Below are positions 1-64,000 of a stretch of 64,000 nucleotides of DNA, in pieces. This DNA is from Dehalococcoidia bacterium. Its GTDB lineage: Bacteria > Chloroflexota > Dehalococcoidia > DSTF01 > WHTK01. The stretch covers positions 2,018,884 to 2,082,883 of the forward strand of contig OZ252017.1 in NCBI GenBank assembly GCA_965247485.1. Reading direction: 5' to 3'. The notes under the pieces are model-generated. The model worked only from the letters and a program-made list of their open reading frames with translations. It was not told the origin of the DNA and ran no database searches. The translations under genes were made by a program, and so were the position numbers. Positions within the stretch are counted from its first letter, which is position 1. Every line of letters starts with the position of its first letter.

Positions 1-129
1 TCTTATGAAGCGACGTTCGCCAAGGTCAAACGGGCGGCGCAGACAGCGCTCTCAGGTATCGACGAGCCCGTTACAGTGGCGGCTCAACCCTTGGAGGCTG
101 TACCTGGCCTGACTGAAGCCTGGTTCTGC
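1..129 (+). CDS. 3' end of an unidentified gene entering from the left edge (…AQPLEAVPGLTEAWFC*)
   Basis: Frame 1 is open from the window edge to TGA at 127-129. There is no start in the window, so the ORF track does not list it. Confidence 0.2.
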
Positions 130-204
130 TGAGCGGAGCCTACGACGGAGCAGTTAGCTCCGCTGGAAAGGGCATTGTCAGTCTAACTGGCGCCGAGAAA
201 CTGC

Positions 205-1437
205 TTATTCGATCTCGAAATTGAGCCGGCCGTGCGCCTCTCGCAAGGCGATTTCAACTACTTCTGGTGTTTCGCCACGGGCGAAGATGAAGCCAAGATA
301 GTCGCCACCCTCCGGCAGTGGCACAACCTTGGCTTCAAGATGGGTTGTTATAGTCACCGATTTGATCAACGGCCCGGCTTCAGCTTCGGAAATGCCCTTA
401 ACTGTCTTTAGAGTTCCTGCCCCCGGTATCGGGATCATCATTACGCCCGCGGCTTGGGACTCGCGCTCAACCGAGGGCAACGCGTCACCGGTCGCGTGTC
501 GCAGGATCAGTTCTTCAAGGGACATACCGGTTCCGAAGCTCAGGGTGCGTGAACAGAGACCACCAATCGAACGCGCGGCGATGTCGATTGGAAATACGCC
601 TTGCTCGTTGATCCGCATTTCGGCGTGGACCGGTCCATCGCGGAGGCCAATCGCCGCCGTCGCCCGCTCCGTCGTGGCGACAACCCGATCCAGATCCTTG
701 TCTTCAAGACGAGATGGCGTTACGTAGATTGTCTCCTCAAAGAAGGGGCCTCCGAGTGGGTCTGGTTTGTCAAAAATCGCCAGAACCTGCAATTGGCCAT
801 CGTTGAGCAGCCCCTCGACGGACACCTCCGTGCCAGGGACGTAGGCTTCGATCAGTATTTGATCTGCCAAGCTGCCGGCTTCGTCGGCGCACTCCGGCTG
901 ATCGAGGATATGGCCGATTCGCTCGAAGGCGGCAACAAATTGCTCCGGTGTATCAGCGCGGATCACGCCGCGGCTGGCTGAAAGAGCCAGCGGTTTGGCG
1001 ACTACCGGAAAATCCAATCTGGAGGCTATCTGTGCTGCCGAGGCATCGACTGATTCAACCTGGTAAGGCGGCGACGGCAGGCCGGCCTTAGCGAGGTGCT
1101 CACGAAGCAGGCCCTTGTTGCGAGTAGCGTCCACGGCCTCAACCGGGTTATACGGCAGCTCAAGTCGCCATGAGGCGCGGGCAGCCAGGCGTGTGCCGGC
1201 GTCGTCCACCGCAACTATCGCGGCGAGGGGCCTGCCCCGCGAGTATCGCTCTATCTGCCGCGCGCCCTCTTCAGGGTCGGCAAAGTCGAGGCCAACCTGT
1301 TTGTCGGGGTGCAGGCTTTCCAGCGGGTTGCTCTTGTCGGAGCCGACCACGACCTCGATGCCGAGTTCAGTAGCTGCCTGCATGAAGTCAGGCGAGCGAT
1401 AGCTGGCACTGGGGATCAAAAGCATGATGCGTGGCAT
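205..1437 (-). CDS. ATP-grasp domain protein (carboxylate-amine / L-amino-acid ligase-like)
   Basis: 410-aa ORF. It has an N-terminal pre-ATP-grasp region followed by an ATP-grasp-like core (…VVAKPLALSASRGVIR…EAYVPGTEVSVEGLL…). Family assignment is by motif resemblance only. Confidence 0.55.
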   Translation of the reverse strand: MPRIMLLIPSASYRSPDFMQAATELGIEVVVGSDKSNPLESLHPDKQVGLDFADPEEGARQIERYSRGRPLAAIVAVDDAGTRLAARASWRLELPYNPVEAVDATRNKGLLREHLAKAGLPSPPYQVESVDASAAQIASRLDFPVVAKPLALSASRGVIRADTPEQFVAAFERIGHILDQPECADEAGSLADQILIEAYVPGTEVSVEGLLNDGQLQVLAIFDKPDPLGGPFFEETIYVTPSRLEDKDLDRVVATTERATAAIGLRDGPVHAEMRINEQGVFPIDIAARSIGGLCSRTLSFGTGMSLEELILRHATGDALPSVERESQAAGVMMIPIPGAGTLKTVKGISEAEAGPLIKSVTITTHLEAKVVPLPEGGDYLGFIFARGETPEVVEIALREAHGRLNFEIE

Positions 1438-1581
1438 TATCTAACTTCCTTGCGAGCCGTAGTTAAGGCGGAGCCTGCTGAGTCCTAGCGCGGGTTTGCC
1501 CTTGAAGGATGCCGGGATCATCGGTCCGCAACGCGGCGTGTGTCAATCAGCGGAACGGAAATGGCGAACGGTTGACGCGAA

Positions 1582-1625
1582 GAGGGGTCCTCGTGGAAGC
1601 CATTCTGGCGACCCGAGGACCCCTC
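1582..1625. terminator. Perfect 12-bp inverted repeat (GAGGGGTCCTCG…CGAGGACCCCTC) with a 20-nt loop. Possible terminator or operator between the MFS remnant and the ATP-grasp gene.
   Basis: Read directly from the sequence at 1582-1593 and 1614-1625. It lies 3' of the minus-strand MFS remnant. Confidence 0.3.
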
Positions 1626-1663
1626 CGCTATCAGAATCCGTAATCAGTATTTGGGAAGAGCAG

Positions 1664-2464
1664 TCATGCTACCTCTGCGACTGAGGTATCAGCCGAAGTC
1701 CTGCCGGTCGCGAACGCCTCCTCGTCGCCAAGCTCGGCCTGGACCGTTCTGGACCGCTTCGGTACCAGCGTCGCCGCCACCACCAGGGCCAGCGCGACAA
1801 AGCCGGCGGCGGCCAGGAAGCCGACGTTTACGGCATCGACAAACGCTTGATTCGCCGTCTGCAATACAAAGGAAGCGACCGCCGGTGGGAGTTCGGCGGT
1901 AACCGCACCGATGCCACCGAGGCTATCGCCCACTTGTTCTGCGGCTGCCGGTGGCAGCGCTCCGTCCAATGCGGTCTTGACGTCGGCGCGACAGAGGCCT
2001 GAAACCAGGCTGCCGAGTGCTGCCACACCAACAACGATACCCAGCTCCCGCGACAGGTCGTTCATCGCCGAACCGATGCCGGCGTCGTTCACGGGCACCG
2101 CGGCCATAATCGTATCGGTTACGGTCGGCATGGCGATGCCGAAACCGAGGCCAAACAGCAGGATGCCCAATACCGGTACCCAGTAGGCGGTACCAACTTC
2201 AATTTGGCTGAACACGGCCATGCCAGACATGACGATTAGGCTGGCGGTGACGATTGTAGCGCGGGGGCCGAATACCGGAACCGCTTTGATCGCGATACTG
2301 GAGCCAATCATCATCGTTGCCGCCGCCGGAGTTATCGCCAGTCCGGCGATCAAGGCGCTGCGACCCTGCACCAGTTGCAGGTACTGGGTGAGGAAAAAGA
2401 AGACGCCGATCAGGCCGACGAACAGCAGCATCAGCACGAGAAAGGAGCCGGTAAAGTCCATGCG
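1664..2464 (-). pseudogene. N-terminally truncated DHA2-type MFS transporter (only the C-terminal ~7 TM helices)
   Basis: ORF 1664..2785. From residue ~108 (MDFTGSFLVLMLLFVGL…) it is a typical C-terminal half of a 14-TMS MFS. The first 107 residues are Ser/Arg/Thr-rich non-membrane sequence (likely out-of-frame read-through). No N-terminal half is found upstream. Confidence 0.5.
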
Positions 2465-2495
2465 CTTGAAGTAGTGCAGCGCTTTCGCGGACTTA

Positions 2496-2831
2496 TTGAG
2501 GTCGCGCGCCGGTTTCGCGATGGCGCATCTGCCGCCTGTGCTGGAGGAGTACGAGTTCGTCATCGATGGCAACCCGGTTACGATTCGCGCTGGAGCCGGG
2601 TTCTTCGAAGTTGAGGAAGGTTCGGCGCCTTCTTCCCTGACAAAGCTAACATTGGATGCCAGCATCCTAATGGAGTTGCACCTGCCCGGCATGACCCTAG
2701 CCGAAGTCGAAGCAATGGGGCAGGTTGTGGTCGACGGTGACCGAGCTGCTTGCGAGCGCGCACTTGACCTTTTCCGCATACCCAAAAGCCAATCTTCACC
2801 AAGCGCGGTTCCCGCCTCCGTATCGGTGTAG
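2496..2831 (+). CDS. SCP2 (sterol-carrier-like) domain protein
   Basis: 111-aa ORF. The …LTLDASILMELHLPGMTLAEVEAMGQVVVDGDRAACERALDLF… segment resembles SCP2-fold lipid-binding proteins. The start may be the internal ATG (MAHLPP…). Confidence 0.4.
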   Translation: MRSRAGFAMAHLPPVLEEYEFVIDGNPVTIRAGAGFFEVEEGSAPSSLTKLTLDASILMELHLPGMTLAEVEAMGQVVVDGDRAACERALDLFRIPKSQSSPSAVPASVSV

Positions 2832-2915
2832 CCCAGGCAGTAGACGCAGCCACGATGCTTGGCTAGTGATCCATTGTCCCTTTTCCGTTGCTGATTCCCG
2901 CCGTCATGCCTAGAT

Positions 2916-2945
2916 TTGACAAGTGATCAAATAGTCACATATCAT
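2916..2945 (+). promoter_or_regulatory. AT-rich sigma70-like promoter candidate (TTGACA - 18 bp - TATCAT). The spacer contains a GTGAnCA…TCAC palindrome.
   Basis: TTGACA at 2916-2921 and TATCAT at 2940-2945. It lies ~50 bp upstream of the SRPBCC gene start at 2994. Confidence 0.3.
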
Positions 2946-2993
2946 CCGCGGGTACTGATGGAAGAGGTACAACGATTAGAGAATGAGGTCATT

Positions 2994-3430
2994 ATGCCCA
3001 AGCCCGTGTCTTTCAGATTTACATCCAGACGACTCCCGAGCGCCTGTGGGAGTCGCTAACGGACCCGGATCTGACCCAGGACTACTACTATGGAACGCGT
3101 ATCGAAGTCGAGAATTGGCAGGCCGGTGCGAAACACCGCTACACCTACCCTGACGGCAGTCTCGTTGCCGAAGGGGAGTTGCTCGAGGTGGAACCACCGC
3201 GGCGATTAGTGATGACTTTTCAGGCTCTCTGGGAACCGGCATTGGCCAACGAACCGCCGGTTCAAATTGCCTGGGAAATCGATCCGGTGGGTGAGGCATG
3301 CAGGCTCACGGTAGTTTTTGAGGCAACCAGTGAAGATGCGCAGATGTTGAAACAGGCTGACGGAGGAATGCCGCTTATCCTCAGCGGGCTCAAGACTCGT
3401 TTGGAAACCGGCGCTCCTTTGCGGGCCTAA
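2994..3430 (+). pseudogene. SRPBCC / AHSA1-like (activator of Hsp90 ATPase homolog) domain protein, interrupted by a 1-nt frameshift near 3006
   Basis: ATG at 2994 (MPKPVSF…) reaches a stop after 21 codons. The conserved body (VFQIYIQTTPERLWESLTDPDLTQDYYYGTRIEVENWQAGAKHRYTYPDGSLVAEGELLEVEPPRRLVMTFQ…) is read in frame 2 from 3008 with no start codon. The ORF track lists only the tail (3179..3430). Confidence 0.5.
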
Positions 3431-3466
3431 AGGCGGCGGATCTTCCAAGCGGTAGAACCAGACCAA

Positions 3467-3515
3467 GGCGAGGACGAGGTGAAGCCACCTCGCCCTCGCC
3501 TAATTTCGCCGTTTG
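3467..3515 (+). terminator. Rho-independent terminator candidate after the SRPBCC gene
   Basis: 15-bp stem GGCGAGGACGAGGTG / CACCTCGCCCTCGCC (1 mismatch) with loop AAGCC, followed by TAATTTCGCCGTTTG. Confidence 0.45.
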
Positions 3516-3623
3516 TCTCCTGAATTTTGAAGGCAAGGCCTCTGTCAGCCAAAATTATTTGTACTTGACCGCAGAACCTCCAACTCCAAGCCTCCGAGCA
3601 GGCCTTCATGGCTGGCGCCGTGG

Positions 3624-4136
3624 TTGTCTATTACCAGACCGCAAGCCAAAATGGATTTAATGAGTGCAAAATTGCCAGCCTCTGATAGTCCGGTCTGGGT
3701 TGCTTGGCGGACCTTCTTGCGAGCCTATAGGACCACAATCGAACGCATCGCGCTGGACATGGCGGAGGCCAAGGTACCGACGCTGGTCGAATACTCCGTC
3801 CTGTTTTGGCTGAATCGGGCCGAAGAAAACAAACTACGCCAAGTCGATCTTTCCACCGGCGTGCTCGTCAGCAAGAGTCGTGTCACGCGTCTGATGAATG
3901 ACATGGTTGAAAAGGGATACGTTCGCCGAGAAAAGGCCACGGACGACAAGCGGGTTACCTTTGCAGTTTTGACGGCGACGGGCCGAGAGGAATTTGAGCG
4001 AGCCTCGCCGATTTTTGCCGACGCCTTTGAGAACCACTTCGCTTCCAATGTTGCGACCGGCGATCGGGATGAGTTGACCCGGATTTTGGCTCCATTGGCA
4101 TCTCCCTCACCCGAGTCAGTGGGCTCCGAAGACTAG
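3624..4136 (+). CDS. MarR family transcriptional regulator
   Basis: 170 aa with a winged-HTH MarR-like core (…LSTGVLVSKSRVTRLMNDMVEKGYVRREKATDDKRVTFAVLTATG…). It lies immediately upstream of an MFS exporter. TTG at 3624 or ATG at 3651 could be the start. Confidence 0.7.
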   Translation: MSITRPQAKMDLMSAKLPASDSPVWVAWRTFLRAYRTTIERIALDMAEAKVPTLVEYSVLFWLNRAEENKLRQVDLSTGVLVSKSRVTRLMNDMVEKGYVRREKATDDKRVTFAVLTATGREEFERASPIFADAFENHFASNVATGDRDELTRILAPLASPSPESVGSED

Positions 4137-4220
4137 GCCTAGGAGCCAATAGCTGGTTACGTCCGGTCAGATCATGTTCACCCCCGAATGAAGCTGGCAA
4201 AGGCTGGGGTGGCCTGATCT

Positions 4221-5471
4221 ATGTCTAGTCCTGAGGCGCGGCTCCGGCTCCCCTTGCCTGATTTCACCGCTATGCGGTACCCAGCCTACAGGTGGTGGTG
4301 GCTGAGTTCCTCCACGGTCATGCTCAACCAATTCATGACCATGCTATCCATTTCCTGGCTGGTCTTGGAGTTAACCGACTCCGTCCGCTGGGTAAGTTTC
4401 GCGGTATTTGCATTCGGGTTGCCTGCCTTTCTTTTTCTCTTACCGGCAGGGGTGCTGGCGGACCGATGGGATCGACGGAAGCTACTGATGGTCACTCAAG
4501 TCGTGGCTGTGGCCAACGTCTTGATCCTGGCGATTGTAGTCAGCGCTGATTTGATTTCGCCCGAGCTCACCCTTTTTTTCGCCGCCGTTTCCGGCAGTAC
4601 GGTCGCGGTCAGCCAACCGGCTCGACAATCAATGATTCCGCTCCTCCTCCCGGCCGAACTCCGCCTCAACGGCATAGTTTTGGGTTCTCTGTCGCAGAAC
4701 CTGTCGCAGCTGATTGGGCCGGCAATAGCCGGCTTTTTGATTGCGACGGTCGCGATAAGCGCCGCGTTTTACGCTCTGGCGGTGCTGCTATCGGTCGGCG
4801 TGATCGCGCTCACGTTTCTGCGGTTGCCGCCGAAGGACCCATCCGAGGATGCTCCCGCACGGCGGTTCCAGCCAAAGGAGCTCTTCGCTGGTTTTACATT
4901 CCTCTGGAGCAACCGTCCCCTGCTGGTTTTGACTGGTCTCTATCTTGCGACCGGAATCTGGGTAGGGGGATCAATCCAGACGCTGCTGCCGGTTCTGGTT
5001 CGCGATGAGTACAACGTGGGCGCCTCTGCCCTTGGATTGGCGTTCACGATCCAAGCGATCGGCGCTATAGTCACCTCGCTTTGGATCACAAGGTTGGGAG
5101 GTGTGCGAAACAAGGGAGGCTTTTTCGCCTGCGGTATGCTGCTGGGCAGCAGCTCACTGGCGGCCTACAGCATGGCGCCCACGTTCGAGGTCGCGCTGCT
5201 GTTTTTCTTCACTTTCGGCTGTGCCACGGCGTTCTACACTAATTTCAGCCAGAGCCTTCTGCAGGTTCACACGCCGCAAATTCTGCTTGGCCGCGTCTTA
5301 TCGATCATCACTCTCAGCATCTCAGGATTCATACCTTTGGGCGCCTTGCAAGCGGGCTTGGTTGCCAGTCTGCTTGACCCGAGGACCGCCGGACTATATG
5401 GCGGTGTGACGGCCTTTGTTCTGGCGCTCCTGGCGTTGACCCGCGCGCATTCCTTCCGCCGGCTCAGCTAG
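4221..5471 (+). CDS. MFS transporter (12 TMS, EntS/efflux-like), probably MarR-controlled
   Basis: 416 aa with multiple hydrophobic helices. The MFS N-terminal motif region is …GVLADRWDRRKLLMVTQ…. It is a paralog of the MFS gene at 59079. Confidence 0.75.
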   Translation: MSSPEARLRLPLPDFTAMRYPAYRWWWLSSSTVMLNQFMTMLSISWLVLELTDSVRWVSFAVFAFGLPAFLFLLPAGVLADRWDRRKLLMVTQVVAVANVLILAIVVSADLISPELTLFFAAVSGSTVAVSQPARQSMIPLLLPAELRLNGIVLGSLSQNLSQLIGPAIAGFLIATVAISAAFYALAVLLSVGVIALTFLRLPPKDPSEDAPARRFQPKELFAGFTFLWSNRPLLVLTGLYLATGIWVGGSIQTLLPVLVRDEYNVGASALGLAFTIQAIGAIVTSLWITRLGGVRNKGGFFACGMLLGSSSLAAYSMAPTFEVALLFFFTFGCATAFYTNFSQSLLQVHTPQILLGRVLSIITLSISGFIPLGALQAGLVASLLDPRTAGLYGGVTAFVLALLALTRAHSFRRLS

Positions 5472-5571
5472 CCCCCACAAAACCGAAGCAGGCGCACGTA
5501 CGCAGGGCGCAAAGATCTGAAGTTCGCCGATCTCGGACCCCGGAGTGTCCGCATTGCAAGAGTGAGCCGCC

Positions 5572-6138
5572 CTAGAGGAAGTTGGACAGGTTCTTCGAGT
5601 TGAGGACGACCTGGTCGAGGAAGATGTGGCGCTTGGCGATTTTCCAGGAGCTTCCGTCGCGTCGTAACGTGTCACGACGGTTGCCGACCCAAATGTCTAT
5701 GTCGTTGTCCAAGCGGCTGCGATAGCAAAAGAAGTAGACGTCAAGATCCACCTCCTGGCCTTCGCTGGTCTCTCGCGTTTCCAAAATCCGGACGTTATTG
5801 ATCATATGGCGAGTCCGGCTCGGCGGGTCCTCTGACCATGAATAACCGGTGTCCAGTTTGGCGACGCGTTGGCGTAGCATGTTGAAGTCGTCATCGTAGT
5901 AGGCTTGCTCACCCGGCAAGCCCACCTCGTACTGTTCGACGTCTTTCGCCAACACGGTGCGCTTTAACGGAGCCCAGTAATGAATGTCCTCGGTCAAAAG
6001 ATCGAGCCAATCATGGAAACGGCGCTCATCGAGAGCCGCCGCTTCGTCATAGAGAAAGCGCTCGATTTCGCGCAGGATTTCACCGCTTTGAACCGGAGTC
6101 GTCGTCATTGCCAGCCCCTTCCGCTCAGATGCGCTCAA
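5572..6138 (-). CDS. Aromatic ring-hydroxylating dioxygenase, beta (small) subunit
   Basis: 188 aa, SnoaL-like beta-subunit fold, overlapping the alpha-subunit stop by 14 bp. Confidence 0.75.
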   Translation of the reverse strand: MSASERKGLAMTTTPVQSGEILREIERFLYDEAAALDERRFHDWLDLLTEDIHYWAPLKRTVLAKDVEQYEVGLPGEQAYYDDDFNMLRQRVAKLDTGYSWSEDPPSRTRHMINNVRILETRETSEGQEVDLDVYFFCYRSRLDNDIDIWVGNRRDTLRRDGSSWKIAKRHIFLDQVVLNSKNLSNFL

Positions 6139-7483
6139 ACGGCGATGAGCTGAGCTCGTCCCAGCCCTTGCCGATCATTAGATCTTGCCGGTGGCGGTAG
6201 AAGTTGAGCTGGTTGGTGTCCCCATTGGAACCCATTCGCCGCAAGGGCAAGTCCTCCTTGGGCTCCATCCAGTCGTTGTTATTCAGACCCATAGAGTAAT
6301 TTAGTGGGTGGCGACGGCCGATGACGCTCTTGGCACCGGCCGTGCTCAGCCGCCAGTTATCAGAATCGTCCTGTTCGAACATGCCGGAGGGCCCGAACCG
6401 GCGGGATGCGTCCTTGACGAGGTCGTCCTTAACCTGCTGTGGCGCGGCCTTGTCCACCAAGACATAAATCCAGCTTTCGGTCCAAAGCGGTCCGCGTGGA
6501 TGCCAGATGTGGATCTGGTCGGCGCTGGAGTTGATCGAGAAGTTGGGGAACATGCAATTGAACCCGCCGAGCCTGGACCGGTTGTTTCCTTGTAGCTTTT
6601 CCATAGACTCGGAACGCTGCTGCCAATATTCGGCCATACTCTCGGGCATCTCAGCCGGTGAAGCCGGCGCGTCCGGGGAGCGAATAGACAGCCCGGCGCC
6701 GTGACCATACTTTGTCGTCATGCGGAAGCTATCGGGGTTGGACTGCCGCTTGAAGCCGGCGAAGATATCGGCTGGGCGTTCACGTGGTTGGCCGGAGGTC
6801 TGAACGTTTGATGTTGTATGCCCCGCAAGAATCGCTGACTGGTGGCTAATAGTGGCGTGGTAGCCGTCACCGACGAAGTTGTCGGCGGCGAACTTCCAGT
6901 TGTGGTCCATGGTCCATTTGTAGATGCCGCCGTTGACTTCCGAACCTTTGCCCTGAGGGTTGACGCGGGTCTCCAAGAACCAGGCATATTCGCCCATGTA
7001 ATCAATGAGTTCCGGCGCGGTGGCATCCCAGTTGGCGAAAATCAGGCCGTGGAACGATTCAACCTTGGGGCATTTGATCAGCCCCCAGCTTTTCATGTCG
7101 ACATCCTCGTGATAGAGCTCCTTGAAGCCGGGGACAGCAATGAGACTTCCCTCCAAGTCATAGGTCCAGCCATGATAGGAGCACATAAAGGAGGTGCAAT
7201 TGCCCAGGTTGGCCCGGGTCACGGCGTTGCCGCGGTGGCGGCAAGAGTTGAGCAGAACGTGGATGCTTTGGTCCGCGGCGCGCGTGACGATGACGGGTTC
7301 CTCACCCATGGTCGTCGTTACAAAGTCACCGACGTTGGGTATCTGTGATTCGTGGCCGACGAAGAGCCAGGAACGAGCAAACACCTGCTCCAATTCGCGT
7401 TCATAGAGCTCCAGGTCGTAGAAGATATTGCGGTCGATTAAGCCATTTTCGACATCAACCCAGTTCATACCCTTGATGACCAT
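6125..7483 (-). CDS. Rieske [2Fe-2S] aromatic ring-hydroxylating dioxygenase, alpha (large) subunit
   Basis: 452 aa. Rieske motif CRHRG…CSYHGW plus the catalytic mononuclear-iron domain. Confidence 0.85.
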   Translation of the reverse strand: MVIKGMNWVDVENGLIDRNIFYDLELYERELEQVFARSWLFVGHESQIPNVGDFVTTTMGEEPVIVTRAADQSIHVLLNSCRHRGNAVTRANLGNCTSFMCSYHGWTYDLEGSLIAVPGFKELYHEDVDMKSWGLIKCPKVESFHGLIFANWDATAPELIDYMGEYAWFLETRVNPQGKGSEVNGGIYKWTMDHNWKFAADNFVGDGYHATISHQSAILAGHTTSNVQTSGQPRERPADIFAGFKRQSNPDSFRMTTKYGHGAGLSIRSPDAPASPAEMPESMAEYWQQRSESMEKLQGNNRSRLGGFNCMFPNFSINSSADQIHIWHPRGPLWTESWIYVLVDKAAPQQVKDDLVKDASRRFGPSGMFEQDDSDNWRLSTAGAKSVIGRRHPLNYSMGLNNNDWMEPKEDLPLRRMGSNGDTNQLNFYRHRQDLMIGKGWDELSSSPFERI

Positions 7484-7948
7484 TTTCGAACCTCTTTCGC
7501 TATTCGATCTGCCATGGATATCATCTTCGAGTCGTTTACAGCTGAACTACTGCGCCTATTTATCGCTGAAACTACAACTTCGACAGTAGCCCGTCAAGAT
7601 GAGTTGCTTGAACCGGTGCTGGTTTAGGACGCTCATTGCGATCGCGTCTAGATGCGTTCCCTCCGTCGAGGCAGGGTGCCCTGAAGCGCTTCTGGTTCGA
7701 AGTCTTAGCCGCGCCAGGCTCGTATTAGATTCCCTCTGGGGACCGTGCGAGCACCGCCGAGTTTCTTAAAGTGCGAAACGGTGCCAGAGCCGCGTTTCCA
7801 GGCGAAGACAAGCCCGCAGCTTGGCGCATGTATTTCCCGCCTGCGCTCCGGGCAGCCTAGACTAATCTCGTAGCCCTGCCTCCGCGGCCGGTTGAATTGC
7901 TCGAGCGGTTTGCTTATCCAGAACAGGCTAGGCGCGCGGGCGGTTCAG

Positions 7949-8899
7949 TTACCTGCTGCCTCGCAACCTCGGGTCAAGAATGTCTCGCAGGGCGTCACCG
8001 AGGAAGTTGTACCCCATCACCGTCAGACTTAAACCTAGTCCCGGCCCGATAATTAGCCAGGGCGCGACGTTAAAGTACTCTCGGTTTCTGGTCGAGAGGT
8101 CGATGCCCCATGAGGGAGTTCCAGATGAAACGCCGAACCCAAGGAACGACAGCGCCGCCTCGACAAGAATCACCGTACCGATAATCGTGCTAAACGCAAC
8201 GATTACATATGGCAATACGTTGGGCAGAATGTGGCGCGTGAGAATACGCGGTGTGGAGGCGCCAATAGACTGCGCAGCCTCCACATACGGCAGACCACGC
8301 TCTCTGATCACGGCAGCACGAATTACGCGCATGATCCCGAAGAGGAACACGACCATAATGGCCGCTTCCAAGGATCTAAGATCCCACATTGTTACAAAGA
8401 GATTGTCACCGGACGCATTGGCGCGTCCTAGCACCGAAACCAAGATCAGAGCCAGGACAATCGCAGGGAACGAAGCCAGCACTTCAAGCATTCGCTGGAT
8501 TGTCATGTCGACCCAGCCGCCCATGTAACCCGAGACAACTCCGAAGAATGTACCGAAGCCAACAGCGCCCGTCGCGGCCACAAGGCCAGCGGCAATGGAG
8601 ATGCGAGCACCAAAAATCGTGCGCGATAGGACATCGCGCCCGAGGCTATCGGTGCCTAGGGGGAATTGCGAACTGGGGCTTTCCAGGCGGCTGCCGACGA
8701 ACTCGCCCGGCGGGTTGGGGGCAAGGGTGCCGGCAAAAAGAGCGATAAAAATTACGGTCACGACAAGGAGCCCACCGATTATGCCAAACGGCTTTCGGCG
8801 CCAGACATTCCACATCCGGGCCATGTTGGCCTTGAAAGTTCTTTTTTCGGCCTGTGCAGAGTAGCCAGTGTCCAGTGTCCCCTCGGTTGATTGCGCCAC
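7949..8899 (-). CDS. ABC transporter permease, DppC/OppC-like (peptide/nickel family)
   Basis: 316 aa, 6 TM, BPD_transp_1 EAA-like loop. Adjacent to a DppB-like gene. Confidence 0.8.
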   Translation of the reverse strand: MAQSTEGTLDTGYSAQAEKRTFKANMARMWNVWRRKPFGIIGGLLVVTVIFIALFAGTLAPNPPGEFVGSRLESPSSQFPLGTDSLGRDVLSRTIFGARISIAAGLVAATGAVGFGTFFGVVSGYMGGWVDMTIQRMLEVLASFPAIVLALILVSVLGRANASGDNLFVTMWDLRSLEAAIMVVFLFGIMRVIRAAVIRERGLPYVEAAQSIGASTPRILTRHILPNVLPYVIVAFSTIIGTVILVEAALSFLGFGVSSGTPSWGIDLSTRNREYFNVAPWLIIGPGLGLSLTVMGYNFLGDALRDILDPRLRGSR

Positions 8900-8914
8900 T
8901 TTCTTGCCCTCTCC

Positions 8915-9859
8915 TTAGGAATAGCGAATGCGCGGGTCAATGACCGCATAAAGCAAGTCAATAAGCAGGCTGATAGACATGATCATGGTTGCCGCGTAGA
9001 GGGCGAAGATCATTACGATCGGGAAGTCCTTGCTCTGGATCGCCTGAAGCGCCCAGGTGCCAAGGCCTGGCAGCCCCATCACCGACTCGAGAATGATCGA
9101 TCCTCCCAGAAGGAAGCCGATTTGAAGACCCATGAACGTAAGCACAGGTGGCATTGCGTTGCGAACCGCGTGTTTAATTACCACAGCCCGTTCGGTAAGA
9201 CCCTTTGAACGGGCCGTCCGCAAATAGTCCTGACGCATCACATCCAGCATGGCGGTGCGTGTCAGCCGCAGCAGAGTCGCTGACCCGCCGATTGCCAGCA
9301 TTAGGGTTGGGGGCACAAACAACCGAATGTTATCCCAAGGTGCCTCCAAGATTCTTGTCGCACCAAAAGGCGGCGCGTAGCCAAACCAGCGCGATGGCAG
9401 GATCAGCAAAAGTGTAAGCAGCAGGAAACTGGGGACCGAGATTCCGAAAATGGCAATCATGCGGACGCCCCAGTCCCAGGCGGAGTCCTGTCTTACCGCC
9501 GCCATAATTCCGCCAGTCACGCCAATAATGCTTGTAAACGTAAAGCTGAGAACCACGATTTCTAAAGTGACTGGCAGCCGGCTCTTGAACTCGGAGGCTA
9601 CGCCAAGGTTGGAACGAAAAGACTTGCCAAAATCACCCTGTATTGCCCTGCCAGCCCACTTAATGTATTGGATAGGCCAGGCGTCGTTTAGGTTGTTCTC
9701 AGCTCGAAACTGTGCCCGCTGTTCCGCCGTTGAAGACTCCGTGAGAATCGTCAGTGTCAGATCCCCAGGAACAAGCCGCAGGGCGAAGAATAAGAAGAAC
9801 GAAACCAGAACCAGGTTCAGAAGGATCAACGAGACTCTGCGAATAATGTAGTTGCTCAT
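8915..9859 (-). CDS. ABC transporter permease, DppB/OppB-like
   Basis: 314 aa with conserved N-terminal MSNYIIRRV…LVPGD and the permease core. Confidence 0.8.
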   Translation of the reverse strand: MSNYIIRRVSLILLNLVLVSFFLFFALRLVPGDLTLTILTESSTAEQRAQFRAENNLNDAWPIQYIKWAGRAIQGDFGKSFRSNLGVASEFKSRLPVTLEIVVLSFTFTSIIGVTGGIMAAVRQDSAWDWGVRMIAIFGISVPSFLLLTLLLILPSRWFGYAPPFGATRILEAPWDNIRLFVPPTLMLAIGGSATLLRLTRTAMLDVMRQDYLRTARSKGLTERAVVIKHAVRNAMPPVLTFMGLQIGFLLGGSIILESVMGLPGLGTWALQAIQSKDFPIVMIFALYAATMIMSISLLIDLLYAVIDPRIRYS

Positions 9860-10180
9860 GATACTGTCCTCTACGTTTGCTACAAGAGCTCGGATCTGCG
9901 AAGCACAAAAAAGCCGACGTGGATTCCGTGTCGAGCGTCGCCACTCTAGTTCCTCGAACCACGTATGTCAAACAAAGGCGAAAAAATTCTTCATACCGGG
10001 GAGATTGGGGGTTTATGGTCTCAATAAGCACCAGCGTGGCGGGCTTTAGTGGTGACGTGGGAGGACTGAGCCGATGACGGTCCACTGATTGTTCCTGGCC
10101 GTTTCCATGGGTACATTAAGGTAGACAACCCGATCCAGGCATTGCTTGCGCGCCGGCTTGGCTCGAAAGTATTTCCTGCC

Positions 10181-11014
10181 TTAGCTCATCGGTACCCAGC
10201 GCCAGGCGTCGCCATCTTTTTCGACATAGCCGTAGCCGGGCGCCGGGAAATGGTTGGCGATAATCAGCAGTCGTTCTTCCGCCCACTGCGGTAACATGCG
10301 GTCCCGCAACTTCCGGGCGCCCTCCGGCTCGAAATCGAATCGTGGCTCCCAGAGCGGTCGCGGTAGCAGGACATGATGGACGACCACGTCTCCTTGGACC
10401 AGGGCACGTTCGCCTTGGGACGCTATTTCCAGGCTCATGTGGCCCGGGGTATGACCGGACGTCACAATCGCTTTGACTTCATCTGTGAAGCTATGGTCGC
10501 CGCTGAGCAACTGAAGGCTGCCTAGTGCCTCGATCGGAAGCAGCTGGCGCTGTGAGGAAGGGCTGTCCTTTCGCTCAGGAGAGGTAAAGTGCTCCCACTC
10601 AGTTTTTTGGATCACGTACTTCGCGTTGGGGAATACTGCTTTCGGCTCGCCGCTGCTCCAATCGACATTCCAGCCGACATGGTCACCATGCAAGTGAGTG
10701 AACACCACGGAATCGATCTCTTCCGGGCGTACGCCGGTGGCGGCCAGCGCCTCCAAGAGGTGCCCTGGGTCCTCGGTGCCCGGGAACTTTCCCAACCCCG
10801 TGTCACAAAGAATCGTGTTCCCTTGAGATCTGATTAGATAGCAAACTATCTCTAGCCGGACCTTGCCTTCCGCTGTGAGATGGTCCTCCAGCCCGGCCCA
10901 GTCCTCGTCTGAAACCGAGGGGAAAATCCGTTCTCGGTCAATGTCGAATGGCATGTCGTAGAGCGCGTCGATGCGAACATCGCCAACCCTCAGCGTCGCC
11001 GCTTCCTCAATCAT
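10181..11014 (-). CDS. MBL-fold metallo-hydrolase
   Basis: 277 aa with the HxHxDH motif (THLHGDHVGW). Confidence 0.75.
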   Translation of the reverse strand: MIEEAATLRVGDVRIDALYDMPFDIDRERIFPSVSDEDWAGLEDHLTAEGKVRLEIVCYLIRSQGNTILCDTGLGKFPGTEDPGHLLEALAATGVRPEEIDSVVFTHLHGDHVGWNVDWSSGEPKAVFPNAKYVIQKTEWEHFTSPERKDSPSSQRQLLPIEALGSLQLLSGDHSFTDEVKAIVTSGHTPGHMSLEIASQGERALVQGDVVVHHVLLPRPLWEPRFDFEPEGARKLRDRMLPQWAEERLLIIANHFPAPGYGYVEKDGDAWRWVPMS

Positions 11015-11372
11015 TAAAACCTCCCCAGGCCGAATCAGCGGGCAATAGCCAAGTCTCGTTTACACCTCGCCGAAACCGGCCGCTGAGTAACATAGCACGC
11101 AATCTCTCCAGACCGCTTTATTTCTATAAATTTGGAGCGCCGACAGCCAAGAGCAGGATAAATGCGCGTCATCCTGGCTGACCCACGACGGGGGCTGCAT
11201 TTGTCGAGACCCTCAGCCCGGCTGCCGGATTCGCTCGCGAAACCCTATTTCAGTTTGCTGAATCGGCTGCTGCCATTCTAAGCCGCCCAGGGGGTTGGCC
11301 TCGCAACAGATTTGCTGATCTGCTGTCGATGTTCTGGAGGACGCGAAATTGACAACTTAGGAGGGCCAGCCA

Positions 11373-11771
11373 TTGAAGAAGCCACCGGCAATAAAGCTGT
11401 CCGTCATCCTGGGTGTTGGCGGAATCGCAATCGCCTCCATGTCGTTCCTTCCCGCGAGCTCTTCCTTCGATCCGATTAATGAAGTCCTCGATATTGTCAA
11501 CGTCAATCCCGCATTGTCAACGTCAATCCCGCGGTCGAGGAGCCGGCTGACGAGCAGCCTCCGGTCGACGAGGACCCGGTCGACGAGCAGCCTCCGGGCG
11601 TTGAGAAGCCGGCTGACGAGCAGCCTCCGGGTCGACGAGGACCCGGTCGATGAGCAGCCTCCGGGCGTTGAGAAGGCGGCTGACGAGCAGCCTCCGGTCG
11701 ACGAGGACCCGGTCGACGAGCAGCCTCCGGGCGTTGAGAAGCCGGCTGACGACCAGCCTCCGGTCGCCTAG
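11373..11771 (+). CDS. Secreted acidic proline-rich repeat protein (Sec signal peptide plus PVDEDPVDEQPPGVEKPADEQP repeats). The reading frame is internally disrupted.
   Basis: TTG start after GGAGGG, then signal peptide MKKPPAIKLSVILGVGGIAIASMSF. The frame enters the 66-bp repeat array. A 20-bp duplication and a 1-bp insertion take it out of and back into the acidic frame. An in-frame TAG lies at 11769-11771, and the acidic frame stays open afterwards to ~12115. Confidence 0.4.
   Translation: MKKPPAIKLSVILGVGGIAIASMSFLPASSSFDPINEVLDIVNVNPALSTSIPRSRSRLTSSLRSTRTRSTSSLRALRSRLTSSLRVDEDPVDEQPPGVEKAADEQPPVDEDPVDEQPPGVEKPADDQPPVA
11493..11532 (+). repeat. 20-bp perfect tandem duplication (ATTGTCAACGTCAATCCCGC x2) inside the repeat-protein gene
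   Basis: Read directly at 11493-11512 and 11513-11532. The duplication shifts the frame by +2. Confidence 0.9.
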
Positions 11772-12112
11772 GACCCGGTCGACGAGCAGCCTCCGGGCGT
11801 TGAGGAGCCGGCTGACGAGCAGCCTCCGGTCGACGAGGACGCGGTCGACGAGCAGCCTCCGGGCGTTGAGAAGGCGGCTGACGAGCAGCCTCCGGTCGAC
11901 GAGGACCCAGTCGACGAGCAGCCTCCGGGCGTTGAGGAGCCGGCTGACGAGCAGCCTCCGGTCGACGAGGACCCGGTCGATGAGCAGCCTCCGGGCGTTG
12001 AGGAGCCGGCTGACGAGCAGCCTCCGGTCGACGAGGACGCGGTCGATGAGCAGCCTCCGGGCGTTGAGAAGCCGGCTGATGACCCGCCGGTAGATGAGGA
12101 GCCAGTGGCTGC
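11533..12112 (+). repeat. 66-bp tandem repeat array, ~8.8 copies, unit ≈ CCGGTCGACGAGGACCCGGTCGACGAGCAGCCTCCGGGCGTTGAGGAGCCGGCTGACGAGCAGCCT
   Basis: GGCGTTGAG recurs at 11597, 11664, 11730, 11796, 11862, 11928, 11994 and 12060 (period 66; 67 once because of an extra G at ~11631). Two of three frames are open (acidic PVDE frame and Ser/Arg frame). Confidence 0.9.
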
Positions 12113-12126
12113 TTAAAAGGTAACTG

Positions 12127-12833
12127 TCAAGACGACCTGATCAGGTCTTTTGCCAAACCAACGACTTTTACGAGCTTCGGGACCCTCCTCTTGGGAGGAG
12201 GCGGTATCGAGCGGAGCTTATCGAAGCCATAAGCGCATCCATCCGCGGCGACGTACTTGGAGTCGCGGAAATAGCCCCAGAGGCTCATGAATTGGAAGCC
12301 CTCATCGATCTCACGAATCCCGAGTTGGCGAAGCCAAGACAGCGCCTTGTCCACTGGCGTCAACGACAAAACGGCAGGTAATCTCACCAGTTTCATCGTT
12401 CTCCACGGTAGAGCGGAAGCTAATGCGCGAATCGGCGTCGCCACCGAGGGTTGTGGCGGTGACGGCGGTCTGTTCGAAAACTTGGGCGGGCGTGATCCAG
12501 AAGGATTTGGTCGATGCGGTCGCGTTCGACATGCAGCGCCGGGCGTTGGTAGCCAAAGTCGCTGAAACGCATTTGCCGGATAGTGTCGTTCCAAATCACG
12601 GTGCCACCGGCCTTCTGGATAAAGCCTTCAGCATCGATCTTGTCAGACACACCGCTCAGGTCAGCGTACTTCCAGAAGTGAGGAATCAGGCTCTCGCCAA
12701 CGACAAAGCGCGGATGTTTTTCCTTTTCAAGCAGGACAACGTCGTAGCCCTTTTGGGCCAGCAGGGTTGCAGCCGTGCTGCCGGCCGGTCCGCCACCAAT
12801 CACGACGACATCGGAGCGTGTTGGGATTTTCAT
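12127..12833 (-). pseudogene. FAD-dependent oxidoreductase, flavin-dependent halogenase-like N-terminus (GxGxxG, GESLIP, DASG motifs), broken by two frameshifts and short
   Basis: ORF 12420..12833 carries VVVIGGGPAGSTAATLLAQKGYDVVLLEKEKHPRFVVGESLIP. It continues in a second frame (ORF 12311..12556: …CRFVVDASGQGAVLA…) and a third frame (ORF 12127..12594 C-terminal part). The combined length is ~235 aa, well below the 400-500 aa expected. Confidence 0.45.
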
Positions 12834-12988
12834 GGCTGCTTTAATCGTACATGGGTTGGAGGGTTCCGGGTAGCAAGCCGGCTATGGCACCTGAGACGGG
12901 GCCCAAGAGATCGTCAACCTGACCCCATTTCTCGGACCGAACTCGCGCGTGATTTGAATCAAGCAAGCATGATCTGTATAAACTTGAG

Positions 12989-13273
12989 TTGTTAGTGCTT
13001 CGTCAGACTCGGGGAGAGGTCATGACTACAACCAATCCAGAAGAATCATTGCGCAGCTTCATTGTGGCGGAGTTTGGTCACAAGCTGGAGAGTCCGGATT
13101 TTAGCGCTAACCTGGACCTGCTCGGAGAAGGGGTGATTGACTCGATGGGAGTCATGCAAATCACAACCTTCTTGGAGGAGGAGCTGGGGCTAACAGTGGA
13201 TGACAGCGATATCGTGCCCGATAACTTCCGCTCGCTGGAGTCACTGATCGGATTCGTGCACTCTAAAACTTAG
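12989..13273 (+). CDS. Acyl/peptidyl carrier protein (ACP-like)
   Basis: The …LGEGVIDSMGVMQITTFLEEELGL… segment fits the phosphopantetheine attachment context (DSM/DSL Ser). The likely start is the ATG at 13022 (MTTTNPEES…). No cognate synthase is nearby. Confidence 0.5.
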   Translation: MLVLRQTRGEVMTTTNPEESLRSFIVAEFGHKLESPDFSANLDLLGEGVIDSMGVMQITTFLEEELGLTVDDSDIVPDNFRSLESLIGFVHSKT

Positions 13274-13391
13274 CAGCGGGACGAAAGGCCAACGCGGCCC
13301 GCTCAGGTGGCACTGGAGAGAACCTATCGAGCCGAACTGCCGGTCTGTTCTCTATTGAGCCGATAATTTGTGTCGATGGCTGCTGCTGCTG

Positions 13392-13421
13392 CTGATTAAC
13401 GCCGATCCATGCCTCTATAAT
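13392..13421 (+). promoter_or_regulatory. Promoter candidate for korAB with a consensus -10 (TATAAT at 13416-13421)
   Basis: TATAAT sits ~70 bp upstream of the korA start. The -35 is poor. A (CTG)5 run lies just upstream. Confidence 0.3.
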
Positions 13422-13491
13422 GGTACGCAAGACTTGATTTTTTGAGCCGATTGCAACTTGCGCAAACGCTCTGGTACGCCGAGGAGGTTTG

Positions 13492-15324
13492 ATGTCCGGA
13501 TTCCAGATATATGGAGCAGGCAGAGCTGGGGACGGTACTAATACCAATATCCTTATGCTAGGCCAGGTTCTCAAAGACACGGGTGCCTGGACCTTTATGT
13601 GGCGCGACGAAGTCTATTCCAATATCCAAACCCGTGACAGTGGCTTTGGTCTGCGCACGTCGGAAAACCCAATTTATGGCCCAGATGACCAGTTTGATAT
13701 TCTCGAGGCCTTTGATCAGGGTGCCTTCACTGATATCGCCAACGAGGGACGTATACCCCCCGTCACCCGTCTGCGCCCTAATGGCGTAATACTATACGAT
13801 TCATCACCCCGGTTGGATTACCCAAACGCCGGAAATGAGGTCAAGGTTGAGGCCTTCAAGGACCTCCAGGATCAACATAATTTTCGGGTCTTTGGCTTGC
13901 CCATGGGCCAGTTGGCGAAAGAAAAATGCGAACGCTACATTGTCCGAGGCACCATAGCGATCGGCGTTCTCTCCCAGATGATGGGCATCCCGGAAGAAGC
14001 TATCCTGAGCCGTTTCGGTGCCTTGTTCGGTGATGGATCTGAAGTCTTCCAGCTCAATGAAAGAGCCATGAGAATCGGCCAAGACTACGCTCGGGCCGAG
14101 GGCTGGGAGCTTCCCGATCTCAAGGTCTCGTTCAAACCCAAAGTCGATGATACCCGCCAAATCCTCAACGGGGATGAGGCCGTCGCCGCAGGCTCGATCG
14201 TCGCTGGCTGCCGCGTCTATGCTGGCTACCCGATCACCCCGGCTACAGAGGTGCTCGAGTACATGGCCGACAAAATTCAGGCCTTTGGCGGGGCTGTAAT
14301 CCAGGCCGACAGTGAAATGGCGGCCGCCCACCACGTCATCGGCGCCGCCGTTGCCGGAGCTCGCAGCATGACAGCCACATCCGGGCCGGGCTTTTCGCTG
14401 ATGCAGGAGGCGATTTCGGCCGGTGGCATAACCGAGACGCCAATGGTCATAGTGCTCTGTACTCGCGGAGGTCCGGGCACCGGCCTACCCACCCGCATCG
14501 GCCAAGAAGAGCTCAATGAAGCGATCTTTGGCGGCCATGGCGATTTTGCTCGCATCGTACTCTCTACCAGCGAGCCGGAAGACAGTTTCTACATGATGGA
14601 GCACGTCTTCAATCTCGCTGAGCGCTACCAATGCCCGGTTTTCCTGCTAATTGACCAAATGCAAGCCCAGTCGAGTTACACGATTCCAGCCCTTGATTCC
14701 TCCAAGTTCGTCATCGATAGAGGGAAGATGCTCGATGCCGATCAAGTGGCCGAGCGCTACGGAAGCAATGGCAAGTCGTACCAGCGCTATGAGTTGACCG
14801 ATGACGGCATCTCGCCTCGAGTGGTTCCTGGCACGCCTGGGGTCACAAATTACTACGTAAATACCAACGAACACACCGAAGATGGCTACATTACCGAAGA
14901 GGAAGCCGTCCGCCAGGTAATGATGGATAAGCGATTCATGCAGCGCATGGATCTGGTCTCACGTGATGAGCAGTTGCCAAAATCGCACATCTTTGGTGAC
15001 CCCGAAGCCAGCATCGGCTTTATTGGCTACGGAGGCGTTTACGGACAGATCCTCGAGGCAATGGAACGCTTGCAAGCCAAAGGCCAAAAGGCCAAGTTTC
15101 TGGAATTGAGAACTCTCTGGCCGTTTCCCGGCGCGGAGGTCAAGAACTTTGTCTGCAGTTGCAGCTCGGTTTATGTCCCGGAATATTCAGCCGGCGCTCA
15201 GTTGCGCGGTCTGATTCAAAGAGAAGCCACCGGCCCTATGCCTCGTAAGTTGCATTCGATCCTGCGCTACGATGGCCGATTTATGACACCGGAATTTATC
15301 TTAAAAGGAATGAAGGAGGCCTAG
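13492..15324 (+). CDS. korA: 2-oxoacid (2-oxoglutarate/pyruvate):ferredoxin oxidoreductase, alpha subunit
   Basis: 611 aa. Fused gamma/alpha-type domain architecture (N-terminal PorG-like, central PFOR core). The beta subunit follows 2 bp later. Confidence 0.8.
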   Translation: MSGFQIYGAGRAGDGTNTNILMLGQVLKDTGAWTFMWRDEVYSNIQTRDSGFGLRTSENPIYGPDDQFDILEAFDQGAFTDIANEGRIPPVTRLRPNGVILYDSSPRLDYPNAGNEVKVEAFKDLQDQHNFRVFGLPMGQLAKEKCERYIVRGTIAIGVLSQMMGIPEEAILSRFGALFGDGSEVFQLNERAMRIGQDYARAEGWELPDLKVSFKPKVDDTRQILNGDEAVAAGSIVAGCRVYAGYPITPATEVLEYMADKIQAFGGAVIQADSEMAAAHHVIGAAVAGARSMTATSGPGFSLMQEAISAGGITETPMVIVLCTRGGPGTGLPTRIGQEELNEAIFGGHGDFARIVLSTSEPEDSFYMMEHVFNLAERYQCPVFLLIDQMQAQSSYTIPALDSSKFVIDRGKMLDADQVAERYGSNGKSYQRYELTDDGISPRVVPGTPGVTNYYVNTNEHTEDGYITEEEAVRQVMMDKRFMQRMDLVSRDEQLPKSHIFGDPEASIGFIGYGGVYGQILEAMERLQAKGQKAKFLELRTLWPFPGAEVKNFVCSCSSVYVPEYSAGAQLRGLIQREATGPMPRKLHSILRYDGRFMTPEFILKGMKEA

Positions 15325-15325
15325 C

Positions 15326-16327
15326 ATGGCGACGGATACAGCTGACCTGCCGCTGACTAAAGCTGATATCACGGGTTCTGGTGCTTGGTGGTGCCTGGGC
15401 TGCGGTGACTTTGGTGTGAACTCCGCCGTTCAACAGGTAATCATGAGCCTGGTGAACGAGGCGGGCATGCCTCTCGAGAATATCTTTGCCTTCTCCGGCA
15501 TCGGCTGCTCCAGCAAGGAGCCGGAGATGCTCAAGCTCAACGCATACCAGGGGCAGCATGGCCGCTCGTTGCCGGTGGCAATCGGACTTGCTATTGCCAA
15601 CCCGGGTCTGAAAGTCCTTGATTTCGGCGGAGACGGCGATAGCTATGCAATCGGCATGGAACACTTCATGCACGCGATGATCCGCAACGTCAACGTCACT
15701 TTGATCGTCATGAATAATCAAGTATACGGCCTGACCAAGGGCCAAGCCTCACCAACCGCGCACACCGGTCTCAAGACCGGCTCCACACCGGATGGCAAGA
15801 TGGGGCGTTCGGTAAATCCGCTGCGACTCGCGATCAGCGCCGGCGCGGCGTTTGTCGGTCGCGGCGTCTCCTGGCAGCGCAAGGAGCTCGTGGAACTGCT
15901 CACCCGGGCGATTAACACAGAGGGTTTCTCCTTGGTGGACATCTTCTCTCCCTGCGTCACCTACCATCGTGAGCCTGGTTTCCGAGGCAGTGGGCCGATT
16001 TTCGACTGGTACCGCCAGAACTACGTCCTTGATATCCAGGACGCCTGGCAAGGAATGCGAGACCAAGTTTTCAGCGCCGAAGAAATGTCGCAGCTGCCGT
16101 CGGTATACGACCCGACTAGCCCGGATGCCGCGCTTGCTGGGCTTCGACTTATCTCTGAGGCGGCAAAGTTGGACCGCGAAGTCACCGGACTGCTGATGGA
16201 GGATTCAAGCCAGCCCACCATGGCTCAGAACCTCGGCGTATCGGCGGAGACCGCGCCCGTCTTGGCTGACATATCGGTCGAATCGAATGTCGCGGACTAT
16301 CAGCAGCTCCTTGCTCAAATGCGCTAA
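15326..16327 (+). CDS. korB: 2-oxoacid:ferredoxin oxidoreductase, beta subunit (TPP-binding)
   Basis: 333 aa with CLGCGD…GIGCSS… and GDGD TPP-binding motifs. Confidence 0.8.
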   Translation: MATDTADLPLTKADITGSGAWWCLGCGDFGVNSAVQQVIMSLVNEAGMPLENIFAFSGIGCSSKEPEMLKLNAYQGQHGRSLPVAIGLAIANPGLKVLDFGGDGDSYAIGMEHFMHAMIRNVNVTLIVMNNQVYGLTKGQASPTAHTGLKTGSTPDGKMGRSVNPLRLAISAGAAFVGRGVSWQRKELVELLTRAINTEGFSLVDIFSPCVTYHREPGFRGSGPIFDWYRQNYVLDIQDAWQGMRDQVFSAEEMSQLPSVYDPTSPDAALAGLRLISEAAKLDREVTGLLMEDSSQPTMAQNLGVSAETAPVLADISVESNVADYQQLLAQMR

Positions 16328-16472
16328 CCAGCCGCGGGGTCCTGGCTCCTCACCCGTTCCGGACTTTTCGTCTAGGTGCCGGGTTTCATTTGGCATCGCG
16401 TGTTTTGCGAGTTCGGCGCCAAAAAGTTAGTTGTGTCAGCCGCCGTTGTCGTCCGGCCTTTTCGGCGTACGT

Positions 16473-17585
16473 CTAGGTCAGCGGGTTAATCCAGACCAGC
16501 AGAATAAAGAAGCAGGCCAAAGCAGCCAATGGCCACTCTGGAAGCGGCGTGAACTTGGGCAGGCGGGTCAATGGGACCGACTGTAACACCGTTGAAAATG
16601 TCCGCGGCAACACCACCCATAGGGCAACAAAAGCAACTCCCGCGTAGAGCCAACCCAGGACAATGTCAACCAAGTAGTGCTCGCCCAAATACACGAATGA
16701 GACGCTCCCCAGGCCGGCGTAGACCAGGACCGGAAGGCCCCGCCATCGCCAAATGTCGATGCTGATGAAGGCGAGAAGTAGCGGCAAGGCGGCATGCAAA
16801 GAAGGGACGGCCGCCACCTCGTTGGGGCTGAAATGTTTGAAGGCGAATGCCAGCGGTTCAGTTTCAGGCAGACTCGCCAGGGTCAGAAGGTAGACCCGGT
16901 CGATCTGTGGAATCAGCCCCTGCTGGCTTGCCATCCAGGGAGGGGCCGCCGGGTACAGGTAGTAGGTCAAGAATGCCGCGAAGAAGAGCCCGAGCAGCGG
17001 GACGGCGAAGCGCCAGAACGCGGCGCGGCCGCTCATCCAGAAGTAGAAGGCGAATGCCGTTGGGACAACGAAGTGAGCCAGGTAAAGAAGAGTCGTAAGC
17101 CAGTCCAACCATGAAACGGTGCCTTGCACGAAAAACCAGTCTTGAAGAATTTCCGGCGCGCTTCGGCTGCTCCCCAACAGCCAACTATCCGCATCGATCA
17201 ACTCCTGGAAGTGGACGGATGAGCTCAAGTCATCGGCAATGCCGCGGAAGCCTTCGTAGATCAGAATCAACAGGAGAAACGGCGTCCAGTCGATAACGAA
17301 ACGCCATCCACGTCCGACAAACACAGCGATCAAGAGCAGTGGCGGGATCAGGAAATCCGGCGTCGGCCAACCACCGCGGCTTGCCAAAACAGCCCCGCCG
17401 AAAATCAGATAGCCTATCGCCACTGCCGAGGCCAGGAAGCGCGTGCGAGCGGCGGTAGCCCAATCTCCGGTCGCTGATAAAACTTGGTTAGGCTTGGTCA
17501 GATCCTCGATCGGTCTCTCCCGCTCAGCCATTTTGCATGCGGCCCATTTCGCATCCGGATTGTAAAGGTTGCGCCGGCCGATCAA
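16473..17585 (-). CDS. PAP2-superfamily integral membrane protein (phosphatase / inositol-phosphorylceramide-synthase-like)
   Basis: 370 aa and polytopic. It has PAP2 motif-2-like PSLHAA and motif-3-like HYLVD (SRx5Hx3D). Confidence 0.5.
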   Translation of the reverse strand: MIGRRNLYNPDAKWAACKMAERERPIEDLTKPNQVLSATGDWATAARTRFLASAVAIGYLIFGGAVLASRGGWPTPDFLIPPLLLIAVFVGRGWRFVIDWTPFLLLILIYEGFRGIADDLSSSVHFQELIDADSWLLGSSRSAPEILQDWFFVQGTVSWLDWLTTLLYLAHFVVPTAFAFYFWMSGRAAFWRFAVPLLGLFFAAFLTYYLYPAAPPWMASQQGLIPQIDRVYLLTLASLPETEPLAFAFKHFSPNEVAAVPSLHAALPLLLAFISIDIWRWRGLPVLVYAGLGSVSFVYLGEHYLVDIVLGWLYAGVAFVALWVVLPRTFSTVLQSVPLTRLPKFTPLPEWPLAALACFFILLVWINPLT

Positions 17586-17615
17586 GCCTGCCCTGTTGCG
17601 TCGCTACTTCCGAAT

Positions 17616-20600
17616 TTACTCTTCGGCGGTGGTCAACACGCTGGCCCGGGCGGTTTGACGCACCTCGTCAATCGCCGCCGGCAAGTCCGTGATAGCGCGC
17701 TCCTGCCGTGGCTGGACAAAGGCAAAAACGCAACGCGAGACCGGGCGGCCCAATGATTCCTGCAGCAAAAGCGCATAGGTGGCACCCTGCAGCCGGTATT
17801 GGGCCATCGCCGTATCGATAGCCGCGCTGCTCGCAAGCGAGTCGGTCTTGTAGTCGACCACGACCAAGCCATCCGGGCCCTCGTAAAGCAAGTCGATGAA
17901 GCCTTCGATCGTAACTCCTTCGACTAGCGTTGAGACATAGACTTCACGCCAGAACCGGCCCGATTCAACCGCTTCCTTCACGGCTTTAGATTGCCGAGCC
18001 GCCTCGACAAATTCCACAACCTCATTTTGCCGACCTTCGATTCCCTCGGCCGTCGCCTGGGCTTTTGCTGTGTCCTCGGTACCCTCTCCGGTTGCCAAGT
18101 CTATGGATTGCAAGACGGCGTGGACCGCGCGTCCAATCGAAGTGCCGGCCCGGCCCCGGCGCCAAGGTCCGTCGTCTTCGGTTTGCTCCTCTTTGTCCAG
18201 GCCTCGTTCCTCGGGCATTGGTGGCAATGACTTGGCGATGGCCGTCGCCGCCAGTACCGGCATTCGTGCCTTTGTCGCAATTAGACGTCTGCGTTCTTCT
18301 TGCCAAGCGTCGCGATCGGAGGAGGAATCGGTGGTTGCCACGGCGGGTGCTGCTGGAGGAGGCGCGCTTTTTTCGGCGACAACCGCCTGTTTCCAGAGGC
18401 CCGGCTCCTGGTTGCTGATTGCGTACAAACACTCAGCGGGGACGCACTGGTTTTTCAAATGGCGCTCGGCGTGCGATTTGCTGTTTTTGGCCTGGATGTG
18501 AAAGACGCTTGCCACAAGGTGGTCACGCGCACGAGTCGCCGCCACATACAACAGGCGGTCGGTCTCCAGGCGTCGCATTGCATCCTCGCGTGACTTCGCC
18601 GACTCATAGCCGCCAGTCTCAAAGTACCTTGATTTAGCGCCCACCCTTACTTCGGCGCTGTCTCCTCCGTGCCATAGAACGGCGGGACTCTCATTATTCG
18701 GTCTGGCATTTAAGCCTGCCAGGAAGACAATTGGAAACTCCAATCCTTTCGCAGCGTGAATAGTCATGATGCGCACCGCGTCGGCATCAGCCTCGGCGAC
18801 GCTACTTTCACTTACTTGCGCTTGCTCCTCAGCCTGCCGCTCCATGAATTGGACAAATTGTCTGAGGCTGCGGCCGCCACCACTTCCGAAGGCGCGCGCT
18901 TGTTCATGCATAAATCGCAAACGCTGCCACGATTCGCGCGGCTGGCGGTTGGCCAGGGCAACTTGAAACAGCCGCCGCTCCCGAATCACACGGTCAACCA
19001 TCTCAGCTGGGTTAACCCACCATCTTTCTGCATTCAAATCTTTCAAGGCGGCCATTGATTGCCCGACGATGTCGTCATCGGGATGGCCGTCTGGCATTGC
19101 CCGTCGGAAATCCCAAGACCCGCCGGCTGTGGCAAAGCGAAATAAGTCGCGGTCACTGCAGCCGAAACCGGGTGATCTCAATGCCGCAACCACCGCGACC
19201 TGATCGGTGGGATCGTCGATAGCGGCAAGGATATTCAGCAGGTCACGAACTTCCTGGCTTTCAAACAGCAGCGATCGGCTTTCGATTTGGAATGGGATGC
19301 CGTTCTCCTGAAGGGCCTTCTCCAGATCCGACAGGACAGCTCGTGTTGGCATCAGTATGGCAACGTCGGAGAAGCGGGGTTGACGCCAGTCCTTTTCAGC
19401 GTCGGGCCGAATCCGCCAGAGGCCAAGACTCTCACCTTCGTCCTTGATTTGGGCCACCAACCTGGCGATGCTGCTTGCCTCCAAAGCCCGCATCGTCTCA
19501 GCGTTGAACTCAGTCGACCTTAAGGGCCCGCCCAAAAGCTGAACCGCCACCGGGGAGCGTTCGTCGCCGGTCCGCCAAGCTTTGAGTGCTTCGAACTCGA
19601 CTTGCTTCGCGGCCTCAGCACTCACTTTTTTTCGTTCCAACTGGAGCAAACTTCCCAGCGTGTGGTTGACCCAGTCAAGAACCGATGGGACGGAGCGAAA
19701 GTTCTGTACTAGGTGCGCCGCGTGGCCGGTCGATGAACCGCCGAAGCGCCGCGCGGCGGAGTCATAAAGTTCAATGTCCGCGCGGCGAAATCGATAAATA
19801 GATTGTTTGGCGTCCCCAACGAAAAACAGCCGGCCTGGGGCCACGGTCACCTCATGCCATGGCTTCTGGCCGGCCTCCGGATCCTCGCTGGCGATCAGGA
19901 CCGCAATCTCGATCTGGATTGGGTCTGTATCTTGAAATTCGTCGATGAGGAGGGTGTGGTAACGCTCGGCAAGCTCGCCGCGCACTGCCGCGTTTCCAGC
20001 CAGGAGGTTTCGGGCCAGGATCAGCCGGTCATGGTATTCCAGGTTACCCTGGGCGACGCGTTGATCGCGGTACTCCAGCACGAAGCGTTGAATCGCGGTA
20101 AGCAAAGGTCCCAGGCAGGCGGCCCTCAGCCTGGATAGAAGATCGTCGCGAGCTTTCTCCGCTGACTTGCTGGCCGCTCGAATCGCGGCCAGGGCTCCGC
20201 CATGCCAGGCGGTCTTGGAGCCTTCCGTACCGCTGACAGCAAGCTTCTGCGGCGCGGCCAAGAGCCAGATCAGCTGCTCCTCCGCGGCGGCAACCTCCTC
20301 CGGCGTTTGCGCCGCCGCCAAAGTTTCTTGCGCGGCCCTCAGGTCCTCGTAAGGGCCTTCGAGCGAGATCAGTGCCTGGAAACCGCGATCTGACTCCTGG
20401 CTCGGCTTGATCTCGCCCCGCAGGGCCAAAGCCATCTCAAGGCCGGAAAGAATGGCCGCCGTGGTTAACGCGGGCATCTCAGGGCATTCAAAGTCAGCGC
20501 TTTGAACCCGATCCCAATTTTCATGAAAGTTCTTGGCGATGACTCTGAGCTGGATCACAGTTAGACCGGATATGAGCCCTCTCACAAGGGCATTGGCGAC

Positions 20601-21113
20601 CTTTGAATCACCGTTGCCATCTTCGAGCAAGCTTTCAAGGAACCGTTGCCAGCGCTCCTCAAACGCTATCGAGGCACTTACCTCGTCACGCAAGACAAGC
20701 TCCGGCGGCAGACCGGCTTCGATCGGGTAGAGAGAAAGGATGCGCTGAGCAAAACTGTGCAAGGTTTGGATCGAGGCAAGGTCAATCGCGTCGGCGGCCA
20801 GATCGCAGAGACGCCGCTGCTCTTGGTCGAAATCATCGTAATCGCTGCTCTGACCGCGAGTGGCGCGGACTAACTCAAGCCTCACCCGCTCCCGCAGTTC
20901 CGAAGCGGCGGCGTTTGTAAACGTGATCGCGGCGATGCTCGGTAGGGCGATACCAGCCGCGACCAGGCGAACGATTCGCTGCACCAATTCTCGTGTCTTA
21001 CCGGTCCCCGCTCCCGCTTCGACAAAAAATGTCTCTTTCGTCCTGGACCGGATCGCCACCCGTTCAGCCTCGTCGGCCGGAAGCCGCTCAGGCACGGCCA
21101 GCACCGTCGGCAT
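17616..21113 (-). CDS. addA: ATP-dependent helicase-nuclease, AddA/AdnB-like (UvrD-family motor plus C-terminal PD-(D/E)xK nuclease)
   Basis: 1165 aa with Walker A GAGTGKT, UvrD motifs (ITFTNAAASELRERV), and a C-terminal nuclease motif (…IDLLYEGPDGLVVVDYKTD…). Confidence 0.8.
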   Translation of the reverse strand: MPTVLAVPERLPADEAERVAIRSRTKETFFVEAGAGTGKTRELVQRIVRLVAAGIALPSIAAITFTNAAASELRERVRLELVRATRGQSSDYDDFDQEQRRLCDLAADAIDLASIQTLHSFAQRILSLYPIEAGLPPELVLRDEVSASIAFEERWQRFLESLLEDGNGDSKVANALVRGLISGLTVIQLRVIAKNFHENWDRVQSADFECPEMPALTTAAILSGLEMALALRGEIKPSQESDRGFQALISLEGPYEDLRAAQETLAAAQTPEEVAAAEEQLIWLLAAPQKLAVSGTEGSKTAWHGGALAAIRAASKSAEKARDDLLSRLRAACLGPLLTAIQRFVLEYRDQRVAQGNLEYHDRLILARNLLAGNAAVRGELAERYHTLLIDEFQDTDPIQIEIAVLIASEDPEAGQKPWHEVTVAPGRLFFVGDAKQSIYRFRRADIELYDSAARRFGGSSTGHAAHLVQNFRSVPSVLDWVNHTLGSLLQLERKKVSAEAAKQVEFEALKAWRTGDERSPVAVQLLGGPLRSTEFNAETMRALEASSIARLVAQIKDEGESLGLWRIRPDAEKDWRQPRFSDVAILMPTRAVLSDLEKALQENGIPFQIESRSLLFESQEVRDLLNILAAIDDPTDQVAVVAALRSPGFGCSDRDLFRFATAGGSWDFRRAMPDGHPDDDIVGQSMAALKDLNAERWWVNPAEMVDRVIRERRLFQVALANRQPRESWQRLRFMHEQARAFGSGGGRSLRQFVQFMERQAEEQAQVSESSVAEADADAVRIMTIHAAKGLEFPIVFLAGLNARPNNESPAVLWHGGDSAEVRVGAKSRYFETGGYESAKSREDAMRRLETDRLLYVAATRARDHLVASVFHIQAKNSKSHAERHLKNQCVPAECLYAISNQEPGLWKQAVVAEKSAPPPAAPAVATTDSSSDRDAWQEERRRLIATKARMPVLAATAIAKSLPPMPEERGLDKEEQTEDDGPWRRGRAGTSIGRAVHAVLQSIDLATGEGTEDTAKAQATAEGIEGRQNEVVEFVEAARQSKAVKEAVESGRFWREVYVSTLVEGVTIEGFIDLLYEGPDGLVVVDYKTDSLASSAAIDTAMAQYRLQGATYALLLQESLGRPVSRCVFAFVQPRQERAITDLPAAIDEVRQTARASVLTTAEE

Positions 21114-24100
21114 CGACTTCGTCCTCTTGCGCTTCCGGCTCCCGTTCCGAAAGCGCTACGTAGTCGCTCAACCCTGAAGCTTCCTTGCGCTCTTCCCAGG
21201 CCAGCACTCGGTTGCCGGCCGGGCAAACACGATCGTAGGGGCAGTAGCGGCAGTTTTCGTAGCTCTGGCGTTGGCGCTGAGGATTGAATTGCGAATCCCC
21301 GGGCACCGGCGGGAATTCGCCGCTCTCTACGAGATTGGCCAGCACACCGAGAGTCTCGCTAAGCGCGGCCTCGTCCTCTTGCTCAAGCTCGTAGCCCACC
21401 TGAGCAAATTGTTCACGCTCGCTCGTCAGCCAGTAATAGGCACGGACCGCGGCGCTGCCTTCGCCAAGTGCAGCGCGCGCCGCCAAAGCGTAAATCGGCA
21501 ACTGCAGAAGCCGCCCGCCCGCGAGCCGGTCAGCGCTTTTGGCTGTTTCCTTGATGCTTCTCCCTGAGCCGCTCTTGTAGTCATAGACGATTAGCGTGCC
21601 GTCTTCAGCCTTGTCCACCCGGTCGATGCGTCCGCGGAACGCTAGTTCGCGGTCACGATCTAGCCTGACAACTACCGCTTCCCACGACTCCGTCTGCCGG
21701 TCTCCATCCCGGTCCAAGTCGCCGAAGGAGTGCTCTGCCTCGAGAAACCTTGCCCCCGTTTCGGTTCTCACCCGGGTGTCCGCGATCAAGAACGCCCTCA
21801 AATCACGCTTGATTCGCGCCCAGTCTACTTGCCAAAACAGCTCTCCGCCGGTGATCCCTCGCTCGTGTGCCCGGTCGCACTCTTCGTCAGCAATCGCATT
21901 AAGACGCTCCGCGTCTTCATCCTGCCATGGCTCGTCCGGTTCAAGGCTGCGCCCGTGCATCTTGGTATCGCTAAAAAATCGTTCCAATGAATCATGGATG
22001 ATATTGCCCCGGTCTGCGCCGGAGATTCGAACGATTTCTTCCGGTCGCATCGTCTCTCGCACCCGGCCCACCTGACCGAGAAAATAGCGAAACGGACAAG
22101 TCGCCAACGTCTCAAGAGACGTTGGCGAGTAAGGTCGCTTTGAGCCCAGCCCTAAACCGCCGCCCACTGCTCCGGAGCGCCGCCAAAGCTCCGCAGCGTC
22201 GAGCTTGATGCGACGTGACCAGGGGGCGAGCCTTGATGTCGCGGCGTAGAGGCTCGCCAGGAACGCTGGTTCTTGGCCGAGGAAATGATCTCTAGGGTTT
22301 GGTGAGCCTAGCAGGCTGCGTACTTCCCATTCCTGCCGCGACCCCGCCGCCAGGCTGGTGGTCGTAAGCGCCTGCTGGAAGGATGCTAGAGACGTCAACC
22401 ATGGCGCTGATCCCAACTGTTCCAGGTCATCGCTCGATATCAAGTCACCCTGAAGCGACGATGCGGACTCCAAAAGCCAGCGTGATGGGGTCTGCTTGCT
22501 CTGAGAGCGCAGGCTGGATTCGGCGAAGCACAGCGTGCGTTGACTGCTTGACGCCAGGGCGGCGAGATAGTCGCAGCGCAATTCAAGCCGGGAGGCGGCG
22601 CGCGCCGGCAGCAGAAAACGCTCACGTTCCCGGTCTGGGATCAGTGGGTCCTCACGGCTGGGTCCCGGCATGCTGCCTTCGACCATACCGAGAACGAATA
22701 CGCGATCGAAATCCATGCCACGCGCGTTTTTCAGAGAGCCGATAAAGATGCCATCGCCAAACCGTCCTAGCCGGCCACTGGCGTCCTGGAGAGAATCTTC
22801 AATCAGGCGGGCGAGCAACTGACGCGAGCCGTCGAGGTCGAGGCTGGGCGGTGAAGGGAGCCTGGCGCTTTTCCTTTGCCAGAGCGACTCCGCGTTTGCA
22901 ACCGATTCGAGGCGCCGACGGACCTCCTGGTAGGCCTCAAGTTCGGCATCGTTTTCCCAGCCAGCCGCCGCGTTTTCACTGCCGAGGAATCGGTCCAATA
23001 AACCCAGTCCCCAGCGGACCATATCTCTGATCGAGGCGCCGGCCGGCGGCTTCAAGTGGCGCTCCAGCTCCTCGATAAACGCCGCCAGCCGGGCCGCGCT
23101 GGCGGCTTCATTCCGCTGTTGCCCATCCCGAACACCCCAAATTTGCAGCCGCTGGCGAAATTGTCCGCTGCCGCCAACAACCCCGGCGTCGCGTGAAATC
23201 TGGTCCCATTGGTGCGCCGGGACCCAACGGCCTGCGTAGGGACCTTCAGTTGTCTCGACGATCGGCCCCGACGTCAGCCAATCCATCACCGCATCGCGCC
23301 GAAATCTTGTATCGGGCAGGCGCAGCATCCCGATCAGCAGGCGTCCGACCAATGAGTCTGCCAGCGGCCGCGCCGGCGGGCCGTTGAAGGGTATCTCAGC
23401 TGCTCTGAGCTGCTCCTGCAAAAGTGGGGCATACAAATCGCTGGACCCGAACAGAATCCCGATACGATAGAACGGTGTGCCGCCGGAGGCCGCGTCCAGA
23501 CTGAGGCGGATCACACTTCGGACCTCTTCCTCGGTATCAATAGTTCTGAGGATGTCGGTGGCGGTTGGCGGCTCGCCGGGATCCCAGCTCTCTGGCGCCT
23601 TGATTTCGAGTCGTTCGGCCAGGTCGATTGCAACCTGGTCTGCCCCCTGGTCAAAGGCTTGGCCTAGAACAATGTCAATCGCATCGCGACTCATGAACTC
23701 GCGAATGAGTGCAGTCTGGGCCGGGCTCAGGGAGCGCGGCAGATAGAGGAGTAAGCGGCCCAGGTCCTGGAGCGCGGCCGAGCCATCTCGAACCGCTTCG
23801 GCCGCGGATTCGGCCAAATCTTCGACGTCGTACGTGTCTGCCGTCAGTTCCCGAAACCGCCGATAAAGCGCGATCAGCTGAGCGTTCTTGTCCGAGCTGG
23901 CTGCCATCTGGTTCAGCGCCGCTACGGAAGCAAGCCTCAGGTCGCGGAAGCTGGCGCTGAGGGCGCTCTCAGTTGCCGGGTGCTCGCTGACGGATTCAAG
24001 AACTCCTCTGTGACCGACCAGAACCGCGCGGACCGCCTCGGCCCGGTTCCACGCGGTCAAAGGACGCTTCGCGAGCGCCAGCCTCGCCGAGCCGAGAAGT

Positions 24101-24303
24101 TCAGCCACTCTGGCCAGCACCAGAAAACGGATATTCACCACGCTCCCGGCTTTGCCGAGACGCCGGCGCAACGAGAGACCGGTGTAGTTGGACGGGACAA
24201 TTACCGTCACGGGTGACAGCGGGTCTGTCTTTTTGGCCTCGTCGATAATCGCCCTCAGGGCGCTGAACGCGGGCTCACCGTAGGGCTCAACTGCAAACGA
24301 CAT
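21088..24303 (-). CDS. addB: Helicase-nuclease partner subunit, AddB/AdnA-like (RecB-family nuclease with Cys cluster)
   Basis: 1071 aa. C-terminal PD-(D/E)xK motif (RIDRVDKAEDGTLIVYDYKSG) and CRYCPYDRVCP Fe-S-type cysteines. It overlaps the addA start by 26 bp. Confidence 0.7.
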   Translation of the reverse strand: MSFAVEPYGEPAFSALRAIIDEAKKTDPLSPVTVIVPSNYTGLSLRRRLGKAGSVVNIRFLVLARVAELLGSARLALAKRPLTAWNRAEAVRAVLVGHRGVLESVSEHPATESALSASFRDLRLASVAALNQMAASSDKNAQLIALYRRFRELTADTYDVEDLAESAAEAVRDGSAALQDLGRLLLYLPRSLSPAQTALIREFMSRDAIDIVLGQAFDQGADQVAIDLAERLEIKAPESWDPGEPPTATDILRTIDTEEEVRSVIRLSLDAASGGTPFYRIGILFGSSDLYAPLLQEQLRAAEIPFNGPPARPLADSLVGRLLIGMLRLPDTRFRRDAVMDWLTSGPIVETTEGPYAGRWVPAHQWDQISRDAGVVGGSGQFRQRLQIWGVRDGQQRNEAASAARLAAFIEELERHLKPPAGASIRDMVRWGLGLLDRFLGSENAAAGWENDAELEAYQEVRRRLESVANAESLWQRKSARLPSPPSLDLDGSRQLLARLIEDSLQDASGRLGRFGDGIFIGSLKNARGMDFDRVFVLGMVEGSMPGPSREDPLIPDRERERFLLPARAASRLELRCDYLAALASSSQRTLCFAESSLRSQSKQTPSRWLLESASSLQGDLISSDDLEQLGSAPWLTSLASFQQALTTTSLAAGSRQEWEVRSLLGSPNPRDHFLGQEPAFLASLYAATSRLAPWSRRIKLDAAELWRRSGAVGGGLGLGSKRPYSPTSLETLATCPFRYFLGQVGRVRETMRPEEIVRISGADRGNIIHDSLERFFSDTKMHGRSLEPDEPWQDEDAERLNAIADEECDRAHERGITGGELFWQVDWARIKRDLRAFLIADTRVRTETGARFLEAEHSFGDLDRDGDRQTESWEAVVVRLDRDRELAFRGRIDRVDKAEDGTLIVYDYKSGSGRSIKETAKSADRLAGGRLLQLPIYALAARAALGEGSAAVRAYYWLTSEREQFAQVGYELEQEDEAALSETLGVLANLVESGEFPPVPGDSQFNPQRQRQSYENCRYCPYDRVCPAGNRVLAWEERKEASGLSDYVALSEREPEAQEDEVDADGAGRA

Positions 24304-24368
24304 CCGCTAGCCTCTTTACCTTCCATTCTATAGAGGGAGAGCCTGATTCTGGCGTTCTGACTTTGAAA

Positions 24369-24657
24369 GCTGGGGAACACCCCAGACCCCGCTAAAGACT
24401 CCTCGCCAAGCTCGTCGCAAGCTGGGGGACACCCCAGACCCCGCTAAAGACTCCTCGCCAAGCTCGCCGCAAGCCGGGAACACCCCAGACCCCGCTAAAG
24501 ACTCCTCGCCAAGCTCGTCGCAAGCCGGGGACACCCCGCGCCCCGCTAAAGACCCCTCGCCAAGCTCGTCGCAAGCCGGGGACACCCCGCGCCCCGCTAA
24601 AGACTCCTCGCCAAGCTCGTCGCAAGCCGGGGACACCCCGCGCCCCGCTAAAGACCC
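24369..24657. repeat. 51-bp minisatellite, ~5.6 copies, in the addAB/sbcDC divergent intergenic region
   Basis: GCTAAAG recurs at 24391, 24443, 24494, 24545, 24596 and 24647 (period 52, then 51 x4). Two unit variants are present (…CCCCAGACCCC… and …CCCCGCGCCCC…). Confidence 0.9.
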
Positions 24658-24733
24658 GGCTTTTAAAGCCCCGTTGACCCCTCAGGCCCGATCACTCTAC
24701 TGTCTGAGAGGTAGGGTTTCGGTCTTGGAGAGG

Positions 24734-25999
24734 ATGATTGTGTCAAATCTGCGATTCGTTCACGCTGCGGATCTCCATCTCGATAGCCCATTTACCGGCC
24801 TCAAGACAGCGACTCCGTCCCATGTCTCCGCGCGCCTGCTAAACGCCACCTTTGATGCCTTTGGGGCCGTCATTGACCTTTGTCTCAGCGAACGAGTCGA
24901 TGCCCTCCTGATCGCTGGTGATATTTATGACGCCGCCGATCGAAGCCTGCGAGCCCAGCTGCGTTTTGTCGATGGGCTCAAGCGACTGGACGCGGCCGGC
25001 GTTCGGTCCTTCATCTGTCACGGCAACCACGACCCGCTAAATGGCTGGCAAGCACGCCTGGACCTCCCAGCCGGCTGTCACCAATTTGGCGAGCAGGTAG
25101 AGGCAGTTCCGTTCGATCCAAACGATCCCGCGAGGGCCACTGTCGTCGGCATTAGTTACCCAAAGCGCGAAGTAAAGGAAAATCTTACTGGTGGTTTCGC
25201 TGCGCTGGACCGCCACGGATTTTCAATTGGCCTTCTCCATAGCAACGTTGGTGGCAACTCTCAGCATGCTGCTTATGCGCCCTGCACGGTCGCGGAGCTC
25301 GCCCAAACCGGCATTGACTACTGGGCCTTGGGTCACGTCCATAATCACCAAATTCTCAACCCTCAGAGGCCTGCTGTTGTTTACCCAGGCAATACCCAAG
25401 GCCGCCACATAAACGAGCCTGGGGCACGCGGCGTCTACCTGGTGGAGGTTGACGAAGGCGGAAGAGTTTCAGCCGAGTTTCATGAGACGAGTGTCCTTAG
25501 ATGGGAGTCCGTGTCTGTCAGCATTGACGGTCTGGAGACCGAGCAATCTCTTCTCGATGCTGTCGAGCGCGAGATCGGAGCCGTCTTTTCTGATTCCGCC
25601 GGCCGTGACCTGATCTATCGCCTGGCATTGACTGGGCGAGGATCGTTAAACGAGGCCGCCCGCCGCCCGGATTTCGCGACCGACCTCCAGGTAGGACTAA
25701 ACGAGGCTTGGGCCGGCGTTACGACTTTTGCCTGGTGTGATCGCATCGACGTGCTGACGCGGGGTCCTTTTGACCGGGCGTCGCGACGTGAAGGAGGCGA
25801 TTTTGTCGGAGAACTGCTGCAACTAATTGACTCCGCTCGGACAGAGCCAGCCCTTCTGGACCAACTTTCCGCTGAGCTCCAAGTGCTTTACGGCCACGCC
25901 AGGGCCGGCCGCTTCCTTGCCAGCGCTTCAGCTAGCCCAGATGACATTGCCGCCCTGTTGGATGATGCCGAAGCAGCCTGCCTTGAGGCATTGTCGTGA
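24734..25999 (+). CDS. sbcD: SbcD/Mre11-like DNA repair exonuclease (calcineurin-like metallophosphoesterase)
   Basis: Phosphoesterase motifs (FVHAADLHLD, GNHD, LGHVHN). The start is taken as ATG 24734 (MIVSNLRF…), downstream of the minisatellite. The ORF track lists an earlier start at 24674. Confidence 0.8.
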   Translation: MIVSNLRFVHAADLHLDSPFTGLKTATPSHVSARLLNATFDAFGAVIDLCLSERVDALLIAGDIYDAADRSLRAQLRFVDGLKRLDAAGVRSFICHGNHDPLNGWQARLDLPAGCHQFGEQVEAVPFDPNDPARATVVGISYPKREVKENLTGGFAALDRHGFSIGLLHSNVGGNSQHAAYAPCTVAELAQTGIDYWALGHVHNHQILNPQRPAVVYPGNTQGRHINEPGARGVYLVEVDEGGRVSAEFHETSVLRWESVSVSIDGLETEQSLLDAVEREIGAVFSDSAGRDLIYRLALTGRGSLNEAARRPDFATDLQVGLNEAWAGVTTFAWCDRIDVLTRGPFDRASRREGGDFVGELLQLIDSARTEPALLDQLSAELQVLYGHARAGRFLASASASPDDIAALLDDAEAACLEALS

Positions 26000-28900
26000 G
26001 AATCGAAAACGTTCATGTCGACGGTTTTGGCCACTTTTTCGATACCCAATTCGGCCCTCTGAATGCGCCGATGACCGTCTTTTTCGGCCCCAATGAGGCG
26101 GGTAAAACTACAATTTTGGCTTTTTTGAGAGCCATGCTTTTCGGCTTTCCTACCAGGCTGCGCGCTCAGCACTACCCGCCGCTCCGAGGCGGCAACCATG
26201 GCGGACGGCTCTTTCTGGACGATGAGCATGGACTGCGCTACACGCTGGGCAGGTCCGAAACTGCTCGTGCTGCGACGCTCGAAATTGTGACCAGTGACGG
26301 GCAAGAATCCGGGGATGAAGCCTTTCTCGCCAACGCGCTTGGTCAGGCCTCCAAAGAAATGTTCGAGTCGGTGTTTGCCTTTAGCATTACCGAACTGCAG
26401 CAACTTGAATCCCTCGGAAAGGGTGATGCCAGCGCTCAGATTTACAGTGCTGGCATGGGCGCTGCCGCGTTGCCCGGCGCGATGACCAGCCTCAAGAATC
26501 GCCAAGAGGCTCTTTTTCTGCCCGGCGGTTCCAAGCAAGCGGTCGCTGAGACGTTAGCCGAGCTGGAAAAGCTCGACCTCAAGTTGCAGATTGCCGGAGA
26601 CGCGACCGGTCGCTATGGCGAGCTCCTCATGCGTCAAGCCGCGGTAGCGGTTGAGCTAGAAACGACTCAGGCAACGCTACATGACCTAAATGGCCGCCGC
26701 CAGAAGTCTGCCAACCTCCGCCAAGCGTGGGATGACTGGATTCAGCGCGATTCCCTAATCCGTCGCGCTCAAGAGCTTCCAGAGTTCGCCGATTTTCCCT
26801 CGGAGGCCGTTGGACGCCTGGAAAAACTTGAGGAGCGGGCTAACGCTGCCGCCGACGAACTGCTTGAAAGCCAGGCACAGCTTGAATCGGCGACCGTGGC
26901 TGTGCGGACCACTGCCCCGGATACGGCACTGCTGGACCATGACCAGGAGATTCGACATCTGCTTACCTCACGAGATAGCTTCGCCTCCTCTGTTGCCGAC
27001 GCGCCCAAACGCGAAATCGAGCTTGCTGACCTCCGCCGGGAACTCGAAGACGGACTCAGAACCTTGGGTCTCGGCTGGGACCAGGCCCGCCTCGACACTT
27101 TCGATATATCTAGCTCTGAGCGCGGGAGAATTGACGAGTGGGCCTCTGAACTCGATGAGGTAATCAAGATTGCGCGCACGCGCGACGACGAGTCAGCTCG
27201 CGCCGAGGATCTAAGCAAGGACTTGGCGGAAAAGCTGGCTGATCAAAAAACGGCGTTGGATGCACGCGGCCCAGCGCCTTATTCCTTAGAACAACTAGAA
27301 GAGCGCCGTGGACACCTGCGGCGCTGCCGCACGATTCGCGAAGACTTACTGCGAAACCAAGCACGCCGGGATGATCTTGAGGCTCAAGTTGATGCCCGTC
27401 CCGGGGCATCGGCCGAGGGTCTGGAAGCGCCGTGGTCGCCACTCGCGGTGCTTGCAACTTGCGGCGTCCTAATCACGGCGGCTGGCCTTGCCCTCGGCGG
27501 CGCGGCGGCGTTTCTGGGGTTGGTAATCGGCCTCGGGCTGCTGTTGGCAGCCGGCGCTCTCTGGTTCATTCGCCAGAAAGCTCGCCCTGTCGCGGAGATG
27601 CAAACGGGCCTGGGTTTGCAGACTATCTTGGCTCAGATTGAAAGGTCCTCAACCACTGCCCAAGAGTTGGAGTCTGACCTGGTCGACGCGGCTAAGTATC
27701 TCCGCGATTCGCCTATCGATTCTGAGGCCTTGGACGCGACGTTAAGCGAGATAGAGACTGAGCTGGCTCAAGCAGCGGTGACATTGACCGACCTCAATTC
27801 ACTCGAACGCGGCCTGGCCGAGGACATCAAGGCAGCCGAGCGGCTGGAAAGCCGAATGAACCTGGCCACCGAAGCCGCCAGACGGGCTAGTGAACAGCTT
27901 GAAGCCAAACGTCGCGACTGGCGCGAATGGCTAGCCGCCAGAAATCTCGCCGATCATCTCTTGCCCCACACTGTCGGAATTGTTTTTGGCCAAGTCGAGA
28001 ACGCTCGGCAGCGCGCTCGGGCAGTGGCCGCGATGGGCGACCGGCTTGAAGCCATCCAGCGCGATGTAGACGACTATTCAGAGCCTGTCGTCAGTTTGGC
28101 TCACGAGCTTGACCTGGAAATTGACGCCACGAATCCAGCTGGTGTAGCAGCGGCAGCCTCCGAGCTGATCGGCCGGCTAGAAGCTGCTCGAAAGACCGAG
28201 GCAGAACACGTTTCTGCCTCGGAGAAGCTCAACCAGGCCAAACTGGACTTTGAAGGCCGTGAGCAGAAGGCCGTACAGGCCGCCAACGATCTCGAAGAGT
28301 TGCTGGCTTCGGGGAGCGCTGGCGACGCTGAGGAGTTTCGCGCCCACGCCGCCTTACATGCTGAGCGAATGGATACGCAACGCGGCATCAATGGCGCGGA
28401 AGACCGCTTGCGCCGCTTGGCGGGGCCGGGTGGTACTCTGGACCGGCTTTCTGCTGACCTGGCCGCGACCGCCTTACCAACCCTTGAGGACGATTTGGTA
28501 AACCTGGAAGTTGAAATCAAGGAGGTTGATGAACGGCGCACTGGAGTAATCCGCGAGCAAGCGACGCTGGAAACCGAGATCAAGGACCTCACCAGCGAAG
28601 AAGAGACTTCTGAACTCAGGGCCCGCCGCGAGTCGCTAAAGGCAAATCTGGATTCTACCGCTCGTCAGTGGTCTGTTTTGACCCTGGCCCACGGCCTGAT
28701 GGCCGAGGCTCAGAAGAAGTATGAGCAAGAGCGTCAGCCCGCCGTCATCCGTCACGCGGACGCCTTTTTCCAAACGATCACCGCGGGCCGGTACCGTGAC
28801 CTTATTTCGCCGCTTGGGACCCAGAAGCTGACGGTTGCGGACCGCGACGGCTCTCGAAAGGAGCCGGAGCAACTGTCCAAAGGCACCCAGGAGGCGCTAT

Positions 28901-29142
28901 ATCTCGCGCTTCGCTTTGGGTTGATTCGTCAATTCGGTGAGCAGGCCTGTAGCCTCCCGGTGATCGTCGACGAGATCCTGGTGAACTTCGACCCAGAACG
29001 TGGCCAGCGTGCCGCTGAAGGGTTTGCCGAGCTGTCAAAAACCAATCAGGTCCTCGTCTTCACCTGCCACCCCACGATTCGAGATCTGTTTACCGCCGCG
29101 TCTCCCGACACTCAGGTCATTGAAATCGACGCGAATAGGTAA
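25996..29142 (+). CDS. sbcC: SbcC/Rad50-like SMC ATPase (YhaN/SbcE-like) with a central hydrophobic hairpin instead of a zinc hook
   Basis: 1048 aa. Walker A FGPNEAGKTT, long coiled coils, and a C-terminal signature plus D-loop (LSKGTQEALYLALRFGL…VIVDEILVNFD). Residues ~480-525 (PLAVLATCGVLITAAGLALGGAAAFLGLVIGLGLLLAAGALWFI) are hydrophobic, and there is no CxxC. It overlaps the sbcD stop by 4 bp. Confidence 0.8.
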   Translation: MRIENVHVDGFGHFFDTQFGPLNAPMTVFFGPNEAGKTTILAFLRAMLFGFPTRLRAQHYPPLRGGNHGGRLFLDDEHGLRYTLGRSETARAATLEIVTSDGQESGDEAFLANALGQASKEMFESVFAFSITELQQLESLGKGDASAQIYSAGMGAAALPGAMTSLKNRQEALFLPGGSKQAVAETLAELEKLDLKLQIAGDATGRYGELLMRQAAVAVELETTQATLHDLNGRRQKSANLRQAWDDWIQRDSLIRRAQELPEFADFPSEAVGRLEKLEERANAAADELLESQAQLESATVAVRTTAPDTALLDHDQEIRHLLTSRDSFASSVADAPKREIELADLRRELEDGLRTLGLGWDQARLDTFDISSSERGRIDEWASELDEVIKIARTRDDESARAEDLSKDLAEKLADQKTALDARGPAPYSLEQLEERRGHLRRCRTIREDLLRNQARRDDLEAQVDARPGASAEGLEAPWSPLAVLATCGVLITAAGLALGGAAAFLGLVIGLGLLLAAGALWFIRQKARPVAEMQTGLGLQTILAQIERSSTTAQELESDLVDAAKYLRDSPIDSEALDATLSEIETELAQAAVTLTDLNSLERGLAEDIKAAERLESRMNLATEAARRASEQLEAKRRDWREWLAARNLADHLLPHTVGIVFGQVENARQRARAVAAMGDRLEAIQRDVDDYSEPVVSLAHELDLEIDATNPAGVAAAASELIGRLEAARKTEAEHVSASEKLNQAKLDFEGREQKAVQAANDLEELLASGSAGDAEEFRAHAALHAERMDTQRGINGAEDRLRRLAGPGGTLDRLSADLAATALPTLEDDLVNLEVEIKEVDERRTGVIREQATLETEIKDLTSEEETSELRARRESLKANLDSTARQWSVLTLAHGLMAEAQKKYEQERQPAVIRHADAFFQTITAGRYRDLISPLGTQKLTVADRDGSRKEPEQLSKGTQEALYLALRFGLIRQFGEQACSLPVIVDEILVNFDPERGQRAAEGFAELSKTNQVLVFTCHPTIRDLFTAASPDTQVIEIDANR

Positions 29143-29208
29143 CCTTCGGTCCTCATTGCTAGTGTCGATCGTGTTTCTACTGGAGGTCAGGGACTGAGGA
29201 GTGGCACG

Positions 29209-30369
29209 GTGATCATCGGCGTAAGAGGGCTGACAGGGCGCCTCCCGGCCGTCTTCGGGTTGGCGCTGGTTATGATCATGCCGATCCTCGTCGCGTGCGG
29301 TGACGCAAGAGGTGGGCCCGGTGAGTTAATTTTGGTTCCAGCCTTCGAGCGCCAGCAGTTGGAGCGCCCGATTGAAGTTGGTGCCTACCCCAATGGCCGT
29401 CTGTTCGTCGCAGAGCAAATAGGTCTGATCACCGTCCTGCGCCCGGATGGCTCCGATGCCGTAGTCTTGCTCGACCTACGCGACAGCGTAGACATCGAGA
29501 AGGGTGAAGGTCTGCTGTCCTTTGCCCTCGATCCGGATTTTGAAAGCAATGGTCAGGTTTGGGCCTACTATTTCGCCGCTGGTGTTAGTCAGTCGGTCTT
29601 GTCTCGCTTCAACGTCATCGAGGGCAGTGCTGATCCAGCCAGTGAACTGATCATCCTCAGATTAGACCAACCCGGTTTCAACCAAAACGGCGGCGCAATC
29701 CGATTTGGCGAAGATGAGATGCTTTACCTCAGTCTTGGTGACGGCAGCGCTTCCCTAGATCCGTTTGAAAACGGCCAGGACCTTGGAACCCTTCTCGGGT
29801 CGATCATCCGCATCGACGTGAGAACCGCCACCGCCGCGCAGCCGTATCTCGTGCCAGCCGATAACCCGTTTGTTGACCTTGCTGGAGCACGGCCGGAGAT
29901 CTGGGCCTATGGCTTCCGCAACCCCTGGCGCATCGCTTTCGATTCGCAAACTGGGGCGCTCTGGGGCGGCGATGTCGGCGCCAGCGACTTCGAGGAGCTC
30001 AATCTGATCCAAAAGGGTGGCAACTACGGCTGGAACGTAATGGAGGGCTTTAAGTGCCGAGGCGGCGGGACGGACTGCGCCGAAAACGGATTCTCACCGC
30101 CGGCGGCGGCATACGCCCAGGAGGCAGGCCGCTGCGCGGTTATTGGTGGCATCGTCTATCGAGGCGGTTCGATTCCCAGGCTTGACGGCTTCTACCTTTA
30201 TGGAGACTTCTGCACCGGTGAGGTTTTCGCGCTAAAGGTTGACGATCCCGGCAAGACGCTGTGCATCGCCGAAGGCGCGGGGTCGATAACTTCGTTTGGC
30301 AGCGACTCGGACGGAGAAGTCTACATCGCGACCTATGAAGGCCAGATTTGGCGGCTGCAAGCTCCTTAG
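29209..30369 (+). CDS. PQQ-dependent sugar dehydrogenase family (soluble glucose/sorbosone dehydrogenase-like beta-propeller), probably a lipoprotein
   Basis: 386 aa. Signal peptide with a LVAC lipobox-like site. SGDH-like segments (…GRLFVAEQIGLITVL…, …GGNYGWNVMEG…). Confidence 0.65.
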   Translation: MIIGVRGLTGRLPAVFGLALVMIMPILVACGDARGGPGELILVPAFERQQLERPIEVGAYPNGRLFVAEQIGLITVLRPDGSDAVVLLDLRDSVDIEKGEGLLSFALDPDFESNGQVWAYYFAAGVSQSVLSRFNVIEGSADPASELIILRLDQPGFNQNGGAIRFGEDEMLYLSLGDGSASLDPFENGQDLGTLLGSIIRIDVRTATAAQPYLVPADNPFVDLAGARPEIWAYGFRNPWRIAFDSQTGALWGGDVGASDFEELNLIQKGGNYGWNVMEGFKCRGGGTDCAENGFSPPAAAYAQEAGRCAVIGGIVYRGGSIPRLDGFYLYGDFCTGEVFALKVDDPGKTLCIAEGAGSITSFGSDSDGEVYIATYEGQIWRLQAP

Positions 30370-30459
30370 GGCGCTGGGTCGGACCGAGCCTGGCCGATAG
30401 CTCTTGCTACCGCTGCTCCGCGAGGTTTCCCCAGTCGGCACCGATGTTAGACTTGGGCC

Positions 30460-31650
30460 ATGACTTCAAGCCTGCCAAAACTCTTCAATCCACTCAGCGA
30501 TTCCCTTGAAATTCTTGATTTGACCTCACCCGTCGGTATCTATGTCTGTGGCATAACGCCTTACGACACGACTCATCTCGGCCACGCTTTCACCTACACC
30601 TCGTACGATGTTCTGGTCCGGCTTCTGCGGTTTCTAAATTACGAAGTCAGCTATGTACAAAACATTACGGACATTGACGATGACGTCCTCCTTCGTGCCG
30701 GCACATTGGGTGTCGACTGGAAAGACCTGGGAGATCGGGAGGTCGAAAAATTCCGTCATGACGCCGTTAGCCTCAATAACCTGCCTCCCGATGTGATGCC
30801 TCGCGCCACCGAGCACATCAACGAGATCACCGATTTCGTCGGACAACTCCTGGCAAACAACGTCGCTTATGAATCCGAAGGCAGCGTCTACTTTGAAGTA
30901 AAGCGCGCTGGTTCCTTTGGCACCCGTCTGTTTCGCCGCACCTACGACGAGCAGCTCAGTACCGCCAACAAGCACGGCAATTTTCCCGACGACCCAGCCA
31001 AAAGGGACCCGCTGGACTTTGTGCTCTGGCAGCGGACCAAGCAGGGCGAGCCAAGTTGGCCCTCGCCTTGGGGTGCTGGCCGCCCGGGTTGGCACATCGA
31101 GTGTTCGGCGATGAGTCAGCGATACCTCGGGAACAGCTTCGCCATCCACGGCGGTGGTTCTGACTTGTTGTTTCCGCATCACGAATGTGAAATTGCTCAG
31201 GCGGAGTTTAGCCACGGCGAACTACCGGCCAAGTACTGGATGCACACAGGCATGGTCCACTATGAGGGCGAAAAAATGAGCAAATCGCTCGGCAACATGG
31301 TTTTCGTCGCCGACCTGCTCTCAGAGCATACGGGCAACGCCATTCGCCTCTGTCTCCTGGCCCAGCATTATCGAGAGCCCTGGACCTATGAGGCGTCACT
31401 GATGGAAAGAGCAGAGGCAATCGAAGCCCGGCTTTCAGTTCTCGGGACCAGCCAGAGTGACGTCTCCTCGGAGGATCTGGAGAGCCTGGGCTGTGGTGTG
31501 CTCGACGCCCTCAAAGACGATATGAATACGCCTCTGGCCCTGACCGAATTGGTCCAATTGGCCGAGTCTGGCGAAAGGAACGCGCAGGGCGTGGCCGAGA
31601 AATTGGCTTCGAGTACCTTCGGGCTTCGCTGGGACCAATCCAAGCGTTAG
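30460..31650 (+). CDS. Class-I Cys-tRNA-synthetase-family ligase lacking the anticodon-binding domain, most consistent with mycothiol ligase MshC (alternatively a truncated CysS)
   Basis: 396 aa with HIGH-type (TTHLGHAFTY) and KMSKS (KMSKSLGN) motifs. Too short for a canonical CysS (~460-470 aa). Confidence 0.65.
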   Translation: MTSSLPKLFNPLSDSLEILDLTSPVGIYVCGITPYDTTHLGHAFTYTSYDVLVRLLRFLNYEVSYVQNITDIDDDVLLRAGTLGVDWKDLGDREVEKFRHDAVSLNNLPPDVMPRATEHINEITDFVGQLLANNVAYESEGSVYFEVKRAGSFGTRLFRRTYDEQLSTANKHGNFPDDPAKRDPLDFVLWQRTKQGEPSWPSPWGAGRPGWHIECSAMSQRYLGNSFAIHGGGSDLLFPHHECEIAQAEFSHGELPAKYWMHTGMVHYEGEKMSKSLGNMVFVADLLSEHTGNAIRLCLLAQHYREPWTYEASLMERAEAIEARLSVLGTSQSDVSSEDLESLGCGVLDALKDDMNTPLALTELVQLAESGERNAQGVAEKLASSTFGLRWDQSKR

Positions 31651-31840
31651 CCGGACCAGGACGGCAAAAGCCTTTGTTTCAGCGAATTCCCGGGTCGTAG
31701 CTGATATCAACCACTGTCCAGTTACCTGCCTGAAGGACGACCTCGAACGGCTTAGTGATCGGGAATGGTGTGTCAGCAGGCGTTTGGGGGACGACGGTGT
31801 AGATAGCCGGCGGCAGGGCCAGCGCACGTCCGCCGACGCT

Positions 31841-32987
31841 CTATGGGCCGTAAATCGTTGTGTGGGGAAACGCCGCTACGTGGGCGAACCAGAAGGTTGT
31901 CCTGCTCGGCAGGGGCGTCAATTGCTCACCTGCCAGAGGTCCGGAGATCGCGGTGCCGCTGATCAGCCAAACACTGCTGGTCTCGGCGTCGATGAATCTT
32001 CCTTTCTCTTCCTGAAAGGTCAACTTTAGGTCACCCAACTCCGGACTGAAGGCGATCACTACGGGTCCTTCAGCTAGAGCAAAAATCACCACCGCTGTGC
32101 CGTTCAAAGTTTCGTTTATTGCTGCGTTGCCAAGCTCACTGACGATGAGTCGACTTCGATGCCGAGTACCAAGTCGGCCGGCTGCAGCCGGTCGTCGAGC
32201 GCTGCATCGGTCACCGGGAAGGGGAACCCGCCGCCGTTTAAATGTGTTTCGATGCCCAGGAAGGGGTCACGTTGGTACGCCGCCAAGTAGCCCGGGTTGC
32301 CAAATGAGTCCCGAGAGAGGACCAGCGTCTCAGGGTTCATCGTCAACCACTGACCCCAGGATGTCAGCGTCGATGGCTTCGCCTCAAGCCTGAGTCCGCT
32401 GAGCTCACCAACAATCGCTTCCCCGCCCGCCTGGAACCAATATGAAAGCGTTTCGCGGTCGTACATCACCAGGTCAGACTGGTAGAGAGCGCTGGTGTTG
32501 CCAAAAGATAAGACGCGGTCACCCAGGTGTCGGTCGTAAATCACGCCACTGCGACACAATGGGCAAAAGGTAATCACGATCGCCTCACCGGCGAGCTCAG
32601 TATTGACAATCTCGTGAAAATTTAGAATCCGAGCCGGATAGGCGTACGCTGGCCGTCTCGAGCAATAAATCCTAGCACGAGGTCGGTCGGAGCTAACCAG
32701 GTCGCGTCCAAGGCCGATTCATAGATCGGATTGTCCAAAGGTGGAATCCGATCGCGAAGGCCGAGTAGCTCCTCCTCGGTAATTTCGAACAGCGAAATAG
32801 TAGAACCAGTGAAAAGGTCGAAGTGAATGTCCTTGAGGCTGATGCTTTTTTGGTCCGTATCGGTGCCTGCCAATAGCCCGCGCCCACCTACATCGCCGGA
32901 TCCGCAAGCTACTAGGACGACGGCACCAATAAGAATGGCAGCCGGGATCAGCCATGCATCCTTCGCGGCTCGGTTAATCGCGGCCAT
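31841..32987 (-). pseudogene. DUF3179-family protein (paralog of the 54658..55779 gene) split into three ORFs by two frameshifts
   Basis: ORFs 32622..32987, 32116..32577 and 31841..32107 align collinearly with the intact paralog (e.g. ITFCPLCRSGVIYDR vs ITYCPLCFTGIVYDR; LVMYDRETLSYW vs LVMYDRQTDSLW; SGPLAGEQLTPLPSRTTFWFAHVAAFP vs SGPLEGSELRQIPATYSFWFAWSDFY). One frame switch falls within …DGQRT/AYPARIL…. Confidence 0.55.
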
Positions 32988-33251
32988 CAGAAGTGTAGTG
33001 ATGCAAACATGAGATTCTATTCCGGCGGAGGCCGCCGCCTAAAGAAGATCGGCCCTCAAAGTCGACAAGCTCGCGTCAAGCCATCTTGGCGCCCGGCCTA
33101 GGCCAGCAGGAGTGATCTGGGTCACACGCCGCCCTGCAAGCCGTTAATTGGGCCCGGCGCCTTGCGCCCAAGCCGGCTCCGATACACGATGCGAAGCAAA
33201 CGTGGATTTATCGCACGAGACAGCGACTGGGGACTTTAGAAGAAGGTCCAG

Positions 33252-33533
33252 ATGGAAGAAGCGAGTTCCGCTGAGAGGAAGGTCCAGGTTGTCGCCGGGC
33301 TGATCGGTCTTGCCGTAGCCGGTGCCATCGCGGTCATCGTTGGCGTCAACGCTGGTTTTAGCGCCGGCCTCGCGGTGTTCTTCCTCAGTTGGACCTTTGT
33401 CGCCATCTTTGTGCTTGTGGTCCGTTTTGCCTTTCGCCGCTTTTCGCCGGCGCCGACTGCGCCTGAGCCGCCCTCCACATCCGCCAAAGCCAATCCCAGG
33501 CGTCGCTCAGGCCGAAAGCGCCGAAAGCGTTAG
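33252..33533 (+). CDS. Small membrane protein (2 TM) with a basic C-terminal tail, hypothetical
   Basis: 93 aa with two hydrophobic helices, then PRRRSGRKRRKR. Convergent with the ROK kinase gene. Confidence 0.3.
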   Translation: MEEASSAERKVQVVAGLIGLAVAGAIAVIVGVNAGFSAGLAVFFLSWTFVAIFVLVVRFAFRRFSPAPTAPEPPSTSAKANPRRRSGRKRRKR

Positions 33534-34417
33534 GTCGCCTGCCCAGACCCAAAGGCATCTTTTCCCAGAGCGAAGGCGCCCTGGAGGCCGACATCGTCGC
33601 CGCCGGCCGCTAGTGTCACGTCATCTCCCCGAACCTGGCAGCCCTTGTCGCAGCGGCTAAGTTTCTCCCGAAGCGGCGCTAAGACGAAGTCCCCCGCGCC
33701 GAGCGCGAAACCACCGCCCAGAACCACCCGTTCCGGCATGAAGCAATGAACCAGGTTGTGGACGCCGATTGCCAAAGCCTCCGCGGTCGCCTGAACCGCT
33801 GCTAGGGCAGCTGCATCGCCAGCTTCGGCGGCCTTGGTTGTCTTTTCGCCTGGCTCACCGGTCAGACGCTGAAGCGCAGTGCCGGAGCCAAGCTGCTCCA
33901 CCGTTTCTCCAGTATTCCTATCGATGACCATGTGGCCGACTTCGGCGAGGGACCAGTGTCCGCGCAAGAGCTGACCGCCGATCACAACCCCGGCGCCGAC
34001 GCCGGTGCTTGAGGTGACATAGACCATGTCCGCGACACCCTGGCCGGCGCCAAACCTGTGCTCACCCAGTGCACCCAGGTCGGCGTCGTTCGCCAGCATG
34101 ACCGGCAAGCCAAGCGCCTGACTAATCGCGTCGCCGGAGATTTCATCCTGCCAGCGCGGCAAGTTGGGCATCTTTGAGATCCGGCCGTCTCGGTAGGAAA
34201 CTACGCCGGGCACGCCAATCACCGCGCCGGCCAGCGCCACCGGACTTGAACTGTTTGCTTCCAGAATCACTCGAGTTAGCTGCTCGGGGTCGTCTCCATC
34301 AGTGCTGACAACGACCTTTGAAATGATCTTGGCACTGGCATCGAAGACCGCCACTCGCAGACGCGTGCCTCCGAGATCGACGGCCAACATTCCGGTTTCG
34401 TCAGTCTCTTCAACCAT
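33530..34417 (-). CDS. ROK-family sugar kinase (glucokinase-like)
   Basis: 295 aa. N-terminal LAVDLGGTRLRVAVFD ATP-binding motif and ROK Cys/His region. Confidence 0.75.
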   Translation of the reverse strand: MVEETDETGMLAVDLGGTRLRVAVFDASAKIISKVVVSTDGDDPEQLTRVILEANSSSPVALAGAVIGVPGVVSYRDGRISKMPNLPRWQDEISGDAISQALGLPVMLANDADLGALGEHRFGAGQGVADMVYVTSSTGVGAGVVIGGQLLRGHWSLAEVGHMVIDRNTGETVEQLGSGTALQRLTGEPGEKTTKAAEAGDAAALAAVQATAEALAIGVHNLVHCFMPERVVLGGGFALGAGDFVLAPLREKLSRCDKGCQVRGDDVTLAAGGDDVGLQGAFALGKDAFGSGQAT

Positions 34418-34452
34418 TGCAGTTTCCTCTTCTACGCCGCTGGGCTGATCCC

Positions 34453-35331
34453 CTAGGACGGGCGGACCGCATGCCCGCCAAACTGATTGCGCAGGGCCGC
34501 GAGAAGCCTGGCGCCAAACGGACGATCCTGGCGTGAGCGGAAACGAGCCTGAAGTGATGACGAGATCACCGGCGTCGGGATTCCGAGGTCAATTGATTCC
34601 TTGACGGTCCAGCGGCCTTCGCCGGAATCTTCGACGTAGGCGTCAAGCTTTTCCAGGCGCGGGTCCTCGGTCAGGGCTAGTGCCGCGAGGTCCAGAAGCC
34701 AAGAGCGGACCACACTGCCGCTGCGCCAAATCTCCGCTACCTGCGCCAGTTTCAGCCCGAATTCCTCTTTCGCCTCGAGAATCTCAAAGCCCTCGGCGTA
34801 GGCCTGCATTAATCCGTACTCGATCCCGTTGTGGATCATCTTGACGAAATGCCCGGCTCCAGATGCTCCAACTCGGCCGAATCCGGTGTTCGCCGATGGC
34901 GCCAAAGTCCGGAATATCGGCTCAGCGGCCTGGTATGGATCCTTGTCTCCACCAACCATCAGGCAGAAGCCTTCATCGAGGCCCCAAATGCCGCCACTGG
35001 TGCCAACGTCAAGGAAGTGAATGCCACTTTGTTGTAAGGAAGCACCGCGGCGCATGGTGTCCTTGTAATTGGAGTTGCCGCCATCGATCAGAATGTCGCC
35101 GCCGGCCATAAGCGGTGACACCTCGTCAATCGTCGCCTCGGTGATATCACCGGATGGCACCATCAGCCAGATCACTCGCGGCGATGGCAAAGAGGCGATC
35201 AATTCCTCGACGGAAGAAAAGTCAGATACGGCCGGGTTGCGGTCGTAACCTTGCACCTCGTGCCCGTCGCGGCGCAGCCTTTCGGCGATTCCCGCACCCA
35301 TGCGGCCCAATCCTACGATGCCCATTTTCAT
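34453..35331 (-). CDS. gnd: 6-phosphogluconate dehydrogenase (decarboxylating), short NAD(P)-binding type
   Basis: 292 aa. Rossmann motif GIVGLGRMGAGIAERL and the 6PGD C-terminal domain. Sits inside the pentose-phosphate block. Confidence 0.75.
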   Translation of the reverse strand: MKMGIVGLGRMGAGIAERLRRDGHEVQGYDRNPAVSDFSSVEELIASLPSPRVIWLMVPSGDITEATIDEVSPLMAGGDILIDGGNSNYKDTMRRGASLQQSGIHFLDVGTSGGIWGLDEGFCLMVGGDKDPYQAAEPIFRTLAPSANTGFGRVGASGAGHFVKMIHNGIEYGLMQAYAEGFEILEAKEEFGLKLAQVAEIWRSGSVVRSWLLDLAALALTEDPRLEKLDAYVEDSGEGRWTVKESIDLGIPTPVISSSLQARFRSRQDRPFGARLLAALRNQFGGHAVRPS

Positions 35332-35352
35332 CTTTAGCCTCCTTAATGTCGG

Positions 35353-36083
35353 TCAGTGCTGGCTGCGGTTATGAGCGGCGATTCTTTGTTGGACCACTTC
35401 GACAAGTTCGCTGGGCTCGTGGACGATCCAGGCGTGATCAACGACCTCCTTAACGTGAAGGCCGGCGAGAGTAAACGGAGTTGCCACCGCGACAACGTTC
35501 ATTCCGGCTGCGGATGCCGCGCGTACGCCTGCCGGAGAGTCTTCAATAACCAGGCAATCTTGCGGCATCACCGCCAGCCTGGATGCAGCTAGCAGATAAA
35601 CTTCGGGGTCAGGTTTGTGTTTCTCGACGTCTTCTGCCGCTAAAACCACATCGATCAGGCTTTCGATCTCTACGTGCAGGGCTTCGGTTCGGCGAGAGCT
35701 AGTGGCAAGTCGCGTGAGACAAGGCTGATCCTTTACCGCCCTTAACAACCCAATCGTGTGTGGCCACTGGTTGTCGCGCAGCACCTGAGGATCTGCGACC
35801 ATCTCGTTGTAAATCGAAAGCCGCATGTTGGTGAGAACCTCCCAGGGCTCAGAGGCGCCGTGCTCGGGCATCAACTCGCGCAGTTCCGCTTCCAGGCCGA
35901 AGCTCTCCATCAAGAACCGTGAGACCGAGTCGATCCGACCACTTCTGGATAGAGGTCGGCGGTTCGTGTTTCCGGCCCAGACAGGTTGCGAATACGCTGG
36001 ATAGCCAAGCCATACGCCTGAGCCTTGAGACGCTCGGTTTGGACCAAGGTTCCATCGAGGTCGAACAGCACCGCGTCGATCAT
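35353..36083 (-). pseudogene. HAD-IA hydrolase (beta-phosphoglucomutase/phosphatase-like), interrupted by a 1-nt frameshift near 35925-35935
   Basis: The N-terminal 59 codons run from ATG 36083 (MIDAVLFDLDGTLVQTERLKAQAYGLAIQ…, DxDGT motif) to a stop. The remainder is ORF 35353..35913 (…HKPDPEVYLLAASRLAVMPQDCLVIEDSPAGVRAASAAGM…, HAD motifs III/IV) in another frame. Confidence 0.55.
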
Positions 36084-36086
36084 CGC

Positions 36087-37643
36087 CTATTGGATTGCTT
36101 CGAGCAGGCGGTCGATACCGGCGAGCAGGTTGCCGCCAAGATTGATCCGCGCCACCCGGCGCCCGCGGTCCGTCAACGACTCAAAGTCGCCGAGCGCCTG
36201 CGCTTGCCTCAGTTGATCGAAGCTATGCGGCTGCCCGGGAATCGCCAGGTCTGCGGCCGCATCCTCGATGATTTGAATAAAAGCTCCCGTGCCGGGTCCG
36301 CCTTTGTGCAGCTGGCCAGTGGAGTGGAGGTAGCGGGGCCCGAAACCAAGACTAGTCGCCACCCCGTAGCGCTGGCGAATCTTCAGCCTCAGCAACTCCA
36401 ACGGCGCTTCAATCTCCGTCTTGCGTGGCAGGTAGGCAAGTAAGCCAAGGTAATCGCCTTTCTCCAGGGTCGCCAGAACACTCTCAATCGAGGTGGGCTC
36501 ACCAGAGGCCGGTTTTGGTCCCTCCGAAAGGATCCGAGCAGTGGCATCCTTTGCTGCCTGAACGTCAGGTTGGTCGAATGGATTGATTTTGAGTACATGA
36601 GCGGCAATTGCTGTCGCGAACTCCCAGCGGAAGAACTCACCCCCCAGTTGCATGCGGTTCTCGAACGGCAAACGTAGCACCGGATGGCCGAAATTCTCGA
36701 TCGCATCCAGGCCCGGGTGCTCGCCAAGCGCCACGAAAGCGCGATCCGCTCCGTAGACTTCGGGCGACCCCAGAGTTTCGCCGGCAATTGGCACGATTCC
36801 CTTTCCTTCCTTGCCGGTGGACTCCGCGATCAATTGCTCGATCCAATCCCCCAGGGAGCTCAGTTCCTCCGGTAGGACCAGGGTCAGTTTGTCTCGACCC
36901 ACCGCCGCGGTTTGGCCAAGAAACGCGCCTAGCAGGGCCCCTGGGTTTTCGCTCGGCGGGTTTGTGCGACACGCCTCTGCGACCGCCCTCGCATTCTTGA
37001 GCAGAACCTCCAGGTCCACGCCGACCAGGCTAGCGGGCACCAGACCGAAGAAGGATAGTGCCGAGTAGCGGCCGCCGATGTCGGCTGGGTTTGCGAAAAC
37101 CTTGCGAAACTCTCGCTCTCGTCCGAGCGTTTCAAGTGGGGTGCCCGAGTCGGTCACGGCGACAAAGTGGACCCCGTCCGGTATCTGCTCCCAGAAGTAA
37201 CTGAACTGCGACAAAGTTTCCTGAGTTGTACCCGACTTGCTGGAGACAATGAACAGGGTTTTCTCCAGGTTAAGCCGCTGCCGGAGGTCGAGGATGGTAC
37301 CCGGGTCGGTGGTGTCCAGCACCTCCAGAGATAGCCGGTCCGGTGCTGAGCCAAATGTTCTCTGGAAAACCTCTGGCGCCAGGCTGGAACCGCCCATTCC
37401 GAGCACAACCGCGGTCTCGTATCCTTCCGCGGCGACGCCGGCGGCGAAGCGGGCCAGCTCTGGGGCTTGATCGATCATCGAATCGATAACCGTAAGCCAA
37501 CCGAGTCGGTTTGGCTCGGTAATCTCCGCGGGGTCAGACTTCCAGACGCTGTGATCGTGCCGCCAGATTCGCGCCACCACATTGTCATCGGTGATTGCCT
37601 CAAGCGCCAAGGCCAGGGCTGGTGGAATCTCTTGGTTGCTCAT
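36087..37643 (-). CDS. pgi: Glucose-6-phosphate isomerase
   Basis: 518 aa with the PGI signature …DIGGRYSALSFFGL… and SIS domains. Confidence 0.8.
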   Translation of the reverse strand: MSNQEIPPALALALEAITDDNVVARIWRHDHSVWKSDPAEITEPNRLGWLTVIDSMIDQAPELARFAAGVAAEGYETAVVLGMGGSSLAPEVFQRTFGSAPDRLSLEVLDTTDPGTILDLRQRLNLEKTLFIVSSKSGTTQETLSQFSYFWEQIPDGVHFVAVTDSGTPLETLGREREFRKVFANPADIGGRYSALSFFGLVPASLVGVDLEVLLKNARAVAEACRTNPPSENPGALLGAFLGQTAAVGRDKLTLVLPEELSSLGDWIEQLIAESTGKEGKGIVPIAGETLGSPEVYGADRAFVALGEHPGLDAIENFGHPVLRLPFENRMQLGGEFFRWEFATAIAAHVLKINPFDQPDVQAAKDATARILSEGPKPASGEPTSIESVLATLEKGDYLGLLAYLPRKTEIEAPLELLRLKIRQRYGVATSLGFGPRYLHSTGQLHKGGPGTGAFIQIIEDAAADLAIPGQPHSFDQLRQAQALGDFESLTDRGRRVARINLGGNLLAGIDRLLEAIQ

Positions 37644-38743
37644 TTTGAGCCGCGGTCTGGAGCCTTTGAGCTTCCGAGCCGCTGGCCGATCTCTTCCAGG
37701 AGCGAGGCGAAATCCTTGCCAAATGAGGCCAGGCCTTCAACCAAAAGTCCGTCGGTCACAGCCTGCAAATCTACGCCCGCGTCCCCTGCCTGGCGCAGCG
37801 TCCCCTCGGCCTCGCTCATGCCCGTTTTCGCCATCGAGCCTGGCGTTCCGTGGTCAAGGAATGCTTTTAGCGTCGCTTCAGGCAGCGTGTTGACCGTCTG
37901 CGGCGCCATCAATCCCTCCACGTAGAGAATGTCTGAGTAGGCGGCGTTTTTGGTACCGGTCGAGCCCCAGAGCGGTCGCTGAGGGTGGGCGCCCGCCGCC
38001 GCCAGTTTCTTCCATCTCGGCCCTGAGAGACTCTCCTGAAAGCGCGAGTAAGCCAGCCAGGCATTGGCGATCGCCACCTTGCCCCTTAGCGGCGAATCCT
38101 CTGGCAGCAAGGCGTCCACCTTTGTATCCACGCGTGAGACAAAAAATGACGCGACGCTGGCGATAGTTTCGAGCGGCTGGCCATCGCCAAGCCGCTGCTC
38201 CAACCCCTGAATGTAGGCTTCGCTGACCTTAGCGTAGACATCAACGTCAAAAAGCAGGGTGATATTTATGTTGATCCCGCCGGAGATTAACGTCGCGACT
38301 GCCGCGATTCCTTCCGTCGTGCCCGGAACTTTGATCATGAGATTCGGCCGATCGACAAGCGTGAACATCCGCTTTGCTTCGGCGATGATTTCAGGCGTCG
38401 GGCCTTCCTGCGCTTCAAAGGAGACATATCCGTCAGCCGCGCCTGTCCGGTCGTAGACCGGCCGGAGCAGATCGGCTACGGCTCGGATGTCATCGCCGCC
38501 GACCTCTAGGAATGCCTCGTAGGCGGACGCGCCGCCGCGCGCGGCGATCACGTCGATGGCTGCGTCGTAGTCGTTTGAGCCGGCGATTGCCGCCCGAAAA
38601 ATGGTCGGATTGGACGTCACGCCATAGATGATCCCTTGACGGATCATCTGCTCCAGTTCACCGGACTCAATCATGCGGCGGCGAATGTAGTCAAACCAAA
38701 CGCTTTGGCCCAGCTGGTTCAGTTCCTCGATCGAGTTGGTCAC
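37640..38743 (-). CDS. tal: Transaldolase (long form)
   Basis: 367 aa with the TNPT-type N-terminus (GVTSNPTIFRAA). Adjacent to tkt. Confidence 0.85.
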   Translation of the reverse strand: MTNSIEELNQLGQSVWFDYIRRRMIESGELEQMIRQGIIYGVTSNPTIFRAAIAGSNDYDAAIDVIAARGGASAYEAFLEVGGDDIRAVADLLRPVYDRTGAADGYVSFEAQEGPTPEIIAEAKRMFTLVDRPNLMIKVPGTTEGIAAVATLISGGININITLLFDVDVYAKVSEAYIQGLEQRLGDGQPLETIASVASFFVSRVDTKVDALLPEDSPLRGKVAIANAWLAYSRFQESLSGPRWKKLAAAGAHPQRPLWGSTGTKNAAYSDILYVEGLMAPQTVNTLPEATLKAFLDHGTPGSMAKTGMSEAEGTLRQAGDAGVDLQAVTDGLLVEGLASFGKDFASLLEEIGQRLGSSKAPDRGSK

Positions 38744-38792
38744 TTAACACCTCCGAGCGCATAGCTCAACGAATCTTCCCGGATCATGACGG

Positions 38793-40811
38793 CTAGCCGC
38801 GTTCTTGAGCTTGTTTCGCCACCGCTTGAGCGCGCTCCACAACCCTGTCAGGCGTAAACCCGAAGCGTTCAAAGAGAACTCCGCCAGGCGCCGATGCCCC
38901 GAAGTGGTCGAGGCCGATCATGCCTCCGCCTTCTCCCACGTACCGTTCCCATCCCAGGGTTGAGCCAGCCTCAATCGATACTCTCGCCGCAATCGCCGAT
39001 GGCAGCACCTGGTTCTTGTATTCCTGAGGCTGTTCTTCAAATACTTCCCAACTTGGCATGCTGACCACGCGTGCATCGAGCCCCTGGTTGGTCAGGAGTT
39101 CTCGGGACCGCAGAGCGAGAGCCACTTCAGATCCGGTTGCAATGAGAATGACGTCGGGCTTTCCCGACGCGGCCTCTTCAACGATGTAGGCGCCGCGTTC
39201 GACGCCAACCTGTACTCTTGGGGCGTCGTCGATGATTGGCAGGTTCTGGCGGGTAAGGACGAGGAGGGATGGGCCTCTGCGCTTAATCATCAATCGCCAA
39301 GCGGCGGTAGTCTCGTTGGCATCGGCGGGGCGGAAAACAGTCAAGTTGGGCATCGCCCTGAGCGACGCCAGGTGCTCAACCGGCTGGTGGGTGGGGCCAT
39401 CCTCCCCAAGCCCGATGCTGTCGTGCGTGAGGACAAACATTGATTGAATGTTCATAAGCGCCGCCAGTCTGATGGCCGGCCGCATATAGTCGGTGAATAT
39501 GAAAAACGTTGCCCCAAAGGGAATGACGCCCCCGTGCAGGCTCATGCCGTTGACGATGGCACCCATGGCGTGTTCGCGCACACCAAAGTGAAGGTTGCGG
39601 GCACCCCAGGTGCCGGCATTGATGTCGCCGAGTCCCGTTAGGTCGGTCATGGTGGATGGGGCGAGGTCCGCAGAGCCCCCGAGCAGAGTCGGCAGTCTCT
39701 GAACGGCGGCGTTCAAGACCTTACCGGAGGCTATGCGGGTCGCAATCGGGCCGTCCTTCTCGGTGAAGGCTGGAAGCCCAGCATCCCAGTCTGCCGGGAG
39801 TTCTCCCCGCAGCACCTCCTGGAAGAGGTTTGCATCCTCCGGATAGGCCTCCGCATAAGCGGCCACGCGTTCTTGCCAGTCGCGTTCCCGCTCCTTGCCG
39901 TCGTCGATCGCCGAGCGCATCTCGGCCAGGGTTTCCTCCGGCACGAGGAAGGGTGGCTCTGTCGGCCAGCCAAGGGCTTCCTTGGTGAGCAGCACTTCGG
40001 CTTCGCCCAGCGCGGCGCCGTGCGCTTCGGCCGTTCCGGCTTTGTTGGGGCTGCCAAAAGCAATCGTCGTCTTGGCGGCGATCAAAGACGGCTGAGATGT
40101 CTCAGCCTTGGCTTCCTCCAGGGCGGCGATGACAGCGTCGAGATCGTTGCCATCGACTCGCTGGACGTGCCAGCCGAGCGCCTGGAAGCGGTCGCCGACG
40201 TTTTCGGTGAAGGCGAGATCGGTGCTGCCTTCGATGGTTATGCTGTTGTCGTCGTAGAGGTAGATGAGCTTACCCAGGCCCAGGGTACCGGCCAGCGAGG
40301 CAGCTTCATGGGCAACGCCTTCCATCAAATCGCCGTCGCTGACGATGCCGTACACGTAGTGATCGACGATCTGGTGACCGGGACGATTGAAGCGCTCGGC
40401 CAGGAAGCGCTCGGCCAGCGCCATCCCCACGCCCATCGCAAATCCCTGCCCCAGAGGCCCGGTTGTGGCCTCAACTCCCGGCGTGAGGTGATACTCGGGA
40501 TGGCCCGGAGTTTTACTGTCCCACTTGCGAAACGCTTTGATTTCGTCGAGTGACAGCTCATAGCCGGTGAGATGAAGGAGTGAATAGAGCAAGACTGATG
40601 CATGCCCCGCCGAAAGGACGAAGCGGTCACGGTTGGGCCAGTCTGGGTTTGTCGGACTGTGGCGGAGAACGCGGGCCCATAGAGCATAGGCCATCGTCGC
40701 CGCGCCCATAGCTGTGCCGGGGTGGCCATTACCCGCTTTTTGGACCGCGTCCATAGCCAGGGCTCGAATCGTATTGATGCAGAGCTCGTCGGTCTTGCTA
40801 AGAGATACCAC
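38793..40811 (-). CDS. tkt: Transketolase
   Basis: 672 aa with the TPP-binding motif (GDGDLMEG…) and the full three-domain architecture. Confidence 0.9.
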
Positions 40812-41643
40812 GTATGGTCCTTTCGAATTCGACTATTGTGCTTCGGCAATCAAGAGCGGTACCTGACGGCTTAGATCCGCGGGGACCAGCCCAGAAGGCA
40901 GATCTGAAGGCCGCCGCTTCAGATATGGTACTGGCTAGCCGGAGGCGACGGCTTGGATTTGGATTTCTAATGGCAAAACCTGCGGCAGGACCGCTTCCCT
41001 GTCCCCGACCTTTTCGTTTGGCTGGCTGGTGGTCTTTCATTCTACTTGGAGGACGCTTGGCCAGTTCCGAGAACGCGCCGCCCCGATGTATCGGCCGCGG
41101 GTCCGAATGATATGGGTGCCTCCGACGAGGATGGTGAGCGTGGCACAGGTGATCACAAACGGCAGTGATTAGGGTGAGAAGGTTTAGCAGGACAAAGCCG
41201 ACGATCGCGCCAAGAACCACGCTTCGGGATAGGGCGATAACGCCCAGAGCCGGCAATATGGCTAGCATGGTGAGAATCGGCAGCATCGCCAGGGAAACGC
41301 CGAGCACTGGCGCCAGGCCCCTGCCGCCTTGAAACTGAAGTACGGCGGGCCAGTTGTGGCCGATTGTGAGTGCGACCGGTGCGCTAAATACGGTCCATTC
41401 CGCTAACCCGGACCAAAGCGCGGCAACGACGACCACCGTCCCCTTGGCGATGTCAGCGCCCAAGACCAAGACGCCGGCGCGCCCGCCAAGCTCCCGAAAC
41501 ACGTTTAGGGCGCCGGCGTTGTGACTACCGACATTGCGAATATCGACGTCTTTGACACGCCTGGCTACCAGATAAGCGGGGGAAAGTGAGCCGAGAGCGT
41601 AAGCGGCCGCCAGGAACATGGTGCCCAGGAATACCTCAACCAT
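40798..41643 (-). CDS. plsY: Glycerol-3-phosphate acyltransferase PlsY with an anomalous ~70-aa low-complexity C-terminal extension
   Basis: The N-terminal ~205 aa match PlsY (…[10 protein letters not shown]…[19 protein letters not shown]…DIAKG…). The C-terminus (…[22 protein letters not shown]…RRLRLAS…) is unlike PlsY and runs to the tkt overlap. Confidence 0.6.
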
Positions 41644-41955
41644 GAGCCGAAGCGATCCTCACGCATTTCCCCCTGCTGAACTCGCAAGCATCCAGGTTCA
41701 ATTCTCTTCGACTGCGGACGATTACCGCAATTTTTTTGACGACGGGAGCCTAAGTTGGCTCGTACGTCGAACACCGCGGCGCCAAGGTTGCCCCAGTCAA
41801 AGATCCCGTTTGGGTGCTGGCGGGGCGGTGATCGAGATCACCGTTCAAGTCGTGAGGATCGCCCAACCTGAGAATGTGATCGTTGGCCGTGGGTCTCAGG
41901 TGGACTCCGGCTGGAGGAACGCTGAAGAGACAACCGGATCGGACACCAGAGGTGA

Positions 41956-43223
41956 GTGATTTGTTGACGAAACGATCGACCGCAATCGTAAGCGTGCTAC
42001 TGCTGCTTTCGCTCGCGGCAGCGGCTTGCAGTTCGGATGATGGCGATGCAAGCAATTCCACCGTGACCCCGGCGAACTCGGAGCCTGAGGCTACCGCAAC
42101 ATCCGCTCCAACGGGCTCGGAGCCCGAGAGCGTAGGCCCAACCGAAACCTCGGCGACGATCGCTGACGGTTGGAGCGCTACGGTCATAGGCCAAGGCATT
42201 AAGCCAACTCTTGCTCTTGATAGCACCGGTTCGCCGGCGATTGCCTATCTATTTGAGGCTATCTCGGGCGGTTTCGTCTCCTTCGCCGCGGCGAAGGAAG
42301 ATTGGACGCCGGAGCAGTTCGTCGAAGGCTATTTTTACGGTCCCCTTGACCTCACCTTTGACCTCCAGGACCGGCCCAACATTGTCTATCACGATCATCA
42401 GGCGTCAAATTTCCGGCCGGAGTTGGGCGATCTGGTTTACGCACTTCGAAACCGTGAGTGGCAAATCACGACGCTCGAGGATGATGGACACGACGGTTGG
42501 GATAGCACTATCGCCATCGGCGGCGACGGCATTGTCCCGGCGGCAGGCATCGACCCGTCTCAATTTAACAGCACCGATGGGGTTGAATACTACGAGAGCG
42601 TGAACGGCCAGTGGACCGTGACGGCAATTGGCAGCGGTCCGATTCAATACGAGTTCAATGTGAGTCTGGCGGTGAGCCCGGAAAACTTGCCGGCGCTGAC
42701 CTATTATGACAACATCAATGGCGATCTGATGCTCGCAAGTTTCGACGGCAGCGCCTGGTCGATCGAGGCGGTAGCAACGGAGGGAACGGTGGGAAAGTTC
42801 TCGTCGCTTGCCTTCGATGCTGACGGACGTCCCCACATCGTTTTCTTCGAAGAGGGCAATGGTAACGGCGGCCGTGTGATGTACGCGGTGCGGGACGAGA
42901 ATGGCTGGACCTTGGAAGCTGTAGGCGAGCTAACCGACGTGCGTCAAGGGATGACGGGCGCGCGCCGGATCACCTCCGTGGCACTGGACGCACAAGGAGT
43001 GCCGCATGTCGCGTTTTCGGATGTCGGCGTCATCAGCTACGCTACTCGCACCGAATCAGGATGGAAGGTTGAGGAGATTGTCTCCGCCGGCGACCGTGTC
43101 CTGGGTCAACTCGTTTCACTAAAAGTGGGCGCCAACGGCACGGCTCATATCGCGTTCTACGAAGTTACTCAGGCCTCACCCCTTGACGGGCTTGTCGTCT
43201 ACCTTTCGCGCCCCGCGGGCTAG
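41956..43223 (+). CDS. Lipoprotein of unknown function (lipobox LAAAAC), Asp/Gly/Trp-rich, likely beta-rich repeat fold
   Basis: Probable GTG start at 41956 (VSDLLTKRSTAIVSVLLLLSLAAAACSS…). The ORF track lists an earlier ATG at 41883. Confidence 0.5.
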
Positions 43224-43346
43224 GCGCGAATCCCAGCCAAAAGGGCTTCGACTTCCGATGCCTGCGCAGCCAGACTCTGAAAATTAGTAAACTGGGATTC
43301 AACATCAGCAGGCAGAAGATATCTTGGCGCTCCCGCCAGTCTAGGC

Positions 43347-44762
43347 ATGACTTTCATGACTTCGATGAGACGTACAAGAATTGTCGCGACTTTGGGTCCA
43401 TCCACCGATGATCCCGCGGTCCTGCAGGAGCTTATCGAGGCTGGCGTCGAGGTAGTCCGGATCAATTTTTCCCACGGCGACCTGGAAGAGAAACATCGCC
43501 AGATAGAGCGCGTACGGGCAATTGAGACAAACATCGGGCGGAACGTCGCCATCCTGCAGGACCTTCAGGGCCCCAAGATTCGAGTTGGCGACCTTGCCCA
43601 CTCGCTCGGCCTGACTGCCGGCCAAGTGTTGGATATCGTGCCCGAAGGAAAAGTGCGCGGCGACAGCCAAATTTCGACGAACTACCCTCAATTGGCCGCC
43701 GAAGTTCAACCAGGGGACTCCATCTTCCTCGATGACGGGGCAATGGAACTGCGCGTCTCTACGGTCTCGGAGGACGATGTCCGTTGCGACGTGGTCTCGG
43801 GTGGCGAACTTGAGGCGCACAAGGGGGTCAATTTGCCCGGCGTGGCGATTAGTGCGCCCGCTCTCACCGAAAAGGACCTCAATGATCTCAAATTTGGGCT
43901 AGAGGCGGGCGTCGATTTCGTCGCGATGAGCTTCGTACGGCGAGCCGAGGACGCCTTAGGGGCCAGGAAACTGATGCAGGAGACGGGTACTCAGGTTCCC
44001 TTGTTTGCCAAGGTAGAGAAGCGCGAAGCACTTGACAGCCTAGATAGCATCCTCAACGCTTTCGATGGCGTGATGGTGGCCCGCGGCGACCTCGGTGTCG
44101 AGCTTGGGCCGGAGAAAGTTCCCGGGGCCCAGAAGCACATCATCAAGAGCGCTGTAAACCTGGGCCTTCCGGTTATTACTGCCACTCAGATGTTGGAATC
44201 AATGACTTTCAATCGCCACGCCACGCGAGCCGAGGCGTCTGATGTCGCGAACGCCGTCTTGGATGGGACCGATGCAGTGATGCTCAGCGGCGAGACAGCC
44301 GTCGGGCAGCATCCCGCTGAGGTGGTGCGCACTATGGATCGCATCATCCGAGAAGCCGAGCAGCTGGTCGACGTCGAAAGGCAGCCAGTTATTCTGCAGG
44401 AGTCTTCGAATCGAGCTTTCTGCGCTGCCGCGATCTTTTTGGCGGCAGAGGTTGGCGCCGTGGCGCTGGCAGCCTTGAGCCGCTCTGGCGAGACTGCCGC
44501 AATCCTCTCGAGCCTCCGATCGCGCATGCCGGTTTTCGCCCTTTGCGAGGACGAGCAATCGGCACGCCGGCTCTGTATGCGGCGCGGCATTTGGCCGATC
44601 GTCGTTGGCCGATCTCGGTCCGACGAAGAAGCATCGGACCAGATTGCCCGCGGGCTGGTTGAAAGTGGTGCCTTGCCGCGCGGGAGCCAGGTTGTGATAG
44701 TTGGTGCCGCGACTGGTGGGCCGGCTGGCGAGACCAACTTTGTCAGGCTAATTCACCTCTAA
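43347..44762 (+). CDS. pyk: Pyruvate kinase
   Basis: 471 aa with N-terminal RRTRIVATLGPST and the full PK barrel plus C-terminal domain. Confidence 0.9.
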   Translation: MTFMTSMRRTRIVATLGPSTDDPAVLQELIEAGVEVVRINFSHGDLEEKHRQIERVRAIETNIGRNVAILQDLQGPKIRVGDLAHSLGLTAGQVLDIVPEGKVRGDSQISTNYPQLAAEVQPGDSIFLDDGAMELRVSTVSEDDVRCDVVSGGELEAHKGVNLPGVAISAPALTEKDLNDLKFGLEAGVDFVAMSFVRRAEDALGARKLMQETGTQVPLFAKVEKREALDSLDSILNAFDGVMVARGDLGVELGPEKVPGAQKHIIKSAVNLGLPVITATQMLESMTFNRHATRAEASDVANAVLDGTDAVMLSGETAVGQHPAEVVRTMDRIIREAEQLVDVERQPVILQESSNRAFCAAAIFLAAEVGAVALAALSRSGETAAILSSLRSRMPVFALCEDEQSARRLCMRRGIWPIVVGRSRSDEEASDQIARGLVESGALPRGSQVVIVGAATGGPAGETNFVRLIHL

Positions 44763-44768
44763 TCAGAT

Positions 44769-46583
44769 CTAACTCGCCTGGACGGTAATCTCCACCAGCA
44801 CTTCGCCAGGATTTACTCTGTCGCCCTTGGCGGCATAGATGTGCGCGACCTTGCCGGCGATCGCGGCTTGTACCTCGCTTTGCATCTTCATCGCTTCGGT
44901 AATCAGAATTGGTTGGCCGGCCCGAACCATGTCGCCTTCGCCCACCAAGATGTCGACAATAACGCCCGGCATAGACGTGGTTACGTGTCCCTCAGATGTT
45001 GCCTGCTTACGTTGAGTCGTCCCTTGAACGACGAACTCGTTTAGTGGCTCGACCACAACCTCCTCCGGCATACCGTCAAGGCTCAGATAAAAGTGACGTT
45101 TGCCGTCGCTTTTCACGCCCACGCCGGTGATGTCCACCCGGTGGTTCTCGCCGTGGACATCGATGATGAACTCAGTCGGAACGCCTTCGCTCGCGACGGG
45201 CCTCTCAGAACCATCCGGCACGGGCAAGAGCGTCTCGGGCTCAAGAGTCCCTTCAGAACGCTGCTGCAAGAAATCACGCCCTGTGTCCGGGAACATCGCG
45301 TAGGTGAGCACGTCCTCCTCCGACTCAGCCAGGCCGCCAATCTCCTCGCGTAGCCGGTTGAGCTCGGGCGGGATCAGGTCCGCGGGGCGAACATCGATGA
45401 TCTCCTCGTTACCGATCGCTCTCTGGCGCAAAGCCTTGTCCACCGGTCCCGGTGCCTTGCCATACCGCCCCTGCAAGTAGAGCTTTACCTCGTTAGTGAT
45501 GACCTTGTAGCGCTCGTCCGCCAGAACATTTAGGACTGCCTGGGTGCCAACAATTTGCGATGTCGGCGTCACCAGAGGAGGGTAACCGAGATCTTCACGC
45601 ACATTTGGAATTTCGGCGAAGACATCGCCAATGTGGTGTAGCGCCCCCTGCTCCTTCAACTGAAGAGCCAGGTTGGACATCATGCCGCCGGGCACTTGGT
45701 TCACCTGCACACGAGTGTCGACACCGGTCAACTCGCTTTCAAATTGGTGATACTTCTTGCGCACCTCGTAGAAGTAAAGGCCGATTTCCTGAAGCAGCCC
45801 GAGGTTCAAATGCGTCTCGTGCTCCGTGCCGCTCAGGGCGGCGACCATGGACTCGGTGCCCGGATGGCTGGTGCCCCAGGCAAAACTGGAGATGGCAGTA
45901 TCGATGTGCTCAGCACCGGCTTCGATCGCCTGCATTTGGCACATGCTTCCCAGGCCGGCCGAGTCGTGGGCGTGGATAAAGACTGGCAGGCTCAGTTCAG
46001 CCTTAAGAGCGCTGACCAGTTCACCGGTCGCGGCTGGGGTTAGGAGGCCCGCCATGTCCTTGATAGCGATGGAATCGCAACCCATCGCTTCGATTTCTTT
46101 TGCCTGCTTGACGTATGCGGCCGTGTTGTGGACCGGGCTAGTCGTGTAGCAGAGAGTGCCCTGGGCATATTTGTTGGCCGCCTTCACTGCCTCAATAGCC
46201 ACTCGAAGGTTTCTAACGTCATTCATCGCATCGAACACGCGGAAAACGTCGATGCCATTGTCGGCCGCCTTGGTGACAAAGGCCTTGACCACGTCATCGC
46301 TGTAGTGGCGGTAGCCGACCAGGTTTTGACCGCGGACCAGCATTTGCAACCGCGTGTTCGGCAGCGCGGTTCGGAGCTGGCGCAGCCGATCCCAAGGGTC
46401 TTCCTTGAGGAAGCGCACACAAGCGTCAAAAGTTGCGCCGCCCCAGACTTCCAGAGACCAGTAGCCGGCCCGATCAAGCATTGAACATGCCGGCACCATG
46501 TCATCCGTGCGCATTCGAGTGGCGATCAGCGACTGGTGCGCGTCACGTAAGACTGTGTCGGTAACCTCAATTGGATTGCTCAC
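44769..46583 (-). CDS. pycB: Pyruvate carboxylase subunit B (carboxyltransferase plus C-terminal biotinyl domain), oxaloacetate-decarboxylase-alpha-like
   Basis: 604 aa with an HMGL-like TIM barrel and the biotinylation motif EAMKMQ near the C-terminus. Confidence 0.75.
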   Translation of the reverse strand: MSNPIEVTDTVLRDAHQSLIATRMRTDDMVPACSMLDRAGYWSLEVWGGATFDACVRFLKEDPWDRLRQLRTALPNTRLQMLVRGQNLVGYRHYSDDVVKAFVTKAADNGIDVFRVFDAMNDVRNLRVAIEAVKAANKYAQGTLCYTTSPVHNTAAYVKQAKEIEAMGCDSIAIKDMAGLLTPAATGELVSALKAELSLPVFIHAHDSAGLGSMCQMQAIEAGAEHIDTAISSFAWGTSHPGTESMVAALSGTEHETHLNLGLLQEIGLYFYEVRKKYHQFESELTGVDTRVQVNQVPGGMMSNLALQLKEQGALHHIGDVFAEIPNVREDLGYPPLVTPTSQIVGTQAVLNVLADERYKVITNEVKLYLQGRYGKAPGPVDKALRQRAIGNEEIIDVRPADLIPPELNRLREEIGGLAESEEDVLTYAMFPDTGRDFLQQRSEGTLEPETLLPVPDGSERPVASEGVPTEFIIDVHGENHRVDITGVGVKSDGKRHFYLSLDGMPEEVVVEPLNEFVVQGTTQRKQATSEGHVTTSMPGVIVDILVGEGDMVRAGQPILITEAMKMQSEVQAAIAGKVAHIYAAKGDRVNPGEVLVEITVQAS

Positions 46584-46599
46584 GAATTCTCTCTAGCGC

Positions 46600-48015
46600 C
46601 TAAAGCCCGGCATGGGCGGCTATCGCCGCCGCAACCGCCAAGGCCAGGTCCTCGGGCCGGCGCTTGACTGAGTAATTGACCAGTTCTGGCTGGCTGTCGA
46701 CGAAGCTGGTGTCAAAGTGTCCGCTCCTGAATTCAGGGCTGCGGAGAATCTCCTGGTAGTAGGGAGCAGTCGTTTTGACGCCTTGCACTCGCATGTCGTC
46801 GAGCGCGCGTATGCCTCGATTGAGCGTCTCCTCCCAGGTGAGAGCCCAGACAATTAACTTGAGACAGAGCGAATCGTAGTGGTGCGGGATCGTGTAGCCC
46901 GTATAGATCGCGGTGTCAGTGCGGACACCTGGTCCGCCCGGCGCATAGTAGCGGGTTATCTTGCCAAAGGTTGGCAGAAAGTCGTTCTTCGGATCCTCGG
47001 CGTTGATTCGGAACTGCATGGCGAAGCCATGGAACTGGACGTCCTCTTGTCTCATTGAGAGGTCGAGGCCGGAGGCAATGCGGATTTGCTCTCTAACTAT
47101 GTCGATACCGGTGATTTGCTCGGTGATTGTGTGTTCGACCTGAATTCGAGTGTTCATCTCCATAAAGTAGACATCGTTATTGTCAATCAAGAACTCCACA
47201 GTGCCGGTATTCTCGTAATTCGCCGTCTTGGCGGCGCGTACCGCCAGTTCGCCGATGCGGGCGCGCAGTTCCGGTGTTATCTGCGGGCTGGGAGCGATTT
47301 CAACCAGCTTCTGGTTTCGCCTTTGGATGGAACAGTCCCGCTCGAACAGGTGCACCGTGTTGCCAGAGGCATCCGCCAGCACCTGAACCTCAATATGTTT
47401 GGGATTGAGAATGCACTTTTCCAGGAAAACTTCAGCTGAACCGAAGGCCGCGGTAGCTTCTGAGGTCACCCTGGGGTAGGCGTTTTCGAGTTCCTCGCTA
47501 TCGTCGCAACGACGGATTCCACGGCCGCCACCACCGGACGTTGCCTTCAGCATTACCGGGTAGCCGATTTCCGAGGCGGCTTTCAGCGCCTCGCCCACGT
47601 CGTTGACGTTGCCCTCAGTGCCCGGGATGCAAGGGATACCGGCGGCGATCATTGCCCGCCTGGCCTCCGTCTTATCGCCCATGCGACGAATAACCTCTGC
47701 GCTAGGACCAATGAACCGGATACCGCGTTCAGCACATACTTCTGCCAACCGGGGGCTTTCAGAGAGGAAGCCGTAGCCGGGGTGCAGAGCGTCGCATCCG
47801 GTTTCGATCGCCAGGTTCACCAGCGTGTGAGGGTTTAGGTAGCCGAGCAGAGGGTCTGCCCCGATGCTGTGCGCCTCATCGGCCCGTTTTACATGAAGGG
47901 AGTTTGGGTCTGCATCCGAGTAGATAGCGACCGAGCGAATACCCATTTCGGCGCAGGCGCGAATGATGCGAACGGCGATTTCGCCACGATTTGCTATGAG
48001 GATTTTCTCGATCAC
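46600..48015 (-). CDS. pycA: Biotin carboxylase (pyruvate carboxylase subunit A / AccC-type)
   Basis: 471 aa with MIEKILIANRGEIAVRIIRA and the ATP-grasp biotin carboxylase core. Confidence 0.85.
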   Translation of the reverse strand: MIEKILIANRGEIAVRIIRACAEMGIRSVAIYSDADPNSLHVKRADEAHSIGADPLLGYLNPHTLVNLAIETGCDALHPGYGFLSESPRLAEVCAERGIRFIGPSAEVIRRMGDKTEARRAMIAAGIPCIPGTEGNVNDVGEALKAASEIGYPVMLKATSGGGGRGIRRCDDSEELENAYPRVTSEATAAFGSAEVFLEKCILNPKHIEVQVLADASGNTVHLFERDCSIQRRNQKLVEIAPSPQITPELRARIGELAVRAAKTANYENTGTVEFLIDNNDVYFMEMNTRIQVEHTITEQITGIDIVREQIRIASGLDLSMRQEDVQFHGFAMQFRINAEDPKNDFLPTFGKITRYYAPGGPGVRTDTAIYTGYTIPHHYDSLCLKLIVWALTWEETLNRGIRALDDMRVQGVKTTAPYYQEILRSPEFRSGHFDTSFVDSQPELVNYSVKRRPEDLALAVAAAIAAHAGL

Positions 48016-48180
48016 GGGATCTTCCTTGGCAGCTGTCTTTGGTCGCCAGATTGCGGCGACATCAACCTTAGTCGCGAAAGCTCGGCGCCCCAGAAGGTTA
48101 TCGGTATCGCTGCAGGCTACTTGAGCACAATTATATGGCGTTCTCGCATATATGGCATGCGTGGCCGGGAAGCCAAATCA

Positions 48181-48357
48181 GCGAGATTTGTATTAGGGGT
48201 CGGCGCGAGGAGATAATCATCAGGTGAACATCGCAGAAAGAGGCATGCCTGTTTACCGACTTATCTGTGCTTGCGAGATTTGTATTAGGGGTCGGCGCGA
48301 GGAGATAATCATCAGGTGAACATCGCAGAAAGAGGCATGCCTGTTTACCGACTTATC
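48181..48357 (+). repeat. ~85-bp direct tandem duplication (copies 48181-48265 and 48273-48357) spanning the 5' UTR, start codon and first ~14 codons of the LysM gene
   Basis: Two near-identical copies of GCGAGATTTGTATTAGGGGTCGGCGCGAGGAGATAATCATCAGGTGAACATCGCAGAAAGAGGCATGCCTGTTTACCGACTTATC, separated by TGTGCTT. Confidence 0.85.
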
Positions 48358-48681
48358 CTTGCCCCATTGGCTGGGTTTGCTATCGGGCTGGCTGCCGGTC
48401 TCTTGTTGGGTGGTGGCGATTCGGCGGCGCCGGCTGTGGTTGAAACCGCGACTCCCGCCACTAGCGTGCCGACAATTCAGCCCACCGTAGTGATTGTTCC
48501 CACGCCCGCACCGACAGTCCCGCCGCCGTCTCCCACTCCTGAAACTCATGTCGTTCAGCCCGGTGATACTTTGACTGCGATCGCAGCCCAGTACGACACG
48601 ACTATCGAGATTCTGCTGGAGTTGAATGAACTGCCCTCAGCTGACCAGCTCGAGGTTGGACAGATACTGATCCTTCCCTGA
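48316..48681 (+). CDS. Small Pro/Thr-rich membrane-anchored LysM domain protein
   Basis: GTG start, one TM helix, a PT-rich linker and a C-terminal LysM (HVVQPGDTLTAIAAQYDTTIEILLELNELPSADQLEVGQILILP). Confidence 0.65.
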   Translation: MNIAERGMPVYRLILAPLAGFAIGLAAGLLLGGGDSAAPAVVETATPATSVPTIQPTVVIVPTPAPTVPPPSPTPETHVVQPGDTLTAIAAQYDTTIEILLELNELPSADQLEVGQILILP

Positions 48682-48742
48682 GCAAACGCATGCCGCGGCA
48701 CCGCTGCCGCGGTCTCAACTTGTTTCCACCAGGTTTGGTTTC

Positions 48743-51700
48743 TTATCTGTCGTAGTTGAGATTGGGCGCCAGCCAGCGCTCCATCTCCGGCAGTTCCATT
48801 CTCTTTCGTTGAGCGTAGTCCGCTACTTGGTCGGGCTCGATGCGACCCAACCCGAAATACTGCGCCTCTGGACGCCAGAAGTAGTAGCCACTCACGGCCG
48901 CGGTTGGCGTCATGGCGAAACTCTCGGTGAGCGCTAGCCCAATCCGCTCCGTGACTTCGAGCAATTCGAAGATCGTCTGCTTCTCGGTGTGGTCAGGACA
49001 GGCGGGGTAGCCTGGGGCCGGCCGAATTCCCTGGTACTGCTCGTGAATGAGTTCGTCGTTGCTAAAGCTCTCGTCAGTTGCATAGCCCCATAGCTCGCGG
49101 CGAGTCAACTCGTGCATCCTCTCGGCAAGAGCTTCTGCTAGACGGTCGGCCAATGCCTTGACCAAGATCGCGTTGTAATCATCCTGATCCGCTTCAAACT
49201 CAGCCACCTTCTGGTCCAGGCCGATTCCGGCGGTCACCGCAAACATTCCCAACCAATCTGCCGTGACGGATTCTGCCGGAGAGACGAAGTCAGCCAGGGC
49301 AAGGTTTGGGCTGCTGTTGCTCTTCACCATCTGTTGGCGAAGCGTGTGGATCACCGTCAGGGGAGTCGCGTCAGACTTCTGCTCTTCCGGAGTGTTCCAC
49401 ACCAGAATGTCCTCGGCGCCGTCTGAATTGGCTGGGAAGAATCCCACCACCGCTCGGGCTTCGAGCCATTTTTCCGCCACTACTTGGTCCAGCATCGCCT
49501 TTGCGTCGGCGAACAGTGAACTGGCGCTTTCGCCAACCCTGGGGTCAGCCAAAATCTCTGGATAGTGTCCCGCCAGTTCCCAGGTTTGGAAAAACGGGGT
49601 CCAATCAATTCGATCCACTAGTTCGGCCAATGGGAACTCGGTGAAGGTGCGCACGCCGGTAAAGCTTGGCGGTGGTGCGGCAACAACCGAGGCCAGTTCT
49701 AGCTTGTTGGCGCGAGCCTCCGCGAAAGTCTGACGGCGTTGATTCCGTTGTTGGCTAGCTCGCCGCTCGCGGACCTCCTCGTACTCGCTACGAACATTCT
49801 CGACAAACTCGTCGTGCCGAGTATCCGAAAACAGTGAACTTGCGACGTTGACGGCCCTGGAAGCGTCGGTGACGTAGACCACCGGTCCCGTATAATTGGG
49901 CGCAATCTTGACCGCCGTGTGGGCTTTCGAGGTTGTGGCGCCACCGATCAGCAGCGGGATTCTCAACCCTTCGGCCTCCATCTCGCCGGCGACATAGGCC
50001 ATCTCTTCAAGCGAAGGCGTGATCAAACCGGATAGACCGATCGCATCCACCTGCTCCAGGGCAGCAGTCTCCTTGATCTTTGACCATGGCGTCATTACGC
50101 CCATGTCGATCACATCGTAGTTGTTGCACTGCAAGACGACGCTGACGATATTTTTGCCAATGTCGTGCACATCGCCCTTGACCGTTGCCAGCAGAATCTT
50201 TCCCTTGGATCCGGAACCAACGGATTTCCTCTCCTCGATGTAGGGCACCAGGTGCGCAACCGCGCGTTTCATCACGCGCGCGCTCTTGACAACCTGGGGC
50301 AGAAACATTTTTCCGCTGCCAAACAGATCGCCAACCACGTTCATCCCCTCCATCAGGGGACCTTCAATGACCTCAATCGGCTCTTCGACCTGCTGGCGTG
50401 CCTCCTCGGCGTCCTCCACGACAAATTCGTCGATGCCGTGCACCAAAGCGTAGCTCAGGCGCTCGCGAACCGGTAGGCTCCGCCATTCCAGGTTCGCCGC
50501 TTCTTTCGGGCCGCGACCCTGGACCGTATCGGCAATGGCCAAGAGCCTATCGGTGGCGTCGGGACGCCGGTTGAGAACCAGATCTTCAACTCTCTCCAGC
50601 AGGTCCGGGGGAATATCGTCATAGAGCGTCAAAGAACCGGCGTTGACAATACCCATGTCCATGCCGGCGGCAATCGCATGGTAGAGGAACACGGCGTGAA
50701 TTGCCTCTCGTAGCTGATTGTTGCCGCGAAACGCGAAACTGACGTTGCTCACGCCTCCCGAAATCTTCACGTCTGGCAAAGTTTTCTTGATCAGGCGTGT
50801 CGCCTCGAAGAAATTCAGCGCATATCCATTGTGCTCTTCGATTCCGGTGCCAATTGCAAAGATGTTTGGATCGAAGATGATGTCTTCGCCCGGGAAGTCT
50901 GCTTGCTGCGTGAGGACATGGTAGGCGCGTGTGCAGATTTCTACCTTGCGCTCAACGGTATCGGCCTGACCTTCCTCATCGAAAGCCATCACGATCGCGG
51001 CTGCCCCGTAGCGTCGTACTAGCTTGGCCTGGCGCAAGAATTCTGTCTCACCCTCTTTTAGCGAGATCGAGTTAACGATGCTCTTGCCTTGCAGACACTT
51101 AAGCCCGGCTTCTATTACCGTCCATTTTGACGAGTCGACCATGAAGGGAACGCGGGATATGTCTGGCTCCGCCGCAGCCAATTTAAGGAACTTGTCCATT
51201 GCCTCGGCAGAATCCAACATGCCTTCATCGAAGTTAACGTCGATGATGACCGCCCCGGCTTCGATCTGCTGGAGCGCCACATTCAGCGCCGCCTGATAGT
51301 CGCCGCCTAGCACAAGCTTTTTGAAACGCGAGGAGCCGGTGACGTTGGTGCGTTCGCCAATGTTGACGAAGTTTGAATCAGGCCCAATGGTTAGCGGTTC
51401 AAGCCCAGACAGTTGGAACTTGCTGCTTCGGCTGGGTAACTGGCGCGGCTGCAAGTCTCGAACCGCGGTGGCGATCGCGCCAATGTGCGCGGGCGTGGTT
51501 CCGCAGCACCCTCCGACGATGTTCAGAAGGCCGGCTTCGGCAAACTCGCGTAGAACTGCCGATGTGTATTCAGCTGTCTCGTCGTAGCCGCCCATTTCAT
51601 TGGGCAGACCCGCGTTCGGATGGACGCTTATGCGGCAGGGTGCAATTCTGGCCAGCTCTTGAACGTATGGACGTAGATCCTTCGCTCCTAGCGCACAATT

Positions 51701-52459
51701 GAGCCCAATAGAAATTGGACGGGCATGGGCGATCGCGTTGAAAAACGCTTCCGTGGTCTGGCCCGACAAGGTTCGTCCGCTGAGATCTGTGATTGTGCCG
51801 GAGATCATCAGCGGAAGCCGGATACCGGCTGCCTCAAAGGCTTCTTCGATTGCAAAGATCGCCGCCTTGGCGTTTAACGTGTCAAAGATTGTTTCCATCA
51901 ATAGCATGTCGGCGCCGCTGGTTATCAGTGCGTCGGCTTCCTCGCGGTAAGCGAGCACCAACTCATCAAAGGTGACATTGCGATAACCAGGGTCGTCCAC
52001 GCGTGGCGAGATCGTCGCGGTCCGGTTTGTCGGCCCCAAGACTCCAGCCACAAAGCGCGGTTTCCCGTCCCTGGCTTCGAATTCATCTGCCACCGATCTG
52101 GCGAGTTCTGCTCCGGCCTGGTTCTGCTCGAACGCCAGGGCCTCCGTCCCGTAGTCCGACATGGAGATGCGGGTAGATGTAAACGTGTTTGTCTTGACGA
52201 TGTCGGCGCCGGCCTCGAGGTAGGCGACGTGAATTGCCCGAATCACCTCGGGATTGCTCAATTGAAGCAGGTCGTTGTTGCCGCGTAAGTCTTGCGGCCA
52301 ATCGGAAAACCGCTCGCCACGAAAACCAGCCTCATCCAGCTGCAGCTTCTGAATCTCTGTGCCCATCGGCCCGTCCAGGACCAGGATGCGCTGCTCCAGC
52401 AGCGCATCGAGGCCAGCCAGTCGTTCGTCTCTAGTGAAGATGGTTGATGTGGTCATCAA
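48743..52459 (-). CDS. metH: Cobalamin-dependent methionine synthase
   Basis: 1238 aa with all four modules (Hcy-binding, pterin-binding, B12-binding with the DxHxxG region, AdoMet reactivation). Confidence 0.9.
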
Positions 52460-53358
52460 ACCGTTTCCTTTGAGACCGCGTTAGGACGGAGTCCCAAAAT
52501 GTGGCAGATGGCGAAGGTGAGGTCGGCTCGGTTAAGGGTGTAGAAATGGAACTCGGTGACGCCTTCCTGGGCCAATTCTCGCACCTGTTCGGCCGCGATG
52601 GTCAGGGCCACGGATTGGCGGGTGGATGCATCTTTGTCCAACCCCTCGAAGGCTTTCCAAAGGAATTCAGGGACCGAAGCCCCGGCCTTTTCGGCAAATC
52701 GGGCCGTTTGCTTGAGGTTTGTAATCGGCATGATGCCCGGGACTATCGGTACTGTAATGCCCGCGGCCATGACTTCTTCCCGAAAGCGCAGGAAATTTTC
52801 GTTGTCGAAAAAGAACTGCGTAATTGCCCGTGTTGCTCCGGCATCGATCTTGCGTTTCAAATTCTCGATGTCTTCTTCCGGGGATGGCGCTTCGGGGTGA
52901 CCTTCTGGATGAGCCGCTACCGAAATCTCAAAATCCTGGCGTTTGAGCAGGCCGCGGACAAGATCGGATGCCCGGTTGTATCCGCCGGGATGGGGCGTGT
53001 AGTGCTCTTCACCGCCGGGTGGATCTCCACGCAAGGCGACGATGTGGCGAACGTTGGCTTCCCAGTAATCGTCCGCTACCTCATCAACTTCATCTTGCGT
53101 GGCATCGACACACGTCAGATGCGCGGCCGGAGTCAAAGTCGTTTCGCTGAGGATTCGACGAACAGTCCTGTGGGTATTTTCACGCGTACTTCCACCGGCG
53201 CCGTAGGTTACGGACACGAAATGCGGCGCTAGGGGCTCCAGACGCTTGATAGCAACCCACAAGCTCTCTTCCATCTCCGGTGTCTTGGGCGGAAAAAACT
53301 CGAATGAGACCTGGAATGGCGAGCTATCACCAATTTGCGAACTTAAAAGCTCTTTCAA
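52456..53358 (-). CDS. metF: 5,10-methylenetetrahydrofolate reductase
   Basis: 300 aa MetF fold. TTG start. Overlaps the metH start by 4 bp. Confidence 0.85.
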
Positions 53359-53770
53359 TGGACTAACTAAAACCTAATCTCTTGACTGATTAACGTAAGT
53401 ATATGCGAGCAAAACAACCGCGCGCTCTGAGAGTCAGCTGCGGCGCATTGCATCAGCTCTCGTCTGATGCTGTCAGAAGCCGGCCTACGGCAATGCACGG
53501 GCGAGGTAGCGCCAGTAGCGGTTCAGGTAGCCAAGGGTATCAACTCTCCTGCAATACTAAACTGCGGCTCGTCGCAGTACGATCTCACTAACTCTGGCGG
53601 TGCGTCGCTATTAGCGGAAACCCTAGCTTCGGACGCCCTTTCGCAGGCCACGTCCTGGCGAATCCCATTGCCAGGATCCGGAAAGCTATTTTGCTCGACT
53701 GGGCTCTAACTTAAGAACTTTTGCGAAATTTCTTGGCTTCGTGATCCTTTGGGGAAATATCGGCGAAGTA
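53359..53770 (-). promoter_or_regulatory. ~400-nt untranslated leader upstream of metF-metH (minus strand). Candidate SAM/B12-responsive riboswitch or attenuator, unverified.
   Basis: No credible ORF in the leader. Long leaders on met genes often carry riboswitches. I could not match a specific Rfam consensus by eye. Confidence 0.2.
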
Positions 53771-53816
53771 GATGAGAGGAAGTCCTGTAGTTGTAGGAGC
53801 GACGAAGGAGCTCACG

Positions 53817-54395
53817 ATGAAATGGCTTGTGCTTGGAGTAGGTGGGGTAGTCCTTTTCGCGGCACTTTCACTTGGGTCAACCAGACAAACTGCGGCGGCG
53901 GCCGAACCAGCCGAACTCTTCGATCAGTTTGTCTCTGCGATTAATTCGGGCGACGTGGCCAGTGCGCTTGGTCTGTTTTCTAGCGATGCCGTAATGGAGC
54001 TGACAGCTGCGAGTGGAGCTGGAGCTGGTTCGGGTCCGGGACCCGGAGGCCCGGTTGCCAATTCTCCTTGCCCTCAAGGCTTGTGCGTGGGCCCAGAGGC
54101 GATCCGCGCTCAACTCGAGCTCCAGGTGAAAGAGGGACACGAGCTGACACTGATCTCAGCATCTGGTTCGGCGAATAACTTGATCGGCAGTTACGAGCTA
54201 CGTTCGATAGCCACGAATAAACTAGGCGTCGAGCGGATAATCTTCAACTTCGTCCTGGAGGAAACCGACGGGGAAATTTCCCGATTTAGCTTCGGCCCGG
54301 ATCTGACAGATCCCGAGACTGTTTCATTCTTGATGAAGCAGGCCAGCCAGATCCAACCGCCGAGTACCGGGGACGCTGGGCTGGCTGGCAACTAG
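53817..54395 (+). CDS. Secreted hypothetical protein (signal peptide MKWLVLGVGGVVLFAALSLGS)
   Basis: ORF 53772..54395, with the probable start at ATG 53817. Gly-rich linker (GAGAGSGPGPGGP). Confidence 0.4.
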   Translation: MKWLVLGVGGVVLFAALSLGSTRQTAAAAEPAELFDQFVSAINSGDVASALGLFSSDAVMELTAASGAGAGSGPGPGGPVANSPCPQGLCVGPEAIRAQLELQVKEGHELTLISASGSANNLIGSYELRSIATNKLGVERIIFNFVLEETDGEISRFSFGPDLTDPETVSFLMKQASQIQPPSTGDAGLAGN

Positions 54396-54657
54396 TAGGA
54401 AACGGCTAGACCATTCAGCGTGTCTCTGAGTCAGTGGAATAGACGAGGAGCGGATGTTATGCATGACTAATTTCGTGACTGGAGTTAGTTTGAGTGATAT
54501 CGCGCCGGGAGAGCGGCAACGGGCTGGTGCGAAACGCGTGTGATCGACTATGGAAAGTTCGCTCTGTGTTTCTAAGCCTCTTCTCAAACTGGTAGCGAAA
54601 AATATAACAACGCTGGCCGGCTCTCTCAATTCATTGCCGGGCTTTGAAGCAATAGGA

Positions 54658-55779
54658 CTAGGGCTCGTAAACTTCGGTCTGAGTGTAGAAGTCACTCCAG
54701 GCAAACCAAAAGGAATAGGTCGCAGGGATTTGTCTGAGCTCTGATCCTTCAAGCGGTCCACTAATTGCCCTGCCTGTGAGGCCCGACCAAACACTGGCCG
54801 TCTCCGTGTCTTCAAGGAGCGGCTCGTCCGCTCCCGAGCCTACGTTTGCAAAGGTCAGCGTTCGGCCATTCAGGCTGCGGTCAAAAGCGACCGCGGTGGT
54901 GGTCCTCTGATCGAAGACTATCAACACGGCCGAACCTCCAATAGAGTCGTTAATTACCGGATTGGCAAAAAGACGCGAAAACGCGTAGGCCTTCGTCTGC
55001 CTTTGAACAACCAGGCCGAGCACCAACTCCTTTCCGGGCAGGCGTTCGTCTGAAAGGGAACCACCCAGAACGCCGAGATCAGAGCGATTGTAGTAGCTCG
55101 AATAGGCGTCGCTGCCGTAGGAGCCACCCTTGTCCAGCACCAAGGTTTCCGGGTGGGCGCTGCGCCACTGACTCCAGGTCGTATGTGTGGCGGCGATTGG
55201 CGTCAATTTGACGCCTTTGAACTGGCCTTGAATCCCCTCGCCCAGAATTTGCTGCCAGAGACTGTCGGTTTGGCGGTCATACATGACCAGATCGTTCATG
55301 ATCAATTTTCCCGAAACGCCAAACTCCAAGACCTGCCCGTCGACGCGACGGTCATAGACGATCCCGGTGAAACACAAAGGACAATAGGTTATTGCCACCG
55401 GAACCCCGGCAACCAGGTCATTGACGATTTCATGCCGGCTGAGGATATTGATTGGATAGGCACGAGTTTGGCCACCTAGCTGTAACCCAATGACCAGCTC
55501 ACTGCTGGCCATCTGTGCTTCAGCTTCGTCGGCGCTGAGGAAACTAGGATCGTCAATCGAGCGAATGGCGTCCTTGGGTACCAGTGAATAAATCGACACC
55601 TGCCGAGACTCGCTCGGCTCAAGGCTAGCAAGCGATCCTTCCGCCAACGTGAGACGTTGACCGAGAATGCCAAATCTTTGCCCCAGCATGAAGATCAACA
55701 GCAACCCGATACCGACCAGAACCATCAGCGGCAGAAACCGCCAGACCGTTCCAAGAGTGAGATCTAGTGTGTTCTGCAT
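54658..55779 (-). CDS. DUF3179 family protein (N-terminal TM anchor, CPLC motif), intact paralog of the 31.8-33.0 kb pseudogene
   Basis: 373 aa. Conserved …VAITYCPLCFTGIVYDR…LVMYDRQTDSLW… segments. Confidence 0.6.
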   Translation of the reverse strand: MQNTLDLTLGTVWRFLPLMVLVGIGLLLIFMLGQRFGILGQRLTLAEGSLASLEPSESRQVSIYSLVPKDAIRSIDDPSFLSADEAEAQMASSELVIGLQLGGQTRAYPINILSRHEIVNDLVAGVPVAITYCPLCFTGIVYDRRVDGQVLEFGVSGKLIMNDLVMYDRQTDSLWQQILGEGIQGQFKGVKLTPIAATHTTWSQWRSAHPETLVLDKGGSYGSDAYSSYYNRSDLGVLGGSLSDERLPGKELVLGLVVQRQTKAYAFSRLFANPVINDSIGGSAVLIVFDQRTTTAVAFDRSLNGRTLTFANVGSGADEPLLEDTETASVWSGLTGRAISGPLEGSELRQIPATYSFWFAWSDFYTQTEVYEP

Positions 55780-55813
55780 CTTCCCTATGCCCGCGGCCGG
55801 GTTACTAAAGACA

Positions 55814-56086
55814 CTAAGCGCTTTGCCACAGGTAGGCGCCTAGGACGAGCAAACTGCCGCCAGCAGCCAGCCACACGCTGCCCACATGCACGGCATCCTG
55901 ACCGATAACGTCAGCTGAAGCGGTGCCGAAGCCTTTCGTATGTTGCCCCAAAAGTCCCCGAAGCCCGAACCAAATCGGCGGCAAAGCGACCAGGAAAAAG
56001 TAAGCGCCAATGAAGTCCTGGCGCGAGACGAATTCCCAAACGAACTCAGGCAGGTTTATGATCGCGTCCATTAGCCCACCGCCCAT
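55814..56086 (-). CDS. Small membrane protein (2-3 TM) encoded immediately upstream of the DUF3179 gene
   Basis: 90 aa hydrophobic ORF, 35 bp from the DUF3179 start on the same strand. Confidence 0.35.
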   Translation of the reverse strand: MGGGLMDAIINLPEFVWEFVSRQDFIGAYFFLVALPPIWFGLRGLLGQHTKGFGTASADVIGQDAVHVGSVWLAAGGSLLVLGAYLWQSA

Positions 56087-56232
56087 TCAACATACCGCCG
56101 CCGCCGCAGCCGGCCTTTCAGTTGATTGCCCGTACACTGCTTTTCAAGCGTCACATCTTTACCTTAGGGTCTATGTTTTGATTCGTGATCGAAATCACCT
56201 TCGCTCGCTTACTGAATCGGGAGAATTGAGGA

Positions 56233-56637
56233 ATGTCTTCAAAGCAAAACAGTGACGGCGAGGCCGCTACGTGGCCGCTGGCCGCGCACTCCGGAGGTCT
56301 GTTAGTGGCGCTGCTCTTTGCCGCGCTGTGGGTCGGCCTCACCTTGCGCACCGGTGTGACCTACCATCTGTTTCCCTTAGCGATCGGTGTTTTGCCGGCT
56401 CTCGTGGCCTATCGTGTATTTGAAGCCAAATCCCGCTCCTGGTGGCCCGGGCCGATCGGTCTTGTGCCAGTAGGTCCTGCGATCGTAGCTCTGGCCTGGG
56501 GAGTGCTGGAACTTTTGAATGAGACGCCAACGGCGACTTTTATCCACGACCAGCCAGGTGGTGTGCCGGCTGAGGTGGCAGTGCTCGGCCTGGCCGGCGC
56601 CGCTGTCGGATTATGGTTCGCTCGGCCTAAGCCCTGA
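56233..56637 (+). CDS. Hypothetical integral membrane protein (4 TM)
   Basis: 134 aa, hydrophobic. It ends just before the first copy of the repeated element. Confidence 0.4.
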   Translation: MSSKQNSDGEAATWPLAAHSGGLLVALLFAALWVGLTLRTGVTYHLFPLAIGVLPALVAYRVFEAKSRSWWPGPIGLVPVGPAIVALAWGVLELLNETPTATFIHDQPGGVPAEVAVLGLAGAAVGLWFARPKP

Positions 56638-56664
56638 TATTGGCTCGATAGCAAGCAGCGACCT

Positions 56665-56728
56665 AACCAACGCTGCCTGACGCTCCCGGCAAGTGGGCGA
56701 CGCGCCGCCTTATTGACGTTATTTCAAG
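56665..56728 (+). repeat. Cassette-boundary-like structured repeat, copy A (AACCAACGCTGCCTGACGCTCCCGGCAAGTGGGCGACGCGCCGCCTTATTGACGTTATTTCAAG)
   Basis: Shares the GACGCTCCCGGCAAGTGG core, a GC hairpin and a TATTT(N)AA tail with copies B-G. Confidence 0.7.
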
Positions 56729-56733
56729 CTCGT

Positions 56734-56812
56734 GGCGACAAACAAAACCAACGCCGCCGACGCTGCGGTGGAGTGGGCGGCAAGACGCCTTCATTCACGG
56801 TATTTGAAACAG
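56734..56812 (+). repeat. Structured repeat, copy B (degenerate: GCGACAAACAAAACCAACGCCGCCGACGCTGCGGTGGAGTGGGCGGCAAGACGCCTTCATTCACGGTATTTGAAACAG)
   Basis: Shares the GACAAACA…AACGCnGCCGACGCT leader block with copy G, and the core plus tail with the others. Confidence 0.65.
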
Positions 56813-57100
56813 TGTGTCCAAGATCACAAAACCCTGGAGTCGAACCCCATATGATTCTAGTAATACCCGTGGGGGTATCTATGTAGGAAGGGAGTCGGAA
56901 ATGGTTTCGATTGGTAGAAGAAAGATACGCATTCGAGCGTGCTAGCGCTGCGGCGGTGATGGTTTTGCTGGTTCCGAAGAAGATGACAGCTGGGCTTGTC
57001 TTCAATGCGGCCGGCCCGTTAGCCCGGAAAAGCAGGATATGCGCCCCAATGGCGAGCGTCACGCAGCTGCTTGAGTGCCGGGGCCGGGTAGCAACAGCTA

Positions 57101-57166
57101 GAACAACGTTGCCGAAGTTGCCGGCAAGTGGGGGGCAAGCCGCCTTGATTGGCGGCATTTAGAACA
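57101..57166 (+). repeat. Structured repeat, copy C, ending at the ATG of the thioredoxin-like gene (…GGCGGCATTTAGAACAATG)
   Basis: GAACAACGTTGCCGAAGTTGCCGGCAAGTGGGGGGCAAGCCGCCTTGATTGGCGGCATTTAGAACA, then ATG at 57167. Confidence 0.65.
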
Positions 57167-57826
57167 ATGAAAAAATTCGACTTTGAGAATCGCGCGGTGC
57201 GAGGCATCGTAGCCTTGACGCTTGTCGGTTTCATTAGCATCCTCTTGTGGCAAGCGGGGGTGCTTTTTCGGGACCCAGACGAGCAGGTGGAAGTGGCGAA
57301 TGCCAACGGTGAGACGGTGGTTCTGGAGATCCGAGCCGCCGACACGTCGATTGAGACACCAAACGGCGACGCTCTCAATGTCTCGGTAAAACAAGGGGAC
57401 CTGGCGGCAAACTTTGAGCTATCGACCCTGACCGGAGAGCGCGTCCAGCTAGCCGACTTTCGTGGCCAGGCTATATTCCTCAACTTCTGGGCTTCTTGGT
57501 GTGGCCCTTGCCGTGCCGAAATGCCAGACATCGACGCCGTGCTGCGGAAATACGAGGATGACGGTCTAATAGTGTTGGCGGTCAATAACGGTGAGCCATT
57601 TGGCCCCGCGAAACAGTTTATTGATGATTTGCAGGTCAACCTCACGGTCGTTGGCCTTGACCCAAGCCAGGAAATAATCGGCCGCTACCGCATCGTGGCG
57701 ATGCCGACCAGCATCTTTATCGATGAAAATGGTGTTATCACCCGGATTCACGCTGGGCTGGCGACCGCGGGCCAAATCGATCAATTCGTCCAAGAAGCAT
57801 TGGGTAAGCTGGCGGTCAGCCAATAA
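57167..57826 (+). CDS. TlpA-like membrane-anchored thioredoxin (thiol:disulfide oxidoreductase, ResA/TlpA family)
   Basis: N-terminal TM anchor plus WASWCGPCRAEMP (CxxC). ATG 57167 is preferred over the ORF-track start at 57149 because the latter reads through the repeat element. Confidence 0.75.
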   Translation: MKKFDFENRAVRGIVALTLVGFISILLWQAGVLFRDPDEQVEVANANGETVVLEIRAADTSIETPNGDALNVSVKQGDLAANFELSTLTGERVQLADFRGQAIFLNFWASWCGPCRAEMPDIDAVLRKYEDDGLIVLAVNNGEPFGPAKQFIDDLQVNLTVVGLDPSQEIIGRYRIVAMPTSIFIDENGVITRIHAGLATAGQIDQFVQEALGKLAVSQ

Positions 57827-57863
57827 GGCAGGTTCGTTGAGCGTTTGGATCATTCCCGTGCAA

Positions 57864-58304
57864 ATGGAAGCCGCGGAAATTCAGGTTGAGGCGGAAAAGT
57901 CGGAAGTTTTTCGCAAGCTGACTTCCTTTGCAACTAATAGAGGAAGCATAGGCCCGAAGGTTCTCGTGCGTGAGGAAACCGGCACCCTGCTGGTCGAGTT
58001 CCGTACGGCAGTGACAGGACTTCTTGGCCGCAGGAAGACGCATCGCACGGTGGAAAGGGTCACACTCAGTGAACCGGACCAGATCCTATTCAAGGGCGTC
58101 GAAGGGCCTCTGGACCTCTTGATCGACCGCATATCGCTAATCGCAGCAGCCGGCGGAACGAGAGTGCGTTACGAGAGTACGATTGGACTCAAGGGGTCAG
58201 TATTCGGCTGGCTGATTTGCAGGCTTTACGTCCGGCGCGTCCTCAGCAGATTTATGCAAAAGCATCTGAGTCAGCTCAGGGATTCCCTTGAACGCGACGA
58301 CTAA
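57864..58304 (+). CDS. SRPBCC (polyketide-cyclase/START-like) small protein
   Basis: ATG at 57864 (MEAAEIQVEAEKSEVFRKL…) gives ~147 aa. The fold call is from length and composition only. The ORF-track start at 57723 overlaps the TlpA gene. Confidence 0.4.
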   Translation: MEAAEIQVEAEKSEVFRKLTSFATNRGSIGPKVLVREETGTLLVEFRTAVTGLLGRRKTHRTVERVTLSEPDQILFKGVEGPLDLLIDRISLIAAAGGTRVRYESTIGLKGSVFGWLICRLYVRRVLSRFMQKHLSQLRDSLERDD

Positions 58305-58320
58305 CGCTTCCCGACAGGGA

Positions 58321-58390
58321 GAACCGACGCTGCCGACGCTCCCGGCAAGTGGGCGGCCAGCCGCCTTCATTGCCGGTATTTAGAATAATC
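58321..58390 (+). repeat. Structured repeat, copy D (near-consensus: GAACCGACGCTGCCGACGCTCCCGGCAAGTGGGCGGCCAGCCGCCTTCATTGCCGGTATTTAGAATAATC)
   Basis: Lies 65 bp upstream of the HNH endonuclease ORF. Confidence 0.75.
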
Positions 58391-58454
58391 CGACGCCTCT
58401 CGTATAAGTAGATTCCCTTAGGGCACCAGAGAGGCCTTAAGGATAAACTTAGGC

Positions 58455-58883
58455 TTGATGACCGACTCGGCTGATTCTTGGCGAGCGCATGTGACCTGCG
58501 TCGACCTTTCCCAAGAGGTCTGCCGGCTCGCTAGTTGCCGGCAAGCGCTTCCGGCTCGACGCACCGCATATTGTTCCGATGCGCACGCGCGCGAGTTCGA
58601 GCGTAATCACTTCTGGTCGGCCGCCAGGCGAGCAGCGCGCCGGCGCGCCAAATGGACCTGTGAGAGGTGCAACTTCAAACCCTCTCAAGTCAAGAAAGAC
58701 CCTGTCGCCAAGAGCGCTTACGCAGGTCACGAGTTGAGGCTGCAGGTGAACCATATTGAACCGCTTGCCGGTCGATACCGCTCGATGACCTGTTTTAATC
58801 ATCTGAGCAACCTTGAGGTTCTATGCCATCGCTGTCATGTCTCCGTCACCAGCGAGCAGCGGCAACAGGCCGCTTCTGCTTAG
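58455..58883 (+). CDS. HNH endonuclease (McrA-like small nuclease)
   Basis: 142 aa with a Cys-rich region and HNH motif (…CERCNF…LQVNHIEPL…NLEVLCHRCH…). Confidence 0.6.
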   Translation: MMTDSADSWRAHVTCVDLSQEVCRLASCRQALPARRTAYCSDAHAREFERNHFWSAARRAARRRAKWTCERCNFKPSQVKKDPVAKSAYAGHELRLQVNHIEPLAGRYRSMTCFNHLSNLEVLCHRCHVSVTSEQRQQAASA

Positions 58884-58947
58884 TGCTGAAGCAATGCACT
58901 CATGGAAAGTTAGCGCCGCTGCCACCGCTCCCAAAGCTCGTGACGGC

Positions 58948-59022
58948 GAACAAGCAGACGCTGCTGACGCTCCCGGCAAGTGGACGGCAAGCCGCCTTCA
59001 TTGTCCGGTATTTAAAATAATC
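58948..59022 (+). repeat. Structured repeat, copy E (…GACGCTCCCGGCAAGTGGACGGCAAGCCGCCTTCATTGTCCGGTATTTAAAATAATCC)
   Basis: In tandem with copy F. Confidence 0.75.
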
Positions 59023-59078
59023 CCGACGCTCCCGGCAAGTGGGCGCCTTGGCGCCATCATTGCCTGGTATTTCAAATA
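59023..59078 (+). repeat. Structured repeat, copy F, core only, ending exactly at the ATG of the MFS gene (…GGTATTTCAAATAATG)
   Basis: CGACGCTCCCGGCAAGTGGGCGCCTTGGCGCCATCATTGCCTGGTATTTCAAATA, then ATG at 59079. The inner stem is GGCGC/GCGCC rather than GGCGG/CCGCC (compensatory change). Confidence 0.75.
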
Positions 59079-60341
59079 ATGACCGCCTCAGCCGTTCGGA
59101 GTGCCGGTCGCCGGATTTCTAGTGCTTTCGCGTCTTTGTCCTACAGAGAGTTCCGCCTTCTTTGGTACGGGCAGCTATCGCAGGCCGGTACTTTGTGGGC
59201 CGAGCAGGTGACGCGTAGCTGGCTGGCTTTTGAGCTTACCGGCTCCGCGTTTCAGCTTGGCTTATTGCAGGTCGTGCGGGGCGTCTCCGCGCTCCTCCTT
59301 GGCATGTGGGGTGGAGTTTTAGCAGACCGCTTTGACAAGAAGACCCTGCTAATGGCGACTCAAACCTGGACTTTGATCATCTACGCGGCGCTAGCCGCCG
59401 TGACCTTGAGCAACACCCTGGAGCTATGGCATCTGTACGCGAGTGCCGTCGGGCTTTCGCTGGGTGGAGCAATAAACCAGCCCGTTCGTACCTCAATCAT
59501 CCCTTCCCTCGTGCCAGAGGGCCAAATCCTCAACGCCCTTTCGCTCAATTCCATAGCGATCAACGCCTCTCGGCTTGGCACACCAATCGCGGTAGCCGGC
59601 TTAATCGCTCTTACCGGAAATGGTGGCTGGGGATATGCGATCTGCGCCTTCTTATACGTCCTCATCCTCTGGTTTACTCTGCTGCTTAAACGGCCTGAGG
59701 TCAGTTCGGAAGCAGCCTCGAGGTCGATGGTGAGGTCAATGTGGGAGGGTCTCGCCTTTGTCGGACGCAATCGTCTGATCCTGGCTCACATGATCATCGC
59801 CATGGGGCCGCTTGCCTTTGGGCTCAGCTTTCAGTGGATCCTGGTGGTTTACGCCACAGAAACCCTTGGCCTTGACGTCACTTCCTTCGGCGCGCTGTTC
59901 ACTGCAGGGGGCATAGGTGCGCTCATAGGCGGCGTGATGATCGCTTCGAGTGGCACAAGCACGCGGCAAGGGACCGTCATGCTCGCATCAGGCTTGATCT
60001 ACGGCCTAATGCTCGTGGGAATGGGACTCGTCGGCTTTTTGTCTACCGGCTTACCGCTTTTTTGGTTCGCCGCTCCGTTCATCATGATCATCGGTGCCAG
60101 CCAGTCGATTTTTCGGGCCACCAACAACAGCAGGCTACTCGCACATTCGCCGGCTGAGATGCGTGGCCGCGTAATGGGGTTAACCGTGCCGACCCAGGCG
60201 GTAAACGCCCTCGCGGCTCTTATGGCCGGCGGCATCGCTGAGACGATTAGCCCGGCGTTTGCCATGGGGGCCCTCGGTGCCGCATGCCTTTTGATCGTCC
60301 TGCTGGTTAGCACCTGGGAACCGAGAATCCGCGGCGGCTAG
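59079..60341 (+). CDS. MFS transporter (paralog of the 4221..5471 gene)
   Basis: 420 aa, 12 TM. Conserved …GVLADRFDKKTLLMATQ… region mirrors …GVLADRWDRRKLLMVTQ… at 4221. Confidence 0.8.
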   Translation: MTASAVRSAGRRISSAFASLSYREFRLLWYGQLSQAGTLWAEQVTRSWLAFELTGSAFQLGLLQVVRGVSALLLGMWGGVLADRFDKKTLLMATQTWTLIIYAALAAVTLSNTLELWHLYASAVGLSLGGAINQPVRTSIIPSLVPEGQILNALSLNSIAINASRLGTPIAVAGLIALTGNGGWGYAICAFLYVLILWFTLLLKRPEVSSEAASRSMVRSMWEGLAFVGRNRLILAHMIIAMGPLAFGLSFQWILVVYATETLGLDVTSFGALFTAGGIGALIGGVMIASSGTSTRQGTVMLASGLIYGLMLVGMGLVGFLSTGLPLFWFAAPFIMIIGASQSIFRATNNSRLLAHSPAEMRGRVMGLTVPTQAVNALAALMAGGIAETISPAFAMGALGAACLLIVLLVSTWEPRIRGG

Positions 60342-60419
60342 CTAGCGACTGTCTTCCGGTCGGGTTGGCGGATCAGCCGGCCGCGGCCACCGGTACCGTG
60401 ATGCGTCCCGATACGATGG

Positions 60420-60686
60420 CTAAATACGCGGCGGAAGCCGGTTTTCGCAGTACTGAAATCCCGCCGATTGAGAACTTTCTTTTCCGGTTCTACCGTCTAA
60501 ATCCATAAATCCGGCGCCGGCGATGAGCGAAGCCCCTTTGGCCGGTATTCCAAACAATCTCTCACCTTTTTTCAAATAATCCCTTATGCTGGAATAACTG
60601 GCGTTATCGAGATATGGCCATTGGCCGGCAATCCACTCAATGCCGAGGCTCCGGGCAAGACCCACGGCCATGGTCCGGTACTCCAA
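60420..60686 (-). CDS. Hypothetical 88-aa ORF on the opposite strand between element copies H and G. Possibly a gene remnant.
   Basis: ORF-track only. No recognisable family. It is the only minus-strand ORF in the cassette-like array. Confidence 0.2.
   Translation of the reverse strand: MEYRTMAVGLARSLGIEWIAGQWPYLDNASYSSIRDYLKKGERLFGIPAKGASLIAGAGFMDLDGRTGKESSQSAGFQYCENRLPPRI
60535..60583 (+). repeat. Degenerate partial copy H (…TTTGGCCGGTATTCCAAACAATCTCTCACCTTTTTTCAAATAATCCC)
   Basis: Retains only the GCCGGTATT…AAATAAT tail block. Confidence 0.35.
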
Positions 60687-60693
60687 AACTCAT

Positions 60694-60760
60694 GACGACA
60701 AACAGACGCAGCCGACGCTCCCGGCAAGGCCCATGGCCATTGCCGGTATTTGAAATAATC
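60694..60760 (+). repeat. Structured repeat, copy G, ending 1 nt before the ATG of a small membrane-protein gene (GACGACAAACAGACGCAGCCGACGCTCCCGGCAAGGCCCATGGCCATTGCCGGTATTTGAAATAATC-ATG)
   Basis: The inner hairpin is replaced by GGCC-CAT-GGCC, so the structure is kept with a different sequence. Confidence 0.75.
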
Positions 60761-61114
60761 ATGCTAATCCAGTCTTTCGCAAACGGTAGACTTATAATCG
60801 CCTCTGGCCTCGTTGCCTCTCTGTGTGGGATGCTTCTGGGATTCGGAAGCATGGGCTATAATGCGGTCGCGGACGGTGCCGTCTACACGCTGGTTTCCTG
60901 GGCCCTGATTGCGCCGGTCTGGCTTCTAGCGGCTATCCTCTGGTTTTTTGGTGTCCGCGGCTCCCGTCTTTTTCTAGTCATGCTGCTCTTTGTAGCCTCG
61001 GCTGGCGCAACTTATTATGGCGACGTTTACGGACAGTATCCCGGTCTTTTCCTGATCGGCATATCGATGATTCACGTTGCCTTGAGGGACAGATCGGCCT
61101 ATTCTGTGCCCTAG
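60761..61114 (+). CDS. Small integral membrane protein (4 TM), hypothetical
   Basis: ATG at 60761 immediately after element copy G (MLIQSFANGRLIIASGLVASLCG…). The ORF-track start at 60614 reads through the element. Confidence 0.45.
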   Translation: MLIQSFANGRLIIASGLVASLCGMLLGFGSMGYNAVADGAVYTLVSWALIAPVWLLAAILWFFGVRGSRLFLVMLLFVASAGATYYGDVYGQYPGLFLIGISMIHVALRDRSAYSVP

Positions 61115-61424
61115 TTCTTTGTTAGGTCCTGGTGCGGCTTCGCAGCCAGGGAGGATTGAGACCCATGTATCGACCCACGCCACCGTCGACGACTGGCCAA
61201 ACTGTTTCCACAAAGTCTTTCCCGCTTTTTGCCATCGAGTAGTTGACACTAGCCCTCTAGTTTGGCGTAAAGTGGCCGGAGTTTCTCGGTGGCAGTAAAG
61301 TCGAAAATTAGAAACCGATGGAGAGAAACTTTTTCGTGGGGCGAGTCTCGCAGAGGCGAGACCATTATTCATAAGCCCCAAATCTGTTCTGTCAGTGGAA
61401 TCAAAAACCACTGGAGGGTAAGCC

Positions 61425-63281
61425 GTGTTTGAACGCCGTTTGGAGGCTGAAATGCCTCCGCTATCGAAGTCTACTCTTCGAAAAGCCGTTATTCTTGCCG
61501 CGGGCTCTGGTCAAAGACTGCGACCACTGACCGACAACCAGCCAAAATGTCTCGTTCTGGTTGGCGGAGAATCTATACTCTTCCGCACTCTATCGACCCT
61601 GGTCCAATACGGAATTCGTGAGGTCGTGATCGTTATCGGCCACGAGGGCCAGAAGATCATCGACGCCACCCATGACACATTCCCGGAGCTCCAGGTCACT
61701 TTTGTCTGGGCCAAGCGCTATGAGACGACGAATAATATTTGCTCCCTCTGGGAGGCTCGCGATCACTGCGACGAAGATATCCTGCTCATTGAGAGTGACG
61801 TAGTTTTTGAAGGCGAGGTGCTGCGTCGAATGCTTGAAGTCGATGGCAATGCGATGGCGATCGCGCCCCATCGAAGCTGGCTTTCGGGCACAGTGGTGCG
61901 AACATCCGAAGACCGCAACGTCACGTCCATGTTCCTCGGCTCTGACCAGGACGCGGCTTTTCGCTACGACGACACATTTAAGACCGCCAATATTTACCGC
62001 CTGGAGAAGAGATTCTTGGCTGAACGCTATATCCCAGCCCTCTGTGACGAGGTTGCCCAGGGCAACGTGGACTCCTACTACGAGTCTATTCTTAGGGACT
62101 TGATGGCCTCCGGCGAGGCTGACTTCACCAGCGTGGATATTGGCGACCGCCTCTGGTACGAGGTAGACGACGAGAAAGACCTCAAGGCCGCCGAAAAGCT
62201 CTTTGCGCCTCCACAACAACGACTGGACAACGTCCTAAAGCTCCATGGCAGCTATTGGCGCTACGGATTCACGGACCATTCCTATCTCTACAATCTCTAC
62301 TTCCCGCCCGAAGAAATGCTGCGGCTTTTCCAGCAAGATTTACGTGACATAATTAACAACTATCCGGTTGGGCAGGATGAGCTGTGTGCCCTCGTGAGTG
62401 CTTGGACTGGTGCGCCGGCAGAGCAAATCACCGTGGCCAATGGCGCTTCCGAACTGATCAAGATTTTGGGTCGTGAACTGGATGGCCCGCTGACAATTCC
62501 GGTACCTTCCTTCAATGAGTACGAAAACGTAATTCAGCCCCAATTGTTGAACCGCTTTTACCTTGACCAGTCCAGCTTTGACCTCGACGTCGAGGCGTTT
62601 GCCGATTCCGCTATTCGTTCCCGCTCCAAGATGGCGATAGTTGTGACCCCGAATAATCCGACATCGCTATCGGTGCCCAAAAAGGATCTGCTTTATCTGG
62701 CTGAGAAACTGCGAAAGAATGACTGCCTGCTGATCGTCGACGAATCTTTCGTCGAATTCTCTTGCACAGGGGTGGAACAGAGCGTTCAACCACATCTCGC
62801 GGAACACGAAAACCTCGTGCTGATGAAAAGCATGAGCAAGGTTTTCGGCATCGCCGGCCTTCGGATCGGCTACGCCCTGTCTTCAGATTCCAGCGTCACT
62901 GAGCAGTTTCGCCGTGAGGTGCCAATTTGGAATATCAACGGTTTGGCGGAAGCGTTCTTGCGCTCGATCGGCGAATTTAAGCAGGAATTTTTCGATAGCT
63001 GTGAGCGCGTCAAGGCTGATCGAGACGATCTCTACGACATGCTGCTGGCGACGCCGGGCATTCAGCCCTACAGGCCCGACGCAAACTTCATTTTCGCCAA
63101 AATCAACCACGCGGCTCTCACCGGGCCTGACCTGGTGAAACGACTCTTCGTTGAGCAGAATATCCTCGTCAAAGATTGCGCGGGGAAATCGATGAAGGAC
63201 GCGGACCGCTTTGTTCGCATCGCTTCGCGGACGCCGGCAGAGAACCAGAAACTTGTGGAGGCGTTTCGACGACTCGACTAG
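61425..63281 (+). CDS. Bifunctional fusion: N-terminal sugar/alcohol-phosphate nucleotidyl(cytidylyl)transferase (LicC/PntC-like) plus C-terminal class I/II PLP-dependent enzyme (HisC/CobD-like aminotransferase or decarboxylase)
   Basis: N-terminus AVILAAGSGQRLRPLT…KCLVLV (NTP-transferase G-x-G-x-R-L signature). C-terminus …VVTPNNPTS…SMSKVFGIAGLRIGY… (PLP-lysine context of the HisC/CobD family). 618 aa. Confidence 0.65.
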   Translation: MFERRLEAEMPPLSKSTLRKAVILAAGSGQRLRPLTDNQPKCLVLVGGESILFRTLSTLVQYGIREVVIVIGHEGQKIIDATHDTFPELQVTFVWAKRYETTNNICSLWEARDHCDEDILLIESDVVFEGEVLRRMLEVDGNAMAIAPHRSWLSGTVVRTSEDRNVTSMFLGSDQDAAFRYDDTFKTANIYRLEKRFLAERYIPALCDEVAQGNVDSYYESILRDLMASGEADFTSVDIGDRLWYEVDDEKDLKAAEKLFAPPQQRLDNVLKLHGSYWRYGFTDHSYLYNLYFPPEEMLRLFQQDLRDIINNYPVGQDELCALVSAWTGAPAEQITVANGASELIKILGRELDGPLTIPVPSFNEYENVIQPQLLNRFYLDQSSFDLDVEAFADSAIRSRSKMAIVVTPNNPTSLSVPKKDLLYLAEKLRKNDCLLIVDESFVEFSCTGVEQSVQPHLAEHENLVLMKSMSKVFGIAGLRIGYALSSDSSVTEQFRREVPIWNINGLAEAFLRSIGEFKQEFFDSCERVKADRDDLYDMLLATPGIQPYRPDANFIFAKINHAALTGPDLVKRLFVEQNILVKDCAGKSMKDADRFVRIASRTPAENQKLVEAFRRLD

Positions 63282-63295
63282 CAGATGACAAGGGC

Positions 63296-63919
63296 TTGGG
63301 AAAGCCCATTGTTGGTCATTTCTGGGACGCGGCAAACCTGCTCTCCCTTGCCGGTCTGCTTAGTAGCACGATGGCCCTGGGCTTTGCTCTAAACCATCGC
63401 TTTGAGTTGGTGGGCGTTTGCCTCATTTTGGCGTTCTTGGCCGACGTTTACGATGGCTGGGTGGCTAGGAGACTAAAAGGCCGCACCGAGCTCGACAAAG
63501 CCTTTGGCGCCAACCTAGACTCACTAATCGACGTCATTGGCGCCGGCGTTCTGCCCGGTGTCGTTCTTCTCAGCCTTGGCGCTTTCCAGGGCTGGTATCT
63601 CCCCGGCGCATTTATGCTGGTTGCCGCCGCGACGATGCGCTTGAGCTTCTTCAACGTGCATGGCTTTGGCGCCGAGAAGACCCACTATACCGGCTTGCCC
63701 ACCGACCTGGTAATTCTCGCTTTTACCGTCATGATGTTGACGGAGGAGATACTCTCTCTGGAGCAGTTCCGCATCGCGCTCTATGCTGGCGCTGTTCTCC
63801 TCGCGGGGCTAATGGTCAGCCCTTTCCAAATCCGAAAACTTGAAGGCTCCTGGTATTATGCGCTGCCCGTAATCGCTGCTGTCGTCGGTCTCACGCACGC
63901 TGCAAGGCTGCTGAATTAG
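63296..63919 (+). CDS. CDP-alcohol phosphatidyltransferase family membrane protein
   Basis: Motif DVYDGWVARRLKGRTELDKAFGANLDSLID (DG…AR…G…D…D) plus multiple TM helices. The start is probably TTG ~63296 after the upstream stop. The ORF-track start at 63176 overlaps the fusion gene. Confidence 0.6.
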   Translation: MGKPIVGHFWDAANLLSLAGLLSSTMALGFALNHRFELVGVCLILAFLADVYDGWVARRLKGRTELDKAFGANLDSLIDVIGAGVLPGVVLLSLGAFQGWYLPGAFMLVAAATMRLSFFNVHGFGAEKTHYTGLPTDLVILAFTVMMLTEEILSLEQFRIALYAGAVLLAGLMVSPFQIRKLEGSWYYALPVIAAVVGLTHAARLLN

Positions 63920-64000
63920 GGTTGCGGGCGCACCAGATAGAAGTGGTTCTGGAGATGCGGCCAGGACACACCCAGCTTACGTAGAATCATCGGCGTCAAC

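Follow-up and report, generated by a model that had tools for sequence, protein, structure and literature searches.

What does a bacterium make with a nucleotidyltransferase fused to a PLP enzyme, when the gene directly downstream encodes a CDP-alcohol phosphotransferase? This arrangement lies near the end of a 64,000 nt stretch of a Dehalococcoidia genome (the window), and an earlier note had read it as a locus for an unusual amino-phosphate or amino-phosphonate lipid head group. We confirm the nucleotidyltransferase/CobD-type PLP fusion and its adjacent CDP-alcohol phosphotransferase as a genuine observation, and the pairing is not a product of chance, since relatives of the fusion are numerous and the adjacency recurs in many phyla. 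This compact, widely shared and unstudied gene set is probably a CDP-ethanolamine-type lipid head-group module.

The fusion gene and its family

Gene 1 (61425..63281, + strand) begins with a GTG codon 8 nt 3' of GGAGG and encodes a bifunctional nucleotidyltransferase::PLP enzyme of 618 aa. Pfam and NCBIfam matches bear out the domain calls of the earlier note (LicC/PntC-like nucleotidyltransferase, CobD/HisC-family PLP enzyme and CDP-alcohol transferase). Residues 20–150 match NTP_transferase (PF00483, E = 6e-14) and NTP_transf_3 (PF12804, E = 4e-12), and residues 308–614 match Aminotran_1_2 (PF00155, E = 2e-30), all above the Pfam cutoffs; the AF2 model of the protein has a mean pLDDT of 79. 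An exact-sequence look-up of the window protein gave no match, but a fusion with 99% identity (P0001) is encoded on a 1.42 Mb contig, which supplied the flanking DNA beyond the window. An Rfam scan of 58000–64000 found no match, and promoter and terminator matches near the locus were at chance level only.

The fusion has 1,981 relatives at E ≤ 1e-10, the best 120 of which share 51–99% identity with it, nearly all over at least 93% of the query. Cluster look-ups placed the family in metagenome-assembled genomes only, from many phyla and under generic sequence names, with no cultured carrier among them. More than 1,900 of these proteins currently carry no label beyond “aminotransferase class I/II-fold PLP-dependent enzyme”. 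In the literature searched we found no description of the fusion family, of a bacterial route from phosphoserine to CDP-ethanolamine, or of CDP-serine in this context.

Of the enzymes built in this way, FrbH alone has been characterised. Its substrate, 2-amino-4-phosphonobutyrate, is on chemical grounds a C–P isostere of phosphoserine. In the FR-900098 pathway of Streptomyces rubellomurinus, FrbH combines a PF12804 cytidylyltransferase with a PLP decarboxylase and converts 2-amino-4-phosphonobutyrate and CTP to CMP-3-aminopropylphosphonate, cytidylylation coming first; its nucleotidyltransferase domain has the lysine K38, and its PLP domain the lysines K458, K568 and K573 (PMC6697681, PMC8007912). 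Compared by architecture description, FrbH and the window fusion share a length of around 600 aa, an N-terminal PF12804-type cytidylyltransferase and a C-terminal PLP decarboxylase domain, with the essential lysine at K38 in FrbH and at K41 in the window fusion. FrbH takes a substrate bearing an alpha-amino acid and a terminal phosph(on)ate and yields a CMP-linked amine, as we propose for the window fusion. FrbH, however, acts on a phosphonate within an antibiotic cluster that contains ppm, whereas phosphonate genes are missing from the surroundings of the window family, whose partners are phosphotransferases for the building of envelope molecules.

Cytidylyltransferase domain and amine pocket

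The N-terminal domain (aa 18–265; 61476..62219, +) is of the LicC/PntC type, its best PDB relatives being LicC (1jyk) and PntC (6pd1). The nucleotidyltransferase signature GxGxRx(n)PK is present as G27xGxR31x8P40K41 (read as G27-S-G-Q-R31...P40-K41), and R31, P40 and K41 are kept in at least 90% of family members. This fold and signature are the same in LicC and in Tde1415, a PntC-AEPT fusion that is the only full-length architectural match to the window fusion in the PDB. In Tde1415 the PLP part belongs to the class V transaminases, whereas that of the window fusion is of the class I/II decarboxylase type; the domain arrangement also differs (rmsd 21 Å), and both ppm and ppd are present at the Tde1415 locus.

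In PntC, E104 and E196 hydrogen-bond a small primary amine, and LicC has Asp at both positions (PMC6697681), which leaves room for choline; LicC also has an aromatic box for this substrate. E123 of gene 1 aligns with PntC E104 and E220 with PntC E196, and both glutamates are invariant across the fusion family. As judged from these residues, the nucleotidyltransferase pocket is PntC-like and suited to a small primary amine.

PLP domain

The C-terminal domain (aa 271–618; 62235..63278, +) is a fold-type I PLP domain resembling the CobD and SMUL_1544 decarboxylases. Its Schiff-base lysine is K472, within SMSK (nt 62838–62840, +), and S469, S471 and K472 are invariant in the fusion family; a chain of about 600 aa thus carries the fold-type I PLP domain and its lysine collinear with the nucleotidyltransferase, as in FrbH. 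When the family profile was compared with the PDB, it matched SMUL_1544 best (6oux, 166 bits), followed by CobD (117 and 103 bits) and HisC (69–86 bits). The 6oux entry, from Sulfurospirillum, is annotated as “a decarboxylase” with a norcobamide context, and we take SMUL_1544 to be the serine-phosphate enzyme of norcobamide synthesis. Among NCBIfam models the PLP part scored highest with CobD (TIGR01140, 180 bits, cutoff 290) and lower with HisC (TIGR01141, 146 bits, cutoff 276), in both cases under the equivalog cutoff. Structure prediction with Foldseek did not separate decarboxylase from HisC (CobD 1lc7, TM 0.81, rmsd 2.5 Å; HisC, TM 0.78), hence the call of decarboxylase over aminotransferase rests on the profile scores and on FrbH. 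By sequence, the domain is nearest to SMUL_1544 and CobD and not to HisC; a firm grouping with HisC in a his operon, which would have spoken against the earlier note, is not what we see. CobD and SMUL_1544 stand alone in cob clusters, whereas the window domain is fused to a nucleotidyltransferase, falls below the CobD cutoff and has no cob context; the chemistry proposed for it is the same as theirs, from a phospho-amino acid to an amino-alcohol phosphate.

The CDP-alcohol phosphotransferase and a convergent methyltransferase

Gene 2 (63296..63919, +; 207 aa) encodes a small, PssA-like membrane enzyme of the CDP-alcohol phosphotransferase family (PF01066, 51 bits, cutoff 22). Its start is most likely the TTG at 63296, 15 nt past the fusion stop; two observations favour it, namely that a gene caller placed the start at the corresponding codon of the 99% identical contig and that homologues are conserved from K/R-P-I-L/V-G-H onwards. 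The start of the longest ORF, at 63176, is unlikely. The polytopic protein carries the superfamily motif DxxDGxxAR...GxxxDxxxD as D50xxD53G54xxA57R58...G71xxxD75S76xxD79 (63443..63532, +), identified from the sequence, 14 family members and the catalytic residues of MjPSS. D50, D53, G54, A57, R58, G71, D75 and D79 are conserved across the 14 members, except that R58 is Lys in most; R58 aligns with MjPSS R49, and the neighbouring R59 is invariant. With its catalytic motif complete, gene 2 looks functional.

Comparison of the gene 2 family profile with the PDB returned MjPSS as the sole clear relative (E = 1e-11) and no CEPT1/CPT1 chain at E ≤ 0.01. Gene 2 also keeps the Ser1-pocket residues S76 and F119 and the essential R115 of MjPSS, a CDP-DAG-using PssA, so it could use CDP-DAG as donor. 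The best NCBIfam matches, archaetidylserine synthase and pssA, are both below cutoff: the PssA type II model (TIGR00473, cutoff 107) gave 63 bits for gene 2 and 80 bits for the homologue at locus L002, and NF038087, which bears on PssA or archaetidylserine synthase identity, gave 87 bits (cutoff 240). Pcs models scored 28 bits (cutoff 350) and 22 bits (cutoff 300). Nor is gene 2 the ordinary PgsA that would have spoken against the earlier note, with 17 bits against a TIGR00560 cutoff of 109.

A third gene converges on gene 2 from the window edge and overlaps its stop codon by 4 nt. Only the 3' end of this class I SAM methyltransferase (last 27 codons and stop; 63916..64000, −) is in the window, and its translation matches the C-terminus of L001:12492-13358(-); the full protein is 288 aa. 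It has “LLMYL” and “RES..YRxP” in common with the MT1 domain of plant phosphoethanolamine N-methyltransferases (PEAMTs). Plant PEAMTs are its top whole-sequence matches (E = 7e-23), a value inflated by a score that sums two matched domains; MT1 alone gave 47.8 bits, below the 62 bits of the generic methyltransferase 1wzn, with an alignment that extends through RES..YRxP. The earlier note mentioned neither this methyltransferase nor FrbH nor the LicD-linked form of the locus described below.

Conserved gene neighbourhoods

Across 80 genome loci the fusion was followed by a CDP-alcohol phosphotransferase in 32 (26 of them with the orthologous methyltransferase adjoining) and by a LicD-type phosphotransferase in 42, with the other 6 falling in neither group. 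The two partner sets were never mixed: the window’s set, type A, consists of CDP-alcohol phosphotransferase and methyltransferase, and the other of the LicD-type phosphotransferase and a separate class I aminotransferase (AspAT-like) upstream of the fusion. The methyltransferase is tied to the lipid-type partner only. Sequence ends within 170 nt past the fusion in L047, L054 and L071, L044 and L064 are incomplete loci bearing fragments of type-B genes, and L042 has a methyltransferase with no detectable transferase. Apparent exceptions in synteny (L009, L042 and L078) carry divergent copies of the partner genes. In 31 loci, drawn from several phyla, a gene 2 homologue lies 0–170 nt 3' of the fusion; the module as a whole is spread over at least nine phylum-level groups of uncultured bacteria.

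Both transferase families, CDP-alcohol and LicD, use CDP-linked donors. Fusions from the two settings have 166 positions in common that are at least 90% conserved and differ at 5, all conservatively, hence one CDP-activated donor most likely serves both.

None of the ORFs within ±10 kb of the fusion in 86 loci contained the PEP mutase motif EDKxxxxxNS, whereas a PntC would be expected to have PEP mutase fused to it or encoded a few genes away; PEP mutase might sit elsewhere in these genomes. Likewise, no kinase (including the PduX type), ThrH-type phosphotransferase or further neighbour is conserved near the fusion in the 86 loci, which fits a substrate already provided by central metabolism. 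The neighbourhoods contain no his genes and no conserved cob/cbi genes. A B12-dependent MetH is encoded 9 kb upstream of the window fusion.

Proposed pathway

We think it somewhat better than an even chance that the three genes form a head-group module leading from phosphoserine via CDP-ethanolamine to a phosphoethanolamine lipid, possibly N-methylated. We infer its substrates, products, step order, acceptor lipid and methyltransferase target as follows. Gene 1 would start from a phospho-amino acid that central metabolism provides, O-phospho-L-serine being the likeliest; the N-terminal domain would link this substrate to CMP from CTP and the C-terminal PLP domain would take off its carboxyl group, giving CDP-ethanolamine; if cytidylylation comes first, as in FrbH, the route would pass via CDP-serine. 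Gene 2, tightly linked and probably co-transcribed, would then transfer phosphoethanolamine from CDP-ethanolamine to a lipid alcohol, the simplest acceptor being diacylglycerol, in a Kennedy-type reaction yielding phosphatidylethanolamine (PE). The methyltransferase would probably N-methylate the head group, with either CDP-ethanolamine or the lipid as its substrate, leading in the direction of methyl-PE or phosphatidylcholine (PC).

Several lines of evidence lead to this reading: the two partner sets, both users of CDP donors; the same fusion in both settings, implying one product; PLP profile scores that are decarboxylase-like and not HisC-like; the precedent of FrbH, with its phosphoserine isostere as substrate; the small-amine pocket of E123 and E220; the complete motif of gene 2; and a methyltransferase with MT1-like motifs found with the lipid-type partner only. 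The general logic of the earlier note, in which an amino-phosphate head group is made, nucleotide-activated and transferred, is supported with these substrates as candidates, but the evidence points away from an “unusual” head group towards plain phosphoserine-derived phosphoethanolamine, perhaps N-methylated. The CDP-ethanolamine reading does not account for the AspAT-like gene that accompanies LicD.

Alternative explanations

Other substrates would fit the same enzymes. With O-phospho-L-threonine or O-phospho-L-homoserine, the latter also a central metabolite, the same mechanism would yield CDP-aminopropanol and an unusual aminopropanol phospholipid, and the threonine-phosphate decarboxylase CobD is indeed both the best NCBIfam model and the best structural superposition. 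We regard this as unlikely, as the neighbourhoods show no conserved PduX-type kinase or ThrH-type phosphotransferase, the profile favours SMUL_1544, presumably a serine-phosphate enzyme, over the threonine-phosphate decarboxylases, and the FrbH substrate has the chain length of phosphoserine. The phosphonate option of the earlier note is improbable: the PLP domain would decarboxylate phosphonoalanine, free or CMP-linked, to AEP, the PntC-like domain would make CMP-AEP and gene 2 would build a phosphonolipid. Glutamates at both pocket positions, the PntC-AEPT fusion as best full-length structural match, and a LicD-linked aminotransferase that shares its Pfam family with PalB, the enzyme making phosphonoalanine, would all suit it. 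Phosphoethanolamine, however, is the O-ester analogue of AEP and so fits the same PntC-like pocket, the PEP mutase motif is missing within ±10 kb in every one of the 86 loci, and nucleotidyltransferase genes nearest to ppm are usually close (around two-thirds within five genes of it), unlike here.

The roles of the individual enzymes could also be read differently. Gene 2 may be a CDP-DAG-dependent synthase of the PssA kind, acting on serine or another amino alcohol, with the fusion product going to some other acceptor and the adjacency reflecting a shared pathway; this accords with the MjPSS relationship, the conserved catalytic, Ser1-pocket and arginine residues and the NCBIfam ranking. It is nonetheless doubtful, because the pssA scores remain under cutoff, a conserved 4-residue insertion lies inside the motif, LicD, a user of CDP-alcohol donors, takes the place of gene 2 where the latter is absent from its position behind the fusion, and the nucleotidyltransferase domain would be left with no consumer at the locus. 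That gene 2 would act like CPT/EPT is a claim resting on synteny. Quite improbable is a HisC-kind aminotransferase converting a keto-alcohol phosphate to an amino-alcohol phosphate (e.g. serinol phosphate from DHAP) before cytidylylation: HisC structures superpose nearly as well as CobD and TIGR01141 reaches 146 bits, but the family profile is 30–100 bits better for decarboxylases, FrbH of the same architecture is a decarboxylase, and the aminotransferase upstream in the LicD form suits a transaminase followed by a decarboxylase better than two transaminases. A CobY::CobD fusion for assembly of the cobamide nucleotide loop was rejected as scarcely credible. The CobD similarity is real, MetH is B12-dependent and CobY is a MobA-like NTP transferase, but the top NCBIfam matches of the N-terminal domain do not include CobY, and the genes conserved beside the fusion encode phosphotransferases and a methyltransferase, with no cob/cbi context.

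Comparison with known pathways

The CDP-ethanolamine module would share its logic with the eukaryotic Kennedy pathway (ECT/CCT and EPT/CPT) and Treponema LicCA-CPT, in which a CDP-alcohol phosphotransferase moves a CDP-activated amino alcohol onto diacylglycerol. The head group would come from phosphoserine decarboxylation, whereas these pathways use a kinase on free ethanolamine or choline, and, unlike the Kennedy transferases, gene 2 is small and PssA-like with no detectable CPT/EPT similarity. The C. difficile flagellin Type A glycan pathway (CD0242, CD0244, CD0243), itself only hypothesised, similarly brings together a phospho-amino acid cytidylyltransferase, a phosphotransferase and an N-methyltransferase at one locus, but its acceptor is a protein-linked GlcNAc, it has no decarboxylase and its transferase is TagF-like.

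Textbook PE synthesis in bacteria runs through CDP-diacylglycerol, PssA and Psd, and CDP-ethanolamine routes are regarded as eukaryotic. We tentatively suggest, at rather less than even confidence, that the family represents a widespread, unrecognised bacterial Kennedy-type pathway from phosphoserine via CDP-serine to CDP-ethanolamine, in which interchangeable transferases serve either lipids (PE, or methyl-PE/PC with the methyltransferase, without PssA/Psd, Pmt or Pcs) or, in the LicD form, cell-surface glycans. On this view FrbH would descend from this family, itself part of primary metabolism, and the family would also explain amino-phospholipid synthesis in uncultured Dehalococcoidia, Acidimicrobiia and other lineages. 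Polar lipids of cultured Acidimicrobiia include PC and aminophospholipids in some species, but these records gave no connection to the module.

If this is true, one fused enzyme would let many uncultured bacteria turn phosphoserine directly into an activated ethanolamine donor, to be sent to lipids or surface glycans, a new pathway in bacterial membrane biochemistry. It would assign a role to the more than 1,900 generically labelled proteins, change the reading of lipid biomarkers and metabolic models for Dehalococcoidia and Acidimicrobiia, and hint at the origin of the phosphonate-antibiotic enzyme FrbH.

Organisation of the locus

The host DNA is chromosomal and belongs to an uncultured Dehalococcoidia (Chloroflexota). 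The fusion, a 618-aa ORF (61425–63281, + strand), joins an NTP_transferase/NTP_transf_3 domain (aa 20–150) to an Aminotran_1_2 domain (aa 308–614). Its stop codon lies 15 nt from gene 2 (+), a 207-aa CDP-alcohol (CDP-OH) phosphotransferase (PF01066, 51 bits) with a likely start at TTG 63296, as the same start is called on a near-identical contig and homologue conservation begins there. These ORFs and domain matches confirm the pair described in the earlier note, which overlooked a third gene, a class I SAM methyltransferase (288 aa, − strand). Its last 27 codons lie at 63916–63999, the rest outside the window, and it converges on gene 2 with a 4-nt overlap of the stop codon. A GC-rich stem-loop (GTCTCGCAGAGGCGAGAC, 7-bp stem, 61345–61362, +) was observed ~60 nt before the fusion start codon; it has no T-run, a terminator scan gave chance-level results only, and an Rfam search of 58000–64000 returned no match.

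Among genome records, the fusion gene is closest to Dehalococcoidia MAGs (86% and 68% identity), and a copy with 99% identity was found on a 1.42 Mb metagenomic contig (locus L001). Beyond the window's 3′ end, this contig encodes an aldo-keto reductase, an 835-aa Wzy_C (O-antigen ligase-like) protein, Wzz and a ParA/BY-kinase-like gene (L001:13429–19483), an envelope polysaccharide cluster adjoining the head-group module. An ATP-grasp L-amino-acid-ligase-like protein (ATP-grasp_4 + LAL_C2; window 205–1437, −), which adjoins MFS transporters, is unrelated to the module.

Partner genes across genomes

ORF calls from 80 genome loci were queried with neighbouring genes from the window and with iterated profiles; these neighbourhoods are the strongest evidence on module function. 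Two partner sets occur around the fusion, without any mixing. The window's type (type A), a CDP-OH phosphotransferase plus the methyltransferase, was found in 26 of the 80 loci, with the transferase on the same strand 0–170 nt 3′ of the fusion. A LicD-type phosphotransferase was found in 42 (type B; L005, L011–L035 and others), usually after an AspAT-like aminotransferase and all on one strand. The type B order of AspAT-like class I aminotransferase, fusion and LicD-like phosphotransferase is tightly packed (e.g. L011:9788–12802), and this type probably decorates a glycan rather than a lipid; its aminotransferase could form phosphoserine out of phosphohydroxypyruvate or play a PalB-like role.

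Six loci have the CDP-OH phosphotransferase only, five being short contigs and the sixth a Chloroflexia variant (L009:8749–14100) in which the fusion is preceded by a divergent CDP-OH phosphotransferase of 324 aa and followed by a Lip_A_acyltrans-family (lipid) acyltransferase and a GNAT protein, another lipid-related setting of the fusion. Neither kind of transferase was detected in the last six: in three the contig finishes ≤170 nt past the fusion (L047, L054, L071), two are incomplete yet bear type B gene fragments (L044, L064), and in L042 the methyltransferase adjoins the fusion. The neighbourhood search revealed no other conserved gene family.

Type A and type B fusions have 166 common positions conserved at ≥90% and differ at only five, all conservative swaps, which argues for one enzyme with one product in both settings. 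The simplest reading of these alignments is that the fusion makes a single product used by either transferase family, both of which accept CDP-linked donors.

The fusion enzyme

The family profile places the PLP domain nearer to decarboxylases than to HisC: 6oux scores 166 bits, two threonine-phosphate decarboxylases (CobD) score 117 and 103 bits, and bona fide HisC enzymes 69–86 bits. Foldseek labels 6oux as ‘SMUL_1544, a decarboxylase from Sulfurospirillum multivorans’, whose reaction we take to be decarboxylation of serine phosphate to ethanolamine phosphate. The best curated model is CobD (180 bits), followed by HisC (146 bits), both under cutoff. The predicted structure superposes best on CobD (TM 0.81, rmsd 2.5 Å) with HisC near (0.78), and the modelled fold is not decisive between decarboxylase and HisC. 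SMUL_1544 governs norcobamide synthesis.

The closest solved relatives of the nucleotidyltransferase domain, which bears the GxGxRx8PK signature, are LicC and PntC. The amine-contacting acidic pair is Glu in the fusion (E123, E220), as in PntC, where E104 and E196 form hydrogen bonds with AEP's small primary amine, whereas LicC has Asp at both positions, leaving room for choline (PMC6697681). The sole characterised enzyme with the fusion's architecture is FrbH, which cytidylylates and decarboxylates 2-amino-4-phosphonobutyrate to CMP-3-aminopropylphosphonate (PMC6697681, PMC8007912). That substrate is the carbon-phosphorus isostere of O-phosphoserine.

The transferase and the methyltransferase

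Gene 2 has the complete motif D50xxD53GxxAR58...G71xxxD75SxxD79. It is not PgsA (17 bits against a cutoff of 109); Pcs was likewise ruled out by curated-model scores, and gene 2 scores under the PssA cutoffs. The archaeal phosphatidylserine synthase MjPSS (E 1e-11) is the one structure to which it is clearly related, and gene 2 shares with it the catalytic aspartates, two residues of the serine pocket (S63 and F105; S76 and F119 in gene 2) and the essential R101 (R115). Gene 2 differs in having 12 residues rather than eight between ‘AR’ and ‘G’ (63467–63508, aa 58–71); this four-residue insertion (RTxxD-like) is conserved throughout the type A transferases and might have a bearing on which donor is used. 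Sequence alone is indecisive on the donor, and MjPSS-like coupling of CDP-diacylglycerol with an amino alcohol has these shared residues on its side; synteny favours coupling of a CDP-alcohol with a lipid alcohol, since gene 2 lies directly 3′ of the cytidylyltransferase and LicD takes its place where it is absent.

A PAP2_3 superfamily protein and PlsY (acyl-phosphate:glycerol-3-phosphate acyltransferase) are encoded at window 16473–17585 (−) and 40798–41643 (−), respectively. Acyl-glycerol lipids are expected in the host given PlsY, and the 370-aa PAP2_3 protein is a possible phosphatidate phosphatase that would supply diacylglycerol; both bear on acceptor supply and are distant from the locus.

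Methyltransferase orthologues (50% identity) accompany the lipid-type transferase, divergently or convergently, and never LicD in the 80 loci. As fusion pockets are alike with and without it, methylation most likely comes after the fusion's steps, and its substrate would be either CDP-ethanolamine or the lipid. The methyltransferase shares the segments LLMYL and RES..YRxP with plant phosphoethanolamine N-methyltransferases; the strong E-value against these is a sum over two domains, with MT1 alone outscored by a generic methyltransferase, hence the likeness is suggestive and not specific. MetH (cobalamin-dependent methionine synthase, 1,238 aa) and MTHFR (window 48743–53358, −, 4-nt overlap) lie ~9 kb upstream of the module's methyltransferase, probably by coincidence.

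Distribution and proposed product

Relatives of the fusion number 1,981 at E ≤ 1e-10; the best 120 of these share 51–99% identity with it, nearly all covering ≥93% of the query, and an alignment of 15 members has a mean column identity of 64%. Public names are generic, no curated NCBIfam model attains its cutoff on either domain, and no description of the family or the proposed pathway was found in the literature searched; the family is large, conserved and unstudied. All traced records are MAGs, from Dehalococcoidia, Tepidiformaceae, Acidimicrobiia and other Actinomycetota, Gammaproteobacteria, Acidobacteriota, Myxococcota, Planctomycetota, Verrucomicrobiota, Bipolaricaulota and Thermotogae. 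Several rve-type transposase/IS genes lie on each side of the methyltransferase-fusion-transferase trio at L002:1126–18374 (also L003, L004), which, with the patchy spread over phyla, suggests that the trio is horizontally mobile.

From the evidence on the fusion enzyme, and since phosphoserine requires no dedicated kinase, which fits the absence of a conserved supply gene, we propose that the fusion would convert phosphoserine and CTP to CDP-ethanolamine, possibly via CDP-serine. A phosphonate or other exotic amine, as the earlier note suggested, is probably not the head group. The phosphonate option is not supported: the PEP-mutase motif EDKxxxxxNS is absent from every ORF within ±10 kb in 86 loci, and nucleotidyltransferases of known phosphonate clusters are mostly fused to ppm or encoded within a few genes of it, although a PEP mutase may be encoded elsewhere in the carrier genomes. 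What stands of that proposal is a module for generation, activation and transfer of a head group, built from members of known superfamilies, with a logic that parallels the Kennedy pathway and FrbH. We lean modestly towards the overall mechanism, in which we infer each substrate. The head group is likely to be plain phosphoethanolamine, perhaps with N-methylation, and its route would be unusual among bacteria.
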